Assembly (NCBI GenBank): GCA_964016885.1
Contig: OZ024740.1
Location: 322,648,001-322,712,000, forward strand
Origin: Eledone cirrhosa
Taxonomy: Eukaryota
Length of the DNA: 64,000 nt
Direction of reading: 5' to 3'
Positions 1 to 64,000 of this stretch are shown in pieces. A program made the position numbers and the translations under genes. Position 1 is the first letter of the stretch. Every line of letters starts with the position of its first letter. Below the pieces are notes generated by a model. The model searched no databases, was not told the origin of the DNA, and worked only from the letters and a program-made list of their open reading frames with translations.

Positions 1-204
1 GATTGCTTCCTTAATTTTAACACCATCTTATAAACCGGCGAATTGGCAAACTCATTAAAGTGTTGGATTAAATTGTTTGCGATATCAAATCCCACCGAGA
101 TCAACTTTATCTTTCATCCTTTCGGAGTCGATAAAATAAAGTAGCAGTTTATGATCGGTGGATTGGTCAAATAATCCAACATTATGCTTTACAGTATCTG
201 TTCG

Positions 205-395
205 GGCGTTGGATTGGCAGTGTCGGTAGAGGGTCGGACGCCATGCTTTGCAACATAGAGTTACGCCCCTTTGCGTTCTGAGTTCAAATCCCACTGAGGT
301 TAACTTTGCTTTTCATCCTTTCGGAGTCGATAAAATAAAGTACCAGTAATGCACTGAGATAATTGCTGGCCTTATGCCAAAAGTAGAAACAATTA
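205..395 (+). mobile_element. tRNA-derived SINE family A (B box GAGTTCAAATCC, core GCCTTTCATCCTTtCGGGGTCGATAAAATAAAGTACCAG); partial copy also at ~33-200
   Basis: A-box-like TGGCAGTGTCGG, B box GTTCAAATCC and a conserved core recurring more than 10 times in the window. The core resembles, from memory, the Meta/MESC-type SINE central domain (not verified). Confidence 0.8.
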
Positions 396-549
396 TGCTT
401 TACAGTATCTGTTCGGGCTCTGTGCGTTCTCTGTTCAAAATTCTCTATTTGTCATCGGAAAAGGAGTGATGTCTCAGCTAGAAGTTGCCACCATCATCAA
501 TGGAAAGACCTATGTAAATAATAATAATGATGATGATGATGATAATAAT

Positions 550-970
550 AACTGTTTCTACTTTTGGCACAAGGCCAGCAATTATCCCAGTGCATTACTG
601 GTACTTTATTTTATCGACCCCCGTAAGGATGAAAGGCAAATTTAACCTCGGCGGGATTTGAACTCTGACCGTAAAGGGACGTAACTCTATGCTGCAAAGC
701 ATGGTGTCAGATCCTCTACCGATACTGCCAATCCACCAATTGATGATGATAATAATAATAATAATTATTATTTCTACTTTAGGCACAAGGCCAGCAATTT
801 TGGGATGAGGGAAAAGTCGATAAAATCGACTCCAGTGCATTACTGGTACTTTATTTATCGACCTCGTAAGAATGAAAGGCAAAGCTAACCTTGGTGGGAT
901 TGGAACTTTACATTTTGAGTTCAAATCATGCTGCGATTAGCTTTGCCTTTCATCCTCACGGGGTCGATAA
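550..970 (-). mobile_element. SINE family A copies (minus-strand copies ~550-740 and ~770-910; short plus-strand piece ~915-970)
   Basis: Reverse complement of the family A consensus (ACTGGTACTTTATTTTATCGACCCCGTAAGGATGAAAGGC...GGATTTGAACTC). Confidence 0.75.
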
Positions 971-984
971 TAATAAGGATAATA

Positions 985-1310
985 TGAGGCTGTAACTGAT
1001 GGAGAAAATGTAACAATTATTTGGGATTTTCCTGTACATACAGACAAAACCATAAAAGCTAACAAACTAGACCTAGTTGTAAAAGACCAAAATAACAATG
1101 TATGTTTATTGATTGATATAAACATTCAATATGATCACAATATTGCAACAAAAGAATTAGACATCCCCAGAAAATATAATGACTTACAGATTGAAATGAA
1201 AAAATGTGGCATCTCACGGTGGTTACAATACCAGTGATTGTAGGAATACTAGGAATGATGAGAAAAGGAACAGAAAATTATTTTAAAATGATCCCTGGTT
1301 TACACAGAAA
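985..1310 (+). pseudogene. Remnant of R4/Dong-type non-LTR retrotransposon, restriction-like endonuclease C-terminus
   Basis: Hand translation gives GENVTIIWDFPVHTDKTIKANKLDLVVKD...CLLID, then the ORF MWHLTVVTIPVIVGILGMMRKG. These match the WD...RPD and PVVVGALG motifs of RLE LINEs. Confidence 0.75.
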
Positions 1311-1340
1311 CGAATCTAAGTACCTGGCAGGGCTAAAACG

Positions 1341-2046
1341 TCAAGTTTTAAAAAGTGACCACTCCTTACTTGGCTTTTTTTTTATTATCTCTGGATCGTA
1401 CTCGCACACTCGTGATTCAGCTCCTGTCATTACTTTATTCAAGAAATTTGGCTCAATTTCGGATCTTTCTAGCAATTCCTGACAAATTTCTAACCTGTTA
1501 GTTTTTTGCTCCTCAGACGCGTTTAGTTTTGCTGAAATTTTTCGCATGTACAAATGGCCTGTTAAAATTACGTGAACTGCATTTTTATCTAAGCTCATTT
1601 CTTCTGCAACCATCCTAACACTTAATTGGTGATTCTTCGTTATCACCGCTGGCACCACTTCCACATTTTGTTCATTTGTTAACGAGATTAACCTTCCAAA
1701 ACGAATTTAGTCTTCAACCCTCTTTGAAAACTCTGTGCCACTTAAACCCTTACTTCTCGATAGAGTGGCATCTCCATAAGCTTGTGTTAAAAAATTAAAT
1801 GTTTCGGTGGCAGATTTGTTAAGTTTCACACACAATTTGATCGCGTATCGTAGTTGGATATTTTGTTGTATCGCAAACGTAACAGATACTATAAACACAT
1901 CTGTACATAAATAGCAGTAACACACGGCGGAATTAATTGATCATGTTGAAACAAGTATGTATGTGCAGCCAAGGTCATAACCAATACATCTATAAGCATA
2001 TCGTACATAGGAAAATAAGTACTCTTACTTTTGGGACAAACCTCGA
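1341..2046 (-). mobile_element. Degenerate mariner (Tc1/mariner) transposon, 5' half
   Basis: ORFs 1707-1925 (QLRYAIKLCVKLNKSATETF...QAYGDATLSR) and 1341-1664 (LSVRMVAEEMSL...MRKISAKL...VMTGAES..YDPE...SKEW) match the mariner HTH and first catalytic (TGDE-like) motifs. TIR-like CGAGGTTTGTCCCAAAAGTAA lies near 2045. Confidence 0.85.
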
Positions 2047-2259
2047 ATATATGTATGCATATGAGTGGGCATGTGTGCATTTTTATATAGATAGATAGAT
2101 CTGTATGTGTGTGTATGTGTGTGTGTGTGTGTGTGAGAGTTTATACTATATTACTGAAACCTACTATAAGTATCGCCTCAGTAAATGTCAATGAAAAGAA
2201 GATTGCTGATGTGAAGATGAAAACTTAAAGTACACCTAAACAACAATTCACTATAGAAC

Positions 2260-2379
<120 letters not shown>

Positions 2380-3171
2380 TAGAGATAGAGAGAGAGTGGT
2401 GGGGGGAGAGTGAAAGAATGGGTAGATAATCAGGATAGTAGAAGATTAAGTTGAATGACAACAGCCCGGAGTAATAATCCTTCGTCGCAAAAGCACAGAA
2501 TCTGTTGTTTACTAGGTTTACTTGTTATTATTTTCCATAAAACACAAGAACAGAATGTATTAGTTAAGATGTTGTATTGTTTTTGTTTTCATTATTTTTG
2601 TTTCATTTTTGAGTTCTAAAAACATCAGAAAATAGAGTTTCGTTAAAAACAAACTCTATTTGTATTATCATAGAATGTTTCCAGTTCTAAGATGATCCAG
2701 TAAAATATATTTTGAACTGCACACCTCAAGAGGTTTGTTTCTAAAATATTTAAACATATTTCGAATGCGTCTATAATTTTTATTCGTATGACTGTAACTG
2801 TTTTTGCATATAACTTGAATGGACCTCAGTCGGTTTCAACGATAAATGTTCCAGTTGTTCGATCAACAGAACAGCTTGCTCGTGAGATTAATATGTGCGT
2901 GGCTGAGCATTCCACAGACACGTGTACCCTTAACGTAATTCTCAGGAAGGTTCAATGTGATAGAGTGTGTGACAAGGTTTTGGATTACAGCCCATTGGAC
3001 ATTTCCAAAAGCCCTTGGCATTGTAATGCTACTGACGAGCAGTACAAGTTAGAGACAAGCTCTATACGTACGGGAGTACCAACAACTGGACTTGTCCGAA
3101 ATGCACGCAGGGTGCCAAGTCTGTCCCGCATGCTATCGCCCAGTGACCATATATGTATACATTTTTTTTTT

Positions 3172-3388
3172 ATCGATCGACTTTCGTCAAATCGGACCGA
3201 GGAAACAATGATGTTTCCGTTGGTCTTTCCAATTGCTAATACTATCTATCGGTCGCAACTCCCGGTAGAAGGAGCAACGTGAAATAAAGTGTCTTGCTCA
3301 AGGACATAACGCATCGCCCAGTCCAGGAATCGAACTCACAACTTCACGATTGCGAATCCAGTTCTCTAACCAATCAGCCACACGCCTT
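3172..3388 (-). mobile_element. tRNA-derived CORE-type SINE family B
   Basis: Minus strand has a tRNA-like head (TGGTTAGAG...GAGTTCGATTCC) followed by the CORE-like TGTCCTTGAGCAAGACACTT. Related copies at 57836-58045 and 60119-60295. Confidence 0.75.
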
Positions 3389-3395
3389 CACAAAT

Positions 3396-3506
<111 letters not shown>

Positions 3507-3516
3507 TACACACACA

Positions 3517-4110
3517 CATGGTGGCTGCCAACTCGTTTTCGAGTACGGCCACTACTTTATATCCATGTAGGAAAACCCCTACCGATGCGCTAAACAAGTG
3601 TGACTTTTTAGTCCACCCAGCGACTTGAAAACTCTGGTACAAACACTACACTTGTGACAATTATTGACACATAGTGCTGGGCCCATGGTACCATGTGATG
3701 ACAAGTGCAGAGAGATCTCCAGATATAAAGCAATGCCTGTGCCGTGAAGCTTTTATAGTGAGCAAAGGCACTGCACAAAGCCAGTCCCACTCTCTTAACC
3801 AAGATGATATTTACCAAAAAGAAGAACAAGTCAACATCATTGGATACCATCAGGGTTGCAGGTGTTATATCAGATTTTTCCTTCTCCTAGAATTCTGCCT
3901 TGGCAAAGGCTAAGGGGTCATCTCTCCCGGTGATTTTGGATGGCCATTGACTCTTAAGAGCTCCTTTGCCCTTTGACAGGTTTTGTTTTTAGTCCTGCAG
4001 GATGTCCAAAGTCACCCTCCTCACCAAGAAACCTTGGTGGGGTTGCCAGTTTAGTCGCCAACGACCCGACCATGGGACAGGTTGTACTGGAATACATGTT
4101 ACCAGTAGCA
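3517..4110 (-). mobile_element. Non-autonomous bipartite RTE-derived element (RTE-like 5' UTR joined to RTE 3' end)
   Basis: Highly similar to 48345-48906 (inverted). The 3' part encodes a C2H2-like terminus (CSVCTRVFKSLAGLKSH...H*) typical of RTE ORFs, and there is no RT between the ends. Confidence 0.65.
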
Positions 4111-4117
4111 CACACAC

Positions 4118-4243
<126 letters not shown>

Positions 4244-4502
4244 AATTTTAGTACAGCATTAACGAAGCTTTAGTTTGCGGCCAAGCTAACGAATGCAAAT
4301 TCGGTATGTAGCTTTAGCACTCGAATGGGAATAGTACCCCAGAGTAATAACAATACGTTTAGACAGCTTAGCAAATCAAATATAGCGATCGGCAGTCCAG
4401 CTGCATTACCACAGCAACGAGAATGGTTGGACTCAGGAAAAGATTTTAGACTATATATATATATATATACATATATTTATATATATATATATATACATTA
4501 GC

Positions 4503-4904
4503 TAGTAATATGTGCTTACGGCGTATTTGACTAAATAGAATTAGTCTGTTAGTTGGGATTAAAAAAACCCCTCTGAATGGAAAAAGAAAAGGATGAGTAT
4601 TGAAGTACATGGGACACGAACCCACATCTTTGGCTTTTCCGGACCAATGTGTTATTACTACACCAACACGCCACCCATGTTTCCGTCCATATATATATAT
4701 ATATCCGCTATGGTTATATAGCTTCTAATTGAATGGAAGGAAGCATGGGTGGCGGGTTGGTGTAATGGTAATACACCAAAGATGTGGGTTCGTGTCCCAT
4801 GTACGTCAATACTCATCCTTTTTTTCCATTTAGAGGGCCTTTTAAAATCCCTACTAACAGACTGATTCTATGTAGTCAAATACGGCGTAAGCACATATTA
4901 CTAC
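4503..4904. repeat. Inverted repeat (arms ~4503-4680 and ~4744-4904) containing a tRNA-like segment
   Basis: The arms are reverse complements. The right arm has A-box-like TGGTGTAATGG and B-box-like GGTTCGTGTCCC. Confidence 0.7.
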
Positions 4905-5033
4905 CTAATTTTCAAATTCACTAGCCGTTTGTAAATAAAGCCTGCTTTGTGTCTCCCAATTTATATATATATATGTAAGTATATATATACACGTACATAT
5001 ACATGTGTGTGTGTGTGTATATATATATATACA

Positions 5034-5069
<36 letters not shown>

Positions 5070-5070
<1 letters not shown>

Positions 5071-5331
5071 AAGTATTTACGTATCGAGAGAGAGCAAAAA
5101 AAGGAAGGATAGGTGATACATGTAGTTATTTGCCAAGTAGCGTATGCCAAAGGTGCTCAATACTAGTACCGGCAGTATTAAATATTAGAAGTGTTAATAT
5201 TTAGTGGGCTAGAGAGTTAGCAGAGCGTAAGCACGTGGAAAAGTAAGAAATCGGAGAACAGACCGTTAAAACATGTTTATTTAAAATAAACATGTTTTAA
5301 CGGTCTATTCTCCGATTTCTTACTTTTCTAC

Positions 5332-5333
<2 letters not shown>
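5070..5333 (-). mobile_element. Solo fold-back fragment of the PLE pseudo-LTR 3' part
   Basis: 5070-5283 is the reverse complement of ~26720-26932. 5284-5333 repeats its start in the opposite orientation (palindrome centred near 5283). Confidence 0.85.
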
Positions 5334-5411
<78 letters not shown>

Positions 5412-5561
5412 CATATATATGTGTATGTATATATACATCTCTCTCTCTATATATATATGTATATATATATATATATATACATATATATGTGTATGTATAT
5501 ATACATCTCTCTCTCTCTATATATATGTATATATATATATATATATATACATATATATGTG

Positions 5562-5592
<31 letters not shown>

Positions 5593-5949
5593 GTATATAC
5601 ATATATATGTATGTACATACATATAAACACATTTTTATATGTGTGAGTGTACCCAGGTATAGTTGTTTGAGCATATATTATAAAATAATATATGTGCAGT
5701 TCACTGTTTTGTGTTAGAGGTTGAAATGAATCGTCCGTGACTCAACCAATCATAATCATCATCCTTCAGTCTCAACCAATCACATTCCTTATGCTTATCA
5801 TTTGCTATACATCCACACAAGTTTACATATCTCTGGTGAAAGACACCGTGGAAATCACACCACCACCATTGCCTCCAGATATAACCACATACATTGCCAC
5901 ACTAACACACTCATACACTTCTATATATTTGCGTGCATTATATATATAC

Positions 5950-6132
5950 ATGGTGGATTAGCAGTATTGGTAGAGGATAGGACGCTTTGACGTATAGAGT
6001 TACGGCCCTTGCCATTCTGAGTTCAAATCCCGCCAAGGTTAACTTTGCCTTTCATCCTTACGGGGTCGATAAAATAAAGTACCAGTAATGCACTGGGTAA
6101 TTGCTGGCCTTGTGCCTAACGTAGAAACAATT
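5950..6132 (+). mobile_element. SINE family A copy
   Basis: Matches the family A consensus from head to the GTAGAAACAATTAT tail. Confidence 0.8.
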
Positions 6133-6172
6133 ATATATATACATATACACACAATACCTATATATCTATCTA

Positions 6173-6241
<69 letters not shown>

Positions 6242-6493
6242 GTGTGGCAATGTATGCGGTTATATATGGAGGTAATGGTGGTGGTGTGATTTCCACAGTG
6301 TCCTTCAAATTATATATATATATATATGAAAAAGTATGACCCCGACGGCAGAGCTCAAGCCGTTTTGGGGTCATACTTTTTCCTATTACCCACTCTACTA
6401 CACTAAGTATTGAGTACTCTGGTGCGTTATGGTCCATCTGGTTCCTTACCACAATTCCTTCGTTTTATATATATATATATAAGATTATATATA

Positions 6494-6538
<45 letters not shown>

Positions 6539-6543
6539 CTATA

Positions 6544-6642
<99 letters not shown>

Positions 6643-6899
6643 CATATCCTTCATATCAGTCAGTATTCATTACCACATACCGCCTATATATATATCCACA
6701 GATACATAGATACATAGTAGATCACGTACATAGACACAAACGCTAACACACAATGTTTTTTGCATTCACACAATACATATAAACATTTAGCAAATTGACA
6801 GTCGCACTATTAGCATAATAATTCTAGATTGAAATTCCTGCTTTAACTCTCCACAACCTCTTGCCTCTCCTCACCTCGCAATTCTCTAAGATCAGATAT

Positions 6900-7073
6900 A
6901 AAATAGAAAAAGCGAAAAAGAAAATTTGGAGCTTAATATCATTTAGCCATATTTTCATAGTTCCACATTGACGATAATTCCCAATGCAACAAGCGGCGCT
7001 TGAAAGCGGAAGAGTTCAGTTTTATCACTTTCGCCATTTTTGGTGTCTCTTTTAATGTTTCGCCGCGGCGGCA

Positions 7074-7104
<31 letters not shown>

Positions 7105-7625
7105 TAATAATAATGATAATAATAATAATGCTTTCCTTATTATTATTTTTATTTATTTATTAATAATAATAATAATGATAATAATTATAATAATAATAAT
7201 AATAAAATAATAATGATAATGAGACGAAGAAAAAGAAAAGTAGACTAAATCCCATGGCGCAATAAAGCGCGGAATTTTTATGAATCATTTGAGACAAAGT
7301 AGTGAGATCAGTGCAAAACACTTCTAACGATTTAGTCTCGTTGCTGCCGCCATATTGTATTCCGTTGGCCATTTTGTTTTGTCTTCTAGCAACCTTTTTC
7401 TATATCCGTTTATTTTCTCTGTTTTTCCTTTCACCTTTAATCCTTTCTTTCTTCCCTTCTCTTCTCTTGTTGTTGTTGCTATTGTCGTCGTCTTTGTTTC
7501 CTATCTATAGGAATGTTTTCTTGGATTCTGTTAAAGCGAGATAAAGAAAAAAAAATACATGATGGTAGAAATGAAAGAATATATATTTCTATTTCTATCT
7601 GATACAGTCTTCGTCGTGACTGTAT

Positions 7626-7713
<88 letters not shown>

Positions 7714-8730
7714 TGAATAGATATGTAAGTATATATATATATATATAAATATATATATGCATTCACACACATACACACACACATATATATATATATATAC
7801 ACATATATACTTACACACATACTTGCACACATGTACACACTCAGAAACAGACACACACACACGCACGTGTGCTTTCTCTCCCCACCTCTCTCTCTCACAC
7901 ACACGCATATATATAGCTTGTTAAAAATCATTTCATCACCACCCCCATCATCATCACTCACCCATCACTGCTTGTTGTTGTTATTGCTGCCATTACTATT
8001 GTACTTGTTGTTGTTGTTGTTTGTGTTTGTTGTTGTTTTAATATCATTTTCAGATGAGATGACAGGCAGACAGACATAGATTTCTGATTAAAAAGACTTT
8101 AAATCAGATTTTTATTATATTTTTTAATCGAATTCCTTTCGCCTTCCTTATAATAGGTTCAAGTCATTGGAATAAAATATCTTTTGTTCGTCTTTTCATG
8201 TTTTTAATGTTTAAAATGAGGTGTTTTAATGCCGTTTTATAGTCGTTAAGATTATCTGTGTTCCACCGTTCTCTCTTATATCGTTTTGTAAGGATTTCTT
8301 ACTGCATTTGTAATAGATGTTATAGTTTAAAGGTATCTACTTTTATGTGTGTATAGATCCTTCTTTAATGTTTGCATTGCTTCACGCATCGATACACACG
8401 TGGATTGTTGAAACCTATCAGAGAATTCTAACTGCGTTGAAAAGAAATATTCACAATGTATCTGTTATTTATGAATATTCGAAATGGATCTAGAGTGACG
8501 TATCGATCATTATATTACTTGTGAGAAACTGTGAATAGTTCTGGAAACTACTTTACAGTAAGTTTACAGCAACGAACAAAGAGTTCGAAGGTGAAGTATC
8601 TGATATAGTCCCTGCCTGAGATACAACAAAACCACTACCATGAAAGGCCGCCAGCATTTTATTGTTAACGGCGCGAAATTCTATCGCTGCTACAATAAAG
8701 ACCAATCACGTGATATAAAGATGGCGGGGG
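6900..8730. promoter_or_regulatory. Possible Pol II promoter/5' region with clustered YY1-like motifs
   Basis: GCCATnTT motifs at 6946, 7033, 7349 and 7368; a CG-rich patch at 7061; CCAAT-CACGTG-AAGATGGCGG at 8702-8727; the region is poor in interspersed repeats. Confidence 0.35.
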
Positions 8731-9694
8731 TGGGGGTGGGGTGGTCTTCTTTCCTAGAACGTGATTTCATAAATAATTGTATTCCAAGTAATTAGAATGA
8801 GACACCATAGAAGTCATTAAAGGAGGCATTACCTCATGTCGTTAGTAGAGTGTGAAGAAATGACTTGTAAAGTTTCTCTGTGAACTTATGATTCTCAGTC
8901 ACCTTTCTTTGATGTTGCCCGACATTGGTAAGTTAAGGGTTAAAGGTAAAATCTAAGATTTTAATTTCAGAATCAATATGATTGAGATGATCTTCGCAAC
9001 GATTTACGATCATTCTTTGCTATGTATCAATTGATGTGGAACAACTAAACCGATTTAAGCTCCTGTAGTATTTAGGAATAAAATCTTATTGTGTTTTCTG
9101 AGGAACGAAACGTTTTAAGTGGGTTACCTATATCTAAGTTGTCATGTACATTAATAAATAACTACTCAGGCCTATATCGAAGTCGCTATGTACTTTTAAA
9201 TCGGCCTGTTGAGGCATATATATCATTCAGATGTCATGTACTTTAATAACGGTCTACCGAGGCATACACTTAATAGAAACTTAGAGAGGCATATCATCCA
9301 GTTGTCCTGTACTTTAAACACACAATACTGAGAGGCATATATCTTAGTTGCACTATAAAAATAAAACACAAACACACAAAACACATACATCCACCTATCC
9401 ACCCATTGATAGATAGATACATACTTAATATATAACTACAACCCTTCATCTATCCATCCATCCATCTATCTATAGATAGATATCTTTCTTTATTTTTTTA
9501 AATAGTTACATACATACACATGAATGCATACATGCATACATACATACATGCATACATACATACTTACATGCACACACATATATGCATACATACATACATA
9601 CATACATACATACATACATACATACATAAACCCCTTCACTCATCCATCCATCTATCGATAGATAGACAGTTAGTTACATACATAATACATACAT

Positions 9695-10150
9695 ATATGA
9701 TGGCTGCAAAGCCTGCTAAGAGTACTGCAATCGCTTGTCAGATTATAGAGTTTGGTGCACTTTTAGGCTACGGCCAGTCACACAAACATGTAACGTATCC
9801 TGAACAAGCAATGCCTGTGCTTTGAAGGTTTTTAAGTGGGGAAAGGCCTTGCACACGACCAATCCCACTCTCTGAACATCGAAAACACTACCCGAAAAGG
9901 AGAACTGGTCAACATCATCGGATACTTCGGAAGCCGCGGTTTTTTTTTTTTTTAGAGTTTACCTCTCCTAGAAAGGTGTGGTGAAAACTCCCAGGTGAGT
10001 TCCTCCGCCATTTGCCGGGTCTCGTATTTCATCCTGCAGAGTGTCCAAATATCACCCTCCTCACCAAGCAAGCTTGGTGGGGTTGCCGGTTTAGTCACCG
10101 ACGACCCGACCATGAGACAGGTTGTACAGGGTTGCATGGAACCAGTAGCA
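9695..10150 (-). mobile_element. Diverged copy of the bipartite RTE-derived element
   Basis: Shares the 5' block (TGCTACTGG...ACCTGTCTCATGGTCGGGTCG...GAGGAGGGTGA) and the GCAGCCATCATAT 3' end with the 3517-4110 and 58180-58710 copies. Confidence 0.65.
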
Positions 10151-10242
10151 GTCGATGCATACATACATACATACACACATACATACATGCATACATATGT
10201 AAATACAGACATACATACATACATATATACATACATACATGC

Positions 10243-10575
10243 ATAATGATATGGAACAGGGAAAAGAAATCATGCACAGTAGTGGAAATTAGCTGCTCAG
10301 CAGATGCCAATATAATATCAAAGATTAGTGAAAAGGAGAATATTTATGCAGAACTGATGAGAAATCTATAGATATTCCACCCTGAATATACCTTCAGATT
10401 TATGCCTGTAATTATTGGGGCACTGGGATATGTTAGTAACTGCCTCAATACAAATCTTGAGAAGCTGAACCTCACAGAAACAGAAAGAACACAACTAGTT
10501 AGGAAATTACAAGTACATTCCATTAATGGAACAATAAAAATATGTAAAACATTCCAAAAATTCTGCATTAAATAA
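10243..10575 (+). pseudogene. 3' end of an RLE-type (R2/R4 group) non-LTR retrotransposon
   Basis: Hand translation gives IMIWNREKKSCTVVEISCSAD...KISEKENIYAELMRNL*...FRFMPVIIGALGYV...KICKTFQKFCIK*. The downstream ~290-bp UTR-like segment is tandemly duplicated (10574-11090). Confidence 0.7.
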
Positions 10576-11141
10576 CTGCTTATACACTTGTACAGATACA
10601 AAGCATATGCACATGCACACATACAACTCAAAATATCCACATCCATACCTGCACACACATGCATGCATGCAGACATGCATACATATCTACCTAGTTGATG
10701 TGTAAATTCCAATGAGTTTTATATTTATGTTAGAAATCGGCTCTCTCTCTATTGGCAAACATTTGTGAAACTATAAAATCATATGAACATGCATACATAC
10801 ATATATTCATACATACATACATACATAGATACATTCATACATACATACACATATTGCATCTAATAACTGCATATACACATGTACAGATACAAAGCATATA
10901 CACATGCACACATACAACTCAAAACATACACATACGCACATACAATAACATCCATACCTGCACACACATGCATGCATGCATGCAGACATATCTACCTAGT
11001 TGATGTTGTGTAAATTCCAATGAGAGAGTCTTGTAACTATGTTAGAAACCGACTCTCTCTCTATTGGCAAAAATTTATGAAATTATAAAACCAGAAGAAC
11101 ATACATACATACAAAAATATATACATACATACATACATACA

Positions 11142-11175
<34 letters not shown>

Positions 11176-11216
11176 CTTACATACATACAAACATACAAAC
11201 ATACATACATACACAC

Positions 11217-11239
<23 letters not shown>

Positions 11240-11247
<8 letters not shown>

Positions 11248-11762
11248 CATACATACATACAAATATATATATATATATATATTTATTTATTAAAATAACA
11301 GATTAAAGTTTAAGCAAAGAATCGCTGCTTTCACCCTTAACGGGATCTTTTGAAACTTTGCCAGAGAACGTCTCTATGAACCACCTAATAGAATATTAGT
11401 CTACGACTTCTTTTATACCATAAACGTGGTTTTGTCTTTGCGTGTAATTGTTTTTCACCGCTCCAAATAATGACGTATTATATTCGTTTTTTCCCGTTCT
11501 TTGCCAGGGAACGTTTCCCCGAACCAAAGTATCGTCTTCCTGTCTTCCTCCGGTTGCAACGGCTTTTGAAATATTCACTTCTGCGTTTACAGATTGACTT
11601 TGTTAGTTTCAGAAGATCCCGTTAAGGGTGAAAGTAGCGATTCTTTGCTTAAACTTTAATCTGTTATTTTAATAAATATTTGCTCTACGGTTCTTATATT
11701 TTTGATATATATTTATCCTTATCGAGCCCTCTTTGCATTTTGGTCTTCAAATTTATTATTAT

Positions 11763-11815
<53 letters not shown>

Positions 11816-12208
11816 ATTATATTTGACTTCAGTCACTATTATCCGCCCAAAGATAACCTGAAGATCCACATGTGATTATGAATTCAAAATATTCCACAAC
11901 ACCTGGAGTCCCTTACCTGAAGGTCATTAGTTCAGACGTCACCTTACTGGATTGATTCCAAGTGCCACGGCTCTCTCTTGACATGCTGCCCTAAACACCT
12001 CAACATCTTCCAATATCTTAGAATGTCTACTTTACACAGAAGTTCAATCAATCGATATTTCTTGAAGCAAACTTTCTCATGTAAATTTAATTTGAACAAG
12101 AATCTTATATTCTAAGATTTTCGAATGAAATATTGAACTTCTCGGTTAAAATGTACGAATCCTGGTTTAAATTTCTGCCACGTCATCAACATGGTGGTAT
12201 GTGTATGG

Positions 12209-12215
<7 letters not shown>
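11240..12215. repeat. ~1-kb block duplicated in inverted orientation at ~47205-48232; includes an element with ~75-bp inverted arms (11284-11356 / 11605-11676)
   Basis: Direct reverse-complement comparison; the ORF track shows near-identical 60-aa ORFs at 11396-11578(-) and 47901-48083(+). Confidence 0.9.
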
Positions 12216-12274
<59 letters not shown>

Positions 12275-14600
12275 CTGTGTGTGTGTATAACTGTGTGTGT
12301 GTGTCTGTGTGTGTAGCTGTGTGTGTAACTGTGTGTGTGTGTGTGTGTGTATGTGTAATAGTGTGTGTGTGTGTAACAGTGTGTGTGTAACTGTCTGTGT
12401 TTGTAACTGTGTGTGTGTGTATAACTGTGTGTGTGTGTGTAACTGTGTGTGTGTGTGTATAACTGTATGTGTGTGTAACTGTGTGTATGTGTAACAGTGT
12501 GTGTGTGTATAACTGTGTGTGTGTGTATGACTGTATGTGTCTGTAACTGTGTGTGTGTGTATAACTGCGTGTGTGTATAACTGTGTGTGTGTGTAACTGT
12601 GTGTGTGTGTATAACTGTATATGTGTATAACTGTGTGTGTGTGTGTAACTGTGTATATGTGTAACAGTGTGTGTGTGTATAACTGTGTGTGTGTGTATAA
12701 CTGTATGTGTGTGTAACTGTGTGTGTGTGTGTAACTGTGTGTGTGTAACTGTGTGTTTGTGTAACTGTGTTTGTGTAACTGTGTGTGTATAACTGTGTGT
12801 GTGTAAAACTATGTGTGTGTGTAACAGTGTATGTGTAACAGTGTGTGTGTGTATAACTGTGTGTGTGTATAACTATGTGTGTGTGTAACAGTGTATGTGT
12901 AACAGTGTGTGTGTGTATAACTGTGTGTGTGTGTATAACTATGTGTGTGTGTAACAGTGTATGTGTAACAGTGTGTGTGTGTATAACTGTGTGTGTGTAT
13001 AACTGTGTATGTGTAACTGTGTGTGTAACTGTATGTGTGTATAACTGTGTGTGTGTGTGTAACAGTGTATGTGTAACAGTGTGTGTGTGTATAACTGTGT
13101 GTGTGTATAACTGTGTATGTGTAACAGTGTGTATGTGTAACAGTGTGTATGTAACAGTGAGTGTGTGTAACTGTGTGTGTGTGTAACTGTGTGTGTGTGT
13201 AACTGTGTGTGTGTGTGTAACTGTATGTGTGTGTAACTATATGTGTGTATAACTGTGTGTGTGTAACTGTGTGAGTGTATAACTGTGTGTGTGTGTATAA
13301 CTGTGTGTGTGTGTAACTGTGTGTGTGTATATAACTGTATGTGTGTGTAACAGTGTGTGTTTGTATAACTGTGTGTGTGTGTAACTGTATATGTGTAACA
13401 GTGTGTGTGTGTATAACTGTGTGTGTGTATAACTGTGTGTGCGTGTAACTATATGTGTGTATAACTGTGTGTGTAACTGTGTGAGTGTATAACTGTGTGT
13501 GTATATAACTGTGTGTGTGTGTAACTGTGTGTGTGTATATAACTGTATGTGTGTGTAACAGTGTGTGTGTGTGTATAACTGTGTGTGTGTGTATAACTGT
13601 GTGTGTGTGTATAACTGTGTGTGTGTGTAACAGTGTATGTGTAACAGTGTATTTGTGTGTAACTGTATGTGTGTGTAACTATATGTGTGTATAACTGTGT
13701 GTGTGTGTAACTGTGTGAGTGTATAACTGTGTGTGTGTATAACTGTGTGTGTGTATAACTGTGTGTGTGTATATAACCGTATGTGTGTGTAACAGTGTGT
13801 GTGTGTGTATAACTGTATGTGTGTATAACTGTGTGTGTGTGTGTGTATAACTGTATGTATAACTGTGTGTGTGTGTGTAACAGTGTATGTGTAACAGTGT
13901 GTGTGTGTGTATAACTGTGTGTGTGTATAACTGTGTGTGTATGTAACTGTGTATGTGTAACAGTGTGTGTGTGTATAACTGTGTGTATAACTGTGTGTGT
14001 GTGTAACAGTGTGTGTGTAACAGTGTGTGTGTGTGTGTATAACTGTGTGTGTGTGTAAATGTGTATGTGTAACAGTGTGTGTGTGTATAACTGTGTGTGT
14101 GTATAACTGTGTGTGTGTGTGTAACTGTGTATGTGTAACAGTGTGTGTGTATAACTGTGTGTGTGTATAACTGTGTGTGTGTAACTGTGTATGTGTAACA
14201 GTGTGTGTGTGTATAACTGTGTGTGTAACAGTGTGTGTGTGTAACTGTGTGTGTGTGTAACTGTGTGAGTGTATAACTGTGTGTGTATAACTGTATGTGT
14301 GTGTAACTGTGTGTGTGTGTGTATAACTGTGTGTGTGTATCACTGTGTGTGTAACTGTGTGTATGTGTAACTGTGTATGTGTGTAACTGTGTGTGTGTGT
14401 AACTGTGTGTATGTGTAACTGTGTGTGTGTATGTGTGTGTAACTATATGTATGTGTAACAGTGTGTATGTGTAACTGTGTATGTGTAACAGTGTGTAACA
14501 GTGTGTGTGTGTAACTGTGTGTATGTGTAACAGTGTGTGTATGTGTGTGTGTAACTGTGTGTGTATAACTATATGTGTGTGTAACAGTGTGTGTGTAACT
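12212..14600. repeat. Compound (GT)n-[AT]AACT satellite, ~2.4 kb
   Basis: Repeated GTGTGT(AT)AACT and GTAACA units. Confidence 0.95.
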
Positions 14601-14903
14601 GGAGGCTTTCATGGTGTGGGGTTTTGTTGTATCTCAGGCAGGGACTATATCAGATACTTCACCTTCGAACTCTTTATTCGTTGCTATATATGTATACGTA
14701 ACACTGTGTGTATGTGTGTGTGTGTGTATGTGTGTATGTGTGTGTATGTGTGTGTAATTATGTGTATATGTGTAACTGCATGTGTGTGTATTTACCCAGA
14801 AATAACAGCCAAGTTTACCTCAATTCACATCAGCTTATCTTTTAAAAACATAACCCATTGGTTAAGGTAGTGTGGGATAGACTATGTGGGAAACCCCTGA
14901 AAT

Positions 14904-15530
14904 GTGTTGGTCACGACTGGAACGTCTTGGGTCATACGTCTTCTCGATCAAGACAGATCTGGAGCTGTGGACTCTTTCGGCCTCCACCCGCTTTCCTGTC
15001 GCCACAGTGCCGGCCGCCTTCCACGCCATGCTGCCCTCAATGAGGTCATAAAGCATGGCTTGGACGCTACAGGCTTCCCTTCCCAGCTCGAGCCAGTGGG
15101 GCTGGACCGAGGGGACGGCAAAAGGGCAGATGGCATGACCATCTTCCCGTTCCGCGGTGGCAAACTCCTCGTCTGGGATGCCACTTGCACCGACACTTTC
15201 TGCAGCCGCAACCTGGTGCAGTCTGCCACTAACCCAAGTTCTGCTGCACGTCGGGCTGAGGAGGCCAGACTCCTCAAATACCGGTCGCTCTCCTACAGGT
15301 TTGCGGTTGTACCCTTGGCAGTGGAGACTTCTGGTGTCCTCGGCCCTAGGGCTACCTCCCTACTCACCACCATAGGCGCTGAGCTCGCCAGCCTCAGTTG
15401 TAAGCCCCGCGAGTTGGAGTGTCTTTTCCAGCGCGTCTCCCTTGCCGTCCTCCGGGGAAACGTCTTCTCTACTCTGACCACCGGGGCTGTAGGGAGACAA
15501 GCCGATTATATTACCAATTCTGTTGAATAG
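14904..15530 (+). mobile_element. 3' fragment of a CRE-clade non-LTR retrotransposon (zinc finger plus restriction-like endonuclease)
   Basis: GLHPLSC...RH..LNEVI...LEPVGL.RGDGKRADG..FPF..GK.LVWDATCTDT...KY...P.AVETSG..G...FQRVSLAVLRGN; GC-rich relative to its flanks. Confidence 0.85.
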
Positions 15531-15628
15531 TCTCAAATACTTCAATACTTTGAGAAATGTAGTTGTTATTGTTGTAGTTGTTGATCAACTGGAGCTACAT
15601 AACAGCAACAATAACAACTACAACACCA

Positions 15629-15668
<40 letters not shown>

Positions 15669-15713
15669 TTACTACTACTACTACTACTGGTACTGCTACT
15701 GCTGCTGCTGCTG

Positions 15714-15779
<66 letters not shown>

Positions 15780-15983
15780 TAACAATAGAAAGATTGAGAA
15801 AAGAAAAATACATTACATTATCATCGAACACTCCTCACACATACATTGGGAAAGTGTCTCCATCGGTTATAGGTCAATCTCTCCTCCTCCTTCTCCACCT
15901 CCTCCCTTCCTCTCAATTTCTTCTTCTTCTTCATCCTCTTGGTAAACCTCTTTACAGTCACACACACATACACACGCAGAGAA

Positions 15984-16069
<86 letters not shown>

Positions 16070-16384
16070 AAAACCAAACAAATCAAAATAAACAACATCA
16101 ACGACAACAAAAACCAAGACTAAAAAAAATTTGCTCTAAATTAGATATTCAGTTGATTGAATCAGGATTGGTAAAGTTTTAAAACTGATTGACTTTGATG
16201 TAGAAACTACCAATCGTTGCAGCTGTATTGGAGATCTTAATATCACAGAACGTCTGCAAGCGTGAAATAAACTAACTCCATGGAGATAAACTGATCGTAT
16301 ATGGCGGAGGAGAGATATAAAAATATGGAGAAGAAGAAAGGAAAAAAATAGCAACTTAATATTTTCGTTAGCATATTTCTAATG

Positions 16385-16575
16385 AAAGATACTATGGGCA
16401 TGTGGTTAGAATGTCTCAGGAAAGCATTGCTGGACTGATTTTATGGGCAAAACCAACCGACAGGAAACCCAGGAGTACACCACGAGCAGCATGGTCGGAT
16501 AACATCCGGATTAGTTGGAGATGGTTGCTGGAAGGAGTGTTTGAGGGCCTCTGCTCCACTACTCTCTTAGGAATA
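16385..16575 (+). pseudogene. RTE LINE 3' remnant (related remnant at ~61870-61950, minus strand)
   Basis: RYYGHVVRMSQESIAGLILWAKPTDRKPRSTPRAAWSDNI matches the RTE GH..RM...G.RPRGRP...W motif. Confidence 0.6.
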
Positions 16576-17329
16576 AGTGACAGAAGAAGAAGAAGAAGAA
16601 GAAGAAGAAGAAGAAGAAGAAGAAGAAGAAGAAAAAGAAGAAGATATTTCTAATGAAAGACACTGCCAACGATTTCGAAATAATTTTGAAAATAATGAAG
16701 AATTTAGAGAGATCTAGTCATATATCTAACTTTCTCATTAAATTGGTGTTTGGAACATAAAGAATTTAAGATAATATTATGTTGCACGTGTTTTAAATAA
16801 ATCTAAACAATTTAATCCTTTCGTTAGCATATTTATTATGAAAAACACAGCCAACGATTTTCAAATAATTTTGAAAATAAAGAATTTTGAGGAATTAAGT
16901 AATACATTTTCTCATTATTAAGTTGATGTTTGGAACATAACATACCGAAGGTTTTTCCATAAACTTTTTAGAAAAATATAAAGTTTCGTATCATAGAATA
17001 ACTTTGCTGCCGTATAATAGTAAAGAGCCCTTGACTTCTGGTGGAGTCGTAGGGGCGCCGTCCTGACAAATGCCATGTGTTGGGCATTCAAAAATCTGAC
17101 TGAGTCCATCCCTCTCCCGGTCGGAACACCACTGATTGCGCGCACAGAGATAAATACATACAGGGGGTGATAAAGATAGATAGAAGATGAATTGACTTCA
17201 ATATTGGCCTTGTACTTTATTTTTTTGACTTCGTAAACGTAACCTCGGCATGATTTGAACACAAAACGCCGTGAGCCGGGGCATTTAATCCGAAATCCAA
17301 AACTCTAAAAAAAGTCTAAAGTCTGTCTC

Positions 17330-17576
17330 GAGGCCGGAGGATTATCAGGCCTGCGCTTATTCCGGTTTCCCTGGACCCCACGCCCCTGGACCACACGCCA
17401 GTCAATCGTAGATTTAACTCTCCCCAGATATTGCCGGTATTCATTTTCAGCTGAGTATACTGGAGTAACGTGAAATGAAATGTTTTGTTCAAGAACACAA
17501 CATACAGCCCAGGAATCGAACCCACGACATTATGATCGTGAGTCCAACATCCTCACCACTAGGCTATGTGCCTTCA
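17330..17576 (-). mobile_element. tRNA-derived CORE-type SINE
   Basis: Minus strand reads TAGCCTAGTGG...GGGTTCGATTCC...TGTGTTCTTGAACAAAACA...ACTCAGCTG. Confidence 0.7.
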
Positions 17577-18236
17577 CACGACATTGAAACGACTCTGCCA
17601 ATTCACTGTTCTCGTATGGCAGAGGGAAAATATATAATATATGGTGGAGAAGGGAAAGAGTTACTTTCATAATAAACCCATAAAAATAAAATGAACACAT
17701 ATGGAAGAAAAATAGAAAAATATGGCGAAGATGGAAAATAAATAACGTGTGGGAACGAACTATGCTACAAACAGAAAGAGATTTTGCAGACTTGGAATAA
17801 TAATTAAATTTATCTATTTCCAAGACTTTGCAATTTTCTTTTTATCAACATCTGAAAACTTATTTCGTAATTAAATTTTCATGGAATTAAATTATTATTA
17901 GTTGGAGACGTATTCGATATTGAAAAATTTGAAGTAAATCTCCGTCAATGGAGCAGGTCAGAGTGAAATTGTTACCAAGATGAGATATAATATAATTATC
18001 TTACCTCAGCCAATATAGGTTACTGTATTCATCGGAATTTACTTGAAATAGAAACCTAGTTTTCCGAAACATAAACCTATTGTGAATTTACAAAATTTTG
18101 CCCCCGATCAATAAATTTATGATAATCACAAAAACTGAGGTCAATTTGAAAATCTAATTCATCGAACCGTATCATCAAACTGCATCGTGTATCATGTTAT
18201 TATCTTAACTGGGGCTATCTTGTGGCATATACTGTA

Positions 18237-18315
<79 letters not shown>

Positions 18316-18491
18316 TGTTCTGTTGGTTTTCACGCATAAGTTGTATCAGTTGTTCGATCTAAGGAACTATATTATCTTCATCGCTATCATCATCATCATC
18401 ACCATCACCATAGTGGTGATGATAGTGATGATAATAAAGGTGGTGGTGGTGGTGGTGGTGATGATGACAATGACGACGAGGATGTTGACAG

Positions 18492-18538
<47 letters not shown>

Positions 18539-18676
18539 GTAATGATAATGATGATGATGATGATGATTATGATAATGCTGATGACAATGATGATGATGAT
18601 GCGACGAATATGTTGTTGTCTAACCAAATTAACAAATAACACTATTATATATATATAATATATATATAATATATAA

Positions 18677-18853
18677 AGGCGGTGGATTGGCAGTATCGGT
18701 AGAGGGCCGCAAAGAGTTACGGCCCTTTCCATTCTGAGTTCAAATCCCGCCTTTCAAGATTAACTTTGCCTTTCATCCTTACGGGGTCGATAAAATAAAG
18801 TACCAGTAATACACTGGGTAACTGCTGGCCTTGTGCCAAAAGTAGAAACAACT
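18677..18853 (+). mobile_element. SINE family A copy
   Basis: Matches the family A consensus. Confidence 0.8.
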
Positions 18854-18883
18854 ATTATATATATCATTATCTATAAAAGGCAG

Positions 18884-18979
<96 letters not shown>

Positions 18980-19303
18980 CAATGTTTATACATTTGCACA
19001 ATTTCAAACCGATTCGACTCAATGTCTGTAAGAAGGTTGTAAATGGTCTAACTTAGGTCAACGACTATTTATTTCATTCAAACTCACCCACAATTACGGA
19101 AATAATCGATAAAACTAAATACATGACGCTTTACCCTCTAATACAATCAGATTACCTCTCTCTACTCCCCTTCATCAGAGAAAGTTGCAGCATGTATGTA
19201 GTTTTATCGAATATAAACATGGAATATGCACACACACACAGCAACAACAATCTGCCTTTTATAGATAATGATGATGATGATGATGATGATTAAACTTACA
19301 AAC

Positions 19304-19341
<38 letters not shown>

Positions 19342-19959
19342 TTTGTTTTTGAATGTGGAACGGTCAAACATTAATTTACTTCAATGACAAAGAGAACTTA
19401 TTACATTTCATACGAAACAACAATTATTCAAAAGCAACATATAAATTTATTCAACAACAAAAAAAATAGCGATAAATCTTTTTTAAAACATCTATCAACG
19501 AACGTGGAAGAAAGAAGTATCAGTTCATTTACTAGACACAATAATATCCTCTATGAGGTCACTAAACCTGCTAGAAACAGCAGCTAACTCTCCCCTCCAT
19601 ATCACACCACTCCCTACTGTCTTAAATTTAGAAAACATATCCTCTATGAGGTCAATAAACCTGCTAGAAACAGCAGCTAACTCTCCCCCATATCACACCC
19701 CTCCCTACTGTCTTAAATTTAGAAAACACACATTAGACAACCATGCAGAACAACTCCATCGCAGCTCTGTTGTTCGGCTGGCATCGTCTACGCGCGTGTT
19801 GCGCAAGTACTGTGAAACAATAAATTTCAACACTTCTTTGCACAGAGATAATATCCATAGACGAAACTACAATTGTCACTGCTGGCGCAGCTCCTGCTTC
19901 GGCAGTCCAGGTCTGCAATTCATTCACCCAGTGCCTGGCAGACAAAAAAGTGGTGCCAT

Positions 19960-20026
19960 AAAATGGGTGGTGCAACCTAACTTTGGTAACTTACTGACCC
20001 CGAGCAACGCCGAGCTTTAATGCTAG
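19960..20026 (+). mobile_element. Helitron-like 3' terminus
   Basis: Subterminal imperfect hairpin CCCGAGCAACGCCGAG followed ~8 nt later by CTAG|T, as in rolling-circle element ends. Confidence 0.55.
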
Positions 20027-20071
20027 TATATATATATATATCTATCTATTATATAACCCCCCCCCCCACAC

Positions 20072-20152
<81 letters not shown>

Positions 20153-20399
20153 ATAGATAACGAGGAATCAGTGATGCATCAAACCCAAATTTATTAACAT
20201 ATGTAATATGTTTCTCCGACGATCAACTCAAGGGAGGATCTATTATAGATCGAACCTAACTCTGCATTCGCAAGGTCCTCAGATATGTTTATCGTTTTCA
20301 AGGCATTTCAACCGATTCAGACGGCATACCCGCCCACGGTATATATTGCCACCTTAAAACAACTATATATATATATATATATAGAAGTGGTTACACAAC

Positions 20400-22101
20400 A
20401 GTTAGTTCACCATACCGAGAACAATTGTTTCACCTTAGCGGATCTTCAGCTCGGGATGGGCATGGTTATAGGAACAGGACGGACAACCGTACGAACGCGC
20501 ATGCGCAGAAACTCGGTCACTTCACACAGGCAATACTAGACTGCGTGCGAGAGGTGTAAGGGAGATAACTGCGAAAGTCCGAAAAGTTTTTAGGTTGAAA
20601 ATAAAATAAAAATACAAAGAATCAGTCCAGAGCTTTGTAGTTATGTAATAGGTGTTTGGCGACGTGTGGACCTCTCGTGTTTAGGCAATCACTATTGCGT
20701 AATCTCTTTAGAATAGTTATTCGTTCGTCAATACATAAGCCACACGTTGGATTTCCCTTTGCGTATGGTTTCGACTTAGTGATGGCTTTCCATTGGATGG
20801 AGTAGTCTGTACTTGAGTCCTTGAGGGACCATACGTGGCTCGCGAGTTTCGTGGATGAACGTCTGTCCGGGTATCTGAAGGTAGACTGGTGGTTCAGGAA
20901 ACGTTCCTTGAATTGGCCTCCGCCATGCTCACATAGGATTTGACCTCCTGTGGTTCGTTTGGTCGGTTGGAAGTGACCACAGCTTCATAGATTACAGCTG
21001 GTGTGTTGCATTGCTGTTGAAGGGGGAAAGCTTCAGGCTTACTGCAAGAGCACCCTGGTGGGGTGTTGCGCCTAGGGGTGCTGGTGATGTGGGCCTTCAT
21101 GTTCTTAGCGCAGGAGTATCCTAGTTTAACTTTGTGTCGGTTAAAGATATGGCGGTATTTATGATCTATGGGGAAGTGTCTATCTAAGAGGGCTAGACAT
21201 TTTTTTCCTACATTGGTTTTTACGTTGAGTGAGAAGGGAGGAGAGAACCAGATAGTTTGTCTATTGCTGCGCTTACTTTTCTTAAAGGTGTTGTTGCTAG
21301 TGGGAGAGTATGTGATAGGTTGTGAGAAGCCGCTGTTAGCCAACGCCGTGTTATAATAGGGTGCCGCCCTGTCAAAGATAGCCTTATTAGAGGAGAGGTT
21401 TGAGATTCTAGTACTGATATTCTTAACGAAGTTTCTAAAAACAGTAGGAGGGTGGCATGAGTCCTTGTGGATGTAATTAAGTTTCTCGTTTAGCTTGTGG
21501 AAGGGCCTGTGGGTGTGTGTGTGCGAAGGTCTAAATTAATGTCTAAGAAATCTACGTTAGAGAGGTTGGTGGCTACTGTTATCCTAAGGCCTAACTCATT
21601 GAAAGTAGAAGCTAAGTCTTTTTTAAACCGGTCGAGGTCGTGACCACTTTTATAGCTCGATAAAGTCAGGCCATCGTCACGGTATATTCCCGTGTGGAAG
21701 TCCGGGAATCTAACACGTAATATGTCTAAGATAAAATGGCCAACCAAGTCGCATACGTCAGCACTGTCAAACGATCCCATGGAGACGTCGAACAGCTCTG
21801 AAGATGTAGACTTCTTTGCCCAGGCTACTCCGTCGTTAAAGAGGAGGGTTTTCCGGCAGTGAGCGATGATTTCCCTGTCTAAACCATCGACGGTGGTATA
21901 AGTGGTAGCGACGTCCAACGCTTTGTTTAACAGGGTCTCTGAGATCGACAGATAAAAACCAACAATGTCGAACTGTGTGAACTTCGCTTTTTTGGATTTG
22001 AAGGAGTTGAACCACTTAATTATGGAGTCGCTGTTCTCCCACTGGGGCAGGTTGGACTTGGTCCTAATGGTCTTAACTATGTTTCTAAGTATGGCCTTAC
22101 T

Positions 22102-22104
<3 letters not shown>
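20400..22104 (-). mobile_element. Penelope-like element 1 (5'-truncated, frameshifted RT plus GIY-YIG)
   Basis: ORF 21490-21918 has FDVSMGSFDSADVCDLVG, GIYRDDGL and VDFLDINLDL. ORF 20894-21343 has IWFSPPFS..VKTNVGK and VIYEAVV...SYV (a degenerate GIY-YIG). Confidence 0.9.
20410..20459 (-). ncRNA. Minimal type I hammerhead ribozyme in the 3' region of PLE 1
   Basis: Minus strand reads CCAUcCCGAG-CUGAAGA-UCC GCUAA GGU-GAAAC AAUU GUU-CUCGGuAUGG, giving a 10-bp helix I with one mismatch and a palindromic helix III (ACAAUUGU). Confidence 0.8.
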
Positions 22105-22146
<42 letters not shown>

Positions 22147-22158
22147 TATGGCCTTACT

Positions 22159-22201
<43 letters not shown>

Positions 22202-22213
22202 TATGGCCTTACT

Positions 22214-22439
<226 letters not shown>

Positions 22440-22502
22440 ATATATATATGTGTATATATGTATATATATATGTATATATGTATATATGTATATATATGTA
22501 TA

Positions 22503-23603
<1,101 letters not shown>

Positions 23604-25939
23604 TTACCGTGCTCCTTTTGTAGAGCATCTCACCTTATTTGCCATTATGTTGGAGAACAACTCGTTACCCATGTCTCTCAAGTGTATCCCCTTACCCAGC
23701 AGAAAAAACCTACCTTAAACTGCTTATAGACGCTACTAATTCGTTTATACGGAGAGTCAGATGGAAGGCCTACCACCTGGATAAGAACACCCGTAACCTT
23801 CCTGAACCCAAAAAGAAGTATGGCTTCAAAACATACCGAAACCCACCGCACAACACCTTACTGGACTCCTTTGAAGAGGACCTGCTGAAAATGATCAAAA
23901 ACGTTAAGCTCAGAAAGAAACACCAATGCAGCAATCCATTCTTAACGTCCCTTGATACACTAATAACTAAGATCAAGAATGACCCGCACCTCTTCATCAC
24001 CTCCGACAAAACCAAAAAGCTGTACAAGATGGACGCGAGTGAGTATAAAAAATTCATCTATAAGGAATTACACTAGACTACAAAAAGACACCCTCTAGTA
24101 CCCTAAATGACATAAATAGAGTAGGGAAGGATATAGTCACCAGCTTAGAAATAGAAAAGTACACTAACCCATATGTCCCTCTGACGCCTAAATTCTCTCT
24201 TAAGGATCACAAATATGACTTTAATGAAAGCCCCTCTATTAGACTAATATGCCCCTCTACATCAGATATAGGTAAGATTAGTAAAGTGATCCTCGACAGA
24301 GTACTACTCGAGCTTAATAGAAAGGCTAAGGTCTGCCTCTGGGGCAACACCGACCAGGTCATAAAATGGTTCACCGAGTTGCCGGATAAAGCCACCCTGA
24401 AATTCATCCAGTTTGATATAGATAGCTACTACGCCTCTATCTCCCCCATACTCTTAAATAAGGCACTTATCTTAGCTAGATCTAACACTAGCCTCACTAA
24501 AAAAGAAATAGACATAATTCTAGCGGCACGTAGAACCATTATCCAGTTTGAAGGCTCCCACTGGACCAGAACTAACCGTCCTGATAACTTCGATGTCACG
24601 ATGGGGTCCAGTGACTCAGCGCAAGCAACTGACCTGGTCGGGATATACCTCCTACATAAGCTTAGGGAAGAAATACCGGCCCTACAAGGAGGTGTATATA
24701 GGGACGACGCCCTGTTTACCGTTAGGAACCATAGTCCCCGTAGGATAGAGAACCTTAACAAACATATACACAGGTTCTTTAAGTCATACGGCTTATCCGT
24801 AACTATGGACCTCAACCACAGGGTTGTCAACTTCCTGGACGTGACCCTGGAGTTGAGTACGGGCTTATACAAGCCATACCATAAGCCTGGAGAGTGCCTC
24901 TCTTATATTAATTATGCCTCCAACCACCCTAAGCAGACTCTCAACTCCATAGTCTATAGTATCTCACATAGAATCTCGAGGCTATCCGCCAATGAGGATA
25001 TCTTCAACCAAGCGGCTGATTACTACAATAGGGCCCTGATAAGCGCCGGCTTTAACCGAGGAATTTCCTACATCCCTAACGCTAGCTCTAGAAACCCTCC
25101 CTCATAAAACTAACGTTATAGTAAGCCATACCTATAACCGATCACGCGGCGACCTCGTTGAAGTCGGATATAATAGAATAGATAACCGCACCAAAGATCA
25201 CGTCCCCGGCGACGGTGAACACTGTAGATTACTCAAACTATTCCCCTATTACAAAACCAACAAAGGCGACGGCCTACTACCAACGCCTTCCAACCAACAT
25301 CTTCGTGTACATAAACATGGAAGAGGTAGAAAGAGTGCACCCGAGCATAAAGTGAAAGGGGCACCGAACGGGCGACTGCGCATTAACACACATAAGAGCG
25401 GTCACTTAGATGGAACCACCCGTAGCAAAAGTACAAGGACACGTAATCACCACCGTAACGTCCTATGGTTCCACCCCCCTACTCTCGGAGTGTGGCCTCC
25501 AACATACCCCGGATGTTCTTCGAAGCCTTAGAGAAGAACTTCCCGCCCAACCATAGGTATAGAAAAATTCTTAATAGGAACAATATAAAAATATCCTTCT
25601 CTACTACTCCTAAACTAGCAGACATCATAGGAACAACGAACCACAGTAAGATCACCAAGACACAGCACCTCGACACAGACGCACCTACACCTGACAATAA
25701 CTATATCGGCCTTAACAACTCCCTGGCAGCATCCAATAGTGTTGGCAACGGCATCCGCAGACGCAACCAGAATAACCGCGAAATGACTGGGGAACATGCA
25801 GAACATGACGTGCGGAATAACAATCGCACCACCCCGCGTGCTGTGGGTTGTAATTGTGCTAACGACAGCTGCGGTAGCGTAGGTAACAACGTAGGCAGCA
25901 ACAATGATAGCCTTACCGTAGGAAATAGACGGAACCGCG

Positions 25940-26928
25940 ACAGAAATTGCAACTGCCGCGACAGAGGACGCTGCCCCCTTAGAGGATACTGCTTGACTGA
26001 TAGGGTTATATATAGATGCACTATTACTAGCCACAATAGCGTTAAACATTATATAGGGGCCACCTCCGGCCCGTTCAAAATTAGGTTTCGAACACATCTC
26101 CACTCTTTCACAAATAGAAAACTAAGGCACTCCACCTCGCTCGCGGACTACATCACATCACTAAAGGACTTAAACATCAGCTTCTCCACGCACTGGGAGA
26201 TTGTTGGCAGGGCTGCACCGTACAACTTCAAGAGGAAATGCGATCTTTGCCTCATGGAGCTCTACCACATCATAACTGCACCCCACGAGCTCATCAACAG
26301 CAGAGCTGAAACAGCGATAAGTTGTACACATCGCTTAAACATATCCTTCTTCAGATGGGTTAAGGATGAAGAGTGAAATAGTACACTGGATCTCCCTGCA
26401 ACAAGTCTTAACACCCCGGCGGGCAGGCGCTGCAAAATAACACCCAGGAAACAATCCTTGCATACCAGACCCAGCCTCAGACAAACGGATGCGGCAAAAA
26501 AAAAAAAAAAAAAAAAAAAATTGTCCGGGAAAGACTGCCCTAACACCGGCCAGAGTTACCTCCCTTGACCTGCTGCAAAATCAAAACAAGATATTTTTGC
26601 GAGCAATGAACCTTGATGTGGATTTAACCCCAAAAACTCTTTCCGAGCAATATAAGGAACACTTGTGATTATTTATGCCCTTGAGAAGCCCAACTGGGCG
26701 AAACGTATGTAGGTGATATTTTAAATAAACATGTTTTAACGGTCTATTCTCCGATTTTTTACTTTCCTACGTGCTTACGCTCTGCTAACTCTCTAGCCCA
26801 CTAAATATTAACACTTCGAATATTTAATACTGCCGGCACTAGTATCGAGCACCTTTGGCATACGCTACTTGGCAAATAACTATATGTATCACCTATCCCC
26901 CCTTTTTTTCTCTTTCTCGATACGTAAA

Positions 26929-26935
<7 letters not shown>
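25940..26935 (+). repeat. 3' pseudo-LTR of PLE 2
   Basis: Direct repeat of 22612-23603. Confidence 0.93.
26674..26719 (+). ncRNA. Minimal hammerhead ribozyme, U3-A8 core variant (pseudo-LTR copy 2)
   Basis: CC-UUGAGAA-GCCC AACU GGGC-GAAAC GUAU GUA-GG. Confidence 0.7.
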
Positions 26936-27018
<83 letters not shown>

Positions 27019-27343
27019 ACGTAAATACATATATGTATACAGACGTACAGTAGTATGTATATATATATACATACATGCACACATATATATACATGTACGT
27101 ATGGATTCACCGAACATTTATTATAATGCTCGGTGTGTTTGTAAACAAACATCCCGTATTAAGCCGTAGTGTCTAGCAACCATCGTTGCTCGTTTGTTCA
27201 ACACTGACAAAGGAACGCTGTACTAGTTTATCCGTTTATCGTTTTCGGTGCACCCGGCCGATTAACCCACTCGATATGCAAATTGGGCTACTCAGCCGTT
27301 AATATGCATAAGGAAAGTATATACTTTCAGACGTTCAATCATC

Positions 27344-27410
27344 TGGCAGGAAGGTATACGTTGCTGACGATAGCTAATAAGCTTGAAACTAGTACAGCGT
27401 TCCTTTGTCA
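27344..27410 (+). ncRNA. Type I hammerhead ribozyme (unit 1)
   Basis: CGUUG-CUGACGA-U AGCU AAUA AGCU U-GAAAC UA GUA-CAGCG with a canonical core. Helix I extends through UGGCAGGAAGG/CCUUUGUCA. Confidence 0.85.
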
Positions 27411-27773
27411 GTGTTGAACAAACGAGCAACGATGGTTGCTAGACACTACGGCTTAATACGGGATGTTTGTTTACAAACACACCGAGCATTATAATAAATG
27501 TTCGGTGAATCCATACGTACATGTATATATATGTGTGCATGTATGTATATATATATACATATAACTGTACGTCTGTATACATATATGTATGTACGTATAC
27601 ATACTTATATTTAAGCAACAGCCGTACTAAGTGTGGGAAATGAAATTTCGTTTCATATTTACCGTTTATCGTTTTCGGTGAACCCGGCCGATTAACCCAC
27701 TCGATATGCAAATTGGGCTACTCAACCGTTAATATGCATAAGGAAAGTATATACTTTCAGACGTTCAATCATC

Positions 27774-27840
27774 TGGCAGGAAGGTATACGTTGCTGACGA
27801 TAGCTAATAAGCTTGAAACTAGTACATCGTTATTTTGTCA
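27774..27840 (+). ncRNA. Type I hammerhead ribozyme (unit 2; helix I partly mutated)
   Basis: Same core, helix II and helix III; the 3' strand is CAUCG instead of CAGCG. Confidence 0.75.
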
Positions 27841-28089
27841 GTGTTGAACAAACGAGCAACGATGGTTGCTAGACACTACGGCTTAATACGGGATGTTTGT
27901 TTACAAACACACCAAGCATTATAATAAATGTTCGGTGAATCCATACGTACATATATATATGTGCATGTATGTATATATATATACATACTACTGTACGTCT
28001 GTATACATATATGTATGTACGTATACATACTTATATTTAAGTAACAGCCGTACTAAGAGTGGGAAATGAAATTTCGTTTCAATTTTTCC

Positions 28090-28125
<36 letters not shown>

Positions 28126-28592
28126 GAAAGTATAGAAATTGTTGTAGCGAGAAGCTAACAGTATTCCATAACATATATGCGACTATAGCGTCAAAATGGG
28201 AAAATAGTTAACATAAGATAAGAAAAATAATTCAGACTCAATTCAAAAGGAATCAGGATATAGATTTATCCAACAGAATTTAGAGAAATCCAGGGAAATA
28301 TCAATAGAGCCTTAACTCATGATAAAACAAATCTAAAGTACTCAACCTTCAATTTGGGACAACTTCAAATGCTCTGTATAGTCTTGAAAACACTATTTCA
28401 CGAAAACTTTCAGTGGGGATGGTCATGGTTGGATTTCGTTCATCAGCAGAGCTCAACATGGTAACAAAGATCTCACTGGTAATATTCCAAAAAGGGAATT
28501 TAAAAGCAGGCTAGTTTAACATCATGCGTGATTATTAAAATAAACGCACATGTGGAAAAACAGGGCTGGTGACGTCAGAATGAGACAAATGT

Positions 28593-28635
<43 letters not shown>

Positions 28636-28725
28636 GGATCTAGCTATCGACAAGACGGCCGGAACTCACCCTGAATCTTTTCATATATATATATATATTA
28701 TATATATATATATATAAAATACATA

Positions 28726-28803
<78 letters not shown>

Positions 28804-28944
28804 TATATAAAATACATATACATATATATATATATATATATTTCTCACGTTATAATAACCCTAATAGATTAAAACGAAGTTGAGTCACGCGATTGCTGAC
28901 GCCAGCTTTCTCTGATCCACAGCAATCCACATTCTCTACTGAAT

Positions 28945-29482
28945 CCTTTCTATCAACATGTGGCCTACAATTTTAGCTATCCATTCTTTCAATATGTAGA
29001 CGACCTTTTTAGCTGCTATTCCTTCTTTCAACACGTGGCTTAGTATTTTAGCTATCCTTTCTTTTAACATGTGAGCGACTGTTTTAGCTATCTATTCTTT
29101 CAACATGTGGGTGACTATTTTAGCTATCCTTTCTTTCAACATGCGGACGACTATTTTAGCTATCTTTCTTTCAACATGTAGGTGACTATTTTAGCTGCTA
29201 ATCATTTCTTTCAACATGTAGGTAACTATTTTAGCTACTATTCCTTTCTTTTAACATGTAGGTAACTATTTTAGCTGGTATCCTTTCTTTCAACATGTGG
29301 GCTACTATTTTAGCTGCTATTCCTTCTTTCAACATGTAGGTAACTATTTTAGTTATTCTTTCTTTTAACATGTGGGTGACTATTTTAGCTATCCTTTCTT
29401 TCAACATGTAGACGACTACTTTAGCTATTTTCTCTCTCAACATGTGGACGAGTATTTTAGCTATCTTTTCTTTCAACATATA
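28945..29482. repeat. Minisatellite, ~36-40-bp unit (ACTATTTTAGCTATCCTTTCTTTCAACATGTAGGTG)
   Basis: About 14 imperfect tandem units. Confidence 0.9.
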
Positions 29483-30144
29483 GGCGTATCTTCCATTTTG
29501 TTTCTGTTCTGTTCTTTTCCCCCACAACCCATTCAACTCTTCCTTTAATAATTACATTTCAAAAGTGAGTTATTAATTAAACGATTACTTAACAGAATTA
29601 TAGAATCAATCAAAAATTATCCCGATCAATGAAGGATGCAAAAAAAAAAAAAATCCAATATGACAAAAGATGAAAAAAAATCAAAGAAAGTAAAGTTACG
29701 TAAGACATTTTTATTTGTGATTGGTGGTTTCGAATTGAAGTAATTTCCGCCCTTCAACAAATAGTCTTTGATTTTTTTTTCAGTGAGTATTATCTTTTAT
29801 CCTGACTTAAAAAAACAACAACAGTAACAGCAACAAAAACTAGCAATGCAAATAAGCACGAAACAACAACAAAAATAAGCACAAACAACAACAAAAAAAA
29901 AAACAACAGCAAAAAAGAACAACAAAAACGAAACAAAACAAAATAAACAAAAAAACAAAAAAAACACGCAAAAACATATATAGAATCTTGCTTAGAAGTT
30001 TAATAATTAAATTATTAATATTATTAATAATATTATTAATAATGGTATTAATAACGTCATAAATAATTTAATCATTAAGAGTAATAAAAAAATCATCATC
30101 ATCACCATCATCACCATCTTCATGAGGTATTTAGTTATGACTTT

Positions 30145-30530
30145 CTACATTCTGAGTTCAAATCCTGCCCAGGCTAACTTTGTTTTTCATCCTTTCAGGG
30201 TCGGTAAAATAAAGCACCAGTAATGCATTGGGGTCGATTTAATAGACTTTCTCCTCTCCCCCAAATTGCTGACCTTGTGCCTAAATCAGAAACCATTATA
30301 AAGGGCGGTGGATTGGCAGTATCGGTTGAGCGTTGGACAACATGCTTTGCAGCATAGAGTTACGGCTCTTTACGTTCTGAGTTCAAATCCTGCCGAGGTT
30401 AGATTTACCTTTCATCCTTACGGGGTCGATAAAATAAAGTACCAGTAATGCACTATGGTCGATTTAATCGACTACCCCTCCCCTTCAAAATGCTGGCCTT
30501 CTGTCTAAAGTAGAAACAATTATTATTATT
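30145..30530 (+). mobile_element. Two tandem SINE family A copies
   Basis: Partial copy at 30145-30297 and full copy at 30302-30530 with an (ATT)n tail. Confidence 0.8.
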
Positions 30531-31095
30531 TGCTTTTTCGTGCTTTAAAGGTTTAAAAAAAAAACTCTTTGAACCCCCTGCCCCTACATCCTACCCCATT
30601 TTCACTCCATCCTCACCCCACCGACCTTGAATTAAGCAATGATGCAACAGGGATATCATCCTTTCAGAAATTTTAGTTAAATCATGTTAGTACATTTATT
30701 AACACAGATGCAATAGAGAGAATCAAATTCTTTGAATGTTAATTATCAAACCATTCCCCATTGGAACCATTAGGGTATCTGATTAAATGCCTCGTTATTT
30801 GTTCTGGATCTCTGAGTTCTGAGTTCAAATCCTGCTGAAGCTAACTTTGCTGAATAAATTACCAACCGAAAGGCGGTGATTTGGCGAAATTATTAAAAAG
30901 TTGAACGGAATGTTATACGGTATCTGTTCTGGTTCAGGGTCCTTCTGAGATCAAATCCTGCCAAGGATAACTTTGTTTTACATTCTTTCGAGGTCGATAA
31001 ATAAAGTATCAATCGATAGACTGTGGATTGGTAGAATTATTAAGAGTCGGACAGTATGTTTTGTGATATATGTTACGACTGTGTTAGTTCTGAAT

Positions 31096-31240
31096 GAAGG
31101 CTTAGTGGTTAGAGCATTGGGCTTGCAATCGAAAGGTTGTGAGTTCGATTCTTGGACCGGGTGATGTGTTGTGTCATTGAGCAAGACACTTTATTTCACG
31201 TTGCACCAGTTTACTCAGCTGTAGAAATCAGTTGCGACCC
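31096..31240 (+). mobile_element. tRNA-derived CORE-type SINE
   Basis: GGCTTAGTGGTTAGAGCATTGG...GAGTTCGATTC...TGTGTCATTGAGCAAGACACTT. Confidence 0.75.
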
Positions 31241-32882
31241 TGCCAAATCAATGGGTGGAAGTAGTTCCAGCTGCACGCATCGAAAGACTGGTGTAGTGGT
31301 TCTGAAAACAATGCGGCTTTGCAGATGATCACTGCAAATTGACAATGGAAAGCGCTGCCGCTTAAGTTAGAAGAGAACTATTGACCTTCAGGAGAAGCAG
31401 CAACCCTGATTGTATTTAGCAACCAAAACAAATATGAAGTACACCAAATCCAATGCTCGTAGGGGAGGCCCTGGTTTTTCTTATTTGCGAGTGTAAACTC
31501 GGCCAGATTAGATTAGATTAGATCAAATTTCGCCTTATTTCTTTCCCATTTCTATTCGTTCATTATTTTATAATCTTTTATTCTTTGCTAACCGATGTAT
31601 CCCCACATCTACTTAGAACACTGTAACACTCCTATTACTCAGAACATTGTAACATAACGTTTACTTAACATCACTTTAACTCAAATCATTGTAACATGAC
31701 GTTTACTCAATGGTTTTTAAAATAACTTCTTTTGAAAGTGACGACTATATGTTATCACAGGTAGTATCAACATTCGTACCCAAGTTACGATAAAAATCCT
31801 TCAACTTAAAAGTAATTATAATTAAACCTAATTTTCAGTGAAATCGAATTCGTGAAATGAAATTTCAACTTGGAAATTTTGCCCGTCGTTTAATTTGTCA
31901 CACTGAAATTTTAAAGAATTTATTCCCTGATGAAGCCAACCACAGACAAAACTTTAAATCACCGCAAACATTTTCCTTTTGAATCAGAGGCTCAGTCCAT
32001 CGGACGGGCTTCCACGCAGTTTCCGTCTACCAAATTTTGATCACAAGACTGTAGTAAAAAAAACAACAACACTTTTCCAAATTACCACATAGTGCACACG
32101 GACGAGGAACCGTGTGATTATGAAGTAAACACCTTAAACATTCGGCCGAGCTGTATCCACATCTCAGATCTACGTAATTATTTAACAGAGCGGAAGATCT
32201 CCGTGGAGAAAAATTAAATCTACCTTGCTACGAAATACTTCCATTCATCTACGGCCCTTTAACCCCTGATAGAGTTTCAGGACAGTCGTAATGTTTTAAA
32301 TATTTAAACCTGGTGGACCCTACCATCTCCAGGTTTGAGTACAGCTGATTTCTTCCAGAGAGAACGAGAGAAAAACTAAGAAAGAGATATAGAACAAGAA
32401 TCTAATTCAGTACTAGTACTTTAATTATCGACAACAAAATGATGAAAGGCAAAGTTGACTTGAACGCGATTTGAACTCAGAGCGTAGAGAACCGGAGAAA
32501 ATTCTACGAAGAATTTTATTCAATGTCCTAACGTCACTACAATCCGCCATCTTGTAAAATGCGTCATGGCCACATAAATTGTTGATTCTTTCAAAGTAAT
32601 GACTTGTTGTTCACTCTTCTGTAAACTTCCAATCACCATTATGGTAAGTATCCCACAATAGAAATACTAACAGACACAGATGTTATGGAACCATATGTAG
32701 ACTGTTTATTTGGATATAGAGCTTAGCTAAATTCTTCACCTCTGAAAATATATATAAACAAATATTAAAAGAATATAAATAATATAAACAATAAATAAAT
32801 AAATAGATAAATAATTGCTGTATTTATTCCACCATTCGTCAATAGGGCATTTCATCTCCCCCTCCCTCTCTCTTTTTATCTG

Positions 32883-32921
<39 letters not shown>

Positions 32922-32930
32922 ATGTGTATG

Positions 32931-32984
<54 letters not shown>

Positions 32985-33043
32985 TATGTGTGTGTGTGTG
33001 TGTGTGTGATTATATGTATCTATATATATATATATATAAAAAT

Positions 33044-33074
<31 letters not shown>

Positions 33075-33564
33075 TATACATATATATATATATAATCACA
33101 CACAAACACATACATATATATACATACATACACGCACATATATAAATATACAGATATACATATATACACACCTTTATCTATAACTTTTTAAAATCTTTTT
33201 CTTTCATCAGTATCTCCCACCCCACTTTTCACCCCACACCCCTTCATCCCTACACCCTCAACTCACTCAGAAATTTTCAGGCAAATCCTTCACTTTAATT
33301 TAAATTTCCATCTCACTATTCCTATTGAGCGTCCTTTGTTAAACCTTAAACAACAAACAACTAACAACAACACCAACAACAACAGCAATCAAAGGTTCCC
33401 CCTCCACCTCCGCTAACCCCCATCATATCCCTTGTTGAATAAAAGAACTCAACATGTCCGTGTGTGTTTTTTAAAGAAATGTTTGGAGTTGGGGAGAGTT
33501 GATTTGATTAAATGAAGCTTGAACCTTCAACATTAAAATATGCAGACACAGCAATATCATAGAA

Positions 33565-33632
33565 TTACAACGACAATAACAACACCTTCAGCTACAACAA
33601 CAACAACAACAACAACAACAACACTATCAACT

Positions 33633-33665
<33 letters not shown>

Positions 33666-36600
33666 TTATCAGTTACAACAGCAGCAAATACAATAACAGC
33701 AATAACAACTATTGGAACAATAATCACATTAACACCAACAACCACACCATCAGCTACAACAACAACAACACCACCAATAACAACAACAGCAACAACATCA
33801 GCTACAACAACAACAACAACAACAACAACAGCAACAACAACAACAACAACAACAGCAAGAACAACAACAACAACATCAGCAACAACAACAATAACAACTG
33901 CATCCACAATAATTACATCACCAACAACAACAGCTAGAACAACAGCAGCAACTACAATAACAACAACAACAACAGCTAGAACAACAGCAGCAACTACAAT
34001 AACAACAACAACAACAGCTAGAACAACAGCAGCAACTACAATAACAACAACAATAACAACTAGATCAACAGCAACAACAACATTATCAGCAACTACAACA
34101 ACAACAATGATAACAAGAACATCAACAGCAACAAGGATATCAATAACAACCCCCCACCTCAGGACCCTCAACATATTCCAAACCCTCTGTCCCCAGTCTA
34201 TCCCTATTTTAGTTAGGGGACAGCATTACAGGTACCTGACTCTTAATACCCTTGGTTTAAACAAAGACATCACAGCTAAATATCACCACCACCACATACC
34301 ACCAGCACCAGCACCACAATCTACACCACTACCATCTACACCACCAGCACCAGCACCACAATCTACACCACTACCATCTACACCACCAGCACCAGCACCA
34401 CAATCTACACCACCACAATCTACACCACTACCATCTACACCACCAGCACCAGCACCACAATCTACACCACCACAATCTACACCACTACCATCTACACCAC
34501 CAGCACCAGCACCACAATCTACACCACCACAATCTACACCACCAGCACCAGCACCACAATCTACACCACTACCATCTACACCACCAGCACCAGCACCACA
34601 ATCTACACCACTACCATCTACACCACCAGCACCAGCACCACAATCTACACCACCACAATCTACACCACTACCATCTACACCACCAGCACCAACACCACAA
34701 TCTACACCACCACAATCTACACCACTACCATCTACACCACCAGCACCAGCACCACAATCTACACCACTACCATCTACACCACCAGCACCAGCACCACAAT
34801 CTACACCACTACCATCACTACCAGCACCAAAATCTACACCACCACAATCTACACCACTACCATCACTACCAGCACCACAATCTACACCACCACAATCTAC
34901 ACCACTACCATCACTACCAACACCACAATCTACACCACCACAATCTACACCACTACCATCTACACCACCACAATCTACACCACTACCATCTACACCACCA
35001 CAATCTACACCACTACCATCTACACCACCACAATCTACACCACTACCATCTACACCACCACAATCTACACCACTACCATCACTACCACCACAATCTACAC
35101 CACTACCATCACTACCACCACAATCTACACCACTACCAGCACCACAATCTACACCACCACAATCTACACCACTACCATCACTACCGCCACAATCTACACC
35201 ACTACAATCTACACCACCACAATCTACACCACCAGCATCACCACCATCATCTATACCACTACCATCACTACCACCACAATCTACACCACTACAATCTACA
35301 CCACCACAATCTACACCACCACAATCTACACCACCACCACAATCTACCACCACAATCTACACCACTACAATCTACACCACCACAATCTACACCACCACAA
35401 TCTACATCACCACCATCATCTACACCACTACCATCACTACCACCACAATCTACACCACTACCATCACTACCACCACAATCTACACCACTACCATCTACAC
35501 CACCACAATCTACACCACTACCATCACAACCACCACAATATACACCACCACCATCACTACCACCACAATCTACACCACTACCATCTACACCACCACAATC
35601 TACACCACCACAATCTACACCACTACCATCACTACCACCACAATCTACACCACTACCATCACCACCACCACAATCTACACCACCACAATCTACACCACCA
35701 CAATCTACACCACCACAATCTACACCACCACAATCTACGCCACTACCATCACCACCACCACAATCTACACCACCACAATCACCACCACCACAATCTACAC
35801 CACCACAATCTACACCACCACCATCACCACCATCACCATCTACACCACCATCACCATCTACACCACCATCACAATCTACACCACCACAATCTACACCACC
35901 GTCATCACCACCACTACCATCACCACCACAATCTACACCACCACTACCACCATCACCACCACTACAATCTACACCACTACCATCACTACCACCACAATCT
36001 ACACCACCACTACAATCTACACCACTACAATCTACACCACCACCATCTACACCAGCACCACAATCTACACCACTACAATCTACACCACTACAATCTACAC
36101 CACCACAATCTACACCACCACCATCTACACCAGCACCACAATCTACACCACTACAATCTACACCAACACTACCTTCTACACCACTACAATCTACATCACT
36201 ACAATCTACACCACCACAATCGACACCACTACCATCACCACCACAATCTACACCACCACAATCTACACCACTACCATCACCACCACAATCTACGCCACCA
36301 CAATCCACACCACCGCAATCTAAACCACCACCACCACCACCACCACAATCTACACTACCACCATCCCCACCACCACAATCTACACCACCACAATCTACAC
36401 CACCACAATCCACACTACCACAATCTAAACCACCACTACCATCACCACCACCATCACTACCACTACAATCTACACCACTACAATCTACACCACCACAACC
36501 CACACCACCACAATCTACACCACTACAATCTACACCACCACAATCTACACCACTACAATCTACACCACCACAATCTACACCACTACCATCACTACCACCA

Positions 36601-36790
36601 CAATCTACACCACCACAATCTACACCACCACAATCTACACCACCACAACCCACACCACCACAATCTACACCACCACAATCTACACCACTACCATCACTAC
36701 AACCACAATCTACACCACCACCATCACCACCACCACGATCTACACCACTACCATCACTACCACCACAACCCACACCACCACAATCTCTAC
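33565..36790. repeat. (ACA)n-rich tract followed by a CACCAC/CAATCTA minisatellite (34285-36790)
   Basis: Tandem ACCACAATCTAC, ACTACCATCTAC and ACCAGC units. Confidence 0.93.
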
Positions 36791-37079
36791 TATTGCAACC
36801 ACCAGCAAAATAAGGTTTACTAATTTATTATAAAGTAGAGTTTGGACATTTATTAAGTAGGTTTAATTATATATTATGAAGTAAGAATTAATGATTTATT
36901 GAAAAAGGGGGTTTAAGCATTTATCATAATTTAGAATTTATCAATTTTCGTAAAATAGAATCTAATAATTTACTGGAAAATAGGGTTTATTGTAAAATAG
37001 GGTTTAATAATTTATTGCAAAATAAGAGATATCAGTTTTATACAAAATAAAGTTTAACGAGATATTATAAAATCGGTAT

Positions 37080-37335
37080 ATTATGAAATGTGGTTAACAT
37101 TTTATTATAAAATAAGTTTTATAGTAAAATAGGGGTTAACAATCTTTATAAAATAAGGTTTATCGTAAAATAGGGGTTAACAATCTTTATAAAATAAGGT
37201 TTATCGTAAAATAGGGGTTAACAACCTTTATAAAATAAGGTTTATCGTAAAATAGCGGTTAACAACCTTTATAAAATAAGATTTATCGTAAAATAGGAGT
37301 TAACGACCTTTATGAAATAGAGGTTATTGTAAAAT
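37080..37335. repeat. 41-bp AT-rich minisatellite (AAAATAAGGTTTATCGTAAAATAGGGGTTAACAATCTTTAT)
   Basis: Period of 41 measured at 37150/37191, with degenerate flanking units. Confidence 0.85.
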
Positions 37336-38104
37336 ATAGGTTTGAAATTTATTATAAAATAGAGTTTAACATTTTATAATAAAATAGAGTTTATTTGTAA
37401 AAACAATAAATTTTTCCTAACATAGGTTATAACAATTTTTCTTAATATAGGTTTTAACAATTACTGCGCGGAAGAGTTATGTTAGTCATTTAAAAACACA
37501 GAAAACTGTTAAATTTACTTTATATTAATCATAAAAAGAAAAGAAATGAATGATAAAGTTATCACTTTTGTTTTATTAAATGACTAAAATGACCCTTCCA
37601 TGCAGTAGTTGCTTTTGTTTCAACACATGTTCTCAGATCAAACATGTACAACTGTGGCTAAAATGACTACGCAGTAACTGCTTCAGTTTCATAACAGTCT
37701 CAGATCAAGTCACCTGCCAAACATGTACAACTGTGGCTAAAACGACACTTCTACGATGTCATTTTTTTTTAGTTTCAACACAAGATCTCAGATCAAGTCA
37801 TCTGCTAGACATGTACAGCTGTAAAATTGCTTTTCCATGATGTAATTGCCTCAGTTTTAACACATGCTTTTAGATCAAGTACCTTGCTAGAAACGTACAA
37901 CGGTAACAAAAATGACTCTTCCACGATGTAAATGTTTTAGCTTTCAACACACTGTCGCCGATTAAGTCACTTTTCAGACAAATACAACCCCGAAATTTCG
38001 AGAGCTTCAGCTAGGGTTTAACAATTTATTGTAAAACAGGGGATAAAAACTTAATACAAAATTATAATGAATAGTGTTTTATAATCATTATGAATTATTG
38101 GATT

Positions 38105-38292
38105 GGTGGTGGATTGGCAGTATCGGTAGAGGGTCGGACGCCATGCTTTCCAGCATAGTTACGTCCCTTTACGATCTGAGTTCAAATCCCGCCGAGGTTG
38201 ACTTTGCCTTTCATCCTTACGGGGTTGATAAAATAAAGTACCAGTAATGCACTGGGTAATTGCTGGCCTTGTGCCTAAAGTAGAAACAATTA
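38105..38292 (+). mobile_element. SINE family A copy
   Basis: Full-length match to the family A consensus. Confidence 0.8.
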
Positions 38293-38891
38293 TGAATTAT
38301 AAAAGGAATTATAAAATAAGGTTTATTGAAATGTATGGTTTTGGACTTATAAAATAGTGCTTACTAATTTACAATTAATTAAAGTTTAATTATAAACGGA
38401 TTTAATTTATTGTAAAACGTGGTCGAACTATTTAATATAAATTAACTTTTTTACTGTTTAAATGTTAAATAATACGAAGAATTGTATTCTTTCCCTGGTT
38501 TCTCGATGTTTCTTCGTTTTAGAAATACGCAGCATCACAACACATTACCCTCCCTCTCCCCCTCCATCTCTCCTCCTCCCTCTCCCCCTCCATCACTCCC
38601 CCTCCATCACTCCCCCTCTCTCTCCTCCCCATCTCCCACTCTTTCCTTTTTTTCTTTCTTTCTCTCTTTCTCTCTATCTCTTCCCGTCTTTCTTTCTTTC
38701 TTTCTTTCTTTCTTCCTCTCACTATTTCTGTTTTTTCTCTCTCTCCCCTTTTCGTCTTTCTTTCCTTCTCTCCTTCTACCTTTTTCTCTCACACTCACTC
38801 TCTTTCCTTTTTTCTTTCTTTCTTTTTCTCACTATTTCCGTTTCTCTCTCTTCATTCTTATTTTTTCTTTCTCTTTCTATTTTTCACCCCT

Positions 38892-38962
<71 letters not shown>

Positions 38963-39149
38963 CTCACCCCCTCTCTCTCTTTCTCAATCTTCCACCTTCA
39001 TGCGCTCACTCTTTCTCTTTCTTAAGTATTCCCTCTCAACAAACATACACACACACACTCACCCGTTCCTCCACACTATTTTCCATATTCCGTTAGCCAC
39101 TCTCAGTCAAACATTATCTGTTGCTTACACTCTTTTACTTTGTTTTCTA

Positions 39150-39272
<123 letters not shown>

Positions 39273-39385
39273 ATGTTTATCCTATACAGACACATTGTCT
39301 ATGTATCTCTCATACACAAATACTCACACTATCTCACCCTTTCTTTCACACATGCTATATATATATGTTTGTCGATCTATCTATC

Positions 39386-40365
<980 letters not shown>

Positions 40366-40678
40366 CTATCTATCTATCTGTCTATCGTTGATAGTGGACG
40401 TCTTTCACATCGGCTCTTCGATTTTGGATCACTACTTTGTTATTTGTGAGTGTGTTATTTGAATTTTGTTATTATTGTTGACTCTAACCCCTCGTCTGGG
40501 ACTGTAGACGTAGGGTAAATATATTTTCGCCCCTTTTGGGGTGAAAATCTTTAATTTAAAATGTTTATTGATATCGTTAAAAACGAGGAAGCCATATTGC
40601 AAGCTAACGCCACGCCCACCAAAAAAAGCGAGAAAGAGGGAACAACAATTCAAACTGTTGAACTACTCCTCCTCTCGA

Positions 40679-42130
40679 ATGGAAAAAAACACTGTTAATT
40701 TGAGTGAAAACACAAATTTTGAAAAAGATAACAGGGAAAAAACCCCACAAAAAATGGAATTAATAAAACCAACAACACTGCAACAACAAACAACAATGAA
40801 CGAAACGAAAACAACAAAGACAGCAAAATTTCTTTTGCCCAAACGGTAAAAAAAACGATCGAATACAAACCTATAGACATTACTAACGCTAAGCAAAACT
40901 TACTAAATGCTAGAAAATACGTATCTTTTGGGGAGGATGGTTCTTTTACGATCAACTCCCCAGAAAAAGTTCGTCAACAGGCATATAGGAATACTATAAC
41001 TTTCAGGACTATATCCAACGCAACAAGAAAACCAGCTCAATTGACAGAAAGTCAAATTGAGCTGGTTCTGAAAGACATTAAAAAAGACATGCTCTTTATT
41101 GAAAGTATTATGCCAGTATTATGGTCCGAATGAAGGACCAAATGCTGGCTCGAAAATGCTCGGTGGCACCTATAGTGTCACCACAATACACCTTCTTCCC
41201 TACATATAAAGGAAGAAGAACACAAAGACTATTAATGTGGAGCTCAACGCCAGAAGTAGACATCTGGTCCGTCCTGACAGGATTCACGGACCTAGAAAAA
41301 AGGACATTCTAGTATCAGCAGGTGAGTCCACCAGTGGACTGTTCGGGGGGAAACGTCTGGGGGTTCTCATACAGATGACACCAGAGAGTATCGCCGGAAT
41401 ACCCGACCGAGTACTACTGGATGGTCGAACCTTTATTAATATTACGGTGGAAGGCAGGAGGCCCTCATGTTACCACTGCGCTGGCAGAGGTCACCTGAGG
41501 ACTGCCTGCCCTCTACTAACAAAAAAACACTGCTACAAACACCACAACAACAACAAAAACAACCAGCACCACCACCACAAAAACAACAAAATACATCACC
41601 ATCACCACCACAACGACAACAAAAACCAACAACACCACCTCCAGCACCACCACCACAACAACTACAAAAACAAAAGAGCACGAAACAAATCACAGTCACA
41701 TCCACCCACCCCACACAGAAAACAATCAAAAATACTCACACCAACACAACACTACCACAAAATATCCCTACCCCCGAACACGGACGAAAACCTCCTTACA
41801 TCGGAGCGTAGCGAAGATGAAGGAGAGCCTTTCCGACCAGTAAAAAGGAAAAAAAGGAAACATACCACTAACAGAAACCAAACAAACACAGAAGAAACCA
41901 AAACAACACAAAGGACCCCTCCCCATTACATAACACTAACAGCGTCACAGAAAAAAACATTACAGTACACTTACATTAACAAACAAAACAAAAAACTGCT
42001 CAATATAATAAACAGCAACCCTTCGGTGCAAACCGAAGGGCCAAATTTTAAGACAGTGGATGACTCTCCACACCTCAAAATGATAACGGTTCCCATGAAC
42101 CGCAGAGAGGTAAGTGCCTCTTTCTTTACC
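40679..42130 (+). pseudogene. Tx1 ORF1 (gag-like, CCHC zinc knuckle), disrupted
   Basis: TVEGRRPSCYHCAGRGHLRTACP, a Pro/Gln-rich linker and a basic PVKRKKRK motif; split over several frames. Confidence 0.75.
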
Positions 42131-42136
42131 ACCAAC

Positions 42137-45100
42137 ATGGTTGTGTTAAGAGTAGGTTGTCTAAATGCGCGTGGCTTGGGCTCACCTTGGAAGCAAGCTA
42201 AACTTCTAAATGACCTCAGGTCACGAGGTATAAATGTGATGGTTATTTGCGAGGCAGGATCAGCAGCGTGCAACAACTAGCCCCCACCTTTGATGACTCT
42301 GTCAGCTCGGAGGTGGGGGTGGGGTTGTCGTTCTGCTGCAAAAACATCTGGGCCTCGCTACACAGACGGTACACTTAGACCCGGAGGGTCGACTAGTGGT
42401 TCTGGACATTGGCAGTGGTGAAGGAAAAGCTTTTAGGCTAGTCGCCGTTTACGCCCCTTTTGGGGCAATGCGGTCGGACTTCTTCCATCGTCTGGAGACT
42501 TTTCTAGGGACGTCCCGCTCCTTGCTTTTAGTGGGGGACTGGAATGGTATCTTAGATGCACGTTGGGACTATGTAGGGGCATGTCCCGATAGAGGGGGGT
42601 GTAACAACCTCAAGGGGTTAATCGGCCGATTTGACCTGGCCGATAGATATCGACTAGATTTTCCGACTGTGCCAACCTGGACTTGGACAAACCACAGCGG
42701 TCAATCTAGATCGTACCTAGATAGGTTCTTAGTTAGAATTAAGGATAGGGACTTTTTAAGTTGTCCAGAAATGCTCATGGTGGGCTATTCAGACCAAAAG
42801 TTAGTGACCTGCGTAGTCCACCTTGATAGAACGCATAGGCAGAGACCCGGTTACTGGAAGCTCAACTTGTCCTTACCGGCAAGTAGAGCTTACAGGGACC
42901 GGATTAGAACCTTAGTTAAGGAGCGGTTGATCGGTGCCATCGTCAACAGCAGGTGGTGGGGCTCTCTGAAAAGAGAGATTAAAGTAGTTTCAATAGGAGT
43001 TAGTAAGGAGTTAGCCTCAGATAGAAATAGGAAGGAAAGGGAGTTGGTAGTTAATGTTGAAGAGGCAATGAGAAGCGGAAACGTGGCCAGAGTGCAAGCG
43101 TCGAGAACGGCCTTGAGCCAGTTCTTCGACGCGAAACACGAAGGCTGCGTTGTCCGAAGCAAAATACGTGCTCTGGGAAACGAGGGGACCAAAGCTGTTA
43201 GCTGGGTCCGCGTGACAGAAGCCAAAAGTGGGATTAGATCCACTATCCGGTCTTTGCAAAACCAGGATGGACGGGTGATCCTTGAACCTAAGCAAATGTG
43301 CGAGACCTTTCAAAGGCACTTTTCCCGATTGTTCGGGAGGGGCGGGGGGCCGGTTGGAGATGTGGATTTCGGTCCATACCTCGACGGCCTGCCGCGTCTT
43401 TCAGACAAGGAGGCGAGGTCCTGCGACGGGCCGATCTCAGCTGCTGAAATAGGGGACGTGCTGAGCCTATGCGGCAAACGCAAATCTCCAGGGGTCGATG
43501 GTCTGCCCTACGAACTATATATTAATATGCCGGACTTGTTCCCCGATCTCCTCGAGGCGGTCTACTGCGACTGGCAACAGAACGGGAGAATTCCCTGTTC
43601 TGTGACCAAGGGCGTAGTCTCACTAGTGAGGAAGGACGAGAACAAGGGGGATGACATTAGTAATTTTAGGCCCATAACTCTGCTAAATGCAGAGTTAAAG
43701 ATTTTGGCCAAGGTGTTAGCGAAGAGGTTGTGCTTGTCGTGGGGGGCCTGGTGGGAGATGCGCAGACATGCGCTATCCCGTCCAGGTCCATCCACGACAA
43801 CCTCCACCTCATGCGATACATCATAGAGGGGGTTGGGAACGAACCCGGCTTTGGTGGGGCCCTGATAAATGTAGATCAGTCTAAAACTTTCGATAGGATG
43901 GACCTGGATGCGGTGCTAGCGGCGACTGGTTTCGGACCCGTTTTCAGGGGCTGGATCACTGCCATGCACAGCAGCCGCATCTGCTCTAGAGTCAAGGTGA
44001 ACGGCTACCTCTCGGAGCCGTTCGAAATCACCCGCTCCATCCGACAGGGGTGCCCTCTCTCCTCCCTTCTGTATGTATTGGCTCTCGAGCCACTACTGCG
44101 GAAGTTGGAGTTGTTGCAGGGCATCCCTTTGGAACCGGGATTGCGCAAAGCGGTGTCGGCCTACGCCGATGACGTAACAGTAATGGTGTCGACCACCGCG
44201 GAAATCGAGGCAATCGGCACCTTACTGGAGGAGTACGAAAGGTTGACAGGGGCTAAGCTGAACCGGGACAAGTCAGTCGCTTTGCAACTCGGCGAGTGGA
44301 GGGGCAAACCGATGTCGTCCGACAGTATCGTCGGACGGTGGACGGAGGGCCCGGTGAAGTTGCTTGGGGTCTGGTTCGGACCGGACCTCCAGGTGGAGAA
44401 AAACTGGGGTGAAGTGACAAATAGGGTGCTTGCACTGACCCAGAAGTGGGCCGAGTGCAAACTATCCCTGAAAGGTCGGGCGGAGGTGGCGAACGCTTAC
44501 ATAGCGTCCGTCATCTATTACCGCTTGACTGTCGTGCCTTGCCTGGGTGAGATCCTCTCTTTGGAGCGCGCTCTCTTTCACTTCCTTTGGAAGAAGAGGT
44601 CTCCCCTGGTGAGGAGATCCATTTGCTGTCAACACCCTTTGAAAGGAGGGCTGGGGATGCCGTGGCTAAAAATGCGTAAACACGCATTGAGGCTACGGCA
44701 CCTCCAGGTATTCCTCACCGGTCAACCGGTGTGGGCCCTGTTTGTGAGACGAGACTTCGAGAGGTTCGTCTCGCTCACCGAGCTGCAGTCCTGGGTGAAG
44801 CAAAGACCGAGAAAACCGTCGCGCACGCATTGGTATACTGCACGGGCGTTACCGATCTGTGGGGCTATGTCGAACAACTGCTGTCACGGGTGAGACCAAT
44901 TAGGTTGACCACCGAGTCCATTGTAACGACCAAGCCGCCCCCCTTCAAAAATGAAGGAGAGGCGGTCTTCCTCTATGTAATAGCCATGGTAAAAGAGGTT
45001 GTATGGTGGACGCGTCTAAAAGGGCTGAGGTCGGACACCTTTTTTTCCGGCCAACAACTGGTCCTTTTCTTCCGATACCATTTCGGAAGAAGGATCAGGA

Positions 45101-45201
45101 TGGAGAGAGAGGTGCTCCACCCCAGCCAGTTTTATGAAAGGTGGGTGAAAGTTGCGAGAATGGACCGTGTGAATGGGCCTTCTCTCTATATCAGCCTGTA
45201 G
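42137..45201 (+). pseudogene. Tx1 ORF2 (APE endonuclease plus reverse transcriptase), disrupted
   Basis: APE motifs LRVGCLNARGL, AVYAP, GDWN, SYLDRF and YWKLN; RT motifs KSPGVDGLP, FRPITLLN, DQSKTFD, RQGCPLS, AYADD and LGVWF. Confidence 0.9.
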
Positions 45202-45601
45202 ATGGAAAAGGAAGAAGGGAGCACCCTCTCTTTGTGCTCCCGTAGAGAAAGGTCGCACATTTTTTTTCGGGGGTGTGTGTGACCCCAAAACGATCCCTCC
45301 CTATTGAGGACCTTTTTGTTATAATTTTATTTGTTATTAATTTTTTTTCTCGATTTATATGTAAACTCACCCCCCCCATGCATATGTCCTTTTCTTTTGT
45401 GCCCTTGTGGCAAATAAATAGAAATTTATCTATCTATCTACCTATCTCTCTCTCTGACTATCTCCCCCCCCCCTCTCTCACCCCTCACAAGGTGTGATAA
45501 CTTGTTTCTTCAACCGTAGATTATTCTACCATAATCAGTCCCATGTACGGAAGGATCAACAGAGATTCTGCTTCTTAAGTAGAAAAATAAAATGACTTAT
45601 T

Positions 45602-45912
45602 ACCCCACCCAATAGGTTCTTAACCACCCAATAAGTTCTTCCCCACCCAATAAGTTCTTCCCCACCCAATATGTTCTTCCCCACCCAATAGGTTCTTCCC
45701 CACCCAATAGGTTCTTCCCCACCCAATAAGTTCTTCCCCACCCAATATGTTCTTCCCCACCCAATAGGTTCTCCCCCACCCAATAAGTTCTTCCCCACCC
45801 AACAGGTTCTTCCCCACCCAATAAGTTTTTCCCCACCCAATAGGTTCTTCCCCACCCAATAAGTTCTTACCCACCCAATAGGTTCTTCCCCACCCAATAG
45901 GTTCTTCCCCAC
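45602..45912. repeat. 19-bp minisatellite (CCCCACCCAATARGTTCTT)
   Basis: CCACCCAAT recurs at 45605, 45624, 45643 and onward. Confidence 0.95.
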
Positions 45913-46765
45913 ATCCTACAAATAAAACAATAAGGAGAATATGTAAAATTAATAGAATTTCTCATAAAATGATACATGTGATAAAGACCGATATTTTACT
46001 GTAATATGGCGGTGGAAATACACACATACATCCACATATACTGTATATACATATATATACATATATACATATACTCATATATATACATATATACATATAT
46101 ACATATATATATACATATATATATATATATACATATAAACATATACATAAAACATATAAACATATACTCACATATTTACACATAACTCTCACATATACGC
46201 ACACCCATATATACTCATACAACCATACGCACCCATACATACTCACATATACACACACCCATATATACTCATACAAACATACGCACCCATACATACTCAC
46301 ATATACACACACCCATACATACTCATATAAACATACGCACCCATACATACTCACATATACACACACCCATACATACTCATACAAACATACGCACCCATAC
46401 ATACTCACATATACACACACCCATACATACTCATACAAACATACGCACCCATACATACTCACATATACACATATACACACACCCATACATACTCACATAT
46501 ACAAATATACACGCACCCACACACATTCACATATACACTTATACATAAACACACCCATACACACTCGCATATACACATAGAGTCACATCCATACCGACTC
46601 ACATATACATATATACTCACACACCCATATGCACTCATATACACATATACTCTCACACATACGCACATATACATATATACTCACACCCATTCACATACAC
46701 ATATGCAAATACATACACACATACGCTCACATACTCTTATACACACGCTCCCACACACTGACACC

Positions 46766-46884
<119 letters not shown>

Positions 46885-47119
46885 ATACTATGTATATATA
46901 TATATATGTATATATACATAGACACACACACACACATATATACGTATATTCAAGCATGTATGTATGTATATATATATGTATGTATGTCAGGTCACCAGTT
47001 GGTGCTACTGGTAACATGTATCCCAGTACAGCCTGTCCCATGGTCGGGTCGTTGGCGACTAAACTGGCAACCCCACCAATGTTTCTTGGTGAGGAGGGTG
47101 ACTTTGGACATCCTGCAGT

Positions 47120-48232
<1,113 letters not shown>

Positions 48233-48906
48233 TTTTAGTCCCGCAGGATGTCCAAAGTCACCCTCCTCACCAAGAAACCTTGGTGGGGTTGCCAGTTTAG
48301 TCGCCAACGACCCGGCCATGAGACAGGTTGCACTGGCATACTGGTAACATGTATGCCAGTACAACCTGTCTCATGGTCGGGTCGTTGGCGACTAAACTGG
48401 CAACCCCACCAAGGTTTCTTGGTGAGGAGGGTGACTTTGGACATCCTGCAGGACTAAAAACAAAACCTGTCAAAGGGCAAAGGAGCTCTTAAGAGTCAAT
48501 GGCCATCCAAAATCACCGGGAGAGATGACCCCTTAGCCTTTGTCAAGGCAGAATTCTAGGAGAAGGAAAACTCTGATATAACACCTGCAACCCTGATGGT
48601 ATCCAATGATGTTGACTTGTTCTTCTTTTTGGTAAATGTCATCTTGGTTAAGAGAGTGGGACTGGCTTTGTGCAGTGCCTTTGCTCACTATAAAAGCTTC
48701 ACGGCACAGGCATTTCTTTATATCTGGAGATCTCTCTGCACTTGTCATCACATGTGTCAATAATTGTCACAGGTGTAGTGTTTGTACCAGAGTTTTCAAG
48801 TCGCTGGCTGGACTAAAAAGCCACACTCGTTCAGCGCATCGGTAGGGGTTCTCCTACATAGGTATAAAGTAGTGGCCGTACTCGAAAACGAGTTGGCAGC
48901 CACCAT
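48233..48906 (+). mobile_element. Bipartite RTE-derived element with its 5' ~110 bp folded back as a palindrome (48233-48460)
   Basis: Overlapping mirror-image ORFs 48235-48444(-) and 48248-48457(+); the 3' end encodes CHRCSVCTRVFKSLAGLKSHTRSAHR* and is followed by a (TATG)n tail. Confidence 0.75.
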
Positions 48907-48915
48907 GTATGTATG

Positions 48916-48976
<61 letters not shown>

Positions 48977-51900
48977 ACACACATATATATATATACATAT
49001 ACATAGACACACACATATATACATATATTCAAGCAAAAACATATATATAGCTACACACACAAACACACATACTCACATACACATACACTCATGTACACAC
49101 ATATATATGAACACAGTTACACAGTCACATACAAACACACATATACAGAAGAAATGGATACGCACATATACACATACAGACTTACAAACTAACTTATACA
49201 CTCACACACATACACACACACGCACACACACACACACACACACATACACACATATATGTACATACAGAGTTAAGTAGGCACACAGTTATATACAAACACA
49301 CACACACATAAACATACAAAAATGGATACGCACACGTACACATACAAAAATAGATACGTACACATACACATACATACTTACAAACTGACATATACACACA
49401 CACAATCGCACACACACACACACATGTACATACAGACACAAGTAGGCACACAGTTATACACAAACACAGGCATACATAAACATACAAAAATGGATACGCA
49501 CACATACAAACTGACATACACACACACACACTCTCTCACACACACATATGTACAATCAGACACCAGTAGGCACACAGTCACACACAAACTCACACATACA
49601 TAATCATACAAAAATGGATGCACACACATACAAACTGACATACACACACACACACACACGCTCTCTCACACACACATATGTACATACAGGCACAAGTAGG
49701 CACACAGTTATACACAGTCACACACAAACACACACATAAGCATACACAAATGGATACACACACATACAAACTGACATATACACACACACACACTCTCTCT
49801 CACACACACACATATGTACATACAGACACAAGTAGGCACACAGTCATACACAAACACACACACAAACACACACACATAAACATACAAAAATGGATACACA
49901 CATACAAACTAACATATACACAAACGAACATACATACACACACATAAACACACAACATAACACAAACACACACACAATAACAACAATAACAACAGCAATA
50001 ACAACAACAAACAAGAAAGCATTCATTAGAATTAAAGTGAAATAAAGTGAAATGAGGCGATATGACACGCCATGATATAACAACAACAACAACACACATT
50101 TCTCTATATATAGACATACACATACATACAGACACATACACGTACATACGTACACATACATATACAGGCATATACAAGCATATACAGGCATATACACGTA
50201 CATACGTACACATACATACACACACATACACATAAACGTGCACACAGACGCACACGTTCATAGAGACATACACATACATACAGACACACATGCACACATA
50301 TACACATACATGCATATGTGCACACATACGTACACATACACACATACATACATATACACATACACACAGACACACACATACAGACACACATACTTACACA
50401 CATACATATACACATGCACACACACGCATACACATACATGCACATGTGCACACAGACGTAAACATACAGACACATACATACATACACACATACCCACACA
50501 TACACATACATACATACGTGCACACAGATATACACATACAGACACTCATACATACACACATGCACACACACATACAGACACATACAGACACATACATACA
50601 TACACACATACATATACACATGCACACACACATACACATACATGCATACGTGCACACGCATACCCATACAGACACATACATACATACATACACACACACA
50701 TATACACACATACACATACATACATACGTGCACACAGACATACACATACAGACACCCATACATACACACATGCACACACACACACATACATGCATATGTG
50801 CACACAGACGTACACATACAGACACATACAAGCACACACAAACCCATACATGCATACGTGCACACAGACATACAGATACAGACACATACATACACACATA
50901 CACACACATACACATACATGCATACGTGCACACAGACGTACACATACAGACACACATACATACACACATGCATACGTGCATACGTGCACACAGACATTCA
51001 CATACAGACACATATACGCCAGACACGTGTACACATACATATGCATAGCCATACACATATAAACACACATACACACACATAGACACATACACAACAGATA
51101 CGTGCACACAGACATACACATACATACACACATACTTACACACTACACACACATACACATACATACACGACAGACACATGCACGCTGACATACACATACA
51201 TACGTGCACACAGAGATACACATATACATACATACATACACATACACACACAGACACACGTACACATAGCCATACACATGGCCATACATACACATATGCA
51301 CATGAACATTCTACTATCAACCACAACAATAACAATAAGAACAACAATAACAACAACAATAACAACAACAATAACGACAACGATAACAACAACAACAACA
51401 ACAGTAACAACAACAACAATAACAACAACAATAGCAACAACAATAACAACAACAACAATAACAACAACAATAACAACAACAATAACAACAACAAAAATAA
51501 CAACAACAATAACAATAACAACAACAATAACAACAACAACAATAACAACAACAATAACAACACTAAAACAACAACAACAACAATAACAACAACAATAACA
51601 ACAACAACAATAACAACAACAACAATAACAACAACAACAGTAACAACAACAACAGTAACAACAACAACAATAACAACAACAATAACAACAACACTAAAAC
51701 AACAACAATAACATTAACAACAACAATAACAACAACAACAATAACAACAACAATAACAACAACAATAACAATAACAATAACAACAACAATAACAATAACA
51801 ACAACAACAATAACAATAACAATAACAACAACAATAACAATAACAACAACAATCAAACAAGAGGGAGGGACGAGACAAAAATGATGATTAAATGAAAGAA

Positions 51901-52014
51901 ATAATTGCTTTCAATGATATTTGTTGAATAAGTAATGGGAGAACTCTTTCATTCTTTCATTCTGTCTATCTTTGACCTCCTCCTCCTCCCCCTCCTCCTC
52001 GTCGTCGTCGTCGT

Positions 52015-53146
52015 CGTGTGTAGGTGTGCGTATATATATATATGCACATGTTTGTGTGTGTATGTGTGTAGGTGTGTGTGTATATATATATATATGCACA
52101 TGTTTGTGTGTGTATGTGTGTAGGTGTGTGTGTATATATATATATATGCACATGTTTGTGTGTGTATGTGTGTAGGTGTGTGTGTATATATATATATGCA
52201 CATGTTTGTGTGTGTAGGTGTGTATATATATATGCACATGTTTGTGTGTGTATGTGTGTATATATATGCACATGTTTGTGTGTGTATGTGTGTATATATG
52301 TGCACATGTTTGTGTGTGTATGTGTGTATATATATATGCACATGTTTGTGTGTGTATGTGTGTAGGTGTTTATGTATATGCACATGTTTGTGTGTGTATG
52401 TGTGTAGGTGTGTGTGTATATATATATATGCACATGTTTGTGTGTGTAGGTGTGTATATATATATGCACATGTTTGTGTGTGTATGTGTGTATATATATG
52501 CACATGTTTGTGTGTGTATGTGTGTATATATGTGCACATGTTTGTGTGTGTATGTGTGTATATATATATGCACATGTTTGTGTGTGTATGTGTGTAGGTG
52601 TTTATGTATATGCACATGTTTGTGTGTGTATGTGTGTAGGTGTTTATGTATATGCATATGTTTGTGTGTGTATGTGTGTAGGTGTGTGTATATATATATA
52701 TATGCACATGTTTGTGTGTGTATGTGTGTAGGTGTGTATATATATAAGCACATGTTTGTGTGTGTATGTGTGTATATATATGCACATGTTTGTGTGTGTA
52801 TCTATGTAGGTGTGTATATATATGCACATGTTTGTGTGTGTCTGTGTGTATGTGTGTATATATATGCACATGTTTGTGTGTGTATGTATGTAGGTGTGTA
52901 TATATATGCACATGTTTGTGTGTGCATGTGTGTAGGTGTGTATATATATGCACATGTTTGTGTGTGTATGTGTGTAGGTGTGTATATATATATGCACATG
53001 TTTGTGTGTGTATGTGTGTAGGTGTGTATATATATGCACATGTTTGTGTGTGTATGTGTGTATGTGTGTATATATATGCACATGTTTGTGTGTGTATGTA
53101 TGTATATATATGCACATGTTTGTGTGTGTATGTGTGTAGGTGTGTG
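52015..53146. repeat. Compound satellite (TA)n-TGCACATGTTT-(GT)n-AGGT
   Basis: About 30 recurrences of GCACATGTTTGTGTG. Confidence 0.9.
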
Positions 53147-54167
53147 TTTTAAAATATCTTCATGTTATTGCTGTTGTTGCGGTATTTTTTCCCTTAAAAT
53201 TTCCGCCGCTTCCATTTACTTGTAAAAAAGGGGAAATAAAGCCCCCCCCCCTCCCCTCCACCAGCTCCCTATACTTGAACATTATTGGGGATGGTTCTAC
53301 TTTCATTTCTTTAAGAAGGTTGGAAATATATACACACATGCATATTCACACATACATATGCACATAACTACACATACACTAACATGGATATGAAGGAACA
53401 CACATATAAACACATACATATACATGCATACACACGCTCATAGATCTATACACGCGCATACATAAGCACACACATATTCACACACACGTATATACCTCGC
53501 TACGCATAAACAAACTTTCTTTATGAGGGATGGAAATTCGCATACACACACACACGCGCATACATACACACGCATACACACACACGCGCGCATACACAGT
53601 GCATATACAGTGCATACACAGTGCATACACACATACACACATACACACATACACACATACACACATACGCATACACAGTGCATACACACATACACACACG
53701 CATACACAGTGCATACACACATACACACACAAACGGGTTTTCTCACCAAAATTCCTATTTGAACCCGCCAAATTCCAATGTCTATGAAGAATTGGGTAAT
53801 GAGGTCCTCGTGCTTTTGTATATGGTTGATTTTTGAGCCTTACAACTTCAGCTCGTCGACAAAGAAAAATGGAAAATACTTTTGGGTTCATTTTTATGAA
53901 CATTATATTTTGTGAGCACATATGATACTGAGTTTAACGAGAGGACGCCGTGCAAAACAGACAAACTATGTGCGGCAAAATGTCCTCTTAATAGTCTACC
54001 GTATCAAACTCAATTTACTTCTTATCACCTCTAAGAAGAAAAGTGGTTTAAATGTTGGTCAGGCGTTGGATAGCAGCTACTATTCTCCTACACAAAATAT
54101 TTAGTGCACCAGACCTCTATTTCTGGAAAGACAAAAACAGACATTATATATATATATCCTATAATTG

Positions 54168-55090
54168 TTACTCGCGGTGTTCCTTCTTCTGAGGGGCTGT
54201 TGACGTTAAGATTTTAAGGAGGAACTCGGCAGTATGGAATCCGGGGACACTTGAGGTCTTGACGGTGACCGGTGCACATAGGAAGCGGTTGGACAAGCAC
54301 CGGTATTTGCTTAATTCAAAGGCCAGTCTTGTAATATACTGTGTGGATTCAGCTCGAAAATTTCACCACTTTTTCTATATATATAATTGTTTCTACCTTT
54401 GGCACAAGGCCAGCAATTATCCCAGTATATTACTGGTACTTTATTTTATCGACTCCGTAAAGATGAAAGGCAAAGTTAACCTCGGCTGGATTTGAACTCA
54501 GACCACAAAGGGCCGTAACTCTTTGCTGCAAAGCATGGCGTTCGACCCTCTACCGAAACTGTCAATCTGTGCTCATGACAGGTGCAATGCGTCCGAACAC
54601 GGAAGAGCCGAACTCCCACCGTCATCGCCCCCATCTCTCTCACCATCCCCATCTCTCTGTATAGTGAGCAAATGGGGTTCCACGTACTGGTCGCCCCACA
54701 GCCCCGACGGACAGAATGGAGAAGGCGTTTCCCCGGAGGATGGAAAGGGAGATGCGTTGGAAGGGCCATTCCATCTCGCGAGGCTCACACCTGTGTTTGG
54801 CCAGCTCAGCTTGTTGTGGAACTTTGACTAATTGCAAAGTCCTGATAATCCGTCCATGTGGTATACTATCAAAAGCCTTCTGGTGGTCCGGCCACACTAC
54901 AAACGATTTCTTGTAGTTCTTCACTGGTTTTTCTTTGGATCATTTTGTTAAATAGTAGCTGCTCTATAGGGCCTCACACTTCCTTCTTTCTCTCAACTTG
55001 TTCAGGTGTTATGATGCTATTAGTGGCACAATGAATCTGCAAAAACAGATTGAGGTATCCAATGTATAATTTATACATGGTGTTCTGGTA
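54168..55090 (-). pseudogene. Scrambled LINE remnants: CRE C-termini (54168-54330, 54690-54810), R4/Dong-type RT piece (54810-55090), SINE A (54385-54565)
   Basis: KYRCLSNRFLCAPVTVKTSSVPG and PREMEWPFQRISLSILRGNAFS are homologous to the 14904-15530 peptide. VVWPDHQKAFDSIPH is an RT motif. Confidence 0.7.
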
Positions 55091-55589
55091 CACGTGGGTT
55101 CGATTCCTGGGTTGTGTGTTGTGTTCAAAGCATGGCGTCCGACCTTCTACCAATACTGCCAATCCACCTATAATATTAATAATAACGATAATGATTTCTA
55201 ATTTCGGGAGAGGGTTCAGCATTTGGTGCAGAGAAATATTAAGGACTGAGAAACCCTATAATAATTGACAGGTACATATTTTATCTAATCCCAGCTTGTT
55301 TATATTATTTTATCTATCTAGGAAATATGAAGGGTAAATTCCACCCCCGCGGGATTTGAACTCAGAATGTAAATAAACATAATTCAATAAGGCAGGACGC
55401 TCCAATAATACTGCCAAACATATAATCAGAGAGAACATAGATATATATCTATAGATTCATATCTCTGCAGCTTTCACTCTCTCTGCCCTCTCCCTTCCCC
55501 CTCTCTCTCCTACTATGTTTACATGCACACATATAATAAAAAGTCTATATATGAATATATATATATATATGTGTGCATCGGTATATATA

Positions 55590-55626
<37 letters not shown>

Positions 55627-55709
55627 GCACATGCACACACACGCACACACGCACACACATACATATATATATCTATATCTATATATATATATACACACAC
55701 ATGCACGCG

Positions 55710-55745
<36 letters not shown>

Positions 55746-56207
55746 CATAAACATATCTCCCTATATTTAGTCATATCCCTGGATTTGTCCTTCTCTAACT
55801 CTCTCTCTCACACACATATACACACACATATATAGATTCAAAAATGCACACACATGTAGTAACAAACACAGTCTCTCTCTCTCACACACACACACACACA
55901 CGTACGATAACAAATACAGTCACACACATTCTCATACAGGTTCAAACATAGACACACACAAACATACACGCCATCACACGCGTGTCTTCAACGAACCTTG
56001 ATAAAGAAATGTTTGTTTAGAATAATCTTGATATTTGATAATGATTTGTGTACGTCAATCTCGCGTTAAAGGACTCTCTCTATTGGAACAACTGGATCAC
56101 TAAGATATACATACATTTTGGATATATACATATGTATATATACATATATATATTTTGGATATATATATATGTGTATATATACATATATAAATGTATATAT
56201 ATGTATT

Positions 56208-56251
<44 letters not shown>

Positions 56252-56440
56252 TATGCGTTGGTATATATATATATATACCAACGCATATGTACATATGTAC
56301 GTGTATATGTATATGCATATGCATACACACATATATACACACACACACACACTCATATATATGTATATATATGCATATGTATATATATGTATGTGTATCT
56401 ATATACATATGTATATATATATGTATACATATGTGTACAC

Positions 56441-56472
<32 letters not shown>

Positions 56473-57123
56473 GTATGTATGTGTGTGTGTGTGAGTGAGT
56501 GTGAAAATAAACTGGAGATGGTTGCTAAATAAATCTGATTGTCACAGCTGGGTTAATCCAGCAGCAGAACCAGGAAATGAAATCAAGTTTAACTCGATAT
56601 TAAATCCTGATCCACTGAGCTGTGTTTTAGTATCATTAACATTCAGGTTGGTAAAGTTTACAGTTGAACACATCAACTTAATCTCCGCTTAGAATAGAGA
56701 AAAAACACACAAAGTATTTACTAAGAATTTTCAAAGATTTTTGCCTATTATTCATCAATGCATCCACTATCGTGTTATTGCTGTAAAGCTGGTGGGCAGT
56801 TGTTATGTATGTATGTATGTATGTATGTATGTATGTATGTATGTATGTATGTATGTATGTATGTATGTATGTATGTATGTATGTATGTATGTATGCATGT
56901 ATGAATGTGTGTGTGTATGTATGTATGTGTGAATGTGTGTGTGAATGTGTGTGTGTGTATGTATGTGTGAATGTGTGTGTGTGTGTGTGTATGTATGTGT
57001 GAATGTGTGTGTGTATGTATGTACGTATGTATATATGTATGCTTGTATGTATGTGTGTATGTATCTATATTTGTATGTATGTATGCATGTATGTATGTAT
57101 GCCTATATGTATGTATGTATGCC

Positions 57124-57155
<32 letters not shown>

Positions 57156-57263
57156 TGTATGTATGTATGTATGCATGTATGTATGTATGTATGCATGTAT
57201 GTATGTATGCCTATATGTATGTATGTATGCTTATATGTATGTATGCATATATGTATGTATGCG

Positions 57264-57295
<32 letters not shown>

Positions 57296-57835
57296 TGTAT
57301 GTATGTATGTATGTATGTATGTATGCATGTATGTATGCCTATATGTATGTATGTATGCATATATGTATGTATGCCTATATGTATGTAAGTATGCTTATAT
57401 GTATGCCTATATGTATGTATGCGTAAATGTATGTATGTATGTATGTATGTATGTATGCATGTATGTATGCATGTATGTATGCCTATTTGTCTATACGTAT
57501 AATATGTATGTATATATTTATGTACGTACGACTTCAGTTGTGAACTAATTATCGATACAGGTAACTACCTGTGCAGCCGATAGCTATAATAAGATAAAGA
57601 ATAGGCTCAGGTATATTTGTATAAGGTTAGTTATTGATATACTTTAATTACAAAAACCGAAAGGCGACGTGACGTTTCCTGCGTGTAACGAAACCTCACA
57701 TGCCCTCGCTGGCCTTAATTGTTCTTTCCTTCAATCAAATGATGTGGAAGAGAAGCCATTTAATATTAACGAATGCAACAAAAATACAAATATTTCTCCA
57801 AATTTCTTGTACAGTTTTGAAAACTATATATATAT

Positions 57836-58047
57836 ATCAGTCGATCGACTTTCGTCAGATCGGACCGAGGAAACAATGTTTCCATTGGTCTTTCCAATTG
57901 CTAACAGTATCTATCGGTCGCAACTCCAGGTAGAAGGAGCAACATGAAATAAAGAGTCTTGCTCAAGGACATAACGCATCGCTCGGTCCGGTAATCGAAC
58001 TCACAACCTCACGATTGCGAATCCAATCCTGTAACCACTTACCCACC
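57836..58047 (-). mobile_element. CORE-type SINE family B copy
   Basis: Homologous to 3172-3388. Confidence 0.75.
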
Positions 58048-58712
<665 letters not shown>

Positions 58713-59359
58713 GACATATACATATATATATACATATATATATACATACATATACATACATATATATATATACATACATATACATATATACATATATATA
58801 CATACATATACATATATACATATATATACATACATATACACATATATACATATACATATATATATATATACATGTATATATATACATATATACATATACA
58901 TATATATATATATACATATATATACATACATATACACATATATACATATACACATATATATATATACATATATATATATACATATATACATATACATATA
59001 TATATATATACATATACATATATATATATACATATATATATATACATATACATATATATATATACATATATACATATACATATATATATATACATATATA
59101 TATACACATATACATATATACATATACATATATATATATACATATACTTATACATATATACATATATATACATACATATACATATATATATATACATATA
59201 TATATATACATATACATATATATACATATATACATATACATATATATATATACATATACATATATATATATATACATATACATATATATATATACATATA
59301 TATATACATATACATATATATACATATATACATATATATATACATATATACATATATAT

Positions 59360-59408
<49 letters not shown>

Positions 59409-59487
59409 CATATATACATATATATATATACATATACATATACATATATATACATATATATACATATACATACATATATATATATAC

Positions 59488-59524
<37 letters not shown>

Positions 59525-59859
59525 CATATATACATATACATATATACATATATATATATACATACATATACATATATATATGTATATATACATACATATA
59601 CATTGTGTGCAGAGGATATACGCAGACTGGAGAGGAACGAAGCTTGCATGCTCTGCTGAATGTGCAATTGTAATATACGTGAACGGCAAAGCATAATCGA
59701 ACTGTCGTAACACCTACACGACCTCATCTGTTTCGGACTGGATGTTATGGTACCAATATGGCTTTACATTGAAGGGGGTGGTGTGGATGGGGTGGGGGTG
59801 GGGTGATCGGTGGGACGGGCGTGTATTTTTGTTAGAGGTGCCAGCTGACTGTAGGTTTC

Positions 59860-60118
59860 GCTTTGTACTTAGGCAAGGCGGGTCTACTGTATTACTGTGT
59901 AGCGCCAAAGATTTCGGTCCAGTGACATTGTCTTGGAGAGGTGTAAGTGTGTGATGTCGGAATTTATCAAGTCATCCCAGGATTTTCTGGGCCTGCCTAC
60001 TCCGTGGCTACCGTCTATTTTTATCGCCCTGCACTTTTTTATACAGCTGTCGTCTTTCATGTGCATCACGTGACCGTACCAACGTAGTCTTCTCTCGAGT
60101 AGACAACATCTGATCCCT
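59860..60118 (-). pseudogene. RTE LINE 3' coding remnant
   Basis: RRLRWYGHVMHMKDDSCIKKC...GVGRPRKSWDDLI..D......DRNLWR. Confidence 0.85.
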
Positions 60119-60329
60119 CGTGAGGTTGTGAGTTCGATTACCGGACCGGGCGATGCGTTATGACTTGAGCAAGACACTTTATTTCATGTTGCTCCTTCTA
60201 CCTGGAGTTGCGACCGATAGATAGTGTTAGCAATTGGAAAGACCAATGGAAACATTGTTTCCTCGGTCCGATTTGACGAAAGTCGATCGACTGATATATA
60301 TATATATATAGTTTGCAAAACTGTACAAG

Positions 60330-60471
<142 letters not shown>

Positions 60472-61089
60472 AAGAATCAAAGAACTGTTCAAAACATTTT
60501 TATGCTTACAACTGTTTCCTCCAAACCGAGGTTTGGATTCTTCGGAGCAATTTATTAATGAATGAACACTTATATGACCTCCTTTTCACCCAAGAGACAT
60601 ACAGATACATATGCAAATATTGTGGGTCAACATTCATTACAGCATTTAGAGTGGCAGTACACACTTAGAGATTACATTCATATTATTACTTAAGTGCTTC
60701 TACTACACGTAACTCTCTGCCACACTATATAAACAAGACGCACGTGCTTGCCACACATATAACATTTGCACTATATAACCGCTTATTTTCATGTTGTATT
60801 TTAACCTGTATTTTTGATTGTATCTTTTAATATGAATGTAATCTCTAAGTGTGTACTGCCACTCTAAATGCTGTAATGAATGTTGACCCACAATATTTGA
60901 ACAGTTCTTTGATTCTTATATTTCATATAACTGCTCTGCAAATCATCTGATGTTTTTACATTGAGCTACTTAACTTACTGGTAATAAGGTAGTAATATAT
61001 TACTGCCTACCACTATTTAGGTTTTGTATAAAAATATATATAACTGCAAAAAGTCTTTGTATTTACATAACCATAAATAGTATAATTAA

Positions 61090-61174
<85 letters not shown>

Positions 61175-61434
61175 GTAGGAGGTGAGTTTTATTGTAGTAC
61201 AATAAAGCAATGCAGATATCGGATAAGAAGCACTCTACAGTTTGTAGGACTGGAGTATACATAATATATAAGAACAAAAGATGGTTAAAAGAGTTCCATG
61301 TATTTTATTATGCGCATTTCAAAAACAAATATCATCATGCAATAATATTTGTGTTTTCATAAGATAAAACAGGAAGACATGATATGAAGGTTAAAAAACA
61401 CTTGTGGATAGTGCAGTTTTAAATCAACATATAT

Positions 61435-61552
61435 GTTTGAGTTCAAATCCCGCTGAGGTTAACTTTGCCTTTCATCCTTACGGGGTCGATAAAATAAAGT
61501 ACCAGTAATGTACTGGGTAATTGCTGGCCTTGTGCCTAAAGTAGAAACAATT
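61435..61552 (+). mobile_element. SINE family A 3' part
   Basis: B box, core and tail match the family A consensus. Confidence 0.75.
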
Positions 61553-61623
61553 ATTGCATGATGATATTTGTTTTTGAAATGCGCATAATAAAATACATGG
61601 AACTCTTTTAACCATCTTTTGTT

Positions 61624-61673
<50 letters not shown>

Positions 61674-62729
61674 CACACACACACACATATATATAAATAT
61701 ATAAAAGGAACCGATCGTTAGATTGGGCCCAGGCAACAATGTTTCTATTTGTTTTTCCATTGCTGATATTGTCTGCTTGTCGCAACTGCTGGCTGCATTT
61801 GCTGGTAGAAGAAAGGAAGTGAAAGTCAGATCGAACCCCAAAAAACAAGGTTTCCATGATTTTCTTCTTCTCCATCTGTCGGTTGGTTTTGCCGGTAAAA
61901 TCTGTCCAGCAATTCTTTCCTGAGACATTCTAATCTCATGGCTATAGTATTGGAATTGTAATATCTCAATTCGGAGAAGTAGCGGCTCTAGCTAGAGTGT
62001 TTCTCTGATCTCTGAGCTACGCACTCTATCAAGTAACGTTACTTCCATTGCCGATATTATCTTCTGGTCGCAACTCCTGACAGAAAGAAGCGAGATTGGG
62101 AATCAAAACACACATATCCCATCCGACTCTTTAACAATTCCGCCAATCTACCACTACATACACTATTATTTTATTTATCAACACTGACACGATGAAAGCC
62201 AATATTGACCTCAAAAAGATTTGAATTTTGTGACTCGGGCAGGGTGGTCTCTGAAATTAGTCTGAGTTCATTATCAACAAGCTGAGTTCGAACCTTCACT
62301 GCGATGAACATTAGGATGAGTCCACGGCCATTGCCGCAGTCTGTTATGTCTCTCCCCTACTTGGAGATGATAACAATAAAGACGAAACAGGGAAAGATAA
62401 TTCAGTGCTACATACAGCTCCTAATCTCTCACCGCCCAAAACTGCAGCCGATCCTTTGGTTTCTTGTCAAAAAGATTTCCCCTAAATATGTGGAATTTTC
62501 CTTTCCTCCACTTCCAAACCATGGCGGTTCTGTGAGCAGAAGTCCCGTTCAAAAAGTATCGATCGACTCTACCCGCCATATACCCATTGCATACACCACA
62601 CTGCATACATTTGACAGAATACTTCCACCTTCAAAACATCTGTGTATAGAACTGTGAAGGTGCATGGATTAATTGTTAGGGTGTTAAGCTCATGATGTAT
62701 GAAAGGACAGCTGGTGATAACCTCTGTGT

Positions 62730-64000
62730 GGGAATGGACGGTGGGTGATATCATCTGTGAAGGAATGGACGGTGGGTGATATCATCTGTGAAGGTGTGGA
62801 CAGTGGGTGATATCATCTGTGAAGGTGTGGACGGTGGATGATATCGTCTGTGTATGTGTAGACGGTGGGTGATATCATCTGTGTATGTGTGGACGGTGGG
62901 TGATATCATCTGTGAAGGTGTGGACGGTGGGTGATATCATCTGTGTAGGAATGGACGGTGGGTGATATCATCTGTGAAGGTGTGGACGGTGGGTGATATC
63001 ATCTGTGTATGTGTGGACGGTGGGTGATATCGTCTGTATATGTGTGGACGGTGGGTGATATCATCTGTGTATGTGTGGACGGTGGGTGATATCATCTGTG
63101 AAGGTGTGGACGGTGGGTGATATCATCTGTGAAGGTGTGGACGGTGGGTGATATCATCTGTGTATGTGTGGACGGTGGGTGATATCATCTGTGAAGGTGT
63201 GGACGGTGGGTGATATCATCTGTGTAGGAATGGACGGTGGGTGATATCATCTGTGAAGGTGTGGACGGTGGGTGATATCATCTGTGTATGTGTGGACGGT
63301 GGGTGATATCATCTGTGTATGTGTGGACGGTGGGTGATATCATCTGTGTATGTGTGGACGGTGGGTGATATCGTCTGTATATGTGTGGACGGTGGGTGAT
63401 ATCATCTGTGTAGGTGTGGACGGTGGGTGATATCATCTGTGAAGGTGTGGACGGTGGGTGATATCATCTGTGTAGGAATGGACGGTGGGTGATATCATCT
63501 GTGAAGGTGTGGACGGTGGGTGATATCATCTGTGTAGGTGTGAACGGTGGGTGATATCATCTGTGTATGTGTGGGCGGTGGGTGATATCATCTGTGTATG
63601 TGTGGACGGTGGGTGATATCATCTGTGTATGTGTGGACGGTGGGTGATATCGTCTGTATATGTGTGGACGGTGGGTGATATCATCTGTGTAGGTGTGGAC
63701 GGTGGGTGATATCATCTGTGTAGGTGTGGACGGTGGGTGATATCGTCTGTGTATGTGTGGACGGTGGGTGATATCATCTGTGTAGGTGTGGACGGTGGGT
63801 GATATCGTCTGTGTATGTGTGGACGGTGGGTGATATCGTCTATGTATGTGTGGACGGTGGGTGATATCATCTGTGTAGGTGTGGACGGTGGGTGATATCA
63901 TCTGTGTAGGTGTGGACGGTGGGTGATATCATCTGTGTAGGTGTGGACGGTGGGTGATATCGTCTGTGTATGTGTGGACGGTGGGTGATATCATCTGTGT
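62730..64000. repeat. 31-bp minisatellite (GGACGGTGGGTGATATCATCTGTGTATGTGT), running off the window end
   Basis: GGAC recurs at 62767, 62798 and onward; about 40 homogeneous units. Confidence 0.97.

Follow-up and report, generated by a model that had tools for sequence, protein, structure and literature searches.

A type I hammerhead motif lies at 20410–20459 on the minus strand of the 64,000-nucleotide stretch of Eledone cirrhosa DNA analysed here (the window). In what we regard as the most probable reading, at roughly three chances in four, it belongs to the 3′ pseudo-LTR of a broken copy of a Hydra-clade Penelope-like element (PLE) and forms a slow ribozyme, which likely cuts only with the help of a second copy or of the element's protein. 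The motif itself is real, and self-cleavage is predicted from its sequence. It is apparently under selection, and it belongs to a Hydra-clade PLE family that lies outside the printed Hydra rows, although its U·U mismatch, its GUU triplet and its palindrome are known traits of that clade.

On re-reading of the window, the minus-strand sequence that the sequence-only reading had quoted for 20410–20459 proved to be letter for letter as claimed, and the motif was recovered by direct reading, by a descriptor scan and by a core pattern; with an alternative distal helix it extends over 20409–20466. All 12 consensus core positions are present (C3 U4 G5 A6 N7 G8 A9, G12 A13 A14 A15.1 and U16.1 H17, with U as H17), and three helices are arranged round the core with the chain ends in stem I: a proximal stem I of 5 bp, a stem II of 2 bp and a stem III of 2 bp. 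The catalytic box C3–A9 spans 20443–20449 in the descriptor scan, with C3 at 20449, and N7 (20445) is the sole core position that varies between subfamilies. Stem II (20432–20442) consists of a U10.1 (20442)·U11.1 (20432) mismatch, where the usual G10.1–C11.1 pair is absent, and two C–G pairs with a 5-nt loop, the length and sequence of which vary in relatives. G12–A15.1 (20431–20428), stem III (20429–20420) and the cleavage triplet together fill 20420–20431. The palindromic helix III and the GUU triplet of the earlier claim are both there: the 10-nt stem III segment before the cut site is a perfect palindrome, and the descriptor scan of both strands gives N17 as the U at 20420, with the predicted cut between 20420 and 20419. 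The 5′ strand of proximal stem I (20450–20454) pairs with 20419–20415. All these parts are on the minus strand. We do not hold the U·U mismatch to be disqualifying, since it is a natural, tolerated variant among the hammerheads described in PMC3088659 and PMC7229834. Taking the U after A9 as an 'extra nucleotide' followed by a normal 10.1–11.1 pair was rejected, because a C is then left opposite a U.

The covariance-model check suggested for this motif came back empty, with no Rfam hammerhead match at E≤10 in 19000–22000. Across the whole window, there was no hammerhead among the 150 matches listed of 319, the other four window hammerheads included, and those listed were microsatellite-driven microRNA matches and one tRNA-like match only. 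Nor does the isolated 50-mer stand out from its shuffles in folding (z −1.0). It is thus the core and comparison, not folding energy, that carry the case.

The host insertion covers 20384–22104 on the minus strand and is 92% identical to bases 866–2620 of a complete 2.57-kb unit elsewhere in the genome (L231). As had been proposed, the hammerhead sits in the tail of this minus-strand PLE, ~175 nt past the stop codon of its broken ORF. The remnant of that ORF, which combines RT and GIY-YIG regions, was delimited at 20622–22095 (minus strand) by tblastn with a natural 587-aa copy, to which it is 83–93% identical in three frames; it is 5′-truncated, with frame changes near 21515 and 20920 and a small C-terminal deletion. 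The 36-nt segment after the cut site (20384–20419, minus strand) represents the short class of element end and adjoins (TA)n at 20364–20383. At the 5′ break of the PLE, within 22086–22218, a stretch of ~20 bp occurs three times, with (TA)n between the repeats. Two complete copies (L230 and L231) are partial tandems in which two hammerheads flank the ORF at a distance from each other of 2,572 and 2,577 bp, respectively, and the ATG of complete units lies 259 nt downstream of the upstream cut site. Features of the dimer type are thus seen in the palindromic short stem III and in the two copies per tandem unit; the window insertion has one. Because it has no partner hammerhead of its own family and its ORF is dead, the window copy is probably a passive relic. 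Elsewhere in the genome, the 3′ part of the same family forms a tandem array with a period of ~1.33 kb (C10:17,950,699–17,962,927; L283, L284), and the two hammerheads inspected in that array both have core mutations.

Natural copies of the element show DKT, YRDD, a CxCX5C linker, CxxC, CxH, a C-terminal GIY-YIG-like region and (TA)n flanks, in a unit of <3 kb with a single ORF for RT and endonuclease and a partial tandem or inverted pLTR structure. Section 11 of PMC8557442 lists DKT, CxCX5C, CxxC, CxH, the C-terminal endonuclease, a length of <3 kb and (TA)n insertion as features of the Hydra clade. The N-terminal Hydra motif RWK reads RWR at the equivalent place, and in a by-eye comparison the protein is much like the sequence printed for Hydra-1_Obim. 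On these motifs, and on comparison by eye with printed proteins rather than on a tree, we assign the element to the Hydra clade; the Naiad clade is ruled out, the endonuclease being C-terminal. Pfam returned no family for the window's PLE fragments, and a protein search with the natural ORF copy gave 430 relatives, the best of them 46% identical, with no informative names among the 120 listed.

Other copies of the family, in which the sequence-only reading looked for conservation, run into the thousands, and the constrained core is kept in two subfamilies. The family pattern of the 20410–20459 hammerhead has 5,596 genomic matches (control 0), and a 26-mer directly downstream of the cut site has 6,477 (control 0); a DNA search for the family returned 1,951 candidates, 40 of which were scored. 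Since the family pattern itself required the core, core conservation in copies found with it was left out of the evidence. Two divergent subfamilies (seed locus against window copy: 82% and 77% identity) were fetched by 3′ UTR DNA that excluded the ribozyme; 21 and 23 loci, of 25 each, could be used. At 26 of 140 and 34 of 129 upstream positions (19–26%), the subfamily's majority letter is not the one in the window copy, a divergence inflated by a poorly alignable segment and by the window copy's private mutations. There are 0 differences at the 20 positions of the constrained core and stems II and III and none in proximal stem I, and changes within the ribozyme are limited to N7, loop 2, loop 3 and the stem I bulge. 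In the two subfamilies, U10.1 is retained in 20/21 and 23/23 copies and U11.1 in 20/21 and 21/23. Separately, 88 copies were picked by the downstream 26-mer alone, and 31 were long enough upstream to tally. They have seven polymorphic sites ≤47 nt upstream of the cut, namely N7, one base of loop 2, three bulge bases, the terminal stem I pair and a G/A opposite U; five of the seven are in the 12 unpaired positions (p = 0.008, with positions classed after the data had been seen). An unchanged constrained core downstream of a region that is 19–26% divergent points to selection. The 26 nt after the cut site are conserved equally with the core, and protein binding or priming, rather than catalysis, may account for some of the conservation.

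The genomic record at the cut site bears on the role of PLE hammerheads without settling it. Measured from the cut site in 88 copies sampled on C1, the 5′ junction is ≤3 nt away in 2, at 0–15 nt in 6 and beyond 390 nt in 12, while in at least 29 copies (17 long arms and 12 short) it falls 16–33 nt upstream, inside the ribozyme; values at 34–35 nt are partly artefacts of subfamily divergence. At least 82 of the 88 run >15 nt across the cut site. Among 30 copies with a 5′ UTR, 21 reach 49–1,215 nt upstream through the ribozyme, 1 starts at −4 and 8 start downstream. Two discrete 3′ ends, at +34/+36 (31/88) and at +100 to +102 (31/88), leave a tail of 66–68 nt between them. Inverted pairs (n=71) have one long and one short arm in 51 cases, two long arms in 4 and two short arms in 0, with 16 undetermined. 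This record says that templates are mostly continuous across the cut site, as uncut linear tandems or re-ligated circles. No sign is seen of cleavage that sets the 5′ ends of insertions, as in R2. Microhomology at short palindromes could explain the crowding of junctions inside the ribozyme. An origin of the two inverted arms in separate RNA molecules, held together through the palindrome, is unsupported, as most of the 71 pairs agree by eye; rare variants are shared in L030, L214, L220, L238 and L251, and the few discordant pairs include L207 and L217. The arms may be separate transcripts of one source locus. That the genome shows little sign of cutting agrees with a ribozyme that is slow and is assisted by dimer formation or protein, like the published one of an anole PLE. 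In that element, RT was found in vitro to start at two internal sites, cleavage was assisted by protein, and the template was predominantly RNA that had not been cut (PMC11167929).

The same record can be read in another way, namely that the motif keeps the hammerhead shape without useful cutting and persists because the retrotransposition machinery uses it as a structure for binding, dimerisation or pausing. Insertion ends that do not pile up at the cut site and fall more often within the ribozyme than within 15 nt of the cut would agree with such a structure, as would the combination of three weakening features with a predicted misfold, and insertion in vitro is not abolished by catalytic mutation of the ribozyme in the anole PLE (PMC11167929). 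We nevertheless think it unlikely, because the catalytic residues are invariant and N7 is free, which is the pattern expected under selection on a catalytic core, and because natural hammerheads with U·U and a 2-bp stem II are known, the axolotl one having been measured as active (PMC3088659, PMC7229834).

The predicted misfold concerns stem I. The 'long helix I' of the sequence-only reading stands in its proximal 4–5 bp, which are conserved, but its distal part is one of two registers and is not conserved. The register given at the time is paired at 9/10 positions; in the second, the strand 20466–20461 pairs with 20414–20409 and a 6-nt bulge is left. Computed energies of the two are similar (−9.3 and −8.4 kcal/mol), and so is their comparative support, covariation counts for neither distal register being above shuffles. 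Double-sided covariation was 0 in any stem among 17 aligned copies, the 3′ strands of which barely vary. The addition of at least 7 upstream bases lowers the predicted probability of pair 1.1–2.1 from 0.9 to 0.03 or less; in the best predicted fold the distal helix is extended and proximal stem I is broken in the monomer. This prediction takes no account of tertiary contacts.

It is very unlikely that the motif acts efficiently as a monomer and defines the RNA ends of the element as a matter of routine, in the way that HDV-like ribozymes do in R2. Such a role would be in keeping with the predicted stem I probability of ~0.9 for the isolated 50–60-mer and with the single copy out of 30 that starts 4 nt from the cut site. 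Against it are the copies that cross the cut site, the description of metazoan PLE hammerheads as having low or no activity as single motifs (PMC4209133), and stem III, the hairpin of which is computed to be unfavourable in the monomer (+2.4 kcal/mol). Two molecules joined via stem III form an 8-bp duplex (−6.4), and a double hammerhead has a computed energy of −29.8 kcal/mol, ~11 kcal/mol better than the −18.6 of two monomers; a misfolded dimer is lower still (−42.4). An unstable monomeric stem III together with a favoured double hammerhead matches the dimer model for PLE hammerheads (PMC4209133; reviewed in PMC6765202).

It is thus the slow, assisted ribozyme that we prefer, and the following sequence of events can be proposed for it. 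In a tandem transcript, two ribozymes would pair via their palindromic stem III, and the cut rate would be kept low by the U·U mismatch, the 2-bp stem II, U17 and the competing helix. The template of most new insertions would then be RNA that runs unbroken through the cut site, either uncut or re-ligated, and RT may start at one of two sites, 34–36 or ~102 nt downstream of the cut. U17 slows hammerhead cleavage; a literature search for measured cleavage rates with U17 found nothing.

The spread of U10.1·U11.1, which the sequence-only reading suggested as a possible lineage-wide feature, was checked in the genome (3.0 Gb, microsatellite-rich), and the mismatch is indeed widespread. C3–G8 cores with U..U have 58,129 matches (control 381), C3–G8 cores with G..C 13,688 (control 206) and U3–A8 cores with G..C 24,579 (control 323), one family dominating the first 100 listed of the last. 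U·U accounts for ~60% of these 96,396 hammerhead-pattern matches, which together come to one pattern per 31 kb; the total is a pattern count over the three core classes covered, with some places matched twice. At least five U·U families, across PLEs and retrozymes, are found among the first 100 listed matches. Descriptors that demand a 10.1–11.1 pair would skip the U·U form, which is the majority of the ~96,000 pattern matches here. As a novelty, however, the mismatch does not hold up, being already in print for Hydra-clade PLEs, the axolotl retrozyme and other natural hammerheads. Perreault (2011) described natural hammerheads with a stem II that starts with U10.1–U11.1, as well as stems II of two pairs (PMC3088659). 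HHR_Amex2 of the axolotl retrozyme (~60,000 copies) has U·U; its monomer was cleaved to 22% in 1 h, and its dimer to a greater extent (PMC7229834). File S2 of Craig (2021) prints hammerheads for 25 Hydra-clade families (PMC8557442); by our tally of these rows, U after A9 with U before G12 occurs in 14/25 (one row repeating another), U17 in 10/25 and both in 8/25. The Hydra-clade hammerheads are given there as canonical, and in the parts concerned the mismatch passes without comment. A literature search that covered few subscription papers found no census of cephalopod hammerheads. One might speculate that U·U is dominant because slow cutting is selected, the folded ribozyme being a pause or strand-switch station of insertion, but we consider this doubtful.

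The claim of five hammerheads in three unrelated families within 7.5 kb was confirmed by the core pattern (C3–G8 or U3–A8, with U·U or G–C), which matches the window five times, always within 20420–27824: at 20449–20420 (−), 23350–23380 (+), 26681–26711 (+), 27364–27394 (+) and 27794–27824 (+). 'Unrelated', however, holds for the hammerhead sequences, between which no BLAST hit is better than E 0.2, and not for the elements, the RTs of the two window PLEs being 38% identical to each other. The second PLE, a partial tandem with a 997-bp repeat at 22612–26936 (+), contains the two hammerheads with U3–A8 and G10.1–C11.1 (23350–23380 and 26681–26711); Hydra-like motifs are seen in it by eye. A retrozyme-like repeat with a unit of ~430 bp at 27002–28095 (+) consists of two copies and an inverted arm and contains the two U·U hammerheads at 27364–27394 and 27794–27824, so the likeness that had been noted between the 20410–20459 motif and the 27.3-kb ribozyme at positions 10.1 and 11.1 is borne out. 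The core of this repeat has 26,239 genomic matches, and its layout, with an inverted arm and (TA)n flanks, is the same as that of the PLE insertions; it is likely a non-autonomous passenger of a PLE, a retrozyme–PLE link having been argued in bioRxiv 10.64898/2026.07.22.740005. Three further features of the window were seen in passing: a LINE-like element at 42297–44893 (+), with AP-endonuclease (PF03372) and RT (PF00078) in two frames; a tRNA-like Rfam match at 4601–4672 (−; 34.4 bits, above the gathering score); and a segment at ~18680–18850 (+) that resembles, by eye, the head of a tRNA-derived SINE.

As a cluster, the five copies lose their distinction, given one pattern per 31 kb and a like cluster elsewhere in the genome, where three families have five copies within 10.5 kb (C1:2,982,237–2,992,736). 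That the motif is a chance match, or the cluster a special functional locus, is extremely improbable and largely refuted already: the lack of an Rfam match and of any folding excess, and five copies in 7.4 kb where an even spread predicts 0.24 (5 against 2.1 for the whole window), are outweighed by 200 dinucleotide shuffles of the window with a mean of 0.025 hammerheads (maximum 1), by the many genomic copies of every family, and by the make-up of the five copies as three (TA)n-flanked insertions, two of them duplicated, with their counterpart at C1:2.98–2.99 Mb. By itself the 20410–20459 hammerhead is one more PLE hammerhead; what is of use is the scale, with ~96,000 hammerhead-pattern matches in the genome, and the genomic record of the family.

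The Hydra-clade PLE hammerheads of PMC8557442, such as those of Hydra-1_aJap, Hydra-1_cRog and Penelope-2/3/4/5/8/9_HM, share with the present one the position in the 3′ pLTR, the (TA)n targeting, the U·U mismatch and U17 (each in part of the families) and a short self-complementary stem III. Stem II has 2 pairs here and 3–5 in the printed U·U Hydra families; the tail between the two 3′ ends measures 66–68 nt, compared with the 30–40 bp described for PLEs. The family is absent from the printed Hydra rows of that work, in which the octopus family Hydra-1_oBim has a different hammerhead. HHR_Amex2 (Cervera and de la Pena 2020, PMC7229834) is likewise of type I, with U·U at the base of stem II and a 2-bp stem III with a tetraloop, is present in tens of thousands of copies and is more active as a dimer, but it is located in a non-coding 350-bp tandem repeat and not in an ORF-bearing PLE. 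Its closer analogue is the window's 27.3-kb repeat. Minimal or palindromic PLE hammerheads are reportedly also the subject of work by Lunse et al. in 2017.

The PLE hammerheads of Cervera and de la Pena (2014, PMC4209133) have the pLTR location, the palindromic stem III and the dimer model in common with ours, and several unrelated families per genome are described there, as is the case here. Unlike ours, they are described with a long stem II, a conserved G10.1–C11.1 pair and one additional nucleotide following A9. PAc, a Poseidon element of Anolis (Frangieh et al. 2024, PMC11167929), resembles the present family: it has two ends in AC-rich sequence past the ribozyme, its targets are AT-rich, and its templates run across the cut site without a break. 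It belongs to a different PLE clade, and its ribozyme overlaps the start codon, whereas the ATG follows 259 nt past the cut here. The present family provides independent genomic support, from a second PLE clade, for the two internal RT starts on ribozyme-spanning RNA that were described in vitro.
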